In this document: piece by piece, positions 1 to 64,000 of the stretch
Layout: every line of letters begins with the position of its first letter
How positions within the stretch are numbered: position 1 is the stretch's first letter
From: an uncultured delta proteobacterium
GTDB lineage: Bacteria; Desulfobacterota; Binatia; Bin18
NCBI GenBank assembly: GCA_963733195.1
Contig: CAVTCR010000050.1
Location: 96,001 to 160,000 of the forward strand
DNA: 64,000 bases
Direction: 5' to 3'
The notes under the pieces: model-generated
The model's input: only the letters and a program-made list of their open reading frames with translations
Database searches by the model: none
Told to the model about the DNA's origin: nothing
Program-made: the position numbers and the translations under genes

Positions 1-1035
1 GTCGGGACCTTCGAGGAAGGGTTACGCCGCTGTTTGAACGGAGCGGGAAGCCAAGGCAACGCCAGAAATGATCCATCGCAGGCAGGTGATAACAACGCCT
101 CCACGGCTCCTGGTGGGCGCGGATCTCGAATGGCTACAACAATCCGGCCCGGTTCGGCTCGAAGGGGCATTGCCGCTGCTGGCCCAATAGGTGACGCCAA
201 GCCGGGCAGACATGGAGCGGTACGGCGCGCCCGTAACGAACTGTTATCCTTTCAACTATTACAACACGCGCACCAACATCATTGGCTTTACCTCGACCTA
301 CAATGACTTTGAGTACACCGGCGCGGTGTTCCGCATAGAAGAGAGCTTCAGCACCAAGGAATATGTCCGCAAACTGGCGCAGGCTTCGGGCGCAACGCGC
401 GAACGCGAACGGTGGGGCAGGACCGAACCTCACTCCCAGCCAATTGCGAAGCTGAATGCCTTTACGGTCAACAAAGACTACCACACCTACACTGGCGTGT
501 GGCGCTCGATGGTCGGCTTTGACTTGCTCAAATCGGTGCCGTCCTTCAAGTACATTCCCTTCCTCCACCATTCCTTCTCTGACCAGGCCTGGTTCTTCAC
601 CGGGCAATGGTTGATGAAGAATCGGTGGAATAACGTGGCTAACCCGTTGTGCTACGTGGTCGATAACGCTGGCAATGGCGTACACCAAAGAAGAGGCGAA
701 GAGCACTGTCACGCCAAGATGGCAAGCGACACTATGGCAACGCACAGTGTCGGAACTATCGCTGGGAGCACTTGTTCTCACTGGCGGCGGTCAACCAAGG
801 GTTGTTCGCCAGTCGGTTGGAGACCCGCAACGCGGTGGCGCTTGAGCCCCGCTCTCAGGACATGCTGCTGTTCTCGCAGTGGTGGTGGCGCAACGTGTTG
901 GGGTATGAGCAGATTGAACTCTCCATGGGCGTAGCCTGGTATCCAGGCAGCAGCATGAGTCAGGGCTGGAGTGGTCTCTACGCGTTTGCTGACCGCGACC
1001 AGGTGTGGTTTGAGATGACGTACTACCTCCTCTAA
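1..1035 (+). CDS. DUF1302-like outer-membrane protein, 3' part (runs off the left edge, frameshifted); paralog of 6826-9061
   Basis: ORF pieces 191-934 and 772-1035 join into a beta-strand-rich C-terminus ending DRDQVWFEMTYYLL; DNA is highly similar to 8050-9061. Confidence 0.65.
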
Positions 1036-1083
1036 CAACCGTATGTGGGGAGCGACGGCAACGTAATTCCCTCTCCCGGAGGG

Positions 1084-2571
1084 CTTTTCATTACCCACAT
1101 CTTGCCAACTTAGCGAGACGGGCGGTAGAGGAGAAGCCCAGGAGGAAGTGAGCCGATGGGAACGGGAACTGGAAGGACAGAGGAGAACTGGGCGGTGACG
1201 GAATTTGCGGAAGCCGAATTGGGCGATGCGCGGCGCACGCAGCGGGTGATCCGCATGGCGACGGTCTTAGCGCAGCAGCCGATGGCGAGCCTGCCGGAGG
1301 CGTGTGGGAGTCCGGCGGAGCTGAAAGCGACCTATCGTTTCTTCGACAATGAGGCGGTCTCCCCGGCGGAGCTGTTAGCCAGCCATGTGAGCGCGACGTA
1401 TGAGCGGGCAGTGCGAGTGCCCGTGGTGTTAGCGGTGCAAGATACCACGGAGGTAGACTGGACGGCGCATCCGGCGACGACGGGGATGGGGCCGATCGGG
1501 CATCCCAAGCATCGGGGCTTGATGGTGCATAGCACGCTGGCGTTTACGCCGGAACGGGTGCCACTGGGATTATTAGCCCAAGACGTGTGGGCACGCGATC
1601 CAGAGAACGTGGGTCAGCGGGCGACACGGCGGCATCGTGCGATTGGGGAGAAAGAAAGTGGGAAGTGGTTGCGCAGCTTAGCAGCGGTGAATGAGGCGCA
1701 GCATGAGTGTCCGCAGACGCACTTTATTAGTGTGGGGGATCGCGAAGCCGATGTGTACGATTTGTTTGTCGCCGAGCGGGCGGAGGGCGTGGACTTACTC
1801 GTGCGTGCGGCGTGGGATCGGCGGGTCGCGCACGAGGAGCGGTATCTGTGGGCGGCCGTGCGGGTGCAGCCGGTGGCCGAGATTGTCCCCGTGCCCGTGC
1901 CCCGCCAGGGCGCTCAGCCAGCCCGCACGGCGGTGCTGACGTTGCGCTTTGGCGCGGTGGAGGTGTGTCCGCCCGGGCATCGCCGGGCCGAGCGGTTGCC
2001 GAGCGTGACGATCTGGACCGTGCACGTGGTCGAGGAGTATCCTCCGGCGGGCGTGGAGCCCCTGGAATGGTTACTGCTCACCACCTGCGAAGTGCCTTCA
2101 CCCATCGAGGCCCTGGAGTGCGTAGAGTGGTACGCGTGTCGGTTTGGCATTGAAGTCTGGCATAAAGTGCTTAAGAGTGGCTGTCGGATTGAAGCCCGAC
2201 AGTTAGAGAGCGCCGCCCGCTTGCAGCGCTGTTTAACGCTCTTCAGTGTGATCGCCTGGCGCATTGTCTATGCCACGATGCTCAGTCGCACGCTGCCGGA
2301 GTTACCCTGCACCGTCCTGTTGGCCGTGGAGGAATGGCAAGCCTTGCACTGCGCCACTCATCACACGCCGACCCCGCCGCCCACGCCCCCCACACTGCAC
2401 GAGGTCGTGCAATGGATTGCCCGCTTGGGTGGGTTTCTCGGACGGCCGGGGGATGGCGATCCCGGCGTGACAGTATTGTGGCGCGGGTTTCAACATTTAG
2501 CCGATCTCACTCGCATGTATGTGCTCCTCCGCTCACCTACGCTAAGTGCTCCAAATGTGGGTAAAGGTTAG
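1084..2571 (+). mobile_element. IS4-family (IS50/Tn5-like) insertion sequence, about 1.49 kb
   Basis: 19-bp imperfect terminal inverted repeats CTTTTCATTACCCACATCT (1084-1102) and revcomp CTAACCTTTACCCACATTT (2553-2571), resembling Tn5 ends; encloses a transposase. Confidence 0.9.
1156..2571 (+). CDS. IS4-family (Tn5/IS50-like) DDE transposase
   Basis: Motifs LGDARR, VQDTTE, GDREAD, Y..R..IE.WHKVLKSGC, IARLGGFL..GDGDPG...LWRG; stop codon lies inside the right TIR. Confidence 0.95.
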   Translation: MGTGTGRTEENWAVTEFAEAELGDARRTQRVIRMATVLAQQPMASLPEACGSPAELKATYRFFDNEAVSPAELLASHVSATYERAVRVPVVLAVQDTTEVDWTAHPATTGMGPIGHPKHRGLMVHSTLAFTPERVPLGLLAQDVWARDPENVGQRATRRHRAIGEKESGKWLRSLAAVNEAQHECPQTHFISVGDREADVYDLFVAERAEGVDLLVRAAWDRRVAHEERYLWAAVRVQPVAEIVPVPVPRQGAQPARTAVLTLRFGAVEVCPPGHRRAERLPSVTIWTVHVVEEYPPAGVEPLEWLLLTTCEVPSPIEALECVEWYACRFGIEVWHKVLKSGCRIEARQLESAARLQRCLTLFSVIAWRIVYATMLSRTLPELPCTVLLAVEEWQALHCATHHTPTPPPTPPTLHEVVQWIARLGGFLGRPGDGDPGVTVLWRGFQHLADLTRMYVLLRSPTLSAPNVGKG

Positions 2572-2665
2572 CCCTCCGGGAGAGGGCTAGGGTGAGGGAG
2601 TCCAATAAGGAATATCTATTCTTTTTTCCCCTCATCCTGACCTTCTCCCGCAGGGAGAAGGAACC
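2572..2665. repeat. Gene-less palindromic REP-like doublet (target of the IS)
   Basis: ccctccgggagagggctagggtgaggg followed about 30 nt later by ccctcatcctgaccttctcccgcagggagaaggaacc; same two arms as 2730-2763 and 3118-3155. Confidence 0.85.
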
Positions 2666-2729
2666 CATTGCTACACCTGCACGACGAACACCGCACTGGT
2701 CGCAACTTACCGTTTGTTGAGCTGTAATT

Positions 2730-2763
2730 CCCTCTCCCTCCGGGAGAGGGCTAGGGTGAGGGA
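2730..2763. repeat. REP-like hairpin downstream of the DUF559 gene
   Basis: ccctctccc-tcc-gggagaggg stem-loop plus ctagggtgaggg tail. Confidence 0.85.
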
Positions 2764-2765
2764 AT

Positions 2766-3095
2766 CTAACTGTTCGTTATAGCGGCTCGAATAGCCTCAA
2801 GTACGATATTGGGTTCGCGAAGTACGTCGTGATTCCAGAACCGTAAGACGTGGTACCCAAGACATTGTAGGTATTGTGTTCGCTGGTCATCCTGCTCTGT
2901 TCGTGTGGCATGTTGTCCACCATCGAGTTCTATCACCAGCTTCGGCTCCAAGCAGAGAAAGTCCACGATGTAACTACCGATTACTTGTTGGCGACGGAAT
3001 TTCCAGCCTTCGAGTTGGCGGTTCCTGAGTCGATACCAGAGCACCTTTTCGGCGTCAGTTTGGTGTTTCCGTAGGGCTCTGGCCAAGTGTTTCAT
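2766..3095 (-). CDS. DUF559 (Vsr-like PD-(D/E)XK) endonuclease domain protein
   Basis: ARALRK.QTDAE..LW..LRNRQL.G.KFRRQ..IG.YIVDF.C....L.IELDGGQH...D..R...L...GY.VLRFWN; likely start MKHL at 3095. Confidence 0.9.
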   Translation of the reverse strand: MKHLARALRKHQTDAEKVLWYRLRNRQLEGWKFRRQQVIGSYIVDFLCLEPKLVIELDGGQHATRTEQDDQRTQYLQCLGYHVLRFWNHDVLREPNIVLEAIRAAITNS

Positions 3096-3117
3096 CGCAA
3101 GAAATCTTACCTTGCTT

Positions 3118-3155
3118 CCCCTCATCCTGACCTTCTCCCGCAGGGAGAAGGAACC
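3118..3155. repeat. REP-like hairpin upstream of the DUF559 gene
   Basis: Identical to 2628-2665; imperfect inverted copy of 2730-2763. Confidence 0.85.
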
Positions 3156-3185
3156 TGAAGCCGTCCGCACAATGAGTTCCAAACA

Positions 3186-6100
3186 CTACTGGCTACTTCC
3201 TTCCAATTCCCCCAACAGCGCCCTCGCCTCTTGCAAATCCTCAGTCTCATATCCGTCGGTAAACCACCCACAAAGTTCAGATAACATACGGTGTGCTTCC
3301 GCGAGTCGCGAGGGCAGGTCGTGTTGCGTGTTACGTGTCATGAGTTGCGTCACTTGTTGTTGTCGCAGCCGCACTAGGCTCATCACCGCGCGCAACTCTA
3401 GCGATTTGGCTTGTTGCTGTCGTGCGGTGTCGATGGCCTTGAGGAAACACGCTTCGGCATCCGCCTTGGGGATCGTGGGTAGGGTCGGTGGATGATGTTA
3501 GGGACTTGGATTTTCGGATTTTTGCCTTTTGCTCTTTTGACCTATTCTGATCTCTGGCCTTCCTGCTGTTCAAGAAGGAGTTCTCCCTTGATTCGGTAGA
3601 TCTCTGCCTCAAAGAACCGCTCTCCACTGTTATTCATGGCAGTTTCTGCTGCCGCAATCATCGCCAGTGCATCCTCAGTTCGTTCCAGGTTTCCAAGCGC
3701 TGCCGCAAGGAGCCCCTGCCAGAGCGACATTCCAATTCGCACCTTGGCGACATGCATCGCCTCGATCCCTTGGAACATCAGATGCACACCTTCATCACTC
3801 TGTCTTTGTGTGATAAGTGCTCCCCCTCGCAGGAGCATCCCGAACGCCAGGTATTGAACGAACCCATGCGTTTGCGCCACTGGCAACAATATATCGATCT
3901 GCTCCTCGCCTGCTTCTCCGTCTCGCAGGTTCACGCGCAGCCATGCAGCAAGAAGAAGAGACGACACACTCGTATACGGATGAGACAATCCCTGTGCCCA
4001 AGCCACAGCCTCGTGGCTCTTCTGTAAAGCTAACGTTGGCTGCCCAAGAACCCACAGGATCAAGGCATCAAAAGATAACGCTAACATTTTGGGGTCAAGT
4101 AGATATTGGGGATGTTGTTGCATGTCGTAGAGCAGCGTGGTTTCGACACAGAACGTATGAGCAGCAGTAAAATCGCCACGGTAGAATGCACAGATGCCTG
4201 CCGTAAGCTGGCCCCAGAGGCACACCGCAGCGTCCCCTTCCCGCTCAGCTTTACTAACTATTTGTTCAGCAATCTCCTGCGCCGTCGTTAGCTCCCCGCG
4301 GACCAGCCTCACCAACCATAACCCCAAAAGCACAATAGACGGGAATTCGCTGTCTCCCAGTTGTTGATGCAGCTTGATAATCCGCTCGTAGACGTGTTCA
4401 ACCTCTACTGAGGCTTCTCCTTTGACTGCAATGAATGGGCCCAGCACAGTTACGTGCAGAAGAATCTCCTGCTGGGTACGTTCAGGCGTGTCTGGCCAGT
4501 GGTGGAGTAGTTCGATGCCCTTGGCAAAGTGGGCATGCGCTTCGTGAAAGGCGCATCGCCACACAGCATTTTCTGCAGCCTGTTGTGAATACTGCACTGC
4601 CCGACGATAGTCGCGCCCTAGCGTAAAGTGCCGCGCTAAGGCAGTCGCGTTTTCTTTGGTTTGCTCTCGGTATCCCGTCTCCAGCCGTGTCCCAATGCGG
4701 AGATGCAACCGAGCCTTCCGTGCGTCTGTCACTCGTTGGGAAATCACCTGCTGATATAGTGAGTGAATAAAACTGTAGCGCGTTGCCACAGTTTCGTCCG
4801 GCCATTCTTCGACTCCACAAGGACGCAGGAATTGCCCGTGATGAGCAAGTTCGCGACAGCGGTCCTCGATCTCCACAACATCGCTCTCGACCCCAGCCGC
4901 CACCGCAGCCGCAGAGAACTCGACGCCGACAACACTGGCCACTTCTAATATCTGTTGCTCTGCGGCACTGAGTCGTTCGAGCTGCTTCTCGATCATCTGT
5001 TGCAAACTCTCTGGTACCACCTCCAGCATCTGCTCCATCGATTGCAGGGACCACCCTTCGCCTTCTCTATTGCTGTGTGCCATCAGATAGTCGACCACAT
5101 TCACCAGAAAGAGTGGATTCCCGTCGGTCCGTCGATGCAGATACGCTGCCCAAATATGAAGGGGTATTCCGTCTCTGACTTCTACCGGTAAGCGCGTATC
5201 GAGATACGTCGCGACGTGGTCTTGGGTAAGCAACGGCAGCGCAATGTCTTCACATTGGTGATGCAGAAGAAGATCTTGTTTGAGGGTTGCCAACAGATAT
5301 CCGCCGTTAGCAACTTGTTTTGGTCGATAGGTGCCGATCAACAACAGACGCGCTGGTCCACGCCTGCGAGCAAGAAATGCAAGGTAATCGAGCGTCGAGG
5401 AATCACACCAGTGTAGATCTTCGAGCACCAACACCAACGGACGGCTGGCAGTCAGGACTTCCGTCACTTCGGCCATCTCGCGCAACATCCGCTCTCGCGT
5501 AGCACCTAGTGTCCGGCGCTGCAATTCCTCCACGTCGGCGTTACTGAGAAGCGCAGGAAACTGCATCAACCACGTTGGCGCGTACTGCCGGAGAATTGCA
5601 ATCAGATGCTCCCCTCCCGGCTCTCGACACATACGCCCTGTCACATCAAGTAATGGTAAATAGGCCTCTCCTGCACCGTGATGCTCGATGCACTGGCCGT
5701 AGGCGAGCCACAAATGAGGATTTGGGATTTGGGATTTGGGATTTGCGTTTTGACTTGCTTCTGGACTCTGGACGCTAGACGCTAGACTCCGAAGAAAGGC
5801 TTCGACCAGCGCGGTCTTCCCAATCCCCGGCTCGCCAGAAATAAAGACAATCTGCCGTTCGCCATTGAGCGCGCGATCTAACAAGTGGTGGAGTCGTTCG
5901 AGTTCGGGCTCGCGACCGACAAGGGAGGGGGTCGAGGGTCGGGAGTCGGGAGTCGGTTGAGGAAAGTGCTGCCGAACTTTTTGTTGCTTTTTCTCTGACC
6001 CCTGGCCCCTGACCCCTGACCCCTGAGGCAGCAGCGCAGCCGCAACCGGTGCAATAAACCGATACCCTCGTCGGGCCAGCGTCTCAATGAACCGTGGGGC

Positions 6101-6379
6101 TTCGGCATCATCTCCGAGGGCTTTGCGCAGCTCGCGCACGCAGACGATCGGCACGACATCACTCACAGTGGTACCGGGCCAAACCTCATCAAGCAGCTCC
6201 TCTTTAGTGACAAGCCGTCCGGCGCGCTTAACCAGACAGCGCAGCACGGCAAAGGTCTTCGGTCGTAACGAAACATGTTGCGATCCGCGCCACAACTGCT
6301 GGTTCTCGACATCGAGGCGAAAAGGTCGAAAGAGGATTTCTTGCGCTTCGTACACCAGCTGTCCCCCTTTTGAAGACAA
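3186..6379 (-). CDS. Winged-helix (OmpR/ToxR-type) + STAND AAA ATPase + TPR transcriptional regulator; frameshift near 3500-3545
   Basis: N-terminal LRPKTFAVL..LV...GRLVTKEELLDEVW...FIETLARRGYRFIA; Walker A GEPGIGKT; LVLEDLHW; TDGNPLFL; C-terminal LRAVMSL...WFTDGYETEDLQEARALL in ORF 3186-3395. Confidence 0.9.
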
Positions 6380-6407
6380 TTTGAAGCCAACTTGAATGAA
6401 ATTTGAA
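6370..6407. promoter_or_regulatory. Four TTGAA boxes at exact 11-bp spacing, putative wHTH regulator binding array
   Basis: TTGAA at 6370, 6381, 6392 and 6403, at the start of the wHTH regulator in the divergent promoter region. Confidence 0.55.
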
Positions 6408-6598
6408 GCGTTCTGTTATGACTTTTGACGCAAAATCTGTGTATTTCCCTCTACCAGCACGGTCTGGCTATATTGGCGTCGCCTTATAGCACAAGTAGAG
6501 AAGTACGCAAATAAAATTTGCAGCAGGGCGTAGGAAAGGAGGAGCAAAGATCTCACAACAAAACTAAACCAGACTTCAAGAGATCGGCGCAGCAGAGT

Positions 6599-6656
6599 TG
6601 TCACCCTGAACGAAGTGAAGGGTCTCTCGAGAGATTCTTCGCTGCGCTCAGAATGA
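6599..6656. repeat. CGTC/TGTC-type palindromic REP
   Basis: tgtcaccctgaacgaagtgaagggtctc...gagattcttcgctgcgctcagaatga; related copy at 30824-30892. Confidence 0.8.
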
Positions 6657-6825
6657 ATGGCACAGTGGTCACTCGTAAGGAGTGCTTCTCGTACGTACGG
6701 AAGCAGGGAAACGGGGCGGTGCTACTGCAGCACCGGCTGTGACCAGATGCAGACGGTGGGCATGGGCAATAGAAGGACCACCGTACATTCAGACAAATAC
6801 AGCTTGATAAGGAGGGAGTGAGGTC

Positions 6826-9061
6826 ATGAGGGATATCTTTCGCAGGAAAAAATGGATCGTTAGCTTGGCCTTGTTGCTAGGCGGAATCCTCTATGCCGGT
6901 TCGCTCGCATGGGCATCGACGCGAATTGGCAATGCGGAACTGCAGATGTGGTACCGCATGCGGAATACGTTCCACACCGCTGGGGGCGATAATATTAACT
7001 GGGTGCAGTGGCGCAACGAGGTCTATTTCTGGTTCGTCTACGATGGGTTTGTCGATAACGGGAAAATCCTCGGACAAGACAAGCTTGAACTTCCGTGGAT
7101 CGAAAACGCCACCTTCAATGCCCGTTATCGTTTCCGCGCCGACCCGGTCTGGACGATTCGCGAGAGCTATACAAAGCGCTACGACCATGACGAACGCAAG
7201 AGCTATCTGTTTCCTGAGAATGGTTTTCGGGATTTGTTCGTCGACCTCGATTTCGGGCAGGTCGGACGCGGCAGACTCTCCGCCCGTATCGGTAAGCAAC
7301 AGATCGTATGGGGCGAAGTCTGACCTGTATCGCTCGATTGACGTGATCAACCCGCTGCGCATTGATCAAAACCAGGGTGCAGGAGAGAAGTTCGATGAAT
7401 TTCGCTCGCCGATTTGGGCTCTTAAGCTGAATTATAGCATCGGCAATGTGGGCAGTTGGTTCTCGAACGTGTACATCGAACCGTTCTATACCCCAGGGTT
7501 TCGGGGTCCGAGCTTCAGACTTGATCATTGACGGCGGCCTCCTCCGTGCGCCCTTTCATCTCAAAGGCTGTTTGAACGACAACAACGAGCTGGTGAAGTA
7601 CAGCCCGCAGGCCTGTTCGTTCCGAGCGGGCCGATGGATCGCGAGTGTTCGTGCCGTGGAACCCGAGTTGGAAGAGCCGGTCAGCCTCCCGCCATCCGTG
7701 GGCGTTTTTTGGCCGGTCGCAGAACCCACGGGCCGGCACTCCTGACTTCTGCTAATTCAGTCGGACTCCCCGGATATTGCCAACACGCGCGATCATCTTA
7801 CGTTCCCAACGTCTACAAAGGCACCTGTAAAGGACGCACTAAATGGCATGTGGCAGGGGTGTACCTCCGCGGCCGGGTTTCGCATCTTCGGTACCAGCGT
7901 CTGGCGGCTTCGACTTTTCGCTGAACTACGCCAACATTCCCGGTCGGGCTTTCAGCGACCTTTAACTTTAGCGAGTTGGCCGCTAGCCGCGATCTCATCG
8001 GTCTATGGCGATGCGGACATTGCCGCAGAGCTGGGGCTCGCGGCTCCACAGGGCACGTTTGAGGAAGGGTTACGGCGCTGTTTGAATGTGGCAGAGGGAG
8101 TCAAGGCAATGCCCTAAACTCCAAGTCTCAGAGCACCCGGGAACGAGGCGGACACTCTTGTCTGGCGGGATCTCAATGGCTACAACAATCCGAGTCGCTT
8201 CGGCGCCGAAGGGAGCGTTGATCGCCGATGGCCCTAATAGAGGCGACGCTAAGCCGGGCCGGCATGGGGCTCTACGAGCACCGATGACGTTCTGTGCGCC
8301 GGCACATTATAACTGGACCCGCACCCATGTCATCGGGTTTACGTCCACCTACAATGACTTCGAATACACTGGTGCAGTGTTCCGCATTGGAGCAGAGCTT
8401 CAGCACCAAGGAGCATGTCCGCAAACTGCCTGCGGGCACTGGGCGCAATGCCGATCTCACAGGGGAAACTGCAGCCAAAAACCTGGCGTTTTCTCGAATC
8501 AGGACTACCACACCTACACTGCCGTGTGGCGGTCGATGGTCGGTTTTGACTTGCTCAAGTCGGTGCCGTCCTTCAAGTTACATTCCGTTCTTGCATCACT
8601 CCTTCTACGATCAGGCGTGGTTTTTCACCGGGCAGTGGTTGATGAAGAATCAGTGGAGCAACATCGCCAACCCGCTGTGCTACGTTGTCGATAACGCCGG
8701 CAATGGGCTCACCAAACAAGAGGCGAAAGAGTTGTCGCGGCAGGATGGCAAACGCCATTATGGTAATGCACAGTGTCGGAACTACCGCTGGGAGCATCTG
8801 TTCACACTGGCGGCGGTCAACCAAGGGTTGTTTGCCAGCCGGGTGGAAACTCGGAACGCGGTGGGGTTCGAGCCCCGCGCTCAGGACATGCTGCTGTTCT
8901 CGCAATGGTGGTGGCGCAACGTGTTGGGGTATGAGCAGATTGAACTCTCCATGGGCGTAGCCTGGTATCCAGGCAGTAGCATGAGTCAGGGCTGGACTGG
9001 TCTCTACGCTTTTGCTGACCGCGACCAGGTCTGGTTTGAGATGACGTATTATCTGCTCTAG
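6826..9061 (+). CDS. DUF1302-like outer-membrane beta-barrel protein (several frameshifts)
   Basis: Signal peptide, RBS GGAGG, motifs RIGKQQIVWGE / SDLYRSIDVINP / DEFRSPIWALK across ORFs 6826-7323, 6893-7531 and 8294-9061; aromatic C-terminus. Confidence 0.7.
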
Positions 9062-9179
9062 TAACAGTAGACAGTAGACAGGATAAAGGAGTCAAGGGGA
9101 AAGGATAATGGGACTCGTAGGCTTTCCATGATGGTTACGTTGTCTCTCATCTGCTTGGCTACTGACTACTGATCTACTT

Positions 9180-10790
9180 ATGCCTTCAGCCATGCGCCCA
9201 CGCAAACGCGCGAACTGGCCAGTTATCGTGTACCGCTACTGGGTAGACCCCGAGTACAACACCTGGGAGCGTCTCCCACGCGTCATCCAACAGGAAGCAG
9301 AGGCGATGCGGGCATTGTGGAATCAGCTGGTCACTGCCTTTGTCCAACGTCAAGCTACTTATCACAACACAGTCGCGGCTCTCCCTCCCACAGCGACAAT
9401 AGAAACTGGAGAGTGTTCCCCCTCTATAGCCAACACGACAGTGAAGCCTTCACCACTCGTGCTGCGCCAGTTGCAACAAACATTTCTCCAGACAACCCAG
9501 GAGGTGAGCAAAGCTTCTTCTGTCACTTGGGCGAACAAACAGTTCATTACTACACAATTTTTTGCCGCCCTCACACGATTTTTCAAGAAACAAGGCGACC
9601 CTCCACGGCAACGAACCGGAGAGTTTCGTGAGGTTCATTTTCAGCATCGCTTCACCGAGGGCGGACTGCCGATCGAGCGGATCTTTGGCCATAGTCAGCG
9701 ACTTTGCCTTACGTCCGTTGCCCCTGACGCCTTCTCTCCTGCCCTTTCTCAGCGACAACAAAAAAGATTGGCGCGCACAACTGGGGCTTTCCAAGTCAAT
9801 GGTTGTATTGTGAAATTTCACACGATTTTGCACCGCCCACTTCCATCAGGCGCGTATCTTAAAGTGGCTGCACTGATTGGCAAGCGCATTATCCAAGAAG
9901 GTTATCACTGGAACGGTGTTGGGGGGCAGCCGACGCCTGCGCGCTGGAACTGGTCGTTGCAGCTCACGCTGGAAGTGCCTCCTCAGCCACTCCCAACCCT
10001 GTTGCCCAAGGCAACGGCAGCACTACAAATTCGCTGTGAGTTGATCGATGAGCAACATGTGAGTTTCGCTATTTTGACAGATGCCACAGGACGTGAAGAG
10101 GCCTTTTTTCTCCCCGAAACATTGCTTACCTCTTGGCAGTACAAACGCAGACTGCAAAAGCAAGCCGATCAACTGCTGGAAGTCACCAAACAGCAATTAC
10201 AAGATCTACCACTAACGGGGCAATCGCCCAGCACTCAACAGCGATTCTCCCATCTCAGAGCGGCACGCGCCCCAGGGTTGTGGCGATTATTCCAGGTATT
10301 AGAACAAGAAGGCGCATCGGATGCAGCCATACAGCTCTTACGCCACTGGGCCAGTTGCTCAACCAAGTTGCTGCGTGAAGCGCGCGGATTGGAGCAGCGC
10401 TATCTCGGTCATCGCGATTGGTTTTATCACAACCTCGCGTTGCAGCTCTGCCATCGTTATCAACAACTTGTTGTCACGGTATCAGACATAACCGCAACAT
10501 CAGCCGAGCAAGACAGCAGAATCATTGCCGCTCCTCACGAGTCGCAAATTTATCGCCAACTTGCAGCCCCAGCTCGCTTTTTATCCTTTCTGCACCAAGC
10601 AGCAGACAAGACTGGCACGACAGTGAAAGAAGATTTGCGGATTGCAACACGTCGGACATTACCGGCAGCAAAGACCACTCGTTTCCAGACCCAGTTCAGC
10701 GGGGAAAAAGCTGAAACTATAGCCCAAAGTCTATCGAAAGTAGCCAGTAGTCAGGAGTCAGTAGAGAAGGAAGTAGTCAGTAGCCAGTAG
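9180..10790 (+). CDS. Nuclease-dead Cas12m (type V-U1)/TnpB-like protein, orphan
   Basis: Ordered motifs like Cas12m: VYRYW..LWNQLV, TWAN, QKRLART, ILHRPLPSGA, WSLQLTLE, LRHW...K...EARGL....LGHRDWFY, RQLAAP.......A..KTG; RuvC-I position reads AALQIRC, RuvC-II reads LVVTVSD; no zinc finger or RuvC-III. Confidence 0.7.
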   Translation: MPSAMRPRKRANWPVIVYRYWVDPEYNTWERLPRVIQQEAEAMRALWNQLVTAFVQRQATYHNTVAALPPTATIETGECSPSIANTTVKPSPLVLRQLQQTFLQTTQEVSKASSVTWANKQFITTQFFAALTRFFKKQGDPPRQRTGEFREVHFQHRFTEGGLPIERIFGHSQRLCLTSVAPDAFSPALSQRQQKRLARTTGAFQVNGCIVKFHTILHRPLPSGAYLKVAALIGKRIIQEGYHWNGVGGQPTPARWNWSLQLTLEVPPQPLPTLLPKATAALQIRCELIDEQHVSFAILTDATGREEAFFLPETLLTSWQYKRRLQKQADQLLEVTKQQLQDLPLTGQSPSTQQRFSHLRAARAPGLWRLFQVLEQEGASDAAIQLLRHWASCSTKLLREARGLEQRYLGHRDWFYHNLALQLCHRYQQLVVTVSDITATSAEQDSRIIAAPHESQIYRQLAAPARFLSFLHQAADKTGTTVKEDLRIATRRTLPAAKTTRFQTQFSGEKAETIAQSLSKVASSQESVEKEVVSSQ

Positions 10791-11182
10791 CCAGTAGCCA
10801 GTAGTCAGCATGGAACGGGAGAACGCCTCCAGCATCTTGCTCACCTCATCGAAGAGAGCTCCAGGAGTACCGTGGTGTTTCCGTGTTATGCTTTGTGACC
10901 GTTGCAAAGACGCTAGCTTTTGATTACCCTCGCCCTCCGGCGAGAGCGGTATCGATTCGCGAAGTTTGGAGGGGTTTAAGGAAAAAAGCCGAGCGGACAA
11001 AGCCCGTTTCTACGACATCGTCCAGGGTTCGCTGGAAGAGTGCCGCTGTTACATGATCTCTGCCGGAGACTGGGCTAAGGAAACACCACAATACTCTTGG
11101 CAGTCATTGGATGCGGTGAGCACGATGTGCCGAACTCTCGCTCTATGCTGCTACTGACTACTGAATGCTGACTACTGGCTAC
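10739..11182. pseudogene. Four-helix-bundle (23S IVS/bAvd-like) gene remnant bracketed by inverted AGTAGYC heptamer arrays
   Basis: 10966-11157 reads EGF..KS.ADKARFYDI.QGSLEECR.Y; arrays (agtagcc)n at 10739-10808 and (ctactga)n at 11151-11182; second inverted remnant EVSKMLEAFSRSM at 10810-10882. Confidence 0.7.
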
Positions 11183-12189
11183 CTGATCCGCCGTCGATAC
11201 GCGACGTAATTCGCACACACAAACGCTCCGAGTTTCTCTGCCGTGCGACGAGACGGCCAGTTATCGTCAAGCACTAACGTGTAGCTCAGATACTTCGCTC
11301 CGCGCCGTACGAGTTCCAGATATCCATAACTCGCCATCGCCAGATTCACTCCACGTCTGCGGTCTGATTCCCGCACACCGATAGCTAACACGTTCAGACG
11401 TTCGTCATCGTGAACGGTACGTCCTGGTTTGAGGACAACCTCAGCATCGTGCTCCGGGACAAGCAGTAACATCCCCACCGGCGTATCATCACGATAGGCT
11501 AGTACTGACGTGTCCAGCATCCCGCTACGTGTCAACGCCTTTATCAATCCCGCCATTTCGGTCTCACTGTACGGAGTCCAGCCCCAGTGCGCCTTGAAGG
11601 TGTCATTGAATGTGTCGACAAAATCGTGGACTCGCCTATGCTCTGGTACATCTCGTAATGGAATAATGGCATAGCCGGCACGGCGCGCTGCTTCGAGCAT
11701 ACCAACCCACCGGACGAGTAGCTCTGGACGAACCTCGATTTTGTAGTCAACGAAGCCCTTCTCACTCTCAAACCCCGCCTCTTTCAACAACGAGTGATAG
11801 TATGGCGGATTAAGTCGCAAGACATTGGGCGGCAAAGTCTCGTACGCATCGATGACAAAGGGGAATTCAAGCATACCATGTCCAGCACGTGCAGCGTTCG
11901 CTCCCTGACTTTGCAACCAGTCGCAGGCTTCGTTGATCAGCAATTTCACTGCTTCGCGTTTCTCTGGGAGTGCTTCAAACCAACAGAGATGCCCTAGTCG
12001 CTCTTGCCAATGACGCTGATAACGCGCATCGATGACTGCAAGAACCCGTGCAACGATCTGGCCGCGCTCACTCGCAACGAAAGGCCGCACCGTGCGTGCT
12101 TCATTGAAAGCACTCTCGCCACAAAGTACTGCCATCTCGAAGCGAGCCGCAGGTTTCCAGTATGCGCTCCGTATGCACTGCTCGTACAC
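11179..12189 (-). CDS. GNAT-fold N-acetyltransferase-like protein (YghO-like); 5' end probably frameshifted
   Basis: NPPYYHSLL, FNDTF..HWGWTP, AIGV....RRRGV, YTLVLDDNWPSRR. Confidence 0.65.
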   Translation of the reverse strand: MYEQCIRSAYWKPAARFEMAVLCGESAFNEARTVRPFVASERGQIVARVLAVIDARYQRHWQERLGHLCWFEALPEKREAVKLLINEACDWLQSQGANAARAGHGMLEFPFVIDAYETLPPNVLRLNPPYYHSLLKEAGFESEKGFVDYKIEVRPELLVRWVGMLEAARRAGYAIIPLRDVPEHRRVHDFVDTFNDTFKAHWGWTPYSETEMAGLIKALTRSGMLDTSVLAYRDDTPVGMLLLVPEHDAEVVLKPGRTVHDDERLNVLAIGVRESDRRRGVNLAMASYGYLELVRRGAKYLSYTLVLDDNWPSRRTAEKLGAFVCANYVAYRRRIR

Positions 12190-12305
12190 ACGATGAAGTC
12201 GTAAAGGGCTTTATCCGATGAATTTCATCGTACTGGGCTAAGCATCCGTCCTCGGAGGATGAGTTGTCAATACCCTTTATCTCACCGCACCGCTCAGAAG
12301 GAACC

Positions 12306-13454
12306 TCAACGTGCGTTCCCTATGCCACGAGTTGTAGGGGCTCGGCCCGTGCCCTCAAGCAGACCACGTATGCGAAATCTCTCAGTTTTACCTTTCCCCT
12401 TGCATACCCCATCACGCGCCTTGCTGTCGTTTGCGATCAGTTCTGATCGCACAAGCCACGCACCATCAGCAAGAGCTTTCATTTTACCCTGGGCAGCGGT
12501 GCGCGAGCGCGGAATCATGCCACAATCGGTACACGGATACAAATGGGCAGGTTCGACATACTGCAACGCGGTCTGAATACGTGAGGCGACTTTCTCCGGC
12601 GTCTCGACCTCTTCAGTTCCGACATCAATGACTCCAACCATAAGGTCTTTGCCCTTGGCTTCGGCAAGCACGGCAGGATCAACACCAGAAGCGGCGCATT
12701 CGACGGAAATCATATCGATCGCGCTGGTGCGTAATAGCGGCAACGTCCGCCAGTAGTGGCTCCAATCTGTATTTTTGTTCTTCCATTGGAGAACAAGACC
12801 AACACCGTACCCATAACAGATATGGACGGCTTTCTTTGCCCGGACTCCTTTCGCTGCATCTTCGAGGGTACGAACACCCCACTCTTCGACTTCATCCAGA
12901 TAGATGTTGAAACAAGGTTCATCGAATTGCACGATGTCCGCCCCAGCTTCAGCTAACTCGTGCGCTTCGTCGTTGAGCAGTTTCGCGAGTTCCGTCGCGA
13001 GGGTGCGACGATTGCGGTAGTATTCATCCGCCAGTGTATCTGTCGTAGTCATCGGCCCAGGAAGCGTCACTTTCACCGGCTTATTGGTATGACGTTTGAG
13101 GAAGCGTACTGCGTCACTCACAATCGCTCCACGACGACGTAACGGGGCGACAACGCGCGCGGCATCAACCATACCACCATAACGATTTCCACGCGTGGAA
13201 ATCTTCACTAAACGGCTGAAATCAACTCCCTCCAACCCTTCCACAAAACCCCAAATGTAGTGACGACGGCGCTGCTCACCATCTGTGAAAATATCAAGTC
13301 CAGCTTCTTCTTGGTCTGCCAAGGCCAGCAGCACAGCATCGTCTTGTCCTTCTTTAAGAGCATCCCCCTCCAACTTCCATTGCACATACATTTGCCCTGC
13401 CGGCACGAGCCATGTGGGCCGCGGTAAACTACCGACGATCATGGTTTGGAGCAT
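12306..13454 (-). CDS. Core cobalamin-independent methionine synthase (MetE C-terminal domain only, MesD-like)
   Basis: VGSLPRP, TDGEQRR, KVTLPGPMT, QFDEP, HICYGYG, VGVIDV, PCTDCGM. Confidence 0.85.
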   Translation of the reverse strand: MLQTMIVGSLPRPTWLVPAGQMYVQWKLEGDALKEGQDDAVLLALADQEEAGLDIFTDGEQRRRHYIWGFVEGLEGVDFSRLVKISTRGNRYGGMVDAARVVAPLRRRGAIVSDAVRFLKRHTNKPVKVTLPGPMTTTDTLADEYYRNRRTLATELAKLLNDEAHELAEAGADIVQFDEPCFNIYLDEVEEWGVRTLEDAAKGVRAKKAVHICYGYGVGLVLQWKNKNTDWSHYWRTLPLLRTSAIDMISVECAASGVDPAVLAEAKGKDLMVGVIDVGTEEVETPEKVASRIQTALQYVEPAHLYPCTDCGMIPRSRTAAQGKMKALADGAWLVRSELIANDSKARDGVCKGKGKTERFRIRGLLEGTGRAPTTRGIGNAR

Positions 13455-13575
13455 GAAACCCTCCCTCAGACGTTATACGTGACGTTACAGGTGAGCGCGT
13501 GAAACCGTGGTGCGTGAGACATAATCTGTGATTCATAACGACACGCTTCACGAATCACGTTTCACGTTTGGCTCG

Positions 13576-14622
13576 TCACATCGCCTGCTCACGAAACAGA
13601 TTGAACGCAGTCATTACTGGTCCATCGGTGAAAGAGAACAAAATGGCATCCTGACTCACTGAAGCGTTCTCATGATAGTGTGTACTCCAGGTTGGCAGAG
13701 CAAACACATCGCCGGGCAACCATTCGTAGCGTCTGCCTTCGATCACTGTGTGGCCGTGCCCTTCGACCGCGAGATAAATAGTGCTCTCACTGTGACGGTG
13801 CGCATCGGTTTTTTGTCCTGGCTTGAGACGTTGAAGGAAGCTTGCCATCGTCGGTAGCGACGGGCCACCATTCACCGGATTCACATACTCCACAATGGCA
13901 CCGTCAAACGGGCTCTCGGCGTTAGGGCTCAGGCTGGCAACTGCTTCGCGAGCGTCCTTCCACGTGTACTTGAGGAGCGGCGAGAGTGTACCGGAAGAAC
14001 GTTGCCATGAGGGTAACAGCCCACTCTTGCCGTATTCGCCAACGGAGTTGTTAAGAGGTTTAGTCAACGGTTGCGCTTCCTGAGCAAACGGTTCAAAGAA
14101 AATCCCTTCCAGCATGGAAATCAAAGGAATATCTAGACCGTCGAGCCATACGACTGGACCGCTGGATTCGCTACCGTGATCATGCCAGGTCCAGTTAGGG
14201 GTCAGCACGAAATCCCCAAAGGACATCGTCATCTTCTCGCCATCGACGACCGTATACGCGCCGTCACCTTCCATGATGAAGCGTAAAGCATTAGGTGTAT
14301 GGCGATGGGTCGCAGCAACTTCACCCGGCAAGATCAGTTGTAAACCGCCGTACAAGGTGTGTGTCGTTGCGATACGACCTTCGAGTCCTGGATTCAATAG
14401 CATCAACACACGTCGCTCAGCCTCGGCAGCTGAAACCAATTCTCCAGCTCGGAGAAGCTGAGGTCGCAATTCTTGCCAGCGCCACAGATGCGGCTTCGCT
14501 TGGCTCCGTGGTTCCGGTGTTAATGCTTGGCGGAGGAACTTCCACAGCGGGCCGACATTGAACTGGGACAGACCGTCTAAGTAATCATCGACAGCTTTGT
14601 GATGTTCGGCTGTATGCGCCAT
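13576..14622 (-). CDS. Gentisate 1,2-dioxygenase-family bicupin
   Basis: AERRVLML.NPGL, GLQLILPGEVA.THRHTPNALRF, TPNWTWHDH, WLDGLDIP. Confidence 0.88.
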   Translation of the reverse strand: MAHTAEHHKAVDDYLDGLSQFNVGPLWKFLRQALTPEPRSQAKPHLWRWQELRPQLLRAGELVSAAEAERRVLMLLNPGLEGRIATTHTLYGGLQLILPGEVAATHRHTPNALRFIMEGDGAYTVVDGEKMTMSFGDFVLTPNWTWHDHGSESSGPVVWLDGLDIPLISMLEGIFFEPFAQEAQPLTKPLNNSVGEYGKSGLLPSWQRSSGTLSPLLKYTWKDAREAVASLSPNAESPFDGAIVEYVNPVNGGPSLPTMASFLQRLKPGQKTDAHRHSESTIYLAVEGHGHTVIEGRRYEWLPGDVFALPTWSTHYHENASVSQDAILFSFTDGPVMTAFNLFREQAM

Positions 14623-14859
14623 ACTCACCTCCGGTGCTTCGTCTGGGCAAAAGGTGAAAAGGAAGGATAAAAAACGTCAATTTTTCTTCCCCTTCCCCCA
14701 TTTTTCCCTCTTCCTTTCCTACCTCCCCTTTTACCCTACATTAATTGCGGGACAATACTCTGCTCGCAGGAGGAAGGTCAATGTGGAGGAATACCGGGAG
14801 GGCAGTAGAGACGCCCCGGCAGGACGTCTCTATGTAGACAGGATTTGCAGCGAGGAAGG

Positions 14860-15759
14860 TTACGCGGCTGCCGACGGCAGCAACGTCCGTACACTACTCT
14901 GCCGCAACCGCTCAAAAATACGCTGTGTCGCGAGCGAGCGGTTCAGTGTATAGAAGTGAATACCCGGTGCACCACCGGCCAACAGTTCCTCACACTGCCG
15001 CCAGGCCCATTCAACGCCGACCTCTAATGTTGCTTGAGGATCATCAGCCACAGGCTCCAGGCGCTTATGCAATGCTTCTGGAATGGAGGAGCCACACATT
15101 TTGGCGAACCGCACGATCTGACGATAGTTGGTGATTGGCATAATGCCAGGAATGATACGGGTCTTGATGCCAATATCGCGCGCACGGGTGCAGAAATCAA
15201 AATAGTCGCGATTATCGAAGAATAACTGTGTGGTGACAAAATCTGCCCCACGATCGACTTTGAATTTCAGATTCTCCAGGTCCTGCTGTTTGTCTACACA
15301 CTCAGGATGTGGTTCAGGATAGCCAGCAACCCCAATACAAAAGTCTTGTACCGAACGAGCCAGAGAAACCAGTTCTGCAGCGTGGGCAAACCCATCCGGC
15401 GCCGGAACAAAGTCCGTTTGCCCTTTGGGTGGATCACCACGTAAGCACATCAGGTTTTCAATGCCGCGTTCTTTTAGCTCTGCCAACACTTCACGTAATT
15501 CATTCTGACTATGGCCGACACAAGTCACGTGGGCCATTCCGAGAATGCCGAGTTTTTCTTGAAATCGGCAGACTAAATCAATGGTATTGCGGCGTGTCGA
15601 ACCGCCAGCACCGTAAGTGACGGAGATAAAACTCGGACTCAAGGGTTTGAGTTCTTGCGCCCGCAAAAACAGCTCCTCGACCTCTTGTGCCGTTTTTGGT
15701 GGAAAGAACTCAAATGAAAAGGTTGGCGCTCGCAAAGTAAACAAGTCTCGGATCTTCAT
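14860..15759 (-). CDS. metF: 5,10-methylenetetrahydrofolate reductase
   Basis: [42 protein letters not shown]. Confidence 0.95.
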
Positions 15760-15889
15760 GACTTTGGTTCCTCTCCCATCCCAGTATACGCTATCAAGAC
15801 TTCTGAACGGAAGAGTGCATTGCCTTTACAATCGTCCGCTTCCCGTTATACCATCCACGCCGCCAGTGCATGATGAGAAGGAGGGCTGT

Positions 15890-17056
15890 ATGTACTCACT
15901 GAAAGATCAAGCTTGTATCGTTGGGATTGGAGAGACCGCGTATACCCGAGGCTCAGGGAAAACCGATCTTGTGTTGATGCTCGAGGCCTCGATGAAAGCA
16001 ATTACCGATGCGGGACTCAAGCCGCACGATATCGATGGTATTATCCCACCGCCGCTGCCTTCTACGGCTGAACATTTTGCGGCTAATCTCGGGATTGAAG
16101 ACCTCCGTTATTCCGTCACTGTTCATATGGGAGGTGCAAGCCCAGTGACCTCGCTGCAAAGCGCAGCAATGGCGATTGCCTGTGGGGTGGCGAAAAATGT
16201 ACTCGTGCCGCTGGGGTGGAATGGGTATTCCAGTATGCGCGTCAGTAGCCCGCAGAGCGACAACGGCGCGGGAGTAGCCGCGTTGGGCACTACTATCGGT
16301 GAGTACTACTTACCGTATGGTGCCACTGTCCCTGTGCAGTGGTATGCGTGGATCGCTAACCGTCATAAGCAAATGTATAACGTGCCGGATGAAGCGATGG
16401 GCGCTATCGCCGTAGCCTCGCGTAAGCATGCCCAGCTTAACGAAAAAGCCTACATGCGCGGTCGTCCACTAACGATGGATGACTATCTCAATGCGCGTTG
16501 GATTTCTAAGCCGTTTCGCCTGTTTGATTGCTGCTTAGAAACTGACGGTGCAGCCGCCGTCGTGCTCACCGCGCCAGAACGAGCCAAAGACCTCAAACAC
16601 ACGCCCGTCTATATCTCCGGTATCGCCGAAGGACATCCCTACCCTGCGGATGACATTCCGGCACGGCCAGATCCGTTTGTCATTGGGTTGAGCTTTGCCG
16701 CACCTAATGCGTTACGCATGGCGCAGGTCGACCTCAAGGATCTTGATTTCATCGAGATTTATGATTGTTTTTCCTACGTCGTGCTCTTGCAGCTTGAAGC
16801 CATCGGCTTCTGCAAGCGTGGGGAAGTCGCAGATTTCGTCAAAGGTGGCCGCTTGGAACTCGGCGGTGAGTTACCAATTAATACTCACGGCGGGTTACAT
16901 TCAGAAGCGCATGTGTGGGGTATGAACCATGTGGTTGAAGCGACACGGCAGCTCCGTCATGAGTGCGGCGACCGTCAAGTAAAAGACGCACAAGTAGGGC
17001 TTGTCTCTGGTTGGGGCGATTTTGGCGACGGAAGTCTGGCGATTTTGCGGAGATAA
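15890..17056 (+). CDS. SCP-x/Ltp-type thiolase-like protein
   Basis: [36 protein letters not shown]; RBS GGAGG before the ATG at 15890. Confidence 0.88.
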
Positions 17057-17085
17057 CTATCCCTCACCCTCAAAGGAAATGAGCA

Positions 17086-17505
17086 ATGGCAGATACAGCA
17101 TATAAAAAACCACTTCCGCGTCGCCGCAATCCGATGGCGGCAGAGTTCTACGATTTTTGTAAGAAGCATGAATTGCGCTTCCAGCGCTGCAAGGATTGCA
17201 GTACGTGGCGGCATGTCCCGCGGGACATGTGCGCCAAGTGCGGATCATTCAATTGGGAATGGGCGAAGTCAGCAGGCAAAGGAAAAGTCTTCTCATGGAC
17301 GACGGCAATGCAACCAATGTTACCACCGTTTGCTGCCGACATTCCCTACAGCCCTGTAGTGATTGAGATGGATGAAGGGGTTCGCATGATCTCTTGGTTG
17401 ACCGACGTTCCAGAGGGAGATCTCCGGCTCAATCTTCCAGTAGAGGTCGTATTCGATGATGTTTCACCGGAAGTGAGTTTGCCGAAATTCAAGAAGGCGA
17501 AGTAG
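17086..17505 (+). CDS. DUF35 Zn-ribbon/OB-fold protein (thiolase partner)
   Basis: QRCKDC...PRDMCAKCGS, GKGKVFSWT, EMDEGVRM. Confidence 0.9.
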   Translation: MADTAYKKPLPRRRNPMAAEFYDFCKKHELRFQRCKDCSTWRHVPRDMCAKCGSFNWEWAKSAGKGKVFSWTTAMQPMLPPFAADIPYSPVVIEMDEGVRMISWLTDVPEGDLRLNLPVEVVFDDVSPEVSLPKFKKAK

Positions 17506-17590
17506 TCAGTAATCAGTAGTCAGAACTTGTTACGCTTTTGTAACTGAAAACTGACGACTGGCAACTGATAACTTATTCTGAGGTTTTCTC

Positions 17591-18754
17591 ATGAACCCTT
17601 TCCCCGGCTTCACAATGCCGCCAGAACTTGCGCTGCTACGCGACCAGGTACGCCGCATTATTCACGACGAGGTCATTCCTGCGGAAAAACGTGTTGACCC
17701 GGACGCAGAGGACCTGGCTGAAGACGACTACCATCGCATCGCCACCAAGACCAAAGCTGCGCACCTCTGGGCGCTTGCCGCACCAGAAAAATACGGCGGG
17801 GGCGGCATGAGTACATTCGGGATGAGTGTCCTGCTGGAAGAGATGTCCCAACATCGCCAGGGATTGTATAACCCAGGGTGTGGCGTCTTTGGTCGCTATC
17901 CACCGCCAGTGATATACGGCGGGAGTGAAGAGCAAATTCAACAGTACGCAGTGCCAACGATCCGTGACGGCAGTTACACATTTTTCGCCATTACCGAACC
18001 AAGCGGAGGCTCAGATCCTGCAGGCTCCATCCAATGTCGCGCAGTGAAGCAGGGTGATTACTGGGTACTCAACGGCACCAAGATTTTCATCTCGCATGCG
18101 CATGAGGCTGAATGGGGTGTCGTGTTCGTCCGCACCGACCCGAGCAAAGGCAGGAAAGGGATTAGTTGCTTCATTATCAACCAAGGAACTCCAGGTTTTA
18201 CTGCGCGACCGTTTCGGACCATTCGTACTGTCTCGCTACCTAATGAAGTCTCTTTTGAAGACTGTAAAGTGCCGGCTGCCAACATGATCGGGAACGAAGG
18301 CGACGGACTTAACCTGTGTCTTGACCTCCTCACTAGGCAACGCTTCCCCTACTCTGCCTGCAACCTCGGAGTCTCGGTTGCGGCGCATCGCATGGCGATC
18401 GAATATGCCAAACAGCGCTCAACCTTTGGTGTCCCATTGAGTCAACGCCAAGCGATTCAGTGGATGCTGGCTGACGCAGAAGTAGAATTACGTGCCACTC
18501 GCTACTTGATCTGGGATGGCGCTTGGAAAGCCGACCGCGGCGAGGATGCACGAGTTGAAGCATCGATCGCCAAGCTCTACTCTAGTGAAGTATTAGGTCG
18601 CGTTATTGACAGTGCCGTACAAATCCATGGTGGTTACGGCGTAACCAAAGAATTTCCCTTGGAGCGTTGGTATCGGGAAGCGCGAGTACGGCGTATCGGG
18701 GAAGGTCCGTCAGAAGTCCATCGGATGGTGATTGCGCGGGCGTTGTTCAGATAA
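17591..18754 (+). CDS. Acyl-CoA dehydrogenase
   Basis: FAITEPSGGSD, LNGTKIFIS, R.TFG.PL..RQAIQW, QIHGGYG, RIGEGPSEVHR. Confidence 0.95.
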   Translation: MNPFPGFTMPPELALLRDQVRRIIHDEVIPAEKRVDPDAEDLAEDDYHRIATKTKAAHLWALAAPEKYGGGGMSTFGMSVLLEEMSQHRQGLYNPGCGVFGRYPPPVIYGGSEEQIQQYAVPTIRDGSYTFFAITEPSGGSDPAGSIQCRAVKQGDYWVLNGTKIFISHAHEAEWGVVFVRTDPSKGRKGISCFIINQGTPGFTARPFRTIRTVSLPNEVSFEDCKVPAANMIGNEGDGLNLCLDLLTRQRFPYSACNLGVSVAAHRMAIEYAKQRSTFGVPLSQRQAIQWMLADAEVELRATRYLIWDGAWKADRGEDARVEASIAKLYSSEVLGRVIDSAVQIHGGYGVTKEFPLERWYREARVRRIGEGPSEVHRMVIARALFR

Positions 18755-18921
18755 AGTGTTATGAAGGGCTGTCATTGAGTTATCATACAAAGCAAGCGCA
18801 GCGAAGCAAGCTCTGCAGGGGTACTGCCTTGACGAGATTGCTTCGTCGCTCTGCTCCTCGCAATGACCCCTCAAAATTACCCTGACGAAGTATTAGAGTA
18901 TAAGTTCCTTCTTCTTATTTT

Positions 18922-19428
18922 CTACGTCTTTCGCCGGTACAATTCGTCGCGCCCGCGCAATAAGTCGTCGTATCCCAACCCTTCCCCTTCACTCCCGCCC
19001 TGCCCAGCGACGAAGCGATGACTTGCCAGCACGTAGGCATCGACTTGTGCCTCGTCCATCAGGATTTGATCACTTAATGTGATATATTCACGCATGAAGA
19101 AATCTCCACCGCCGGGATTAAATATCTGCCCGTCTCCCTGTGCGCAGCCCTCTCGCAGCTTCACAGCAGGCAACTTCAGTGCGAGATCGTCGCCAAGCAG
19201 AATCACGAACGGCTTTTCTTCTGCGTAGTAGCACAGCCCACCAAACATTCGTTTGGTCGTCACTCCGCGGAGCCCGAGCCTCTCGATCGCTTCTTCTAGT
19301 GTTCCTTGGTGAAGAGGCGGTGGCCGACGAGGGCGCAGGGGTGAAGGTTTTTTCGCAGTTTTCTTCACGTCCGATCGTATAGCATACCTAGCGTCTCTGT
19401 TGCATTCCTCGCCTAAGGGTGCGACCAT
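18922..19428 (-). CDS. TfoX/Sxy N-terminal domain protein
   Basis: VTTKRMFGGLCYY....F......L.LK motif; start codon uncertain. Confidence 0.7.
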   Translation of the reverse strand: MVAPLGEECNRDARYAIRSDVKKTAKKPSPLRPRRPPPLHQGTLEEAIERLGLRGVTTKRMFGGLCYYAEEKPFVILLGDDLALKLPAVKLREGCAQGDGQIFNPGGGDFFMREYITLSDQILMDEAQVDAYVLASHRFVAGQGGSEGEGLGYDDLLRGRDELYRRKT

Positions 19429-19457
19429 AAGACCACTTTGTCGTAAAGGAGCACGTC

Positions 19458-19824
19458 GTGTATCACTTTACTCTCGTAACGGCTCTGGTGTGGATTGCGT
19501 ATAGCTCCACGTCCGTACTCGCCCAAGGACTGTACAAATGGACCGACTCGCGAGGAGTCATTCATTATACTAACACCCCAACCAACTCCACAGCGAAGAC
19601 AGTAGACGATGCCCTTCCTCCAGCAGCGAATTTTCAACGTCCGACCCCTCCAGTCGAACCTGCTCAAGAAGCGGCAAAGCCATCGACTGGTGACTCTGCC
19701 ACTCCGGCAAATGCACCGGGAAGCCACCCCGGAACAAGGGGAAACCACCCCGGAACAAGGAGGAGGAGAGCAAGCAACGGATGGATCAGCACTCGCACCT
19801 CAATCATCAACGATCGACGAATAA
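19458..19824 (+). CDS. DUF4124 domain secreted protein (probable frameshift near 19718)
   Basis: Signal peptide then LYKWTDSRGVIHYTNTP, followed by a Pro/Ala-rich tail. Confidence 0.75.
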
Positions 19825-19978
19825 GAGACCATCCCGTCTACGGCCCAAGTAAAGAAATAAAACAGAGATCACTACTCGACTTTCCCCTTATGTGTTTTCC
19901 CTCACTTCGCCGGGAAAGGTTCCCCTCGGCGCCAGAAAAGAGTACACTGCCGCCACATCACACATTGGAGGGGAATCT

Positions 19979-21175
19979 ATGAAAGCACTGGATCACATCA
20001 AGATTCTTGATCTGACCCAATTCGAAGCTGGGCCATCATCGACAGAAATTCTCGCCTTTCTTGGAGCAGAGGTTATCAAAGTTGAGCCACCGAAAGGAGG
20101 AGACCAAGGACGTTATTTACTCACAGAAAAGCCTGGTGTCGATGCACCATACTTCTTACTCTTAAATGCGAACAAGAAAAGTCTCACACTCAATTTGAAA
20201 AGCGAGCAGGGCAAAACGCTCTTCAAACAACTCGTTCCGCATTTCGATGTACTGGTTGAGAACTACGGCCCTGGCGCTATAGCCGAACTCGGTCTCGGTT
20301 ATGACGTCTTAGAGAAGATCAATCCACGGCTGGTCTACACGCAAGTGAAAGGCTTTGGAACCTATGGCCCGTACGCAGGCTATAAAAGTTTCGACATGAT
20401 TGCGCAAGCAACTGGCGGAGCAATGAGTGTCACCGGTACGGCAGACACCCAACCGCTCAAGCCAGGGCCAACAATCGGGGACACCGGCACGGGTATTCAT
20501 TGCGCCGTGGGCATACTCTCTGCACTCCTCCAGCGCGAGAAAACCGGGCGAGGACAGCGCGTCGAAGTGTCAATGCAAGATGCGGTAGTGAACCTCAACC
20601 GCATCGGCATGCTTGCTCATTACATGGGTGTCGAGCCAGCACCACGTGGAGGGAACCGAGTTCCAAGCCTTGCTCCGACTGACCTATACCCATGCGCCCC
20701 TGGCGGTCCAAACGACTACGCGTTCTTGATTACAACGACACCGGCGATGTGGGAAGGTCTCCTGCATGCCATCGGTCGTCCCGACGTGTTGACCGATCCT
20801 CGTTTTACTGGCCAACGCGAACGTAACAAACGGTTTGACGACCTCTTCGAGATTATTGCCACCTGGACACGACAACACAGTAAATTTGAAGTGATGCGGA
20901 TTCTCGGCGAGGCCGGTGTCCCGTGCGGGGCGGTCCTCGATAGTGGAGACATTCTCGCTAACGAACACTTGAAAGCACGCGGGATGATTACCACGATTCA
21001 GCATCCAACACGCGGCGCGTTCACCATGCCAGGTTGTGCCGTACAACTCTCCGATTCGCCAGTTGAAGTCCAACCGGCACCCCTACTGGGGCAACATAAT
21101 AGCGAGGTTTTGGGGTCCATCCTCGGCCTTACCACTGCTGACCTTGCTGTTCTCAAAGAAGACGGCATTGTGTAA
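19979..21175 (+). CDS. CaiB/BaiF family III CoA-transferase (formyl-CoA transferase-like)
   Basis: LDLTQFEAGPS, NANKKS.TLNLK, DVLVENYGPG, DMIAQATGG, PLLGQH. Confidence 0.93.
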   Translation: MKALDHIKILDLTQFEAGPSSTEILAFLGAEVIKVEPPKGGDQGRYLLTEKPGVDAPYFLLLNANKKSLTLNLKSEQGKTLFKQLVPHFDVLVENYGPGAIAELGLGYDVLEKINPRLVYTQVKGFGTYGPYAGYKSFDMIAQATGGAMSVTGTADTQPLKPGPTIGDTGTGIHCAVGILSALLQREKTGRGQRVEVSMQDAVVNLNRIGMLAHYMGVEPAPRGGNRVPSLAPTDLYPCAPGGPNDYAFLITTTPAMWEGLLHAIGRPDVLTDPRFTGQRERNKRFDDLFEIIATWTRQHSKFEVMRILGEAGVPCGAVLDSGDILANEHLKARGMITTIQHPTRGAFTMPGCAVQLSDSPVEVQPAPLLGQHNSEVLGSILGLTTADLAVLKEDGIV

Positions 21176-21584
21176 GTGTGCCTGCACTAGCCAGTAATCT
21201 TTACCAATTGCTGGCTAGAATACCATGCATTTCTGAACTATTTTCTTTCTTCATTCGTCATTTCCATGACAGGGAAGAAATTCCTACATTTCGTTACGGA
21301 ACTATATTAGGCACGAGAGAGTTTTCGTTGTCTCTCTCGTAGTTACGGCTCTCTACGTGAACGCACTTCCAACATTTTGTGGAAATTTTTGCCTATAATT
21401 CCACATTTACGTCAACTTTATAACAGTTGCACTTTGCTAAGTAGCAAGGCATAGACCTTCTTCGAAGTAACTAATTGATCCGAATACTCCTAAAAACCTG
21501 GACCAACATGCTTATTTCGGATACTGGCGAATGCACAGAGGTACCCCCGGCACACTTCTTGAGTGACTTCCTCACCAAGTAATA

Positions 21585-21676
21585 CCCGAAAAAGGCAAAC
21601 CACATCGAAAGAGTGGGGCGCAAAACTACTGGCCTACGTCTCGATTACTCGGGATATGGTCGCAGGGTTGCCGGGC
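21585..21676 (+). promoter_or_regulatory. c-di-GMP-I (GEMM) riboswitch
   Basis: GGCAAACC-acatc-GAAA-gagtGGGGCGCAAA...ggcctac...tatggtcgcagGGTTGCCG with P1 cccg/cggg; lies 60 nt upstream of the ATG at 21736. Confidence 0.9.
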
Positions 21677-21735
21677 GCACGCAGACCTCCACTGTGACTG
21701 CAGACCGCCCAAGCCAAATTTTTAAGGAGGTCTGG

Positions 21736-23661
21736 ATGAATCTACCTGTTCTTCCTGCTCATCACTCCCTCCCCTTGAGCAAACTCCGTGCTTCTACACT
21801 GACATTTCGTTATGTCCAGCGAGCACTCAGGGTGTTCGCCCTGTTTGCTACATTGCTTGTCCCCAGAATATCCACTGCAACTGTCGTTGTGCCGGTTGCT
21901 GATACCGACATGGCTCAGCAAGCTTCTGTTATTGTTATCGGTAAGATTGCGAAATTCAAAAGCGCGTGGGACAAAAATCATCAACAGATTTATACGAAAA
22001 TCACTCTCACCGTCGACGAAGTCTTGAAAGGTAACCTGAAGAAACGCCGCCTGACCGTCACTCAATTAGGCGGGGTGGTTGACGATGTAGAATCGTGGAT
22101 AGATGGGAATCCGCAGTTCACTGAAGGTGAGAAAGTGCTGCTGTTTCTTGCTCGACACGAGAATGGAAGCCTCCGGGTACTGCATTTGTACCAGGGGAAA
22201 TTCTCGATCTTCACTGATCCCGATACCGGAGCTGAACTTGCGTACCGAGAAGCGCATCCTGAAGGTGTACAGGTGTTATCGGAAGAACGCGCACTGGAGC
22301 ATCGTTCCGCGACAGAGGCCGATAGCGGCGACGCTACCTTAGCAGACAATGGGTTCCTTCCGCTCACCGATCTGAAAACACGAATTCACAACGCCCTAAC
22401 GAATCCCACATCAGATCCTTCTCCCCAATCATCCGCTTCTTCGTCTCCTTCGTCGCAAACATCAACGCCTCTCGTCCGTGAAGAGGCTCCTTTCTCTTTG
22501 CTTGGTTCTCCCGCTGCCCGCTGGTTCCAGCCGGACAGCAACCTCCCGGTTAACATGAAGGTCAACCTTGCGCTTAGCCCGGTTGGTGCAGGTTCTGCTG
22601 TTCAAGCCGCTCTGAACGCATGGACTGGGGTTTCAGGGTCGAGTTTTAAATTTCAGAATACCGGCTCCACTGTCTCTGCCGGTATGGTCTACGATGGAGT
22701 CAATTCGATATCGTTTGGTGACCCACGCGGACAGATCTCTTTACCAAATCGGTCACTGCAGGTTCACCCAACAACGAGAAAACCCTATTGTAGCGGCGTT
22801 CTTGCCATTGGAGGCTATTTCCGCAGTGGCAGCGAGGCCGACACCAAGGTTATTAATGGCCAGAAGTACTACAAGATCATCGAAGGAGACCTGGTCTTCG
22901 CCGATGGGTGGGACGGGTGTCACAACGGGTTCGACAATTCCCTGAACCTTGCCGAAGTCACCACCCACGAACTCGGACATGTCATCGGCCTTGGGCATTC
23001 GGCTGACAGTGCAGCCACCATGTATGCCTATGCCCATTTTGATAATCGTGGAGCTTCTTTGCGCACAGACGATATCGCCGGACTGCGGGCGATCTATCCC
23101 GGAACAACTGCGGCTCCAGCCCCTGCCCCTACCTCATGCACGTACACGTTGTCCACTACAACCTTGAGTGTTGGCTCGGCGGCCAGCACGAGTAGCGTCA
23201 AGGTCACCCCATCAGCAGGAACGTGCCCCCGGACCGCAACCAGTAACGTCAGCTGGATTAGAATTACCTCCAACGTGAATGGTACCGTATCGTTTTCGAT
23301 TCAAGCGAATACCTCATCTCTGAGTCGCACAGGGACCCTTACGGTAGCCGGGAAAACAGTAACTGTGAATCAAGCTGGAGCGAATCAAGCCTCGTCATGT
23401 TCATTCACAGTGCCGACCTTCCCCATAACAACCTCCGCTCGTCAGACCTCTCTGAGTATCACGGTTCGTGCTTCTTCCAGTACCTGTAGCTGGAGTGCGT
23501 CGAGTCCTGTAAGCTGGATTACCATCTCTTCCGGCGCGTCAGCCAGGGGAACGAGGGCCGTCTCCTTCTTGATTACGGCCAATACCTCTTCCGTCGCGCG
23601 GAGCGCGACACTCACCATCGCTGGCAAACCGGTGACGATCACGCAGAGGGGCAAACTTTAG
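21736..23661 (+). CDS. Secreted matrixin (M10-like metzincin) metallopeptidase with C-terminal BACON-like repeats
   Basis: HELGHVIGLGHS zinc motif, Met-turn ATMYAY, LRTDDIAG; two Ser/Thr-rich CTY...SWI....V.F....NTS...R.GT.T.AGK.VT..Q repeats. Confidence 0.88.
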   Translation: MNLPVLPAHHSLPLSKLRASTLTFRYVQRALRVFALFATLLVPRISTATVVVPVADTDMAQQASVIVIGKIAKFKSAWDKNHQQIYTKITLTVDEVLKGNLKKRRLTVTQLGGVVDDVESWIDGNPQFTEGEKVLLFLARHENGSLRVLHLYQGKFSIFTDPDTGAELAYREAHPEGVQVLSEERALEHRSATEADSGDATLADNGFLPLTDLKTRIHNALTNPTSDPSPQSSASSSPSSQTSTPLVREEAPFSLLGSPAARWFQPDSNLPVNMKVNLALSPVGAGSAVQAALNAWTGVSGSSFKFQNTGSTVSAGMVYDGVNSISFGDPRGQISLPNRSLQVHPTTRKPYCSGVLAIGGYFRSGSEADTKVINGQKYYKIIEGDLVFADGWDGCHNGFDNSLNLAEVTTHELGHVIGLGHSADSAATMYAYAHFDNRGASLRTDDIAGLRAIYPGTTAAPAPAPTSCTYTLSTTTLSVGSAASTSSVKVTPSAGTCPRTATSNVSWIRITSNVNGTVSFSIQANTSSLSRTGTLTVAGKTVTVNQAGANQASSCSFTVPTFPITTSARQTSLSITVRASSSTCSWSASSPVSWITISSGASARGTRAVSFLITANTSSVARSATLTIAGKPVTITQRGKL

Positions 23662-23707
23662 GAATGAACTCGTTCGCCGGAATCTGACGGCACCTCACAC
23701 TTTCTCC

Positions 23708-23739
23708 CCGGGCAGGATACCCTCCTGCCCGGTTTTTTT
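23708..23739 (+). terminator. Rho-independent terminator
   Basis: ccgggcagga-taccc-tcctgcccgg followed by T7. Confidence 0.85.
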
Positions 23740-23866
23740 GCTGGTCTCTCTCGCTCTCCCTTTTGTCATTCACCTTGCAAAACTTCCCCTTTGCCTGCAT
23801 TGATAGAAACTTGCACCGGACAGATAAACCTGCCACAAAGAAAAGGAGGATGATGTTAACTTTGGA

Positions 23867-24157
23867 GTGGAGACGATGCCCATGCATACGCTTTGTTATG
23901 CTCACATTCGTCGTCGATTGCGGATCGCCAGCGGTAGTCGTTGTGGCTGGACCTCTTTCACCAGTGCAGACTGGATTAGTATCGTTGAGGGAGAGAGTAG
24001 CAGTGGGAATGGCACAGTAGTGTACTCGGTTGCAACAAATACCAGTAAAAAATCCCGACGAGCACAATCAGTTATATCAGGGCAAATTCTCACCATTACA
24101 CAAAAGGGTGCTCCTGGAGCGTCGCGCAGGCGCCCATCCCCGTTTGTCCCAGCTTAG
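23867..24157 (+). CDS. Stand-alone BACON-like domain fragment (possibly a pseudogene)
   Basis: CGWT..TSADWISI..GESSSGNGTV.YSVATNT...SR......GQ..TITQ, similar to the repeats in the upstream gene. Confidence 0.5.
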   Translation: METMPMHTLCYAHIRRRLRIASGSRCGWTSFTSADWISIVEGESSSGNGTVVYSVATNTSKKSRRAQSVISGQILTITQKGAPGASRRRPSPFVPA

Positions 24158-24299
24158 AGCTATATCAATGCAGAGACAATTCTCGGCGGGAGAAAGAACG
24201 GTACAACCTGTCATGCCCGCCCTTCAACTGGGCTCAGGATAAACTCCGGCGGGCATCTAGAAAAAGGGTGTAGCGATACCTTGTAGGGGAATACTATCA

Positions 24300-24758
24300 G
24301 TGGCTTCCAAACGCTCGATGGCCTCGCTTATGGCGTTATGGATGTGGAGCGCGTGCGGATCAAGCACAACGTTGCCGCAGGTCACGCTGTTTCCCCAACA
24401 GGGCGGTCCTGTCCGTGTTTCAGTGGAAATCGCCAACACCGAAGAGAAGCGTCAATTTGGTTTGATGTACCGAACCGACCTCCCAGAAATGCAGGGAATG
24501 CTGTTCCTCTTTCCTCGGGAGGAACTGCTGTCCTTCTGGATGAAAAACACGCCCCGATCGCTCGATATTATTTATATCAACTCGGCACACACAATCGTGA
24601 GCATTGCTCGCAACACGACGCCGTTTTCCGAGGAGCACTTGCCCTCAGGAAAACCGGCGCAGTTTGTGCTCGAAGTCAACGCAGGGTTCTGTGAGAGGCA
24701 TGGGGTCATTGAAGGAGACCGGATCGAGTTTTCTAAAGACCTCCCTCCAGTTCGATGA
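24300..24758 (+). CDS. DUF192 domain lipoprotein
   Basis: VEIANT..KRQFGLMYR, GMLF.F, FWMKNT...LDIIYI, VLEVNAG. Confidence 0.92.
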   Translation: MASKRSMASLMALWMWSACGSSTTLPQVTLFPQQGGPVRVSVEIANTEEKRQFGLMYRTDLPEMQGMLFLFPREELLSFWMKNTPRSLDIIYINSAHTIVSIARNTTPFSEEHLPSGKPAQFVLEVNAGFCERHGVIEGDRIEFSKDLPPVR

Positions 24759-24779
24759 CCGTCAACTCGGCGGTGCCGA

Positions 24780-26811
24780 TTACGCGCTCGCTCGCTCTAC
24801 AAGCTCGACAATATTCAGTAGCTCAACTTTCTCGTCCACGCCTTTGGCTTTCAACCCATCAGTAAGCATGGTCGTGCAGAACGGACACGAAACAGCAACG
24901 ACATCGGGGTTCGTCTCTAATGCTTGGGCAACACGCAATTGATTGACACGTTTGTCGCGCGGCTCTTCCATCCACATCCAGCCACCACCAGCACCACAAC
25001 ACATCGCGTTGTTACGGCTCCGCTCCATTTCCTGTAGCTGCGCTCCCGGAATCTTGCCCAGAATTTCACGTGGCGATTCGTAAATATCATTATAACGTCC
25101 GTAGTAGCAGGAATCGTGATAAGTGATGCGTTTCCCTACGTATTCCTTCATCGGGATCTTACCGCTGCTAATGAGTTGATTTAGTAAGTCAGCTGCGTGC
25201 ACCACCTCGTAGTTTCCACCAAATTGCGGGAATTCATTTTTGATCGTGTTAAAACAGTGCGGGCAGTTCACAATAACCTTTTTCACCGAGTACTGATTAA
25301 ACGTTTCAATCGCCATCTGTGCCATACTTTGGTACAGATATTCATTGCCTAACCTTCGTACCGTTTCGCCGTTACATGGCTCCTCTGGCCCCAACACGGC
25401 GAAGTTCACCCCTGCTTTCTGCAGAAGTTTGGCAAATGACGCAGTCGTTTTCTTGTTGCGATCATCGAACGCGCCAGCGCATCCTACGTAATAGAGGTAC
25501 TCGACATCCGGCTTCTCAGCCATGAGTGGGACCTCGAGACCTTCGGCCCAATCCATCCGCTTTTCGGCACTCAATCCCCATGGGTTGCCTTGCGTCTCCA
25601 TACCCTTGAACGTCCGTGTCAACTCAGTCGGGAAGCGTGCTTCTTCCTGTACCAGATGGCGACGCATATCGACGATCTTGTCTACATATTCGATCATCAC
25701 CGGGCACGCATCTTCGCACGCACGGCAGGTGGTGCAGGACCACAACACATCATCGTGAATCAGCCGCTCACCAACAATATTCTCCCCAACTTCCCCTTCT
25801 TTCTTGGTCAGTCGCTTGTCGATCATTTCGCCTTGGTGTTCATAGAGATAATCGCGCAAGATCAAGCAGCAGTTGGCGCGGCGCGAGCGGCTTGCCACTG
25901 GCAGTGGCAGGACATTGTGAGGAACAGCGTCCACATTCAGTACAACTATACATATCGAGCATCTGTTTCCAGTCTAAATTGATCGATGCGCGAGGTACCA
26001 AACTGTTCAGAGTTTTCCAGATCCATCTTGCTTAAGGCACCGGTAGGTTCGAGCTTGCGGAAGAAGACATTCGGCAGGCCGGTAATAATATGAAAATGCT
26101 TTGAGAGTGGGAGCAGGTTGAGAAAGACCAGAACAACCAGGTTGTGAATCCACCAGGCGGCATTACTAATAAAGAGAGCACTGTTGCTACCAAAAGCTGA
26201 CAGCACCCAACCAACTATCCGCCCGATTGGCTGCCAGGGACGTTCCGCTTCGATAATAGGGTCGCCCGCAAGCGCCACAAGACGACCACCATCGTACAGT
26301 AAACCAGTCAACATAATGGTCGAGATAAAGGAGAGAATCAGAATCGCTTCCCAGTGTGACTGTCCGGCTAAGCGGTCTTCTGCTGGGCGGAAACCAAACA
26401 GTCGCTGCGGATGCGCGACGAGCCAGCGATACAGCGCCAGACCAACCGCACCAGCACAGAAATTTCGAGAAGGTCACGTAAGAGAGAGAACGGGCCACCA
26501 AGTAAACCAGGACTAAACCCTGGCACAAAGAAATGATCAGAAAACGCTCGACCGAACATCGTCGTGATCTGCAAGCCAAGAATCACAAAGCCCCAGAAGA
26601 TGACGATATGCATCCAGCCTGCGGGCTGTTCACCGGTCACGAACTTCTTTTGCCCAAAGCCATAGACAAGGAGTTCCTTAATGCGGTCACCGACACGATC
26701 AAAACGGTTGACTGGGGTCGCCGCTTGCAACAGCCGAAACCGGTCATACAAGGTGTTAGCAAAGAAACCTAGAGCAACCAGCACGACAAGAATAAAGACC
26801 ACAAGTGACAT
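24780..26811 (-). CDS. Membrane-bound Fe-S oxidoreductase (FadF/HdrD-like, CCG domains); several frameshifts
   Basis: Transmembrane N-terminus with SKHFHI; CTTCRACEDACP ferredoxin motif; YHDSCY.GR and CCGAGGG. Confidence 0.88.
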
Positions 26812-27040
26812 CACGCCGTCCTTCTCTCTCCCTTTTAGAGACCGGTCCCACCAGGACCGTATAGCTTTGGCTATCTTAGGATGCCTCCTCTTGTACTGTT
26901 GTCAACGGCAGGGACATGTCCGATACAAACTGGCTTGGTAACGATAAGAAATAGCCACCTTCCTTGCTATTTTTCAACCTCCATATTACAAGATCGAGAT
27001 CATCGAACTCGGCTCAGCCGGGCTATCAGGACACAATACT

Positions 27041-28592
27041 ATGGGGCTGCAGGAAAATTTACAGGAACTAGCGCGTCGCAATGAAGAAGCTCTCCTCGCC
27101 GGAGGAGCAGATAAAATCAAGAAGCAGCATGAAATGGGTAAACTCACGGCCCGCGAGCGGGCGGAGCTGTTGCTCGACTCTGGCACCTTCGTCGAGTTGG
27201 ACCGCTTCAAAACCCACCGTTCGACTGACTTCGGGATGGACAAGAAGAAAATCCCTGGCGATGGGGTTGTCACTGGTTACGGTAACGTCGATGGACGCCA
27301 GGTTTTCGTTTTCTCTCAGGATTTCACGGTGTTTGGTGGGAGTCTTTCCGGTGCGTTCTCAGAAAAAGTATGCAAAGTTATGGATCTGGCGATGAAAACT
27401 GGCTGCCCAGTCGTCGGCATTAATGACTCTGGTGGTGCGCGTATTCAAGAAGGAGTTGTCAGTCTTGCAGGGTACGGTGACATCTTTCTGCGTAATGTCC
27501 TGGCTTCCGGTGTTGTCCCGCAGATCTCAGCCATTATGGGCCCGTGCGCTGGTGGCGCGGTCTACTCTCCAGCTATGACCGACTTTATCTTCATGGTGGA
27601 AAATTCCAGCTACATGTTCATTACTGGTCCGGATGTGATTAAGACCGTGACCCACGAAGAAGTGACCATGCAGCAACTCGGTGGAGCGGACACACATAAC
27701 GGACGTAGCGGTGTCGCCCATTTCTCCTCACCGAATGAACGTGAAAGTCTGCACACTATTCGTGAGTTATTGAGCTTCCTGCCCAGCAATAATATGGAAG
27801 ATCCACCGGTTCGGCCCACGAATGATGATCCCAATCGTCGTGACGAGAAATTGAACTCGCTGATTCCCGATAACGCTAATCGTCCCTATGACATTAAAGA
27901 GTTGATCAAGGGCATTGCTGACGAAGGGTATTTCCTCGAAGTGCAGAAGGATTTTGCCCGCAACATTGTGGTCGGCTTCGCCCGCCTTGGCGGACGCCCA
28001 GTTGGTATCGTCGCTAATCAACCCGGGTTCCTAGCCGGTGTGCTGGACATTGACGCTTCAACGAAAGGCGGACGCTTTGTTCGCTTCTGCGATTGTTTCA
28101 ACCTTCCAATTGTCACGTTCGTTGATGTTCCTGGCTTTCTGCCTGGCACCTCACAAGAGTATGGCGGTATCATTCGTCATGGCGCGAAGTTACTCTATGC
28201 GTATTGCGAAGCCACAGTCCCCAAAATCTGTATCATCACTCGCAAAGCCTACGGCGGGGCATACGTGGTCATGTCGAGTAAAGTCATTCGTGGTGACGTG
28301 AACCTCGCGTATCCCACGGCAGAGATCGCAGTGATGGGACCAGAGGGAGCCGTCAATATTATTTTCCGTGAAGCACTGCAGAAGGCAAAAGATGCGCAGG
28401 CAGAACGAGAACGTCTCATTGCTGATTACCGCAAGACGTTTGCTAATCCGTTTAAGGCCGCTGAGCTTGGCTACATTGATGAGATCATCATGCCAGCGGA
28501 TACACGTCTCGCATCTGATTCGTTCTTTGAGCTTGTTACAGAACAAACGAGAAAAGAATCCACCCAAGAAGCATGGGAATATACCGCTGTAG
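27041..28592 (+). CDS. pccB: Acyl-CoA (propionyl-CoA-type) carboxylase carboxyltransferase beta subunit; frameshift near the 3' end
   Basis: [38 protein letters not shown]; true end [10 protein letters not shown] in ORF 28368-28592. Confidence 0.9.
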
Positions 28593-28682
28593 TCAGTAAC
28601 CAGTAGTCAGTAGCCAGTAGAGAGACAGAAATACCACTTCTCAGGAACTGACAACTGAGAACTGACAACTAGGAACTGAGTT

Positions 28683-30173
28683 ATGTTCAAACGTGTTCTA
28701 ATCGCCAACCGCGGGGAAATTGCTGTTCGCGTCATTCGCGCGTGCCGTGAACTTGGGGTTGAAACGGTTGCGGTGTACTCTGATGCCGACCGTTCAGCAC
28801 TACATGTGCAGTACGCTGATTATGCGGTCCACATCGGACCTTCCCCATCAGCCGAGAGTTATTTGGTAATCCCGAAGATCATCGAAGCCGCAAAGAAAAC
28901 CGGCACTGAGGCAATCCATCCAGGCTACGGTTTTCTCTCCGAACGTGCACCGTTTGCGCGTGCCTGTAAAGAAGCAGACATTATCTTCATTGGGCCAACG
29001 CCTGAGGCCATCGAAAAAATGGGCGATAAAGTCACGGCTCGCCAGCTCATGCAAAAAGCCGGCGTTCCGGTTGTTCCAGGAACTGATGTCTTGGGCAGTG
29101 AGGACGAAGTCATCAAAGCTGCAGAACGCATCGGCTTTCCCGTGATGTTCAAAGCCTCGGCTGGTGGTGGTGGTAAAGGTATGCGCCTTGTCCACGGCAA
29201 AGACGAAGTGGTCTCTGCGTTACGCGGCGTACGCTCGGAAGCGAAGTCCTCCTTTGGCGACGACCGCATGTACATGGAAAAATTTGTCGAGAAACCACGC
29301 CATGTTGAAGTCCAGGTCATGGGAGACTCGTACGGCAACATCATTCACCTCTACGAACGCGAATGCTCATTGCAACGCCGCCATCAAAAAGTAATAGAAG
29401 AGTCACCATCGATGGCGATCAACCAAAAAGTGCGCGAAGAAATGGGCCGTGTCGCGGTCGAAGCGGCAAAAGCCGTCAACTATGTGGGCGCTGGCACTAT
29501 TGAGTTCCTGGTTGATCCAAAACAAAATTTCTACTTCCTGGAAATGAACACCCGTATCCAGGTCGAACATCCTGTAACAGAACTCGTGACAGGGGTTGAT
29601 CTGGTCAAGTTACAGATCGAGATCGCGGCTGGAGAACGAATGACACTTCAGCAGAAGGATGTGCAGCAACGCGGATGGGCAGTCGAGTGCCGCATCTATG
29701 CGGAAGATCCGAGCCGGGAGTTCTTTCCTTCTCCGGGCAAGATCGAGATCTTGCGGATACCTGGTGGCAATGGCATCCGGGACGACAGCGGTGTGTACGA
29801 AGGTTGGGATGTCCCAATCTATTACGATCCGATGATCTCTAAGCTCTGTGCCTATGGTCGTACGCGGACTGAGGCGATTCAACGCATGCTGCGTGCGCTC
29901 CAGGAATACACCGTCGAAGGGATTATCACCAATATTCCGTTCCATCGCTGGGCGCTGAAGCACCCGCGGTTTATTGCTGGCGACCTCGACACCGGATTTA
30001 TCCCGCAAGAGTTCAAAGGGTTACCGTTCGACGAAGATGCCCTACACCAAGAAGTCATTCTGGCAGCTGCCGCCTTGGATGCGTATCACAAAGACCAGGC
30101 ATTGGCTGGCGCAGTACAGTCAGGTGGAACTCGCGGCGGCATGTCCGCTTGGCGGGGCAGCGGATGGAGATAA
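28683..30173 (+). CDS. accC: Biotin carboxylase subunit
   Basis: LIANRGEIAVR, HPGYGFLSE, GGGGKGMR, RECSLQRRHQK, EMNTRIQVEH. Confidence 0.95.
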   Translation: MFKRVLIANRGEIAVRVIRACRELGVETVAVYSDADRSALHVQYADYAVHIGPSPSAESYLVIPKIIEAAKKTGTEAIHPGYGFLSERAPFARACKEADIIFIGPTPEAIEKMGDKVTARQLMQKAGVPVVPGTDVLGSEDEVIKAAERIGFPVMFKASAGGGGKGMRLVHGKDEVVSALRGVRSEAKSSFGDDRMYMEKFVEKPRHVEVQVMGDSYGNIIHLYERECSLQRRHQKVIEESPSMAINQKVREEMGRVAVEAAKAVNYVGAGTIEFLVDPKQNFYFLEMNTRIQVEHPVTELVTGVDLVKLQIEIAAGERMTLQQKDVQQRGWAVECRIYAEDPSREFFPSPGKIEILRIPGGNGIRDDSGVYEGWDVPIYYDPMISKLCAYGRTRTEAIQRMLRALQEYTVEGIITNIPFHRWALKHPRFIAGDLDTGFIPQEFKGLPFDEDALHQEVILAAAALDAYHKDQALAGAVQSGGTRGGMSAWRGSGWR

Positions 30174-30291
30174 AAAAGTGAAGAATTAAAAATTAAGAGT
30201 GAAGAATGATAATAGGAACAAAACTTACCTTGTAATTTTTCATTCTTAACTTCTTCACTCTTAATTTTTTATTGTTCCGAAGGAACAACAC

Positions 30292-30798
30292 ATGGCTTAC
30301 ATCGTGACGCTCGACGAAAAGACGCACAAGATCGAAGTGCAAGAACTGGAAAAGGATCACCTCTACCGCATTGTGATTGACGGCAACGAGCACATCATCG
30401 ATGGGCGGAAGTTGACGGGACACATTTACTCGCTGATCAAGGACAACCGCTCGTTTACAGTTGATGTCTCGGCCAAGGACGACCAGTATACTGTCGCGTG
30501 CGAGGGAAAAAGCGTTCAGCTCAGACTCCTTGACGAACGTCGTGCCTCACGACCAGGAGAAGGCAGTGGCTCGGATCGTGGAGGAGGTAAACAGATTCGC
30601 TCCTTCATGCCAGGGAAAGTCGTGGACGTCCTCGTCAAAGTCGGTGACGAGGTTGCAAAAGATCAGGGACTAGTCATCATTGAAGCGATGAAAATGGAAA
30701 ATGAGCTGCGGTCTACAGCCGCTGGCAAAGTGAAAGAGATTCGCGTTTCTGCCGGACAGGCCGTCGAGTCTGGCGAACTGCTCATCGAGTTGGAGTAG
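30292..30798 (+). CDS. Biotin carboxyl carrier protein
   Basis: MPGKVV...EAMKMENE biotinylation motif. Confidence 0.93.
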   Translation: MAYIVTLDEKTHKIEVQELEKDHLYRIVIDGNEHIIDGRKLTGHIYSLIKDNRSFTVDVSAKDDQYTVACEGKSVQLRLLDERRASRPGEGSGSDRGGGKQIRSFMPGKVVDVLVKVGDEVAKDQGLVIIEAMKMENELRSTAAGKVKEIRVSAGQAVESGELLIELE

Positions 30799-30823
30799 CG
30801 CGACCTCCAACTTTCCTTTACCT

Positions 30824-30892
30824 TGTCACCCTGAGTACAGCGAAGGGTCTCTCTGCTCTCACAAGAGATTCTTCGTTGCACTCAGAATGACA
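30824..30892. repeat. CGTC/TGTC-type palindromic REP
   Basis: tgtcaccctgag...gaagggtctc...gagattcttcgttgcactcagaatgaca, same family as 6599-6656. Confidence 0.8.
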
Positions 30893-30895
30893 TCA

Positions 30896-32560
30896 ATGGA
30901 AACATTCTCCTCCGCCGAACAGCAACAACTCGCTCCGTTTTTCACCAATTTGACTGACCCTGTCTTTGGGTTGAAGCTCCCGCAAGAAGTTGCTGGTGCC
31001 CTCTTCTCTCGTTACAGCCGCTCAAACAAGAGCCTGCGACGGATTTTTCTCGATGAATTCCTCGGCAACTTTGATCCCTCGTTAAACGTTGCTGGCCAAA
31101 ACTCACTTTCAGCAGAAGAACAAAACGCAGCTCTCAAGAAAGCGCGTGAGTTCTACGACCGGGTTCTGGTCGGCTATGGTGATGATTCGGTCGCGCAGCT
31201 CGGCGGAGCACACGTTGCTTGCGAGAACATCTCCAACGTCGCCGCCAAATTTCTCGAAGACGCCCGTATCGGTATCGCTCCGCTAGAGAAATCAACCCGC
31301 TACGTCCGGTTCGACAGCAAAGATGCTCGCGGTGAATATTTTTTCTACAAAGAGCCCCGCCTGATGGCGTCACCGTATCGAGACAACTACTTGGCGGTGA
31401 TGAATCTGTTGTTTGAGGCCTACGCCGCGCAAATCGAACCGATGATCGAGTTCGTTCGCCACAGTTTACCCATTGAGACGGTCGAGTGGAAACATCCACA
31501 AACTGGCGACCCGTTAACATATAAAGATGCTGCCAAAGATGAACAACTGCGCAAATGGGCGGAGACAGCGTACCGCTCAACAGTGCGTGCACAGGCATGT
31601 GACATTTTGCGTTCGTACTTACCCGCCGCGACACTGACCAATGTTGGTATCTTCGGCGTCGGTCAAGCCTTCGAGCATCTGCTCAATAAATCGTACTCGC
31701 ATGAACTTACCGAGATGCGTGACCTTAGTGCTGGTATGCATACTGCTCTCAATATGCTCATTCCCTCATTCGTCAAACGCGCACGTCGGAGTGAGTATAC
31801 GACTGAGACTTTTGCTGCTATTCGCACACGTTCTGCTCAACTTGTCACTTCAATAACCCCTACTCAAAGCGATCCGGTGACCCTCGTTGACTATGACTCT
31901 GCAGCAGAAGAAAACATTCTAGCTGCCATACTCTATCCACATACACAACATCCACTAAACCATCTCAAGATACTTGTTCGTCAGTTGAACGCCAAACAGC
32001 GTGGCCAGATTCTTGAGGAGTATGTCACCCGTCGTCGTCATCGACGAGACAAACCAGGCCGCGCGTTAGAAAACGCCTACTACACTTTCGATATTGTCGG
32101 CAACCTCGGTTTGTATCGCGATCTGCAACGCCATCGTATTTTGACGCAAGAACGCCAAGATTTCACTGTCGTGCACGGATATGACACCCCGGTCGAAATC
32201 GAAGCAGCGGGCTTTGGCACGACATTCTCTCGCTGCATGGAGAAAGCTGCTCGTTTGCATGAGCAAGTTGTGCGCGATTTTCCATTTGAAGCACAATATG
32301 TCGTACCATTTGCCTACCGCGTACGCTGGTATATGAAAATGAACCTTCGCGAGGCGGTACATATCTGTGAGTTACGCTCGATGCCGCAGGGGCACCCAGA
32401 TTACCGATTCATTGTCCAGGAGATGTGGCGACAGATTACTGCCGTTCACCCTACGCTCGCCCACTGTGCTCAGTTCATCGACTGGAACACATACCGACTC
32501 GGACGGCTCCAGTCGGAGATGCGGACAGAATATAAGAAATCCACAGCTGATAACCAGTAA
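30896..32560 (+). CDS. thyX: FAD-dependent thymidylate synthase, long two-domain form
   Basis: RYSRS, GYGDDSVAQL, LEKSTRY, RDLQRHR, ELRS..QGH.DYR; directly upstream of dcd. Confidence 0.85.
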   Translation: METFSSAEQQQLAPFFTNLTDPVFGLKLPQEVAGALFSRYSRSNKSLRRIFLDEFLGNFDPSLNVAGQNSLSAEEQNAALKKAREFYDRVLVGYGDDSVAQLGGAHVACENISNVAAKFLEDARIGIAPLEKSTRYVRFDSKDARGEYFFYKEPRLMASPYRDNYLAVMNLLFEAYAAQIEPMIEFVRHSLPIETVEWKHPQTGDPLTYKDAAKDEQLRKWAETAYRSTVRAQACDILRSYLPAATLTNVGIFGVGQAFEHLLNKSYSHELTEMRDLSAGMHTALNMLIPSFVKRARRSEYTTETFAAIRTRSAQLVTSITPTQSDPVTLVDYDSAAEENILAAILYPHTQHPLNHLKILVRQLNAKQRGQILEEYVTRRRHRRDKPGRALENAYYTFDIVGNLGLYRDLQRHRILTQERQDFTVVHGYDTPVEIEAAGFGTTFSRCMEKAARLHEQVVRDFPFEAQYVVPFAYRVRWYMKMNLREAVHICELRSMPQGHPDYRFIVQEMWRQITAVHPTLAHCAQFIDWNTYRLGRLQSEMRTEYKKSTADNQ

Positions 32561-32625
32561 TCGAAGGGCCCTACTTCTTTCACCTTTGTCATCAATCTGC
32601 CGATAGCTAAAAGCTGGAGGCTCGT

Positions 32626-33135
32626 ATGATTCTGACCCGTGATGTAATCCGGCATGAAATCGAAAGTGGACGACTCGTCATCGATCCACTGTCGTTCGAT
32701 CAAATCGGCCCAGCATCCATAGATCTACACTTGGGGGACGAAATCCGCATCATGGAGGGCGGACCGGACGTGATCGATATGACCGAAGATGCAGATTATC
32801 GACTCGTGACGAAAGTACGAAGACTCAATCGCCCCTATCTCCTCAAACCTGGGGAAACTATTCACGGTATTACAAGGGAACGTATTCACCTACCGGATAA
32901 TATTTGCGGATGGTTAGAAGGACGCAGTCGCTTTGCCCGGCTTGGGTTGATGATCCATGTCACTTCTGGGTTTGTCGCCCCCGGAGTCAACAACAAGCAG
33001 GTATTAGAAATGGCCAACGTCGCTGGCCGCCCACTCGCGATTCATGGTGGAACACGAATTTGTCAACTCATCTTACAACGAACCGAGGGAAAGGCCATCT
33101 ACCAGGGACGGTTCGCACAACAGGAACGATTGTAA
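32626..33135 (+). CDS. dcd: dCTP deaminase
   Basis: QIGPASIDLHLG, LEGRSRFARLGL.IH.T.G, ICQL. Confidence 0.9.
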   Translation: MILTRDVIRHEIESGRLVIDPLSFDQIGPASIDLHLGDEIRIMEGGPDVIDMTEDADYRLVTKVRRLNRPYLLKPGETIHGITRERIHLPDNICGWLEGRSRFARLGLMIHVTSGFVAPGVNNKQVLEMANVAGRPLAIHGGTRICQLILQRTEGKAIYQGRFAQQERL

Positions 33136-33349
33136 AGACAGTCACACAAAGCTACCGCGGAGGCTACCTTCCTGATGCCAACTAGATTTCTCAATGTTCT
33201 TCGTGATGAAATACAGCACGTGAGTTATCTGTTGCCCCCCTTCTCCGTTTTCCGTATCTAGCTAATCTTATACAGAGAACTGATGCGGGATATAATGATT
33301 AGAGCGCCCGAAAAATACCGATTCACTATCACTAGAGGATACTGCACCT

Positions 33350-35098
33350 ATGAAGATTCTTGTCGCTGATACTGCGGGGTTTTGTTGGGGAGTTCGTCGA
33401 GCGCTCGACCAAGCTGTTGACCTGGCAAAAAAGTTTGACGGTCCGATCCAGACATTTGGCCCACTGATCCACAATGCTCAGGTCATGGAAGAATTAACCG
33501 AGCAAAATATTCACTCAGTCGAGAACCTGACCGAGATTCAGGGTGGGACGGTATTAGTACGAGCGCACGGTATTCGCCCAGAAACCTTTGCCCAGCTCCG
33601 CGCCTCGGGTGCAGATGTCTATGATGCGACCTGCCCGTTGGTACGCAAGGTACAAAAAATCATTACCAAGTATGCCGATGACGGCTATGATGTAGTCATT
33701 GTCGGCGATGACCATCATGCCGAAGTTACCGGGCTCCGCGGTTATACCAAAGGGCAATGTTTCGTTGTCGCAGATGAGAAAGAAGCAGAAACACTGCCAA
33801 CCTTCGACAAAGTGTGTGTCGTATCGCAAACCACGCAGAATGATGACACCTTTGCTCGTACCGTCGATGTCATCAAGCAAAAAGCTCGAATCATTCGTGC
33901 GACCAATACCGTCTGTGAGCCGACCCGTGATCATCAACGTGAAACTATTGATTTAGCTCGACAGGTAGATTTGATGATCGTCGTTGGCGGCCGTCATAGT
34001 GCTAATACCTGCAGACTCGCCGACCTTGCGGCCAAGGAAGGTGCACGCGTCCTTCACATTGAAACTGATAGTGAGCTCAATAAAAATCATCTTGCACAGT
34101 GTCAAACAGTGGGTGTGACCGCAGGAGCTTCTACGCCCGAGTGGATGATTAACCGCGTTGTCGAGAAGCTTGACGCGTGTAACCCGGAGACGACAAGTCG
34201 ATTAAACACGCGACTAAAGCAGGTCATGGGTGTACTCGTCGCGAGCAACGTTTACGTTGGTCTGGGCGCAGCGACGTTAACCCTTACTGCCAGCCTGTTG
34301 TTGCAGCCTACAGTGGGACGGGATTCGTTGTGGCCATTGATGGGAGCGGCGGGATTCTTCATTCTTGCCATGCACACCGTCAATCGTTATCAAGAGCGTT
34401 CACACTACAGTGGGTGGGGTTCTTTCTCACCACGTGCATTTCAGCGGTTTCAACAGATCATGCTATGGGTCGGTGTGATAGCCTTAGCATTCTCTCTTGG
34501 CCTTGCGTTCTCGCTCGGCTCGGATCAATGCCTCGCACTTTCCGCATTTGGCGTACTGGGAGCCGTGTATGGAGTAAAACTCGTGCCCATTTCCTGGGCT
34601 CGGCACATCATGGGTATTCGGCGTATTAAAGATTTGCCGGCATCAAGAGACTTAGCGACTGCTCTTGGGTGGACCGTTGCGGCGGCCATTGTTCCGCTCC
34701 TGACGCTTGGTGCTTCATCGCCCTTGCGTGCTGTCAGCGTGATCGGGTTTGTTTTCTTGTTTGTCTTCCTGCGCTCAGCATTAATCGGCGTACGCGACGT
34801 GCAGGGTGACAAAATTATGGGTATGGAGACACTGTTTAAGGTCGTCGGAAAACGGCGGACGAAGACGGTGTTAATTGGTGCAGTAGCTACGTTAACCGCA
34901 CTCCTTCTTGGGTTGACGTTTCCGTGGCATGGGCTCCCGCTCGCCGCGTTTGTCTTTACTGTCGTCCCTTACACCTGTGCTGTATGTTGGTCATATCACC
35001 AGCGGCTCCTCCCCAAGGGGGCAGCCGGAGAGATTTTAGTTGACGGACAGTTCCTCGTTGCTGGAGCAATGGCTTATCTGTGGCACTTGAATCGCTAG
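33350..35098 (+). CDS. ispH: 4-hydroxy-3-methylbut-2-enyl diphosphate reductase fused to a UbiA-like membrane domain
   Basis: AGFCWGV, GPLIHN, DATCPLV, SQTTQ, NTVC, SANT, TAGASTP; then about 8 TM segments with RDVQGDK.MG..T. Confidence 0.9.
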   Translation: MKILVADTAGFCWGVRRALDQAVDLAKKFDGPIQTFGPLIHNAQVMEELTEQNIHSVENLTEIQGGTVLVRAHGIRPETFAQLRASGADVYDATCPLVRKVQKIITKYADDGYDVVIVGDDHHAEVTGLRGYTKGQCFVVADEKEAETLPTFDKVCVVSQTTQNDDTFARTVDVIKQKARIIRATNTVCEPTRDHQRETIDLARQVDLMIVVGGRHSANTCRLADLAAKEGARVLHIETDSELNKNHLAQCQTVGVTAGASTPEWMINRVVEKLDACNPETTSRLNTRLKQVMGVLVASNVYVGLGAATLTLTASLLLQPTVGRDSLWPLMGAAGFFILAMHTVNRYQERSHYSGWGSFSPRAFQRFQQIMLWVGVIALAFSLGLAFSLGSDQCLALSAFGVLGAVYGVKLVPISWARHIMGIRRIKDLPASRDLATALGWTVAAAIVPLLTLGASSPLRAVSVIGFVFLFVFLRSALIGVRDVQGDKIMGMETLFKVVGKRRTKTVLIGAVATLTALLLGLTFPWHGLPLAAFVFTVVPYTCAVCWSYHQRLLPKGAAGEILVDGQFLVAGAMAYLWHLNR

Positions 35099-35739
35099 CC
35101 AGCGGTGGGAGTCTTTGCATCGGCATTGTGAACAGGCTGACCTCGAAACCATGCACGAATCGAGGCAATTGCTCGCTTAAAAAGATAGAAAAATTTCGGA
35201 ATTAACCAAATCGCTGCAACTGTAAAAGCGACAACAAAGATCAGCATCACCAGTGGATAGTTAAAGATCGTCCAGATCCCAGCAAAAACAGCGACATCTT
35301 CCCCAACGCTCGCTGCCCAGTTGGTAAACGGCTCGGGGCTCGCGTTAATCGCTAATCGCGCGGTCGCTTTGGTTCCGTGCGCAGCGAGCGCCACGCCGCC
35401 TCCAGCCATCGTTGCCACTAACTGTAAGGCAGGGTTAACTTCTCCCCCCACCGCACCATATGCTAGTGCCGCACCGGCGGGAATCCGAAAGAACGTGTGC
35501 ACCGCGTCCCAACCACTATCTACGTACGGTACTTTATCGGCAAAGAATTCAATAATGTACATGAAGCAGGCAAAGCCAATGACAAGGGGATTCATCAACA
35601 CTTCAAGACCAGGAGGAAGATGAATGAGTTCATATCGGCCCGCCAGTCCGAGGGCAGCAACAGTCGCGTAGAGATTGATGCCAGAGGTCCACGCAGTTCC
35701 CATTGCTAAACTGAGGGTTTCAATAACTCCCATCGTCAT
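35095..35739 (-). CDS. DUF4126 membrane protein
   Basis: SGINLY, EFFADKVPYVDS.WD..HT, SPEPFTNW..S..ED. Confidence 0.88.
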   Translation of the reverse strand: MTMGVIETLSLAMGTAWTSGINLYATVAALGLAGRYELIHLPPGLEVLMNPLVIGFACFMYIIEFFADKVPYVDSGWDAVHTFFRIPAGAALAYGAVGGEVNPALQLVATMAGGGVALAAHGTKATARLAINASPEPFTNWAASVGEDVAVFAGIWTIFNYPLVMLIFVVAFTVAAIWLIPKFFYLFKRAIASIRAWFRGQPVHNADAKTPTAG

Positions 35740-35786
35740 TCCTCCTGAGGTTTCTCGTCAATCACGCTCAGCTTGATGAGCTTTTC

Positions 35787-36167
35787 CTACCGAGCATATC
35801 CGTAATAATCGTTCCCGTAATAGTGCGGGCGGTACTGTCTGCCGTTCCCATACGATCGCCGAGGCCACTTGCATCCGTCGCCACGAGAATATCTATTACC
35901 ATACTGTCGTTGTCCACCATACCATCGGTTTCCGGAATGGTCGTCATTATAGGAATATCGGTCGTAATGGTCTTGATAGTTGCGCCTAAGGGAATGCTGC
36001 AACCGAAGGTGTTCACTGTTGGTGTACGGAGAATGGTGAAACTCCTGCTGAACCTCTCTCCGATTGTCGTAATAGTCTTTATCATAAGCAGAAGCAGCGG
36101 AAGGAAGCGCGAGGACTCCAATGAGGGAGAGCGCTGCGAGGAACGATTGAGTGATTTTGGCCTGCAT
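35787..36167 (-). CDS. Secreted Tyr/Arg/Gly-rich hypothetical protein
   Basis: RBS AAGGAG, signal peptide ending ASA, low-complexity mature part. Confidence 0.65.
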   Translation of the reverse strand: MQAKITQSFLAALSLIGVLALPSAASAYDKDYYDNRREVQQEFHHSPYTNSEHLRLQHSLRRNYQDHYDRYSYNDDHSGNRWYGGQRQYGNRYSRGDGCKWPRRSYGNGRQYRPHYYGNDYYGYAR

Positions 36168-36321
36168 AACAACTCCTTTCCGACTGTGTCACCGGCCTGA
36201 TACTTCTGATGATAACAACACCGTTTATAGCGAGAGGTCGCAGTCTGATACGCGGCGTTGTTGACCAAGGATGCGGCTCTCGGCTACAAGCACCAGCATA
36301 CGTCGTTCAGGAGGAACCGCT

Positions 36322-36792
36322 ATGCCGCTTCGTCACACCGTTCGTGTCGCTTTATCCTCGACAGTCTTTGCATTGTGGGGGTTTGTTTTTCTTCCAAATC
36401 AGAGTTTGGCTCAAGAAGTCCAACGCTTTGTGAGCCCGAAACAAGCAAAAGTCTTCACCGACCCACAGAGCAAAAGCCAGATCAAAGTATTGATCAATGA
36501 ACAGCTCGGAGGAACTAAAGATGTAACAATCGCCGAATTGGTAATTCCTCCTGGAGTCGATGTTCCTGACCACATCCACCAATCAACCGAAATCTTCTAT
36601 ATTCTTTCTGGGGAACTAGAGCAGACCAGTGATGGTAAGGTACAAAAGCTCACTGCCGGGATGGCCTGTCTTGTCCCAGCCAACTCAACCACGCACCATA
36701 AAGTCACGTCAAAGGAACCAGTTCGTGCGCTCGTCATCTGGGCACCGGGCGGAGAAGAAAAGCGAATCACTGAGCGGTGGGAAACAAAATGA
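36322..36792 (+). CDS. Exported cupin domain protein
   Basis: H.H...E.FYILSGE.......L.AG....VPA...H; signal peptide; RBS GGAGG. Confidence 0.85.
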   Translation: MPLRHTVRVALSSTVFALWGFVFLPNQSLAQEVQRFVSPKQAKVFTDPQSKSQIKVLINEQLGGTKDVTIAELVIPPGVDVPDHIHQSTEIFYILSGELEQTSDGKVQKLTAGMACLVPANSTTHHKVTSKEPVRALVIWAPGGEEKRITERWETK

Positions 36793-36851
36793 GGTCTGTT
36801 AATTTGTAGAGATGCCCCGGCGGGGCGTCTCTACGTAATCCCGATTCCCAG

Positions 36852-38308
36852 TTAAGAGAGCCTCTCTTCCCCTTTTTTCCGGATCAGTTCCCCTAATACT
36901 GTTTCTGCTGCCGCCTCTCCGCTTCGCACGCAATCGGCAATTCCGACTCCGCGGTAGGCATTCCCAGCTATAGCTAACCCCGGATGCTTGGCAACTGACG
37001 ACTCAATTGCATCAACCAATCTGAGATGGCCAACGAGGTATTGCGGCATAGATCTCGGGTACCGAGCAATCCGCGTAAATAGTGGTGTTGTCGAGATCCC
37101 AAGAAGCTGGTCAAGCTCTTCTCTCACCATATGTACTATCTCATGGTCATCTCGATCAAACAGCTCTGCTTGTAATGCTCCACCAACAAAAGCTCGCAGC
37201 AGCACGTGGCCCTCGGGTGCTCGACCCGCATACTTCACACTGGAAAACGTCCCGGCAATAATCTTGCGGTTCTCGCGATGCGGAACTACAAAACCAAACC
37301 CGTTCATCGGATGTGGTACCTGGTCACGACGAAAGGCAAGGTTCACGGTCGCCGCTGAGCTGTAGGAAATCGAACCAAGCCGCTCAGCAAGCGGCATGTC
37401 CAGTTCCCTCACCAATTGGGCGGTGTGAAAAGCCGGGGTTGCTAGGATGACAGCATCAGCCTCAAGTGTCTCACCGCCCTGACAAGTAACTAACCATCGT
37501 TCGTTATCTCGCCTCACGGTCTCAACTGCATTTCTGCGCCGAAGTGTTCCAAGCGTAAGGCTACCTACCAAAGTCTCAACCATCCTCTGCATTCCCTTAC
37601 GTAAGCGTGACAAACAAGCTCCAGCGTGCGCCCACTTGCACCTTCTGCTTCTTGTGGCTTCTTTCGACTCGCTTGCCACATGGCATAGATCACGCTGCGA
37701 TGCTCGCGTTCCATTTGTAAGAACCGCGGCATTGTCGCCGCTAGACTTAATCGTTCAGGATCAGCCGTGTAGATGCCACCAATAAGTGGCTGTGCGACAC
37801 GCTCAAGCACTTCGAGACCAAACCGCCGTCGCACAAACGACCCTAAACTTTCGTCTTCACACTCGGCTGTACGTGGTAAGACGAGATCAAGCGCCATACG
37901 CAATTTTCCTGGCCAAGAAAACAATCGTGAACGCGCAAGCGAGGTAACCCGCGTCGGCGCCATCAACATAAAACCTTCGGGAAGTGGAACAAGCTTCCCT
38001 TTGTGCACGACAAAGGTCGCACGATGAGCGTCCTGTGTACCGATCAGTTCAGATTCCAGCCCCATCCGACGACAAAGCGCCAGTGCCCACGGCTTTTCTG
38101 AAATAAACGAGTCCGGTCCAAGTTCAAGTAAAAACCCGTCACGTTTCTCTGTCGCCAAGGTACCGCCGAGACGATTGCTCGCTTCCAGAAGGGTGAACTG
38201 AAGCGGAAATTCACGTTCACGACTGATCTCCTGAAGACGATGAGCTGCAGCTAAGCCAGCAATACCACCACCGACAATCACAACATGTGGAATTCCCGGA
38301 GATGCCAT
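36852..38308 (-). CDS. hemY: Protoporphyrinogen/coproporphyrinogen oxidase (frameshift near 37620)
   Basis: IVGGGIAGL, LELGPDSF, GFGFVVP, MPQY.VGH, GVGIADC; in a hem operon. Confidence 0.9.
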
Positions 38309-38311
38309 CCC

Positions 38312-39231
38312 CTACCCGATCGCTGCTCTTACCATCTCAGCCAGCATCCGAATGAAGGTTGGGTGATCGTCCACCGTTCCTGCACGAATGAAATTGAGCC
38401 CATGATTTGCCGCAATCTGCTTTGCTTCAGTGTCAAGATCGTACAACACTTCGATATGATCACAGACAAACCCTATAGGCACCACGACAACATTTCGTGT
38501 TCCGTCGGACACGAGCTTCGGTAAAACTGCACCGATGTCGGGTTCTAGCCACGGGGTGCGTGGATCACCGCTCCGACTTTGATAGGCGATCGACCAGCGG
38601 TTGTGCCTCAGCTGTTCAGTAACCAAGCGGGCGCCCTCTTCTATCTGCTGCACGTATCGTGGGGTTCCCGGCATCACCATCGGAACACTATGCGCCGTAA
38701 ACACGAGCGGAGTATTTGCACGGCGCTCAGCAGCCACTTGATTCAACGCGCGTTGGGTTAACTCCGCCACCGCTGCAATAAACAAAGGGTGATTATACCA
38801 GCCGGGAGCATAGTCGATCACTGGAGCATGATCACCAACCTGAACGCGAGCAGTTGCGACATTCTCTTGATAGCGCTCCCATCCGGCTTCACTCTGTTGC
38901 GCGGACAAATCACACCAAGCGCATGTTTTATTCCATCAGTCGCCATTCTCTCCAACGTCTCGTCCAGATACGGATGCCAGTTGCGCATGCCGACATACAC
39001 CGGAAGGCGCGGCCCTTCTCGTGCCAGCAGAGCTTCGAGCGCTTTGGCCTGGCGAAAGGTGATTTCGTTTAGTGGTGATCGGCCACCAAATAACTCGTAG
39101 TGATGGACAACTTCTTCGAGCCGTTGTGGTGGTACCAATCGTCCTCTGAGGACGTTCGCCAGAAACGGACGGACATCCTCCATCTTCTCGGGACCACCAA
39201 AAGCAATGAGGAGAACTGCATCGTAGGACAT
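38312..39231 (-). CDS. hemH: Ferrochelatase (frameshift near 38905)
   Basis: AFGGPE, GMRNWHPY, FTAHS, YQSRSG....WLEPD, PIGFVCDHIEVLYDLD. Confidence 0.92.
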
Positions 39232-39287
39232 AAATCAATTAAAAATTGAGAATGAAGAATGAGAGGAAAATCTTCTTTAAGAATTTT

Positions 39288-40337
39288 TCATTTTTCATTC
39301 TTAATTCTTAATTCGCCACTGATCTCGTGCACCATTTCCACCAGTGCGATCACATTCTCAACTGGGGTCTGTGGCAATATCCCGTGTCCGAGGTTAAAGA
39401 TGTGTCCAGGTCGCCCATGCGTCATGTCGAGAATACGCTTCACCTGTTTGCGTATCTCATCAAGTGACGCAAAGAGCGTCACCGGATCAAGATTCCCCTG
39501 CACCGCTCGATCATAGCCTATACGTCGCCAAGCAATATCAAGGTCAATACGCCAATCGACTCCGAGAACCGTCCCCCCGGCTTCAGTCATCAGCTCAAGC
39601 AGCCCCGAGGTGCCAGTTCCAAAGTGAATCACCGGCGTTCCAGGAGTAATACCAGCGAACAGCGCCTTCATGTGAGGAAGAATAAATGTGCGGTAATCAG
39701 ACGGAGAAAGACAACCTATCCATGAATCAAACAACTGCACGGCTTGGGCACCAGCAACAATCTGAGCATTCACATAGGCGGTAATAATCTTCACCAACCG
39801 TTCCATCAACGCTCGCCACGCCCCAGGATCGTTGTACATCAATCGCTTAGTTTCGATATAGTTTTTGGAACCGCCACCCTCGATTAGGTATGACGCAACA
39901 GTGAACGGCGCACCAGAGAAACCAATCAACGGAATGTTCGTCGGTAAGCCAGCCCGCGCTTTTCGCACCGCTTCGAACACAAAGGGTACCGTCTCGCGTG
40001 GATCATCCTCGCAGAGATTATCCACATCAGCTCCCGAACGAACCGGGCGATGGATCACCGGGCCATCGCCTTGTGGGAACTCCAAGCCTACACCCATCGG
40101 CTCAACAATCAGCAGGATGTCAGCAAAGATAATCGCGGCATCGACACCAAGTCGTTCCACCGCTTCAACCGTTACCTGCGCCGCCAGGTCTGGAGTCTTA
40201 CATAGAGTGAGAAACGGTACACGCTCACGCAACGCACGGTACTCGGCCATATAGCGCCCGGCTTGACGCATCAACCACACTGGAGTGTAGGGTGTTGGTT
40301 CACGACGACATGCTTGCAGAAAAATTGAATTTTGCAT
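39288..40337 (-). CDS. hemE: Uroporphyrinogen decarboxylase
   Basis: PVWLMRQAGRYM, AAIIFADIL, IGFSGAPFT, QGNLDP, IFNLGHG. Confidence 0.96.
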   Translation of the reverse strand: MQNSIFLQACRREPTPYTPVWLMRQAGRYMAEYRALRERVPFLTLCKTPDLAAQVTVEAVERLGVDAAIIFADILLIVEPMGVGLEFPQGDGPVIHRPVRSGADVDNLCEDDPRETVPFVFEAVRKARAGLPTNIPLIGFSGAPFTVASYLIEGGGSKNYIETKRLMYNDPGAWRALMERLVKIITAYVNAQIVAGAQAVQLFDSWIGCLSPSDYRTFILPHMKALFAGITPGTPVIHFGTGTSGLLELMTEAGGTVLGVDWRIDLDIAWRRIGYDRAVQGNLDPVTLFASLDEIRKQVKRILDMTHGRPGHIFNLGHGILPQTPVENVIALVEMVHEISGELRIKNEK

Positions 40338-40413
40338 CGACAGGAATCGTAGCACAGCGCCTACCGTGCTGTTAGGGCTAGCGTTATGAAAAATTGGCCC
40401 TATCGTTCCGAGA

Positions 40414-40875
40414 TTACTCCTTCTTTGACGCTCGCAGGAAGTGCAAAAAAGCGCGGCAGGAAATGATACGGATATTTTGATATTCACCTAGCGCGAGTAG
40501 ATCAGACTTATCACCAGTCACCACATACTGTGCTTTGCCGTCAACTGCCGCGGCAAGAAACTTATCGTCATCTGGATCGGGAGATGCTTGGACCCGTGTC
40601 TTCTCTTGAACGAGTTCCGCCTGTGCGTACAAGATGACTCCAATGTCGAAAAGGGCATCTTGCAATCCGTATTTCTGTAGACGAGGACGACTGAGCACGT
40701 CAAGAATTTCTTCGTTAATTGAGGGAGAAGAAATCAACGTAAACTTTCTGCGACGAAGAGCTTGCAAAATTTGCCCCGGTGGCCCTGAAGGACTTATGAT
40801 TCCACTGACAAAAACGTTGGTATCTACTACGACTCGCAACAGCTGAGGCTGTTGCTTCCGATCTCGGCTATTCAC
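40414..40875 (-). CDS. PIN-domain toxin (putative toxin-antitoxin system)
   Basis: RVVVDTNVFVS ... DPDDDKFL.AA......VVTGD..DLL. Confidence 0.88.
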   Translation of the reverse strand: MNSRDRKQQPQLLRVVVDTNVFVSGIISPSGPPGQILQALRRRKFTLISSPSINEEILDVLSRPRLQKYGLQDALFDIGVILYAQAELVQEKTRVQASPDPDDDKFLAAAVDGKAQYVVTGDKSDLLALGEYQNIRIISCRAFLHFLRASKKE

Positions 40876-40876
40876 T

Positions 40877-41137
40877 TCATCGTCTTTTGGCACGTCTGAC
40901 CTCACGAACCGCCGCTTCAACGTCCTTGTCTACCGTGTCCACGGGAATTTTTCTGTTCTTCCGCCAGACGTGCTCCACTGCGTTCCACGGATTATACCGC
41001 TTCAAGGCTTTTCTTCCTAAGAGGGCTTCCAAACATAACTGGTTCAGAGACCTCCCAGTGCGAAATGCTTCTTCCGCGAGATCACGGTGGAGTTCGGCGG
41101 GCAGCCTCAGGAGTACTCGGCCTGAAAATTGTCTCAT
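40877..41137 (-). CDS. HicB-like ribbon-helix-helix antitoxin
   Basis: FSGR..LRLP.ELHR.LA.EA...G.SLNQ motif; directly upstream of the PIN gene. Confidence 0.8.
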   Translation of the reverse strand: MRQFSGRVLLRLPAELHRDLAEEAFRTGRSLNQLCLEALLGRKALKRYNPWNAVEHVWRKNRKIPVDTVDKDVEAAVREVRRAKRR

Positions 41138-41346
41138 GATTACCTCCGCTACTATGATACTATGCTATCTCTTGAAAACAATGGTAAGCGACAATACGCG
41201 TATTAAAAGCCTGGCTCTCTACTTCTCTATGACGGTAAATCGTCGTACTCGGTAATGAGGTATGCTATACGCAGAGGCTATGGGGAATTGCCTTTTGGCT
41301 CTTCTTGCTTTAGCTGACAACTAATAGCTCAATGAAGGAGACCGCC

Positions 41347-42216
41347 ATGTCCGAACCCTGGACGCATCATGCCAAAGTTGTCAACGGTTTTCGTATGCAC
41401 TATGTCATCGCCGGTTCTGGATACCCGTTGGTGCTTCTCCACGGCTGGCCGCAAAGTTGGTACGAGTGGCGGAAGATCATTCCGTCACTCGCTGAGAAGT
41501 TTACGGTGATTGCCCCGGATTTGCGTGGCCTGGGTGACTCAGAACGTCCACTCACTGGTTATGACAAACGTACCCTCGCCTCGGATGTGTACGAGTTAGT
41601 GAAATCTCTGGGCTTCAGCAAGATCGGGCTTACCGGCCACGATTGGGGCGGTGCCGTGGCCTTCTACTTTGCCTACGATCATCCAGAGATGATCGAACGC
41701 TTGATGATTCTCGATATGGTGCCAGGTCTTGGACGCAAAGGCGGATCGATGGACATCCGCCAAGCGCAACGCTACTGGCATGTGTTCTTTCACGGCGGCA
41801 TGCCCGACTTAGCTGAGAAGCTGGTCAGTGCCAATGTCGAAGCCTATCTCAGCTATTTCTATACCTCGACCGCCTACAACTACAGCCCGAATGTATTCAG
41901 CGCCGAGGATATCGCCGAATATGTACGCGTCTATTCTGCTCCAGGAGCGATCCGCGCCGGGTTTCAATACTATCGCACTGGGATACAAGAAGATCTCGAT
42001 AATCTGAGCAGTTGCACGCAGAAACTGAAAATGCCGGTCCTCACCTGGGGTGGCGAAGCTTTTATGGGTAACATCGTGCCAGTGTGGCAGGCAGTTGCGG
42101 ATAACGTCCAAGGTGGCGAACTCAAACAATGTGGTCATTTCATCGCCGAGGAAAAACCGGAGTTTGCTATTCAACAAGCGCTGGAATTTTTTGGACCACT
42201 AGGCAAAGGAAGATAG
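41347..42216 (+). CDS. Alpha/beta hydrolase (epoxide hydrolase-like)
   Basis: LLHGWPQ, PDLRG.GDS, GHDWGG nucleophile elbow, GHFIAEE. Confidence 0.92.
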   Translation: MSEPWTHHAKVVNGFRMHYVIAGSGYPLVLLHGWPQSWYEWRKIIPSLAEKFTVIAPDLRGLGDSERPLTGYDKRTLASDVYELVKSLGFSKIGLTGHDWGGAVAFYFAYDHPEMIERLMILDMVPGLGRKGGSMDIRQAQRYWHVFFHGGMPDLAEKLVSANVEAYLSYFYTSTAYNYSPNVFSAEDIAEYVRVYSAPGAIRAGFQYYRTGIQEDLDNLSSCTQKLKMPVLTWGGEAFMGNIVPVWQAVADNVQGGELKQCGHFIAEEKPEFAIQQALEFFGPLGKGR

Positions 42217-42650
42217 TCTTTTGCTAAGACAATAAAGTTTTTCTACAATCGTCAGACACTGCATATAGTAGTTTCCGTAAAAACATGGCACAATCCTTGG
42301 TATGAAGTTCTCCATCGATGCGGCGGAAGATGTGACGTTCGTGCTAGGGCCTATGAATATGTCGGTCCACAGCTGCGAAAATCGCTCGTATGGTAGGGGC
42401 TGGAGGGGTGCATCAGGTGGCGTTGCGGTCGTTACCCATCACGGTGTGGCGTAGTTGTTGGTCAAGAGACTCCCTTCCATCTATATCGACTCGGTGCTTT
42501 CCTCGCAGTGACCTGAGCGTTTCGATCGTTCCTCAGGACAACGATGGGTAGCTGTACGTCTACGAGCACGAAGAGGAAAATTTCGCCCCTTATTGAATTT
42601 TCGCCTTTTATTCGCTTACAATGCGAATACTGAAGTAAGGAGATGTAGCA

Positions 42651-45029
42651 ATGAAGCAGTCAGCGGTGGTGGAGCGAATCTTCCCAACCGACCTCGGCAA
42701 CGAGGCTGAGGAACGCTACCTCAATTATGCCTTGAGTGTCATCACTTCTCGTGCGCTTCCTGATGTGCGCGACGGACTCAAGCCGGTGCAACGTCGTCTT
42801 CTGTACGCGATGTTCCAGAATTTACGTTTGGGAAGTGATGCGCGACCACGCAAATCAGCTGCGATCGTCGGAGAAGTTCTCGGTAAATATCATCCGCATG
42901 GTGATCAGGCAGCGTACGAAGCTATGGTACGCTTGGCTCAACCATTCTCACTGCGTTATCCGCTCGTACATGGCGAAGGTAATTTTGGCTCGCTCGATGG
43001 TGATAGTGCTGCGGCTATGCGCTATACTGAAGCCAAACTTGCACCGCTCACTGATGAGTTGTTTCGCGACTTGCGTGGACAAACTGTTCCATTTCGCGCC
43101 AACTACGATGCAACGGTAGAAGAACCAGTTGTGCTCCCTGCGGCGATTCCCCAACTGCTGCTAAACGGTGCAAGTGGGATCGCTGTCGGTATGGCCACCA
43201 ATATTCCGCCACATAACTTCACCGAGGTGGTCAACGCGCTCGTCGCGATGATCGATGATCCTGATATTACGGTTGCTAATCTCCTGAAGCATATCAAAGG
43301 TCCTGATTTTCCCACTGGCGGTGAGATTCTCACCACTAAACGCGAGTTGCGTGAAATCTACGAAACCGGACAGGGGTCGATAAAACTGCGCGGGGAATGG
43401 ACGATTGAATCACTACCACGAGGAAAGCAACAAATTGTTATCACCTCTCTCCCTTACACGGTGAACAAGGCGCAACTGGTAGAGAAGATCGCTGAGCTGG
43501 TCAGCGGGCGGAAGATTCCTCAGATCATCGATGTCCGTGACGAATCGACCGACGACGTGCGTGTTATCCTTGAGCTTAAAGGTGAGGCTTCCGATGAACT
43601 GGTGATGGCGTATCTTTGCAAGCACACGACACTACAGATTACCGTGCCTGTGAACCTGACCTGTCTCATTCCCACAAGCAATCCTTTGGTTGGACAACCG
43701 GCAAAAGTGACACTTCGCGACCTGTGTCGCCATTTCCTCGATTTCCGTTTAGAGGTTGTCACCAAGCGTCTCGCGTTTGAACTTCGTGAACTGGAAGAAC
43801 GGCTCCATATCCTGGCCGGACTCGCACTCATTGCCGGCAGTCTCGATCAGGTCATTCGCATCATCCGCAATTCCGCATCTCGCAAAGACGCTCGTGACAA
43901 ACTGATGAGCGCTTTCAAGCTCGATGAGGTCCAAGCCGAAGCGATCCTAGAAACGCGGTTGTATCAGCTCGCCCGACTTGAAGTCGAGAAAATTCAAAAC
44001 GAACAAGCCGAGAAAGAAAAACGCGCCAAGGAGATTCGCGTATTACTCGGGAATGAGAAGAAACGGTGGACCATTATTCGCGACGAACTCCAGGAATTGG
44101 GCAAACGTTACGGCGATCGACGACGGACCGCGCTCCGTGCTGGAGAAGAGTTGGCATACGATCCTGAGGCGTATATCGTCCATGAGGAAGCAACGGTAGT
44201 ACTCAGTCGTGATGGCTGGATCAAACGGGTTCGTGAACTGAAAGATCCAACCAGCACCCGTTTGCGTGAAGGCGATGTAATCCGTGTTATTCTGAATGGC
44301 ACAACTCGTGATCGTCTCGCCTTGTTCTCGAATAAGGGTGTACTCTACGTGATAAAGGTCTACGACGTGCCAGCGTCGACTGGGTACGGGGAACCTATTC
44401 AGACGCTGTTGAACTTCCAAGATGGTGAGCGGGTCGTCACGGCAACGTTGGTCACTGGAGAAGGAGTGGCGACAAACGAGAAGACTGCTCCGCCAACCGA
44501 CGAGGATGGTCAGGGTGAATTGTTCAACGCCACTAACGACAACGATAATGGAGATGAACCCGTTGCCGACGGTCCGGCGTATCTGCTCGCAACCGCCGAA
44601 GGAATGGGCTTCCGGTTTCGTCCGAACTTAGAAGAGACGACACGTAATGGTCGCAAAGTGGCTCGGCTCGCCGACAATGACGAAGTTGTTTCCGTAGAGC
44701 CCGTCGAGAGTGGACGAGTTGTCTGCGTCAGTGCCGAAGGGCGAATGCTCGCCTTTCCCACTGAAGATGTCTCAGAGCTCACTGGTGCTGGGCGAGGGGT
44801 GATTTTGGTGCGATTGGAAGAGAGTGACCGCCTTATCGGCGCAGTGACCACCGTGCCAGGGAAAGGTGTAATTGTGACTAATAGTGATGGAAATGATCGT
44901 GAAATTTCACTGAAAGAGATCCCGCTTGGACAACGCGCGGGTAAGGGTCAGCGGGTGATAAAACGGATGACGCTGGTGAGTGTACGCGGCCCCGTGGTTG
45001 AGGAGGATAAACGCAATGGCAGGGCGTAG
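42651..45029 (+). CDS. Type IIA DNA topoisomerase subunit A (ParC/GyrA family)
   Basis: [29 protein letters not shown] (catalytic Tyr), [14 protein letters not shown]; beta-pinwheel CTD. Confidence 0.93.
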
Positions 45030-46946
45030 TAACGGCAACGGCAACAATAGCTATACCGCCAAAGACATCACCGTACTCGAAGGGCTGGAGCCGGTTCGTA
45101 AACGGCCTGGTATGTATATTGGCGGGGTTGATACTGCCGGACTCCACCATCTGGTGTGGGAGATTCTGGATAACGCTGTCGACGAAGCCATGAACGGTCA
45201 TGCCGACCGGATCGATGTGACGCTACATGCCGATGGCTCAACCGTTACCGTGAGCGACAACGGACGCGGCATTCCAGTTGACATCCATCCGAAGTTTAAA
45301 AAATCGGCGCTCGAACTGATTCTCACTACCCTTCATGCCGGTGGCAAGTTTGAGGGGTTGAATTATTCGCATTCCGGCGGATTACATGGAGTCGGCGCGT
45401 CGGTCGTTACCGCACTTTCTGACCATCTCGTAGCCAGAGTCAAACGCGACGGGGCTGAGTGGGAACAAGGGATTTGTACGTGGTAAATGTACAGCGCCAC
45501 TCAAAAAGATTGGTCAGGTACGAGGAAGCGGCACAACCATCACCTTCCATCCCGACGCTGAAATTTTCCCTTCGATCACTTTCAAACCCAAACTCATCGC
45601 TGAGCGCCTCGAAGCCAAAGCCTATCTTCACAAGGGGCTCAAGCTGATCTTTCGCAATCAAGCAACGAAAGAAGAAACAACCTATCATTATGAGGATGGT
45701 CTTCGGGCCTATCTCGCTAAACTCTTAACCGAGGGACAGAAGAAGGCAATTATCTCAGAAGTGTTCACGCTGGAACGTGAGGACGAGCCGCCGTTGGAAT
45801 GTGCTCTCACGTGGACTGAGTCACCAGAAGAGAGTGTCTATACTTTCGTCAACGGCATCCCAACACCGTTTGGCGGCACGCATGAAAACGGATTCAAATC
45901 CGCTGTTGTCAAAGCTGTCCGTAATTATATTAACGTTCATGATCTCACCCCCAAAGGATTGGCCTTGACTGCCGAAGACACACGTGAGGGTCTCGTCGCG
46001 ACTCTTGAGCGTGTATCTGAAGAATCCGCAGTTTCAGGGACAAACGAAAGAAAAACTCGGCAATCCAGAAGTTACTGCTCAGCTTGATGGCATACTCCGC
46101 ACGGCATTAGAGAATTTTCTGTTGCATAATAAATCGCAAGCTGATGCGATCGCACAGCGCGTGATACTGGCGGCAAAAGCCCGTACGGCCTCACGGGCTG
46201 CACTCGAAACAGTACGTAAAGGTTCGGTATCGCACCGCCTCAACCTTCCCGGCAAACTTGCCGACTGTTCCTCAACCAGCCCAGAGGGAAGTGAATTGTT
46301 TATTGTCGAAGGTGATTCTGCCGGTGGCTCAGCCAAACAAGGTCGCGATCGTACCTATCAGGCGATTTTGCCATTGCGTGGCAAGGTCTTGAACACCGAG
46401 CAAGCGTCGCTGAGTAAAGTACTCACCAACAAAGAGTTATCTGATGTGGTCTCTGCGCTTGGCTGCGGTGTCGATAAAACATTCGACATTAACAAATTGC
46501 GCTACCATAAGATCTGTTTGCTCATGGACGCTGATTCTGACGGCAATCATATTTGTACGTTATTACTGACCTTCTTTTATCGCCATCTGCCTGAGCTTAT
46601 CCGCGACGGTTATGTCTACATTGCTCGCCCGCCGCTCTACAAAATTGAAGTCGGCAAAGAGGTGCTGTGGGCCAATGATGATGCCGAAAAAGACCGTCTC
46701 TTAGCGAAGCAGAACGGCAAAGCCAGCAAGGCCCACGTCCAACGTTTCAAAGGATTAGGAGAGATGAATCCGCCCACTTTGAAGGAGACGACACTTGATC
46801 CGCGCTCACGTACGCTGCTTAGAGTGACGATTGAGGACGCCGAGCGGACAGAAGCGTCGATTCAAACCTTGATGGGCAAAGATGTACAGCCCAGGTTCGA
46901 GTTCATCATGAGTCGCGCCCCGAAGGTGGAAGAGGTGGATGTGTAA
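45016..46946 (+). CDS. Type IIA DNA topoisomerase subunit B (ParE/GyrB family); frameshifts near 45470 and 46005
   Basis: [54 protein letters not shown]. Confidence 0.92.
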
Positions 46947-46975
46947 AGCCATGAGGATGGCGAGGAGCCACGTCT

Positions 46976-48973
46976 TCAAGAATTCGGCATCCCCCCTCTC
47001 AGCCACTGCAGCGGGCTAAAACCGATCTGCCTGGTCAGGTGCGCGTCGAGTGCCATGAAGCTCATGAACAGATACCAAGCCGTGCAGGCGAGCAGCGCCA
47101 GTTGTTTCCACCAGCGCGGACGTAAGGCCTGCGGTAGGAAACGACGATTGACATACCACGTATGCAGTGCTGTCACAGCCACGAGAAATCCGCCGATATT
47201 CGAGGAGATCAGAATCATCGTGAGTGGGGTGGTAATCTGCATGGCGATACAGATCCACGTGATGTACACCCCCAAGACCAGATAATAGATTTTGTAAACG
47301 TCGTGCGGTGGCATCTCGCGCGCCAGGATAAAGGCTGAGCCCAGCACCCACGCCGTGCCAAAGATAAATACTTTCACGGTCGTGCTCCACTCGACGAGCA
47401 GAGTGACCGTGCCATCAGCCCCAACGCTCTGACCGACTTTGAGCGCCGATAGCGCTACACAGCTCAAAACAGTAACGGCGTACACCATCACCAGTGGTTT
47501 TAATACTCGAGCCTCAACCTCTTCTGCCTTGAGCCGTGCTACCACGCGACGCACAAGCCATAGCGCGGTAGGAATCCCACAGAGAAAAATAAGCGCCAAG
47601 AAGAAGTAACTGACAGAGAGAAATTCCTCCGCAACGCTGTGCAACACAAGAGCACCGATTACAAGAGCCAGCCCCACAGACAACACTCGCGTACTCCGGA
47701 CCTTCCGCCCGGGCTGACTGCCTGTCCAAATCATGTCACTCCACAACCGCCCTACTCCATCAACTCCCACCAAAACGCTGGAAAAGAGCACCCAGAAACC
47801 ACACAGCAAGGTCAGATACCAGAAAACGCTGCCATGCCTTCTAGCGATGCCTTCGGCCTGAAATGCCGCGGCTTGCCACTGGCCCAGATTACGGGAGGGA
47901 TCGATAAACTCGACGGCGAGAATGGCGGGCAACGCCATGCCGAGGAGCGCGCCGCCAGCCCAAATGAGCCCTTGATCGAACAACACCAGCTTCCACCATT
48001 GGCGAAACTTTCGGACGTTATCCGCCGTGACCGGAAACACCATGCCAACATGGGACAGCGTAATCGCTTGCCCGCCAACTGCCGAGGGAATAGCTCCGAC
48101 TAACGCTCCCATTCCCCAGCCTTTGTCTCGTATGTAGTTACTCGTGCCTGCGTTTCCCAAGCCACCAAGTCCAGCATACGCGGCAAATCCAGCGATCAAC
48201 GCCCAGTCCAAAGCCTGGCCATCAGGAAAATAGCCAAAGTTGACAAACCCGCTGAAGACCAAGCCCCACGAGCGCCAACTCGTCATGAAGACATCGACAA
48301 AGAGCAAGTACCCCAAAATCCACACCACCATAAACGCCGTGGCCGTCTGCAGCATAGTGTAGACCTTGCCGCCAAAGAGCACCAACAAAACGCAGACCGC
48401 GAAAATGGCGTAGGCGCAACTGCGCACGAGAAAGGAGTTGGCAGCAGTCGGCACGACATAGGCGTCATACTGGACACTCAAGATCCCCGCGGCGACAGCG
48501 GTAGCCGCGTTCGTTGCTAACCCTGGCCACGCCATACTGGCGCTGAGACCTAAATACCAGGAGCTGTGCCAGCGACTGCCGGGCCAGCAGCGCATGTAGG
48601 CGGTGAAGATCGGTTCACCTGTCGCTAAGGTATAACGCGCCACTTCCTGATTCAGGCAGGCCTGCAAACAGATAGAGACAGTTGCGACCCACAGCACCGT
48701 TCCCGCGTATTTGGCGGTCAACGCCGGGGCGAGCAGCCATTCGCCGCTGCCGATAGCTGCGCCGAGCAAGATCACGCTCGGACCGATCAAACGGACAGCG
48801 TTCCGCACACCAAATTGTGGCGGGTCAGGCAACTCTCCAACGTTCCATGCTGGCAACATCCCTGGATCAGGAAATCCACACGCTGTGCTCGTAGCTGGAA
48901 GCGGGTCTGTGATGGGTTCCAGAGCAACGGCAGTGCTCTCCGCAGTCCTACCTTCATGACTCATAGTCGGCAT
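46976..48973 (-). CDS. Nramp-superfamily (YcsG-like) transporter
   Basis: GP.VILLG.AIGSGEW, RYTLATGE, YIRDKGWGMG; many TM helices. Confidence 0.75.
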   Translation of the reverse strand: MPTMSHEGRTAESTAVALEPITDPLPATSTACGFPDPGMLPAWNVGELPDPPQFGVRNAVRLIGPSVILLGAAIGSGEWLLAPALTAKYAGTVLWVATVSICLQACLNQEVARYTLATGEPIFTAYMRCWPGSRWHSSWYLGLSASMAWPGLATNAATAVAAGILSVQYDAYVVPTAANSFLVRSCAYAIFAVCVLLVLFGGKVYTMLQTATAFMVVWILGYLLFVDVFMTSWRSWGLVFSGFVNFGYFPDGQALDWALIAGFAAYAGLGGLGNAGTSNYIRDKGWGMGALVGAIPSAVGGQAITLSHVGMVFPVTADNVRKFRQWWKLVLFDQGLIWAGGALLGMALPAILAVEFIDPSRNLGQWQAAAFQAEGIARRHGSVFWYLTLLCGFWVLFSSVLVGVDGVGRLWSDMIWTGSQPGRKVRSTRVLSVGLALVIGALVLHSVAEEFLSVSYFFLALIFLCGIPTALWLVRRVVARLKAEEVEARVLKPLVMVYAVTVLSCVALSALKVGQSVGADGTVTLLVEWSTTVKVFIFGTAWVLGSAFILAREMPPHDVYKIYYLVLGVYITWICIAMQITTPLTMILISSNIGGFLVAVTALHTWYVNRRFLPQALRPRWWKQLALLACTAWYLFMSFMALDAHLTRQIGFSPLQWLRGGMPNS

Positions 48974-49087
48974 CCACTTTCGCTATGGAACCACGCGCTG
49001 TTGAGTCTTTTGTATTGAGCCAGTTCCTCATTGGGTCATCAGATCATTGAATCATTGCTGCATCGGGTCATTGATAAAAACAATCTT

Positions 49088-52000
49088 TCAATCGTTCAAT
49101 TCTTCGAGCAGCACCTTTGCCTCTTGCAAGTCTTTGGTATCAAATCCTTCGGTGAACCAACTATACACGTCCGACAACATTTGGTGAGATTCGTCAAGTT
49201 TAGCGCGTGTTCCATGGTGCGTGGGATGTAAGCCGTGTTGCGTGTTCCGTGGTGTGTAATCCCGAGCTTGGTGTTGTCGTAACCGGACCAGGCTCATCAC
49301 CGCGCGCAGTTCGAGCGACTTGGCTTGTTGTTTTTGGGCGATGTCGATGGCTTTGAGGAAGCACGCTTCGGCTTCTTCGAAACCGATGAATGATGAACGA
49401 TGAATGATGAATGGGGGCAGTTTCCTGCTGTTCTTTCTTTTTTTGTCTGCCGTTCATCATTCTGCATTCTGACGTTCCGACGTTTAGCGAGCAGCTCGCC
49501 TTTCAGCCGATACAGCTCCGCCTCATAAAACCGCTCTCCGCTTTTGTCCACCACCGCCAGCGCCTCGGCGAGTGTGGCCAGCCCTTCCTCTGCCTGCCCC
49601 GCTTTCCCATACGCCTCGGCCAGCAGGACAAGATAATATGATTGAAATATCCCTGCCCCTACGGCTTGCTGGGTGGCCAGGCCTTGGCGGATCTGGCTAA
49701 TCCCCTCTTCACTCTGTCCCTGTTCGGCGAGCGCCCAGCCCTGCAGGACAGCCCCTTGCCCTAACCAACGGGAAATCCTTGCTCGCGCGCGAGGGTGATT
49801 GCTGCCTCGGCCCACTCGTGGGTCAGTGCTCTTTCCCGGCGAAGCTGGTGCGACAGGGCAGCAAAAACCCGGGCGGCGGCCAAGCTGTATGGATGAGACC
49901 GCTCTTGGGCCAGAGTACGCGCGGCATGCTCTTCTGGAGCGCCTGGTCCGGATAGCCCAGATGCCACAGGACCAAGGCTGCATAGGAAAGGCTAAAGACC
50001 CCCGGCTCCGTATGCTGTAGAGGAACACATGGGAGCGGTGGCGCTGAGCGTCATACAGGGTCAGACTCTGCTCCAGGTGCGCCTGGGCCGCGCCGAACTC
50101 ACCCAGATGGAATAAGGTGCTGCCCAGTGCCCGATATGCCTCCATGAGCAAGGCCGGGTCGTGCTCCCGCTGGGCCAGGCCCAGGAGTTGCTCCCCCAGC
50201 TCGCGCGCCGCGAGCAACTCGCCCCCAACATGATGAAACGTCCGCAGCCCAAAGAGGACCGGGAAGAGCTGGCGGGTCTCCCCGAGCCTGCTGGCACAGC
50301 TCCCGGGCGCGGGTATAGGTAGCCTTCACTTCCGGTGAGGCAAAACCTCTGATGGCCTGTAACGGCATGCCCAGAGTGACGTGCAGTATGAGTTCTTGTT
50401 GGGCACGCTCGGAGGTGTCTGGCAGAGCGTTGAGTAATTGTAGGGCAGTCGTGAGGTGAGTGATTGCTTCCGTATTGGCCGAGCGCTGCACCGCCTGTTG
50501 CCCCGCCAGGTGCAGGTACTCGACGGCTTTCTCCGTATTGCCACTGCGACTGTAGTGATGCGCTAGGTCACTGTAATGCTCGTCCAGGGTGGCGCGGTAG
50601 AGGGCTTCCATGGCCTGCGCCGTGCGCTCATGTAAGGCTTTGCGCTCGCTCGTGGAGCACCGTGCCGTAGGCGACCTCCTGCGTTAGGGCGTGCTTGAAG
50701 ATATAGTCGGCCTCGGGCAAGGCCGGCTGTTCGTAGAGAAATTCTTTGTGCTGGAGCGAGGCGAGGAGGCGATAGAGTTCGTCTTCAGGGTGTGGAATGA
50801 CTTGGCGGAGGAGACTCAACGGGAACTGGCGCCCGATGACGGACAATTGCTGCAAGAGGGTTTTCTCGTCGGGGCGAGGCGGTCGATGCGGGCGGCCAAG
50901 ACGCCTTGCACGGTGGGGGAGATATGGAGTTCGGCTGGCGCGTGCTCCGGCCGGTACTGGCCACGCTCGCCGCTGAGCACCCCTTCTTCCGCTAACGTCC
51001 TGCACCACCTCTTCCATGAAAAACGGCGTGCCTTCGGTTTTCTCCAAGATGAGTTGTTTGAGGTCGTGTAGGGGCGCACCAATGTGTGCGCCCGCTGCCT
51101 GTGGGCCGCACCCTTCGCCAAGCTCAGGGCAGGCTCCCGGTCGGCCCCTACAGAAGTACCGAGGAGCGCGTCGAGAAATTCTTCCGCTTCGGCCTTCCCA
51201 AACGGTGCCAACCGCAGTTGCGTGTAATAGGTCTTGCTTCCCCATTCTTGCCGATACTCTGGGCGATAGTTGACCAGCAGCAAGACTTTGGCCGAGGCCA
51301 CACTCTCACTCAGCGTATCGAGAAAGCCTTGCGTCTCGCTATCAATCCAGTGCAGATCTTCGAAGATGCAGGATCAAGGGCTGCTTGAGACTCTCCCGCA
51401 AGAACAGTTTCTTGAGCGCGTCGAACGTCCGCCGGCGCCGAATCTGCGGGTCCATCTGCTGTAACGGCGAGGGCTGCTCTTCAATCCCCAGCAACGCAAA
51501 CAGATAGGACAAGGTATCTTCCAAACTCCGGTCCAAGCCGAGGACTTTCCCGATGACCTTCTCACGACGGGTCCGCTCGTCATCCTGCGGTTGAATCTGG
51601 AAATAGCCCTTAAGCAACTCAATCACCGGCAGATACGGTGACGCTTTGCCGTGGGAGACCGAGTAGGCTTGGAGCACGAGTAGGGGCGTACGGCCGTACG
51701 CCCCTACGAATTCGTGAAACAACCGTGACTTGCCTAACCCCGGCTCGCCCATCACTCCCACGATCTGCCCATGTCCGGCTTTGGCTTGCTCCAATGCTCT
51801 GCACATCTGCTCCATCTCGCTCTGCCGTCCAACAAACCGCGTCAGTCCATGGCGGGTAGCGGACACTTGCAAGCGGGTGCGCAGTGGGCCGGCACCCAGC
51901 ACTTCGTAGACGGTGAGTGGTTCTTCTACTCCTTTGATCTGCGTCTGTCCGAGCGCTTTGAAGGCAAAATACCCCTCGGTGAGTTTGTGCGTATACACCG

Positions 52001-52846
52001 TCACCAGAATCGACCCCGGCGTGGCCATCTGCTCCATCCGCGCGGCGAGGTTGGTCGAATGGCCGACCGGCACATAGTCGGTGTGCAGATCATCTTTGCG
52101 AATCGAGCGCACCACCACTTCCCCGGTATTGATGCCAATTCTCATCGCCAATGGGACGCCGTGCTTGAGCCGTATCTGATCGCTGTAGCGGCGCATCTCG
52201 TCTTGCATACACAAGGCAGCGTACAACGCACGTTGGGGATGATCCTCATGCGCAATCGGGGCACCAAACAGCGCGAAGATCCCATCGCCTAGCGCTTGCG
52301 CGACATAGCCCTCATAGCGATGCACCGCGTCCATCATCAGTTGCAGTGCGGGATCAATAATCGCGCGGGCTTCCTCTGGGTCGAGACCTTCAATCAATGC
52401 GGTTGAGCCTTTGAGATCGGCAAACAACGCGGTGATGGTCTTGCGTTCACCGTCTGTGACTACTGCTGCACGAATCCGTTCGGCAAGATGGGGCGGCGTG
52501 TAGGCGCGCTGGGGGTTGGGCTTCTGGACTTTGGACCTTGGACCCTTCGACTAGCTCACCTGTGCCTGCGGCACTGGCGCAGGCAGGACAGGCTTTGAGA
52601 CCTTGGACTTCTGTTCTGACGCTGGACGCTGGACGCCTGGACGCCCTCGGACTGTCCTTGGCCGACCCACACCAACACCTCCCCGTCTTCATCAACGGCA
52701 AGTCGCTTTGCCTTAATGAGTTCGGTCTTTAGATCTTCGAGCGACTCGTCATCCAGGTCGAACTCGCGTTTCAATGCCCGATACGAGACGCGTTCTCTCC
52801 GTTGCAGAAACTCAACGGCTTGATCTACCAGCTCGGAGAACTTCAT
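49088..52846 (-). CDS. Class III adenylate/guanylate cyclase + STAND AAA ATPase + TPR protein; multiple frameshifts
   Basis: LFADLKGST, LGDGIFALFGAPIAHED, N.AAR; Walker A GEPGLGKS; EGTPFF.EE; Y.FKHALTQEVAY; ELYRLKGELL; WFTEGFDTKDLQEA. Confidence 0.88.
51068..51151. repeat. Composite GTAG REP (84 nt) inserted in-frame in the cyclase-STAND gene
   Basis: gtaggggcgcac...gtgcgccc ... cccttcgccaagctcagggcaggc ... ggcccctac. Confidence 0.8.
51680..51707. repeat. Perfect 28-nt GTAG REP palindrome within coding sequence
   Basis: GTAGGGGCGTACGGCCGTACGCCCCTAC equals its own reverse complement; translates as VGAYGRTPL. Confidence 0.9.
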
Positions 52847-53160
52847 CTTACGCGCTCCTTGTCACCCATATGACTGAAGACTATCCCGCCAAGAGGACGA
52901 ACGAAAAACGGGAGGGCGAAGGTGACGTAAGTGAGTAAGAGCCCGCTCGTCGCATCGGTCGTGGGGAAAAAGAGTTTGACGAACACGAGTGGAGCGACCA
53001 TCCCATACAAGAGATAGTCATACCATTCGATGGAGCTGCCAATCAGGCTGGCGACGAGAGCCTTGGTGCTCTTTGATTTGCTCTGATCTGTCACGACTTT
53101 CACTACTCCTTCTGCGGGAAGTGTTGCTCTCGCTTGAGAAATCCAAATGTTTGCCGTCAC
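52843..53160 (-). pseudogene. N-terminal fragment of an MHS-family MFS transporter
   Basis: IGSSIEWYDY..YG......F...FFP ... RPLGGIVFSHMGD, then stops after 2 TMs. Confidence 0.75.
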
Positions 53161-53241
53161 GGACCGCTACTTAAGGACAACACTTCCTTTTTCCTTCCCC
53201 TACGTTATCGACAAGCGGGCGTCAACTCGTCTAGAGATCGA

Positions 53242-54104
53242 CTACAAACCAATCCTGGCGGTGATGAGTTCAAAGTAATTCGGCAACCGTAGCCCATCCG
53301 TCCGACCCTGAAAATATAAGATCGTAGCTTCTGTGGGTGGACAGTGGAGGACCTGGGTAAAGCCCATGGCTCGAAGCTGCGCCTCAAGGGTTGTGGGCTC
53401 GAAAAAACTCTGCCAGGGTTCGCCTCGCTGGGCTGCAAGCTGGGAGGCCACGGTTACCCTGCCCGGTCTTCGGCACTCAAGGTAGACGGGGAGAGGATAA
53501 TCTGGAAGACGATCTCGCTGCCCGGGGCGGTGGACGAAGCAACATACTGCAAAGTACTGAGCACCGCTTCGGTCGTCAGGTACTGGGTGACTCCCAGCCA
53601 CGAAAAGAAGGCCGGTTCGTGGGGTTTGAACGGACTGGCCGCCATCCCTGCGGCTAGTGTGTGGACTTCAAAATCAATGGGAATGAACGTCAGGTTGTGA
53701 GGGAGGGCAATGCCGAGCTCTGCGAGCCGCTGCCGCTTCCATTGCTGTGTTGAAGGGTGGTCGACTTCGTAGACGTGCAAAGTCTGCCGCAGGTCAGAAC
53801 GGCGGTAGGCAAACGAGTCTAGCCCTGCTCCCAGAATCACATACTGCGAGATGCCCCGCGCGATGGCCTTGGCCAGTTCATCCTCGGCATAACGCTGGCG
53901 TACGACGAAGACGGCGCGCAGGGAGCGCATCTCAGGGGTTTGGAATATCTGAGGGGGAGTTTTGAGTACAGTCGCTTGTTCGGGACTGAGGAACGCCTCG
54001 GCCAGCGGGTCCGCAAAAATCTTCGGGTCATCGTCGAGTAAGAGATGCAACGCGCGCATGAGGGCTGTCGTTTCGGCTGTGCCACTAGGCCGGCTTGCTT
54101 CCAT
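53242..54104 (-). CDS. LCM-type class I SAM-dependent methyltransferase (frameshift near 53460)
   Basis: QYVILGAGLDSFAYR, EVDHP.TQ.WKR, WLGVTQYL; end GEPWQSFF in another frame. Confidence 0.88.
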
Positions 54105-54225
54105 ACTGTCTCCTTTCGTGTCTTCTGGAGCACTGCTCCCTTTCGGGTGGAACGTGTGCTTAGACGGGAAGTGCGTCCATCTAAATCAGACCATACAACA
54201 TTCGTACATCGTAGCACTTTCTGTG

Positions 54226-54311
54226 AAATCCTCCCTGTCCCTCCTTTGTCAAAGGAGGGAACCCGAAAGCCCCCTTTCGTAAAGGGGGCCGCGCGTAGCG
54301 CGGGGGGATTT
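54226..54311. repeat. Double-hairpin palindromic repeat (ctttNNNaaagg type), copy 1 of 3
   Basis: aaatcc..ctcctttgtcaaaggagg...cccctttcgtaaagggggccgcgc..gcgcggggggattt; also at 55723-55808 and inverted at 63318-63403. Confidence 0.85.
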
Positions 54312-54368
54312 TTCAACGTTTGGCTCTTACCCAGTGACCCTTCGTTGGTTCCTCCCATTTTCTCTCCT

Positions 54369-55664
54369 TCAGGCCTTTGAAACGCCAGCTGCGACTACCG
54401 GCTCTGCGGCTGCCTCCCGGATCCGATACGGCCCTAGTCGAGTCATTAACCCCGCGGCCGTCAGTGTTGCTACCACAAACGTCGCCAGCACCACACTGTA
54501 CGACCCCGTGGCATCGAACCCTGCTCCCATAAGAGGAGGGCCAACCACCCCGCCGAGACTAAAAGCGGCGAGGATATAGCCGTAAATCTCCCCAAACGCA
54601 CGCAGGCCAAAATAGCGACTTACCACATAGGGCATTACATCTAATTCTGCTCCCACACCCAAGGCTACTAGAACCACGGCCACAAATACCAAGCCGCCAA
54701 CCGCTCCACTCCACAACAGGAAAAGCCCTAGCGCGAGCCCACAAAAGAAACACGCTGCGACATACGGAGCAAAGAAGCGGTCGAGCAAGTACCCGATCCC
54801 GAGCCTGCCCAAAAATGATGTCCCGATAGCCAGCGACGCGGTCAAGGTCGCGCTCTGAGCCGAGAGACCCCGGTCGGTGAGCAAGGGCACCAGGTGAATC
54901 GCGTAACCATGGAAACTCACCGATATCAGGAAAAACGCACCGACCATGAGCCAAAAGGTGCCAGTATGCCAGCTCTCATGAAAGCTGAGTCCTTCCTCTG
55001 GACCGCACTGCGTGGAGGCCTCGGCCAGGCCAACGGCTCCACCATCTGGTGCCAATCCCATCATCTGGGGCGTTTCCTTGAGCAGGAGCCCGACCACCGG
55101 GATAGCCACGCCCATGGCTAAGAAGCCAAGCCACACGTAGGCGTGGCGCCAACCCACCGTGTCGATGAGGGCTTGCGTCAAGGATGGCATGATCGCTGCG
55201 CCCAGGGCGATTGCGGCCACGGACAACCCCAAGGCCAAGCCGCGCCTGCGGTCAAACCAGCGCGAGATCACCTTCCCGTATGGCACCGGCCCTGTCCCGC
55301 TGCCCACCACCCCCATGAACAGGTAGATGGCATAGAAGTGCCAGAGGTGGATCGAAAGGAAAGAAAGGGAGAAAACGGTCAAACCAAACAACAGGACGGC
55401 AGGCAAGATCACCCGCCGGGCGCCAAGGCGATCCACCAGCCAGCCGAGCAATGGTGTTGCCAAAGCTAGCCCCAGGGTGCCGAGGGAGAACGCGAGTGAG
55501 ATCTGAGTCCGGCTCCAGCCAAATTCCTGGCTCAAGGGTTTGAGGAAGACGCCAAAGGTGGGGACGATGATGGGGCCATAGCTCATGGCAAGCCCGACCC
55601 CTGACGCGAGCACGACCCACCAGCCGTAGAAGACCTTGCTGTTCTTTTGCCCCCTCGTTGCCAT
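54369..55664 (-). CDS. MFS transporter (OFA/MCT-like)
   Basis: VFYGWWVV, FGWSRTQIS, G.LVDRLGAR, WFDRRRGLALG; 12 TMs. Confidence 0.9.
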   Translation of the reverse strand: MATRGQKNSKVFYGWWVVLASGVGLAMSYGPIIVPTFGVFLKPLSQEFGWSRTQISLAFSLGTLGLALATPLLGWLVDRLGARRVILPAVLLFGLTVFSLSFLSIHLWHFYAIYLFMGVVGSGTGPVPYGKVISRWFDRRRGLALGLSVAAIALGAAIMPSLTQALIDTVGWRHAYVWLGFLAMGVAIPVVGLLLKETPQMMGLAPDGGAVGLAEASTQCGPEEGLSFHESWHTGTFWLMVGAFFLISVSFHGYAIHLVPLLTDRGLSAQSATLTASLAIGTSFLGRLGIGYLLDRFFAPYVAACFFCGLALGLFLLWSGAVGGLVFVAVVLVALGVGAELDVMPYVVSRYFGLRAFGEIYGYILAAFSLGGVVGPPLMGAGFDATGSYSVVLATFVVATLTAAGLMTRLGPYRIREAAAEPVVAAGVSKA

Positions 55665-55722
55665 AGACAGTTCCTCCTCAAATTCCTGGACGAGCCTGCC
55701 GGCCTGCCTGATACTATTGGTG

Positions 55723-55808
55723 AAATCCTCCCTATCCCTCCTTTGGCAAAGGAGGGGACCCAAAAGCCCCCTTTCGTAAAGGGGGCCGCGCAGAGCGCGG
55801 GGGGATTT
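55723..55808. repeat. Double-hairpin palindromic repeat, copy 2
   Basis: Near-identical to 54226-54311. Confidence 0.85.
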
Positions 55809-55853
55809 TATTCCGTTGCGATCTAGAAAAAACATTCGCCAACAGTATCCTGC

Positions 55854-57095
55854 TCACTCGAGTTCCTTGCCCTTAAGTTCCGGGATCAAAAACACCGTCG
55901 TGAGGATATCGAGGACGTAAATCGATGCGAGCAGAGCGATCGCGGTGTTAAACGAGTATTTCGCAGCTAAGACGCCGACCACTAACGGCCCCAGGCCACC
56001 CACGGCCCGGCCGATATTGAACAATACGTTCTGCGCCGTGGCGCGGGCGGCCGTAGGATACGCTTCCGACATCAGCGCGCCAATGCCACCTATCTTGCCA
56101 TTCACAAACATCCCCATGATCGCTCCCATCCACAGCAACGTGTGCGGGTCAGTGACCTGCGCATATAGATAGACCATGATCGCTGAGCCGATTTGGAACA
56201 CGATGAACAGCGGCTTGCGGCCAAGTCGGTCGGCGAGTTGGCCGAACACCCAGATGCCCACGGCCATGCCCAGCACGATACTCGCAGTCCAAAGCGCAGA
56301 CTTGGTGAAGCTAAGGCCCAGGCTCGTTGCCAGATAACTGGGCATCCAGGTCATGATGCCATAATAGGCGAAACAATGAACCGAACTCAGAATGACGAGG
56401 CCACAGGTCGTCCTGACTGTCTTCCTATCCTTTACGAGCAAACGAAACGAGTTCTCCTTCTTTGCGGCGTGTCTCTTGACGAAGATCTCCGGCTCATCGA
56501 GCGCGCGGCGGACGATGAACGCCACGAGTGCCGGCAGCAGGCCGACCAGGAACATCCCGCGCCAGCCGATCACTGGAAGCAGCAGCGGAGTGACGAACGC
56601 GGCCAGGAGCACTCCCACCTGCCACCCCAGTGCGACATAGGACGACACTCGGGCGCGCTTGCTGGCCGGCCAGGCTTCGGCGGCGAGCGCCATGCCGATA
56701 CCGAACTCACCACCCAGGCCAAGGCCAGCAATCATCCGGTAGACAGCCAGGTCCCAATAGCCCTGTGCAACAGCGCACAGACCCGTGAACCCGGCGAAGA
56801 GCAGAATCGTCCACGTCAGCACCCTGATGCGGCCAAAATGGTCACTCATGGTGCCAAAAATGAATCCGCCTGCCACAGCGCCCATCAACGTCCAGGTGAC
56901 GAGCGAGCCGGCCTGGGTGCTGGTCAGCGCGAGGTCCGCTGAGATGGCCGCAAGCATGAAGCCGAGAATCAACATATCGAACCCGTCCATGGCATAGCCA
57001 ATCACCGATCCGGCTAACGCTTTCCAGCCATACACGGTCACTCTGTCTTCCCCGCCTACGGTCGGCACGAACGTGTTACTCACTTGAAGTTCCAT
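55854..57095 (-). CDS. MFS transporter (NiaP/aromatic acid:H+ symporter-like)
   Basis: GYAMDGFD, SDHFGR, GLGLGGEFG, ADRLGRK, E.YPT.ARAT. Confidence 0.9.
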   Translation of the reverse strand: MELQVSNTFVPTVGGEDRVTVYGWKALAGSVIGYAMDGFDMLILGFMLAAISADLALTSTQAGSLVTWTLMGAVAGGFIFGTMSDHFGRIRVLTWTILLFAGFTGLCAVAQGYWDLAVYRMIAGLGLGGEFGIGMALAAEAWPASKRARVSSYVALGWQVGVLLAAFVTPLLLPVIGWRGMFLVGLLPALVAFIVRRALDEPEIFVKRHAAKKENSFRLLVKDRKTVRTTCGLVILSSVHCFAYYGIMTWMPSYLATSLGLSFTKSALWTASIVLGMAVGIWVFGQLADRLGRKPLFIVFQIGSAIMVYLYAQVTDPHTLLWMGAIMGMFVNGKIGGIGALMSEAYPTAARATAQNVLFNIGRAVGGLGPLVVGVLAAKYSFNTAIALLASIYVLDILTTVFLIPELKGKELE

Positions 57096-57212
57096 ATAAC
57101 TTGATGTCTCCGGATCTGAGCAACGTAGGGTGGGTCACGTCCACCCTACAAAAATCAATCCCGTCTTGCAAAGCTGCTTCCGCTTCCTGCATAATGCGCG
57201 AGAGGAATTACC

Positions 57213-57353
57213 ATGAGAGCCTTGAATCCGAAAGTAAAAATCGAGCGCCCCGAGCGCGAACAGGTCAGTCGGGAAGAAGCCTTGAAGCGAGTCAAAGCGT
57301 TTCCCAAACGCAAGGAGAAGCTCATTGCCGCTATTAGAAAAGGTACGCATTGA
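57213..57353 (+). CDS. Small basic hypothetical protein, 46 aa (not in the ORF track)
   Basis: RBS GAGGA, ATG 57213, MRALNPKVKIERPEREQVSREEALKRVKAFPKRKEKLIAAIRKGTH; overlaps the next ORF. Confidence 0.55.
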   Translation: MRALNPKVKIERPEREQVSREEALKRVKAFPKRKEKLIAAIRKGTH

Positions 57354-57657
57354 ACTTTTCATTCCTGACTTGCCAGATCCAATTTACAGCCGCCTGCTGG
57401 AAGAGCTGGGCGACGAGTTGAGCTATGCCTTCGGTGGTTGCACTGTGACTCCCACACAAGGCAAGTATCGTTCGACTGCTGGCTCTATCTTGCCTGATAA
57501 GATCAATATCCTCTTCACCGATACGCCCTTTTATTGGGACAAGGATCGGCTGCTGCTTGAGCAATATGCCATGGCCTTGCATCAAGTCGTTCAGCAGGTC
57601 CTCAGTAATGAGCAGGCAATTCTGATCGCTGTGTATCCGGTTTATCACATCGAGTAA
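57325..57657 (+). CDS. Hypothetical 110-aa alpha/beta protein
   Basis: Compact globular-looking ORF with FGGCT...GKY motif, coupled to the small upstream ORF. Confidence 0.6.
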   Translation: MPLLEKVRIELFIPDLPDPIYSRLLEELGDELSYAFGGCTVTPTQGKYRSTAGSILPDKINILFTDTPFYWDKDRLLLEQYAMALHQVVQQVLSNEQAILIAVYPVYHIE

Positions 57658-57716
57658 CTACTCTCTCAGCGGGAGTAAGGTGCTTCTCCCTTCCCCTGCC
57701 ACAAGGCCCCACGTGG

Positions 57717-58100
57717 TTATTTCTTCGCTTCGGAGACCTGATAGTTTTTGGCTGTCGGCTCTTCCTGCATCAAGGGTCTGTTCTTCTCATTCAGCGCTTT
57801 CCGCGCGTCGGATTTGAGAAACGCCTCGATCTCCGCTTGGCTGTTCCACAGTGTGACTGCGACAATTTCCCCCGTCGCAGGATCCGATCCCACCTTGAAC
57901 CACTGAATACCCTTCGCAGCAGCAAGCAACTGCGTCATACCCTCAACGATCTTCGGCTGTTGGTCCCGCTTGTCTGGTAACACGGTAGTCGTGAAGACTC
58001 TGAGTACTTGCCCGGTGGCAGGGTGCTGGGCGGTGCTCATGGCTATCCACGTGACCATGAAGGTGAACGCTAACATAAGCGCGAATAATTTCTGAGCCAT
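57717..58100 (-). CDS. Exported ABM (antibiotic biosynthesis monooxygenase)-like dimeric alpha-beta barrel protein
   Basis: RBS GGAGG, signal peptide, E.VAVTLW.S.AE.EAF..S. Confidence 0.65.
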   Translation of the reverse strand: MAQKLFALMLAFTFMVTWIAMSTAQHPATGQVLRVFTTTVLPDKRDQQPKIVEGMTQLLAAAKGIQWFKVGSDPATGEIVAVTLWNSQAEIEAFLKSDARKALNEKNRPLMQEEPTAKNYQVSEAKK

Positions 58101-58416
58101 ACGTGATTTCCTCCTTTGGCAAACCTGAGTGTTCTGAAAGCTCCTGGCCCAGCGGCCAGGCGGACGTGTCGCTCGATGCCAAGCGCTTCTCCCGGTGGAC
58201 CGCGCGCTGCCAGCAGGGTGTCAATGCCACTCCGTGCCGGCACGAACTGGAGGTTCCGCCACTGCCAACTGGCCACTTTCTTCCTCCTCTGCACGTGCTA
58301 TCCTGTGTGCTCCGCGATGCACATCCAATTATTATTGCACGTCACGGATTGTTTCTATTCCAGATCCCTGGATTCCGTTGCACTCCATCCAGGCTACGGC
58401 ACTTCGCTGTCTCCTC

Positions 58417-59706
58417 TCAGCGATCATTTAAGAGCGGCGGATGTGCGAGATAGGATTCCGCCAGTTTCCTCCCAGTCGCGCGCATGAGTTGTTGGTCCTC
58501 CTCCGCCGTCGGTGCAGGAGGGACGCGTACGACGGTGTCATTGCAGTATGTCGGGATAAGCTTGCCGGCATCTCGGCACAGGCCGTCGGGAGTTTGCCCT
58601 GCCTGGATTGCGTGAATCCCCCGCCGGAGCTGTTGCCGGAACATGATGACACCGCGATCCGTGGCCCCCAGATGCTCCAGGTCGTGGATGGCAATGGGCC
58701 GCTGACTGACCTGAGCTTCATAGTCACCGGGTTGCCGCTGGCCCGCCTCGTAGGTGTCAGCGGGGATCTGTCCGGGGGCCATGTCACCATTAGCCCACCA
58801 CGCCGGCGTGGCGCCTGAGGTCTCGCTCACGTGCCGGAGCTCGATGAGCATGGTAGTGGTGTCGTCCGTAGGCACAATCCAGCGGCTCATCATCGGGCCA
58901 CTGAAGGGATGCTCCTGGTAACCATTTTCCCAGATCGGGCACACCTGCTGCAGGTTCGGTAAGACGTTTTCCACCATGCGCGCCCAGATATTGTCCCCTA
59001 CTCGGCGGGTTGCCACATAGATCATGCCGACAGGAGTTTCAGCGAAATCCATTTCTGGTATCTTGCCAAACTCGTCGGTAAACTGGGAGCCGCTGACGAT
59101 GGTATGGAGAAATGCCGTGTGGACAGGGTCCATGGCGTTTTCCAGGATCTGCAGCCAGTTACACGGATAGCAATATTTGGGGCCAGGCATGAGTCGATAG
59201 CCTGGTCGGCTGAAACTATCGTACACGGGGAATGGTGGCTGCTCCTCCGGTGGTCCCATATAGGCAAACACGATCCCATTGTACTCGTGGGTCGGGTAGG
59301 CGCCGTGGCAGAGCCGGTCCTTCAGGGTGCTCGTGGTCGGCTCGCCTGGGGTTTCCAGGATGGTCCCGTCTACGTCGAAGAGCCAGCCGTGGTAGCAGCA
59401 CCGGATCCCCCTTTCAGAGATTAGTCCAAATTCTAGAGAGGTCCCCCGGTGCGGACAGTGTAACTCCAGGAGCCCCACGGTACCCCGGAAGTCACGGAAC
59501 ACTACGAGATCCTCCCCCAAGATCCTGACGCGTAGCGGGAGATCGCGCAGTTCGTCGGCAAAGCAAATGGGCTGCCAGAAGCGGCGCAAGTATTCCCCGC
59601 ACGGCGTTCCGGGGCCACTATGTGTGAGTTCTGTGTCTTCCTGGGGGACATCACGGTGATAATAGCCGCCATAGCGTGTAGTCAAGAAAGGTGCTCGGGT
59701 TGCCAT
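58417..59706 (-). CDS. Rieske non-heme iron oxygenase alpha subunit (phthalate 4,5-dioxygenase-like)
   Basis: GPGTPCGEYLRRFWQP, CPHRG...CCYHGW Rieske motif, CNW.Q..EN..DP.H..FLH, EHLG.TD.G. Confidence 0.92.
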   Translation of the reverse strand: MATRAPFLTTRYGGYYHRDVPQEDTELTHSGPGTPCGEYLRRFWQPICFADELRDLPLRVRILGEDLVVFRDFRGTVGLLELHCPHRGTSLEFGLISERGIRCCYHGWLFDVDGTILETPGEPTTSTLKDRLCHGAYPTHEYNGIVFAYMGPPEEQPPFPVYDSFSRPGYRLMPGPKYCYPCNWLQILENAMDPVHTAFLHTIVSGSQFTDEFGKIPEMDFAETPVGMIYVATRRVGDNIWARMVENVLPNLQQVCPIWENGYQEHPFSGPMMSRWIVPTDDTTTMLIELRHVSETSGATPAWWANGDMAPGQIPADTYEAGQRQPGDYEAQVSQRPIAIHDLEHLGATDRGVIMFRQQLRRGIHAIQAGQTPDGLCRDAGKLIPTYCNDTVVRVPPAPTAEEDQQLMRATGRKLAESYLAHPPLLNDR

Positions 59707-59798
59707 ATTCGTTCTCCTTTCCATCATATAAAGCCTGTTAGTGACCAGTTCCGTACGCAATTGATAACTGGACGTCTGCTCCTAACGCTGCGTCAAGA

Positions 59799-60210
59799 CT
59801 ACTTCCATTCGCACACCGCCCCCTTAATCATCTCTGCCGTCGGGTCAGCCTCGAATTCCACCGCCCCCACAAACCCGTTGAGCCAGCTTAGTTCTGGTGC
59901 GGCGCTCCGGTACGTCGCCGTCCCCCGGCCACGACCCCGAGGTCCCGCACCGGTGGGCGCCAGCACCCCTTGCCCGTTTATCTCAATCCTCGCCCCCGCG
60001 GGAGGTGAAATTCGCCCCCACATACGACCACCGCCGCGTCGTCCCTGGCACCCCCTCGATGGTTAAGGTCCCAAACCCCCGACCGCTGATCCGGCCATTA
60101 GTTTCTGCCGCGACGTTGACTTCGGCCTTGGTCATCTCGCCCCCGACGGGGGAGTAGTTAATTGAAGTCACTTTCAGCGTGAATTCACCAACGATTTCTC
60201 CTAGTGGCAT
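59799..60210 (-). CDS. Small beta-rich hypothetical protein, paralog 1 (frameshifted)
   Basis: MPLGEIVGEFTLK...AVEFEAD....IKG...EWK across ORFs 59983-60246 and 59799-60023. Confidence 0.65.
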
Positions 60211-60370
60211 ACACACCCCCTTTGTTCTTGGGTTGAGCTCCAGCAACCCTGTTACCGTACGGAATTGGTCACTCAGTCGTCATACCCCTTTGTCCTGAAA
60301 CACAGAAGCCTTTAGGCAAAAGCACTTTCACTCATATAGCCCCACAGAGAACCATCTGACTTTGTTTATC

Positions 60371-60439
60371 ACCCTCTGACGACTGGCAGGTCAGCGGCAC
60401 CGCCTCAGTGGCGTCCGTTGCAACCGCGGGTTAGAGGGT
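60371..60439 (-). other. Degenerate integron attC-like site
   Basis: Minus strand CTCTAAC-ccgcg-gttgcaacggac-gccactgaggcggt-gccgctgacc-tgccagtc-GTCAGAG; R'' intact, R' GTT changed to GTC. Confidence 0.6.
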
Positions 60440-60482
60440 GTCTACAAAGCTTGCAGATGAGGGCTCCGTGCGAATTTGACAG

Positions 60483-60944
60483 TTAGTTTCCCGCCGGCAT
60501 CCACGAAAGATGGCTCGCGACCCGCACCCATTTCCCATCAGATTTGGCGTAGACGATCGTGTAACGGACGTAATGCGTTTCGAGCGGTCCTCCCTTGGGT
60601 TTGATCCTCGCAAGCCCCATGCCCCCAAGCGAGTCCAGTGGTACCGATCACGCGGAATTGGGGATTGATGGGGGTAAAGCTCTGACTCTCGCGGCTACTG
60701 ACGACGTTTGGAGAACTTGTTGCTGAGCTGCTTTGCCATCCACTGGAAACGGTGAAGAGGTACCAAACGTCACACTTTGATCGTGCGCTGACGCCATGAA
60801 CCCATCGACATCAAGAGCATTGAGCGCCTTCAATCCTTGTTCAAAGGCCGCTTTGAGATCATCGACATCTGCGCCACGGACAGTTGCTGGAACACAAACA
60901 ACCACAATCAGCACTAGAGCACAAATAGTTCGTTTGTACGTCAT
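60483..60944 (-). CDS. Exported SnoaL/NTF2-like (DUF4440) protein, frameshifted
   Basis: Signal peptide, DLKAAF....KALNA.D.DG; other frames give INPQFRVIG.TG and RYTIVYAKSDGKW...ASHLS. Confidence 0.7.
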
Positions 60945-61229
60945 ATCGTTTCCTTCTTATTCTTTAGGCTGGTTTCCCATCACCTTGTCTCCTTCGACAG
61001 GCTGGAGTTGTCGTTGCGGAACCAGTGGAACCACAGTACCTCAAGGGCAACGAGGATTGCCGCAAGTCCGACAATGCCACCGAACATAATGGTCAACAGG
61101 TGGAGCACCTCCGGGTCATCCACGGCGATAGTAGTCAGACTAGGGTGCATCCCAATCCCACATCGTGGGTTCTCCCCAGTGAGTGTGGAAGTACTGGTAG
61201 GATGGGTCATCCCACCTACCAGCTTGTGA

Positions 61230-61641
61230 CTACTTCCACTCGTAGGCGGTCCCTTTGATCGTCATCGCTGTCGGGTCCATCTCGAACTCAACGGCTCCAA
61301 GTAGGCCGTTGAATGCAGCCAGCTTGGGGTCGTCGGTGGTGTAACACGCAGCGCCACGATAGCGCATTTTGTGACCTTCGCCGGTCCGTATGCCGACCCC
61401 ACGCCCGGACATACGTACCACGGCACCTGAAGCGGCCAGGATCGTGCCCGTACTCGTATAGGTCACGGCTAGCACCGGTAATCCCTTCGACTACCATGGT
61501 GGCAAACCCTTGTCCCGGCACTTGACCCTTCACTTCGCCGGTCGAATCGACCTCGAGTCGTCTCTGACCACCGCCAAGATCGGTGATCCTGACAGACGTC
61601 ATTTTGGCAACAACTTCACCCAGAGCATTCCCGAATGGCAT
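61230..61641 (-). CDS. Small beta-rich hypothetical protein, paralog 2 (frameshifted)
   Basis: MPFGNALGEV..K...GAVEFEMD....IKGTAYEWK. Confidence 0.65.
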
Positions 61642-61756
61642 AACACACCTCCTGTTAGATTGAATTGCTCGAAAAGACTTCAGGCTTTTCTGCCTTTTGT
61701 GATTAGTGGTAGGGTGACATGTCCCACTCTACAGATCAGAAACCCTACCTATGCGA

Positions 61757-62137
61757 TCAGCTCCTCTCGGATAACTTCCCGCTCCACGAGCGCGTAGCCA
61801 GATCAAGCTCGCCTTCAACGCCTATGTTGCGACCATCGGAGATTTGGATGAACCCCTGAGTGCGCCATCGATTAGTACCACCACTACTAAATGTCCCCTG
61901 GCCGTTACCGGTGACGCTGTCGCCGTTATCTAAGTAGGCTGCCGCACACCAACTCCAGGTCCCGTTCTTCTGCCCAGCGCTCGTCGCAGTCATTGTGCCG
62001 AGAACGGCCCCAAAGCCCGTCGCAGTACCCTCGAAGTTCCCTTGCACGATTACGCTCCCAGCAGGGCCAGGAGTGAGCGTGAACGAGGTTGCCTTGAGCG
62101 AAAATTCTCCTGCCTGTTTTCCCGATGCCATACTCAT
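61757..62137 (-). CDS. Small beta-rich hypothetical protein, paralog 3
   Basis: RBS GGAGG; GKQAGEFSLKA...NFEG...GTWSW...SDGR...VEGELDLATR. Confidence 0.7.
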   Translation of the reverse strand: MSMASGKQAGEFSLKATSFTLTPGPAGSVIVQGNFEGTATGFGAVLGTMTATSAGQKNGTWSWCAAAYLDNGDSVTGNGQGTFSSGGTNRWRTQGFIQISDGRNIGVEGELDLATRSWSGKLSERS

Positions 62138-62211
62138 GTCCTCCTTTGGTTGAAGAGGCGGGTAGAACCTGACACCCGCCAAAAACTAGTTTGTCGCAAA
62201 TCCTGAATGGG

Positions 62212-62598
62212 CTATTTCCACTCGTATACCTTCCCGGCCATCGTCCGCGTAGCCAGATCACCATCAAACTCGACGGCGGTGACGCGGCCATCGGAACCCT
62301 GACCAGTCCCACGGTATCGCCACTTGTTGGGAGCGCTCTCTTCCCACGTCCCGTGACCTGTGACTCCGGTGCTGCCGCCATTGTTGAGGAACGTCAGCCC
62401 ACAGTAGCTCCACGTTCCGCTCTTCGCGCCCGGCTCGAGCGCGACAGTCAATGTCCCTACACCGGTTCCCGCTCCTTGATCTCCCGACACTGGTCCTTCG
62501 AAATTCCCCTGAATAGTAAACGCACTGCCGGGACCGGGGCTCACCGTGAATGCTACTGCCTTGAGCGAAAATTCTCCTATCGCTTTTCCTAATGCCAT
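62212..62598 (-). CDS. Small beta-rich hypothetical protein, paralog 4
   Basis: RBS GGAGG; MALGKAIGEFSLKA...NFEG...GTWSY...SDGR..AVEFDGDLATR...YEWK. Confidence 0.72.
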   Translation of the reverse strand: MALGKAIGEFSLKAVAFTVSPGPGSAFTIQGNFEGPVSGDQGAGTGVGTLTVALEPGAKSGTWSYCGLTFLNNGGSTGVTGHGTWEESAPNKWRYRGTGQGSDGRVTAVEFDGDLATRTMAGKVYEWK

Positions 62599-62804
62599 AT
62601 ACTGTTCCTCCTTATGTTGAGGTCTTGGTCCCTCTGCCATCTGTCCGCCACGCTGTCCAAGGCTACAAGGAGCAACGCGGTGGTGCACGCGCTCCCTGGA
62701 CACCTCGGCCAGCTTTGCCGTTTCGCAGTGGTCGCCTCATTGTGATACACCTACAGGATGTTGCAGGACTTAGCGGTGTTAAGGAGAACTCCAGCTCACG
62801 TCGC

Positions 62805-63233
62805 TTAGCCTAGGATCTGCACGGTCGGCAGATAGAGAATCCCCACTGTGGGACGATATTCGCGGAGCAGCCCCGAAACCTCGACCTCCTTAAAGAGATT
62901 CTCTTCGGCAGCTAATGTCTCGAATACTTGATCTTCGCTGTTCATCCACAACGAGTGATACGGTAGCGCCTCTGCTCCTACTGTGACTTCTATCACGACT
63001 TGCCCGAGTCGATGATTGAGGCGATAGAAGCGAGAGAATGTATTGCCATGTGCTGTGCTAGGGGGTTGCTTTGCACAGAGCACATGACCTCTGAACTGCA
63101 CCCAGCCTTTTCCTGGCACCGAGCCAATTCGACCCCACGCGCCGCCATACTCTTGGCCGCCTTTTGCCAGGCTGGCCCACAGGAAAAGCGCCATGCCAAT
63201 ACTCAGTATCGACGCGCTTCGGGTTCTCTTCAT
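62805..63233 (-). CDS. Secreted hypothetical protein
   Basis: RBS GAGG, signal peptide, clean 142-aa ORF. Confidence 0.55.
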   Translation of the reverse strand: MKRTRSASILSIGMALFLWASLAKGGQEYGGAWGRIGSVPGKGWVQFRGHVLCAKQPPSTAHGNTFSRFYRLNHRLGQVVIEVTVGAEALPYHSLWMNSEDQVFETLAAEENLFKEVEVSGLLREYRPTVGILYLPTVQILG

Positions 63234-63317
63234 GACCAGCCTCTTTTTCTTGCGACTGTTCCTGGCGGCGGTCGTTGTCTAAATTGAACCACATGCGATT
63301 GGTACAGTGCGGACAGA

Positions 63318-63403
63318 AATCCCCTCGCGCTCCGCGCGGCCCCCTTTGCAAAAGGGGGCATCCGAGGTTCCCTCCTTTGCTAAAGGAGGGATAGGGAGGA
63401 TTT
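63318..63403. repeat. Double-hairpin palindromic repeat, copy 3 (inverted)
   Basis: aaatcccctcgcgc..gcgcggccccctttgcaaaaggggg...ctcctttgctaaaggagggatagggaggattt. Confidence 0.85.
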
Positions 63404-63446
63404 ATCCCCCTTAATCACAAAGTGGACGAATGTTTTGTGATCTGCT

Positions 63447-63560
63447 CTAGTTCGCCGCCACCAGCACGGCGATCACGACAAGTGCAGCAATCATAAGCAC
63501 AAGGCCGAGGAGATCATTCCAGTCTTTGTCTAAAAAAAGATCGACAATCCACCAAAACAT
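63447..63560 (-). CDS. Small single-TM peptide, 37 aa (not in the ORF track)
   Basis: RBS GAGGAG; MFWWIVDLFLDKDWNDLLGLVLMIAALVVIAVLVAAN. Confidence 0.4.
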   Translation of the reverse strand: MFWWIVDLFLDKDWNDLLGLVLMIAALVVIAVLVAAN

Positions 63561-63654
63561 ACTGCCCTCCTCAATCCCCCTGCCACTGCCACAACGACTC
63601 GACATTTTGCCGCGTCCGACCGCAGGCGGTCGAGCGACTCTCTACCCCTTTTCT

Positions 63655-63948
63655 TCAAGGCAGCGAGGCAAGGATTTTGCGATATTCCTCTTCAGTAAAT
63701 GCACGCGAAGTCTCCGAACGGACGGTTCCTCGCATTCCGCTGGCGAGCGCGACTTTGGCCATGGTCTCGTCATTGGGCGCGTCAACAATCACAACGGCAT
63801 CATACTGCCCCATCATCAGGTAGAACCCTTTAATTTCCGCCCCCATCGCTTTATAGGATTGTTTCACGGCATCGAGTCGGGCCGCACCTTCTTTAATGTT
63901 CTCAATGCCCTTTTGCGTGAATCGAATAAGATGAATATAGCTAGGCAT
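63655..63948 (-). CDS. GYD domain protein
   Basis: FTQKG..NIK....R......GAEIK.FY..MGQYD.V...DAP.DE.......G.VRSET.RAF. Confidence 0.9.
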   Translation of the reverse strand: MPSYIHLIRFTQKGIENIKEGAARLDAVKQSYKAMGAEIKGFYLMMGQYDAVVIVDAPNDETMAKVALASGMRGTVRSETSRAFTEEEYRKILASLP

Positions 63949-64000
63949 GGGACTCCCTCCTTTACTGGGGCGCGGGCGTTTTGCCCACACGGTTAGAAAA

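Follow-up and report, generated by a model that had tools for sequence, protein, structure and literature searches.

A truncated, nuclease-dead Cas12m relative with a solitary repeat and a cis-encoded guide, probably an RNA-guided regulator of DUF1302 outer-membrane genes

Introduction

What might a Cas12-like effector do once its nuclease motifs have gone and no CRISPR array lies beside it? Such a protein is encoded in the 64,000-nt stretch of DNA analysed here (the window; part of contig C50 of genome G000), for which a first-pass annotation had proposed a reduced, nuclease-dead, array-free Cas12m binder, domesticated as a regulator. Every computational test at hand upholds that core proposal. 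Natural RNA-guided transcription factors have so far come from TnpB (TldR) and from Cas12f (dCas12f-sigmaE). A literature search (paper supplements outside its scope) returned no published account of an RNA-guided regulator derived from Cas12m. A search for DUF1302, the outer-membrane family found beside this gene, together with Cas12 also returned none; the family could nevertheless be among the many Cas12m and TnpB clades tabulated in the supplements of PMC10691335 and PMC11013384.

Results

A truncated relative of Cas12m under purifying selection

The open reading frame is real, and every motif quoted in the first-pass annotation is found in its translation (Table 1). The likely start is M5 (nt 9192), the counterpart of the MR.RKR at which most relatives begin. 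The conserved core spans approximately residues 5-484 (nt 9192-10631), and the last ~50 codons are unconserved read-through across an RNA element described below. The likeness to Cas12m, formerly judged by eye, is now borne out by searches: phmmer against PDB chains returned 23vw_A, annotated as 'Cas12m', at an E-value of 1e-11 and 23vu_A at 0.028, and a profile of 20 family sequences matched Cas12m chains at 3.5e-33 (profile positions 40-490 of 503) and 5.3e-19 (3-484). Pfam and NCBIfam searches with the 536-aa protein gave no significant match. The AF2 model of the 536-aa protein has a pLDDT of 78.4, with residues 489-536 below 50, and the structure search that had been proposed as a check, run with Foldseek on this model, ranked Cas12m/Cas12m2 chains in the best four places, with E-values from 6e-19 (Cas12m2) to 5e-16; behind them came dCas12f, TnpB and Cas12f. 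Homology to Cas12m therefore extends, in sequence and in fold, across the WED, REC and RuvC-scaffold regions. The 'HR' of LHRPLP is invariant in the family and aligned with 'LHREIP' of Cas12m; Omura et al. describe a conserved WED His/Arg pair by which C(-1) and G(-23) of the Cas12m handle are read.

Table 1. Features of the locus, in window coordinates
Feature	Position	Strand	Basis or remark
Paralogous DUF1302 gene, 3' part	1..1032	+	ATG at G000:C50:94779, outside window
IS4/Tn5-type transposase gene	1129..2568	+	Between targeted paralogue and regulator/DUF1302/dCas12m module
Divergent large regulator (Trans_reg_C winged helix, AAA_16 ATPase, TPR)	3542..6379	-	Domain matches
Four TTGAAG/TTGAAT direct repeats, 10-12 nt spacing	6370..6408	+	Between regulator and DUF1302 genes
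Guide-like look-alike: CGCCT and 10-nt site	6480..6494	+	9/10 match (mismatch at guide nt 7)
DUF1302-family outer-membrane gene, directly upstream of dCas12m	6826..9061	+	Family match; several frames in this assembly
dCas12m-like ORF, 536 aa	9180..10790	+	ORF list, homology, model, selection
Solitary CRISPR-type repeat, 30 nt	10688..10717	+	Conservation and Cas12m handle architecture
Fixed guide (predicted)	10718..10735	+	First 12 nt (10718-10729) match target

The catalytic parts of the effector have been lost. In the RuvC-I column that matches the Asp of 'AAIDLGW' in Cas12m, this protein has Gln and the family has Q, H, L, E, D, R or G; in the RuvC-II 'LEEF' column it has Thr/Val, and the family again varies. 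The missing RuvC-I Asp and RuvC-II Glu are thus confirmed in aligned columns. The protein stops after 'KTGT..', where Cas12m goes on into CxxC...DQDxNAA (zinc finger, CxxC...CxxH/C). As first read, it ends before the C-terminal zinc finger (TNB) and RuvC-III, neither of which is present in its 536 residues, and a search of all three frames downstream of the ORF found no zinc finger. Cas12m RuvC triads recorded in PMC11013384 are D-E-D, H-D-D or N-D-D, and the 536-aa protein carries no such triad. The arginine-rich 'Roof' insertion of REC is also missing from this clade. The nearest full-length relatives (P0077-P0079 and others, ~600 aa) retain D/E/D and CxxC..DQDxNAA, and P0069 is intermediate, with E in RuvC-I, K in RuvC-II and the zinc finger retained.

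The same truncated form is found in ~70 relatives of 480-520 aa (73 homologues counted), and the family alignment contains 60 invariant protein columns. The comparison of homologues suggested in the first-pass annotation gave a dN/dS of 0.05-0.13 (~0.1) with dS of at least 1.3, indicating purifying selection. The annotation had also considered that close homologues might be full-length and array-linked while this copy evolves neutrally, which is not what we found: the homologues are truncated too. One copy of the gene, in G043/G193, is clearly degraded.

A solitary repeat with the architecture of a Cas12m crRNA handle

The first-pass annotation had reported no array, and contig C50 indeed carries no array (k-mer scan), no cas1 and no Y1 tnpA. 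What had been overlooked is a solitary repeat on the strand of the ORF, overlapping its 3' end. The repeat is a single copy in the whole genome, where an array would have at least two adjacent ones; cas1 matches lie on five other contigs, and the arrays there have unrelated repeats. Its layout is A10693, G10694, a 5' arm (10695-10700), a 9-nt loop (10701-10709), a 3' arm (10710-10715) and AC (10716-10717), forming a 6-bp stem. Judged by sequence alone, 10693-10717 fits the Cas12m2 crRNA scaffold described in PMC10442227, which consists of a flipped A, a G paired with A(-2), a 6-bp pseudoknot stem, a loop, A(-2)C(-1) and then the guide. The same architecture is seen in the repeats that make up a Cas12m-type array of the Pelobacter plasmid pPRO1, and this array, too, lies 3' of the gene on the same strand. 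The folding energy of the repeat hairpin is ordinary (z -0.22), and we therefore left energy out as evidence.

In 21 of 27 sources, or 21 of the 24 that include the 3' end of the gene, the repeat is the same except at a single loop base, which makes it a candidate for the conserved flanking RNA that the annotation had suggested looking for. It is present also in L036, L038, L047, L078, L127 and L129. The element is kept although synonymous sites are saturated, and it is read in three different frames among homologues. We sought a recognisable repeat in three distinct sister-clade loci, L007, L008 (the same as L125) and L027, and found none; Rfam returned nothing significant for 8900-11300 or 6380-6830, and the repeat pattern had 0 matches in viral contigs. 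Assembled metatranscriptome contigs, present in small shares, cover parts of the ORF, and one contig spans a relative's repeat and guide; these contigs may reflect DNA carry-over and show neither strand nor ends, and gaps in their coverage carry no information.

A predicted guide that matches a block upstream of DUF1302 genes

Beginning at the first base 3' of the repeat, 10-13 nt recur in a conserved, promoter-like block that precedes a DUF1302 gene. In this genome the match is 12 nt long and lies at G000:C50:94479-94490, ~1.5 kb upstream of window position 1. The block has the form A-tract, TTGC.., N17, TATAAGGCG (A-tract/TTGC/N17/TATAAG), points at the DUF1302 gene from 170-390 nt upstream, and is the best-conserved part of the DUF1302 upstream region apart from the RBS. 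The sites lie upstream of, and antisense to, the DUF1302 gene, and the candidate site overlaps the -10-like hexamer and the spacer of the block. A sigma-70 scan called no promoter at the block or near the RNA element; the block goes uncalled because its -10 is without the final T, and 'promoter' and 'repression' are therefore inferred terms here.

Matches of 10-13 nt anchored at guide nt 1 occur in 9 of 11 genomes or contigs: 12 nt in G000, 12 and 13 in G016, 12 in both L013 and G157, 11 in both G198 and G200, and 10 each in G151, G153 and G154. Anchored matches are weak in G155 (7 nt) and G152 (5 nt), and the search of G156, where the DUF1302 gene is at a contig edge, yielded no target site. 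Guide and site co-vary at nt 5 (G/A), nt 7-8 (CC/GG) and nt 12 (G/A) in four lineages, and in the G151-154 clade a 1-nt change of register affects guide and site together. The flanks of the shared stretch are unrelated on both sides.

The 12-nt seed search is the informative one for target sites; a search for cis matches to the first 16 nt of the guide with at most 3 mismatches found none in any locus. In G016 and G157 the site is the only non-guide match to the 12-mer in the genome, and in G000 it is one of two, in a genome with only 7 DUF1302-like loci. Other G000 matches to the 12-mer, at C14:31970 (upstream of a CoA-transferase-like ORF) and C3:70188, have no CGCCT flank and no counterpart in G016, and we set them aside as chance. 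The sites are flanked by CCT or CGT, suggesting C(C/G)T as a candidate PAM; the published PAM is TTN/YTN. The look-alike at 6480-6494 belongs to a homologous promoter-like block that faces the regulator gene; it stays the same from locus to locus and does not follow changes in the guide. Because it matches the guide so closely without co-varying, part of the likeness must belong to the promoter family.

The first-pass annotation had placed a possible guide in cis. A cis guide is what we find, 3' of the solitary repeat (10688-10729 for repeat and matched bases), but at neither of the places it had named: conservation within 9062-9179 is confined to heptamer repeats, and in 6666-6825 the leader is conserved in close relatives only and holds no repeat-like element.

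Linkage to DUF1302 genes

The co-oriented outer-membrane gene that the annotation had noticed upstream is a DUF1302 member. Of the 19 loci with at least 500 nt of upstream sequence, 17 have a DUF1302 gene immediately before the dCas12m gene and in the same orientation. A fixed guide is thus combined with conserved gene linkage, as in exapted RNA-guided transcription factors. The gene 3' of the repeat element is on the opposite strand. The targeted DUF1302 paralogue lies ~12 kb upstream in this genome, where both copies look frameshifted, possibly through assembly error or decay. A DUF1302 tree does not separate 'adjacent' from 'targeted' copies; we therefore dropped an A/B naming of paralogues and define the copies by context.

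Two arrangements recur. In L013 and the G157 lineage, the target block heads the operon of dCas12m and its own DUF1302 gene. In this window and most other genomes the block stands instead before a DUF1302 paralogue, and the dCas12m gene is accompanied by a second DUF1302 copy and a divergent SARP-like regulator. This regulator is found also in L002, L005 and L011 and is absent from the type-1 loci L013 and L022+L006. The TTGAAG-like direct repeats are similar in L011, L002 and L005; they are presumably binding sites of the regulator.

Discussion

We observe homology to Cas12m, catalytic loss, selection, an invariant repeat, and guide-site matches that co-vary, and we regard the protein as probably an exapted type V-M (Cas12m) effector that serves as an RNA-guided transcription factor, most plausibly a repressor, with its guide encoded in cis. 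Beyond these observations we infer that the RNA is transcribed and processed and that DNA is bound, and we infer the PAM and whether regulation is negative or positive; the steps would run as follows. The repeat and guide would be transcribed as part of the DUF1302-dCas12m message, and the protein, which retains the WED, REC and RuvC-scaffold parts expected to hold crRNA and DNA target, would bind the repeat hairpin and possibly trim the RNA. In Cas12m, pre-crRNA processing is independent of RuvC. The complex would then pair the first 10-13 nt of the guide with the conserved block upstream of a DUF1302 gene, next to C(C/G)T, and occupy the -10/spacer part of that block, so that transcription initiation would be hindered. 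Binding to the block of its own operon, as expected in L013 and the G157 lineage, would produce negative feedback; binding to the block of the paralogue, as expected in this window and most genomes, would produce a paralogue switch, as with fliC-associated TldR.

An RNA-guided binder could also activate or position transcription, for example if it brought in RNA polymerase or the neighbouring SARP-like regulator in the manner of dCas12f and sigma-E, and we consider this unlikely. There is a natural precedent for activation (PMC13472631), the bound block is not called as a sigma-70 promoter, and a large transcription activator-type gene adjoins in type-2 loci. However, the loci do not all have a sigma factor or any other conserved partner gene fused to or beside dCas12m, L013 and L022+L006 have no regulator gene, and the overlap of the site with the -10-like hexamer and spacer is a position that suits occlusion.

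In a further account, the repeat would be bound by the protein within the mRNA that encodes it, regulation would be only cis-acting or post-transcriptional (stability, 3'-end formation or translation), and the likeness to the block would reflect a shared promoter/operator motif and not a pair of guide and target. Under that account the shared stretch would not be expected to start exactly at the first base past the repeat, nor to enter the promoter spacer, where promoter constraint is unexpected, and co-vary there (nt 7-8, nt 12 and register) in four lineages; its flanks are unrelated on both sides, and the gene that follows the element faces the opposite way. The location of the repeat inside or beside the 3' end of the ORF, the shortness of the guide-site matches, and the block at 6480-6494, which shares 9/10 nt without tracking the guide, are consistent with it, and overall we hold it to be quite improbable. 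Least credible of all is a decaying type V-M CRISPR-Cas remnant (a dead effector and its last repeat) without present function, or one that defends against mobile elements: decay would also entail loss of the array, catalytic residues and C-terminal domain, and fits the apparently frameshifted DUF1302 genes of this genome and the degraded copy in G043/G193, but not a dN/dS of ~0.1, 73 homologues of the same truncated form, 60 invariant protein columns, an invariant repeat in conserved synteny, or a guide conserved within lineages that matches a chromosomal site rather than a mobile element, with a repeat pattern absent from the viral contigs searched.

Among known systems, Cas12m proteins (MmCas12m2, GoCas12m, PmCas12m) are the closest relatives in sequence and fold, share the handle architecture with the guide 3' of the handle, and are described as binding DNA without cutting it and silencing transcription. 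They differ from dCas12m, which has one repeat, no array and no adaptation genes nearby, and in which RuvC-I/II residues are unconserved, the TNB zinc finger and RuvC-III deleted and the 'Roof' lost. The guide-site match here is 10-13 nt, whereas the reported Cas12m heteroduplex is 17-18 bp; the target is an upstream block of a chromosomal gene, not a mobile element; and the apparent PAM departs from the TTN/YTN reported for Cas12m.

TldR proteins (fliC-, csrA- and oppF-associated) are described as nuclease-dead and C-terminally truncated, with a fixed short guide beside the gene, stable linkage to a host gene family, and a guide that matches the promoter region of a paralogue or linked system, including the switch logic of fliC-TldR. 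Like them, dCas12m is nuclease-dead and truncated, is stably linked to a host gene family, has a predicted short guide next to its gene and shows no transposon ends or tnpA (no Y1 transposase on the contig), and its repeat overlaps the 3' end of the ORF as omega-RNA overlaps that of tnpB. Unlike TldR, it descends from a CRISPR effector (nearest relatives Cas12m) rather than directly from transposon TnpB, uses a 30-nt CRISPR-type repeat in place of a long omega-RNA scaffold, is larger (~480-aa core, with a REC2-type region), and occurs in another phylum with another target family (DUF1302). The dCas12f-sigmaE system, as described in PMC13472631, is likewise an exapted type V effector, now without array or C-terminal nuclease parts, that governs genes for outer-membrane uptake (susCD); its parent is V-F rather than V-M, it has a sigma-factor partner for which there is no equivalent here, and the site position here suggests occlusion rather than promoter-independent initiation. 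Standalone repeat regulators (mini-arrays, cr-like RNAs, CreA, tracr-L, scaRNA) also use a lone repeat with a partly complementary spacer to send a Cas effector to repress a promoter. Those described serve complete, immune-competent CRISPR-Cas systems and mostly control cas or toxin genes, whereas here the effector itself would be the dedicated regulator and no immune module is left.

With the dCas12m family, a new lineage joins a kind already known from TldR and dCas12f. On balance, we favour the view that it represents an independent exaptation after those two, and the first from cleavage-deficient type V-M, reduced to ~480 aa, one repeat and a ~12-nt guide that co-evolves with DUF1302 promoters. 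If so, the co-evolution would amount to operon autoregulation or switching of outer-membrane paralogues, and the same route would have been taken again by an effector that had already abandoned cutting. The protein would also be a very small natural DNA binder (a ~480-aa core without zinc finger, a 30-nt handle and a ~12-nt guide), of interest for compact CRISPRi and epigenome tools, and would give a first way into the regulation of DUF1302 outer-membrane proteins in an uncultured lineage that has been little studied. Because guide and promoter co-vary, a few constructs would suffice for a direct test of the hypothesis.

The premise of the first-pass annotation that Cas12m is normally array-linked proved not to be universal. 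On a Ca. Manganitrophus plasmid, a full-length Cas12m homologue is encoded beside a TolC/RND operon and is followed by a solitary repeat, with no array; a search for the target of its solitary guide found none. This arrangement is a hint of a possibly wider occurrence of Cas12m regulators with a solitary repeat.

Homology to Cas12m and loss of catalytic motifs

The dCas12m gene is a run of 536 open codons whose translation contains every motif quoted in the first-pass annotation, where a likeness to Cas12m had been judged by eye. That likeness is borne out by computed comparison. Pfam and NCBIfam give no significant match to the 536-aa protein; phmmer against all PDB chains finds 23vw_A, a 'CRISPR-associated DNA-binding protein Cas12m' (E = 1e-11), and 23vu_A (E = 0.028), and a profile built from 20 family members matches both over nearly the whole length (3.5e-33 and 5.3e-19, respectively). 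Likewise, a Foldseek search with an AlphaFold2 model (mean pLDDT 78.4) returned four Cas12m/Cas12m2 cryo-EM chains as top matches (E 6e-19 to 5e-16), with dCas12f, TnpB and Cas12f ranked below them. TM-scores for these matches are low (~0.35), as expected for a multi-lobe apo model set against RNA/DNA-bound complexes.

The losses first read from the translation also hold. In HMMER alignments, the RuvC-I Asp of Cas12m 'AAIDLGW' lies opposite Gln and the RuvC-II Glu of 'LEEF' opposite Thr/Val, and both columns vary freely across the family. Conservation stops past 'KTGT(E/T)', where Cas12m continues into a CxxC zinc finger and the DQDxNAA RuvC-III motif; no zinc finger is found in any of the three downstream frames, and residues 489-536 are predicted to be disordered in the AlphaFold2 model. 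Of the defining features of Cas12m effectors, the protein shows two, homology and handle architecture, and lacks three: the triad, the zinc finger and an array. It is almost certainly a dead Cas12m derivative.

Family, distribution and selection

A word-indexed protein search returned 73 proteins, nearly all of 440-540 aa and with identity down to 43%; all are annotated as hypothetical, and the named sources are Candidatus Binatia or 'Deltaproteobacteria' MAGs. An exhaustive profile search reached 1824 cluster representatives at E ≤ 1e-3 (134 at ≤ 1e-30). We retrieved 36 more distant representatives, of roughly 500-620 aa; in those of them inspected in full, the zinc finger and DQDxNAA are present, and RuvC-I and RuvC-II have their Asp and Glu. 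The truncated proteins thus form a small branch that arose from within the ordinary Cas12m-like proteins. One homologue, P0069 (558 aa), is intermediate, with E at RuvC-I, K at RuvC-II and the zinc finger kept. Together with homologues P0041 and P0050, it keeps an arginine-rich helical insertion at the position of the GoCas12m 'Roof', as defined in PMC11013384; the window's clade has only a short variable linker there.

The dN/dS ratio, which the first-pass annotation had proposed estimating, is 0.117 against related locus L013 (dS 1.33) and 0.05-0.13 in the four further pairs with estimable dS. The gene is single-copy in the window's genome (G000) and patchily distributed, occurring in 3 of 151 sampled genomes of the class and 13 of 55 sampled genomes of the order that contains genome G155 and the window's genus. 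In the same family, one near-complete genome holds a degraded Cas12m-like copy (L037/L130; G043 = G193, C2:277108-277992) with two to three in-frame TGA stops, a retained RuvC-I Asp and no repeat.

A solitary CRISPR-type repeat

Homologues end in one of three kinds of C-terminal tail, all of them one DNA sequence translated in three frames. This sequence is a 30-nt repeat missed in the first-pass annotation, and it is the same, except for one loop base, in the window and 20 of 26 related loci; three of the six loci without it end short of the gene's 3' end, so that 21 of 24 sources carry the element. It also lies behind second or newly found gene copies (L036, L038, L047, L078, L127 and L129), and the 6.9-Mb genome has one.

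In the element, A and G are followed by two complementary 6-nt arms enclosing a 9-nt loop, and then by AC. Its layout resembles that of the Cas12m2 crRNA scaffold as described in the portion of Omura et al. available to us (PMC10442227), in which A(-24) is flipped out, G(-23) pairs with A(-2), and a 6-bp helix from C(-22..-17) to G(-8..-3) is followed by A(-2), C(-1) and the guide. In that description, C(-1) and G(-23) are recognised by two conserved WED-domain residues, a His-Arg pair. The 'HR' of LHRPLP shows no variation across our family and aligns with Cas12m 'LHREIP'. As a control, Pelobacter propionicus plasmid pPRO1 carries four 36-nt repeats 3' of a Cas12m-like gene, on the same strand, and these close with G, a pair of matching 6-nt arms around a 9-nt loop, and AC. 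The element's hairpin energy is ordinary (z -0.22), and an Rfam search found no match to it. Overall, we consider it very probable that the element is dCas12m's own repeat plus guide.

Features of the window (coordinates in nt; strand in brackets)
Feature	Position	Remarks
Targeted DUF1302 paralogue, 3' part	1-1032	
IS4/Tn5-type transposase gene	1129-2568	Tnp_DNA_bind and Dimer_Tnp_Tn5 domains; between targeted paralogue and regulator module
DUF559 endonuclease-like gene	2769-3185	between targeted DUF1302 paralogue and regulator module
SARP-like regulator gene	3542-6379 (-)	divergent
TTGAAG/TTGAAT direct repeats	6370-6408	four, 10-12-nt spacing; between SARP-like regulator and DUF1302 genes; similar in L011, L002, L005
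Guide-like 10-mer	6485-6494	in regulator-facing block
Leader	~6700-6790	upstream of DUF1302 gene
DUF1302 gene	6826-9061 (+)	
dCas12m gene	9180-10790 (+)	
Solitary repeat	10688-10717 (+)	
Guide, first 12 nt	10718-10729	
CAGTAG(C/T) heptamers or complement	9158-9171, 10778-10805, 11150-11163, 28601-28614	
Region matched by metatranscriptome contigs	10770-10808	
Short ORF	10966-11157	probable gene fragment

Guides and their matched sites

Behind the repeat, partial conservation extends for 12-14 nt and then ends. The first 12 nt of the guide occur twice more in G000. One occurrence (C50:94479-94490, on the window's contig) is antisense to a paralogous DUF1302 gene, with its position 290 nt ahead of the ATG, and this gene extends into the window's start. 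Genome G016, of the same genus, has two dCas12m copies, and its sole 12-mer match outside the guides is the orthologous site; at nt 12, guide and site both have A in G016 and both have G in G000. In L013, a metagenome contig, the 12 matching nt are found ahead of the same DUF1302 gene that precedes dCas12m. The same arrangement is found in the G157 lineage, where contigs L022 and L006 overlap by 1904 identical bases to give the joint order site, DUF1302, dCas12m, repeat, guide, and where guide and site both have GG at nt 7-8. G198 and G200 are also of the GG type, with 11-nt matches. Guide and site in G151, G153 and G154 match over 10 nt, both having a different core and the same 1-nt register shift; in G155 both have A at nt 5, and the contiguous match is 7 nt only; in G152 it is 5 nt only, with 11 of the first 14 nt matching. 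In a guide-by-site matrix, every guide fits its own lineage's site best; these cases represent four lineages, not eleven independent ones.

All sites are preceded by CCT or CGT and fall within the best-conserved non-RBS block of the DUF1302 upstream region, which points at the gene and consists of an A-tract, TTGC.., 17 nt and TATAAGGCG; its variable positions are exactly those opposite guide nt 7-8. Taking two stray 12-mer matches, and ~5,600 of 13.9 million positions lying ≤400 nt upstream of 7 DUF1302-like loci, we obtain a rough chance estimate of ~1e-3 for G000, and similar or smaller values for G016 and G157. The DUF1302 upstream block is the likely target.

Second copies of the dCas12m repeat-guide module are found at L038 (G016), L047 (G154) and L078 (G155), with guide 5' ends nearly identical to those of the first copy and different 3' parts. 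Outside the window, between a hydrolase gene and the guide-matching block, C50:94296-94341 (L088 1334-1379) matches the Rfam Acido-Lenti-1 RNA at 34.2 bits, below the gathering threshold of 37 (E 5e-6); a similar palindromic unit lies ~100 nt further on.

Gene neighbourhood

A co-oriented outer-membrane gene had been pointed out beside dCas12m, and this association extends to the relatives: among the 19 loci whose upstream sequence reaches 500 nt or more, 17 have a co-oriented DUF1302-family gene (Pfam PF06980) immediately ahead of dCas12m, and the two exceptions, L007 and L008, are also without the repeat. In type 1 loci (L013 and L022+L006), the block that matches the guide stands in front of the DUF1302-dCas12m pair itself. 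In type 2 loci (the window, L011/G016, L002/G155, L005/G152 and relatives), a divergent regulator gene (Trans_reg_C, AAA_16, TPR) and four TTGAAG-like direct repeats lie ahead of the pair, and the block heads another DUF1302 gene, which for the window is 12 kb upstream, with the transposase and DUF559 genes between. The repeats are probably the regulator's binding sites. The type 2 intergenic region also holds a homologous block aimed at the regulator gene, with a guide-like 10-mer that does not vary and mismatches the guide at nt 7; the guide therefore seems to distinguish the DUF1302 block from the regulator-facing one.

Both DUF1302 genes of G000 are frameshifted as read. This genome has cas1 matches on five contigs (C14, C28, C51, C62 and C73), of which those on C51 and C73 are interrupted by stops or frameshifts, and its CRISPR arrays have repeats unrelated to the solitary element. 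The frameshifted DUF1302 and broken cas1 genes could reflect either assembly error or decay. The leader ahead of the DUF1302 gene shows conservation between the window and L011, and it contains a hairpin that has a different loop in each; an Rfam search of it returned no match. The short ORF behind the guide matches just part of the 23S rRNA-intervening-sequence protein family, at a sub-threshold score (23.3 bits; cut-off 33.8).

Proposed mode of action

In the portions of the literature available to us, Cas12m proteins are described as binding DNA without cutting it and silencing transcription, and as processing pre-crRNA independently of RuvC, with crRNAs of ~50 nt, ~30 nt of them repeat-derived. 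Their 17-18-bp heteroduplex read-out is ascribed to the Roof and a RuvC insertion; TnpB reads ~12 bp. The same sources describe 9-11-nt guides at promoter elements for the oppF clade of TldR, and C-terminal truncations in dCas12f proteins too. From these published features, the most likely reading is a repeat-bound, guide-directed repressor. The dCas12m protein would bind the solitary repeat, co-transcribed with its own mRNA; a fixed guide of ~12 nt would seat the complex within the DUF1302 upstream block, over its -10/spacer part; and the bound complex would lower transcription of its own operon in type 1 loci and of the paralogue in type 2 loci. We lean towards repression as the effect.

Comparison with known systems

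The dCas12m protein differs from TldR in descent and, on paper, works in the same way; we rate the system among the natural RNA-guided transcription factors. In the texts covered by our literature searches, no Cas12m-derived array-less regulator and no Cas12/DUF1302 link of any sort is described; supplementary tables may list the family. A Candidatus Manganitrophus plasmid (L104, CP114559.1, 3869-5795) has a full-length Cas12m-like gene without an array, whose protein keeps the RuvC-I Asp, the zinc finger and DQDKNAA. The gene's stop codon is directly followed by a solitary repeat of like architecture, and a TolC/RND efflux operon lies downstream of the repeat; a search for the target of its guide identified none.

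Transcription and heptamer repeats

Contigs from soil and sediment RNA libraries differ by 1-2% from the parts of the dCas12m ORF that they cover, and one extends across the repeat and guide of a relative. These contigs, which may be DNA carry-over and do not mark RNA ends, weakly indicate that the element is transcribed. Many unrelated metatranscriptome contigs match 10770-10808.

The CAGTAG(C/T) heptamers place a stop codon in all three frames, and tracts of at least three units number only five in the genome. They stand just ahead of the dCas12m start in L011, L005 and L010 and behind the guide in L013, L014 and L026. Those on either side of the dCas12m gene are oppositely oriented, so that its transcript could base-pair between the 5' and 3' ends.
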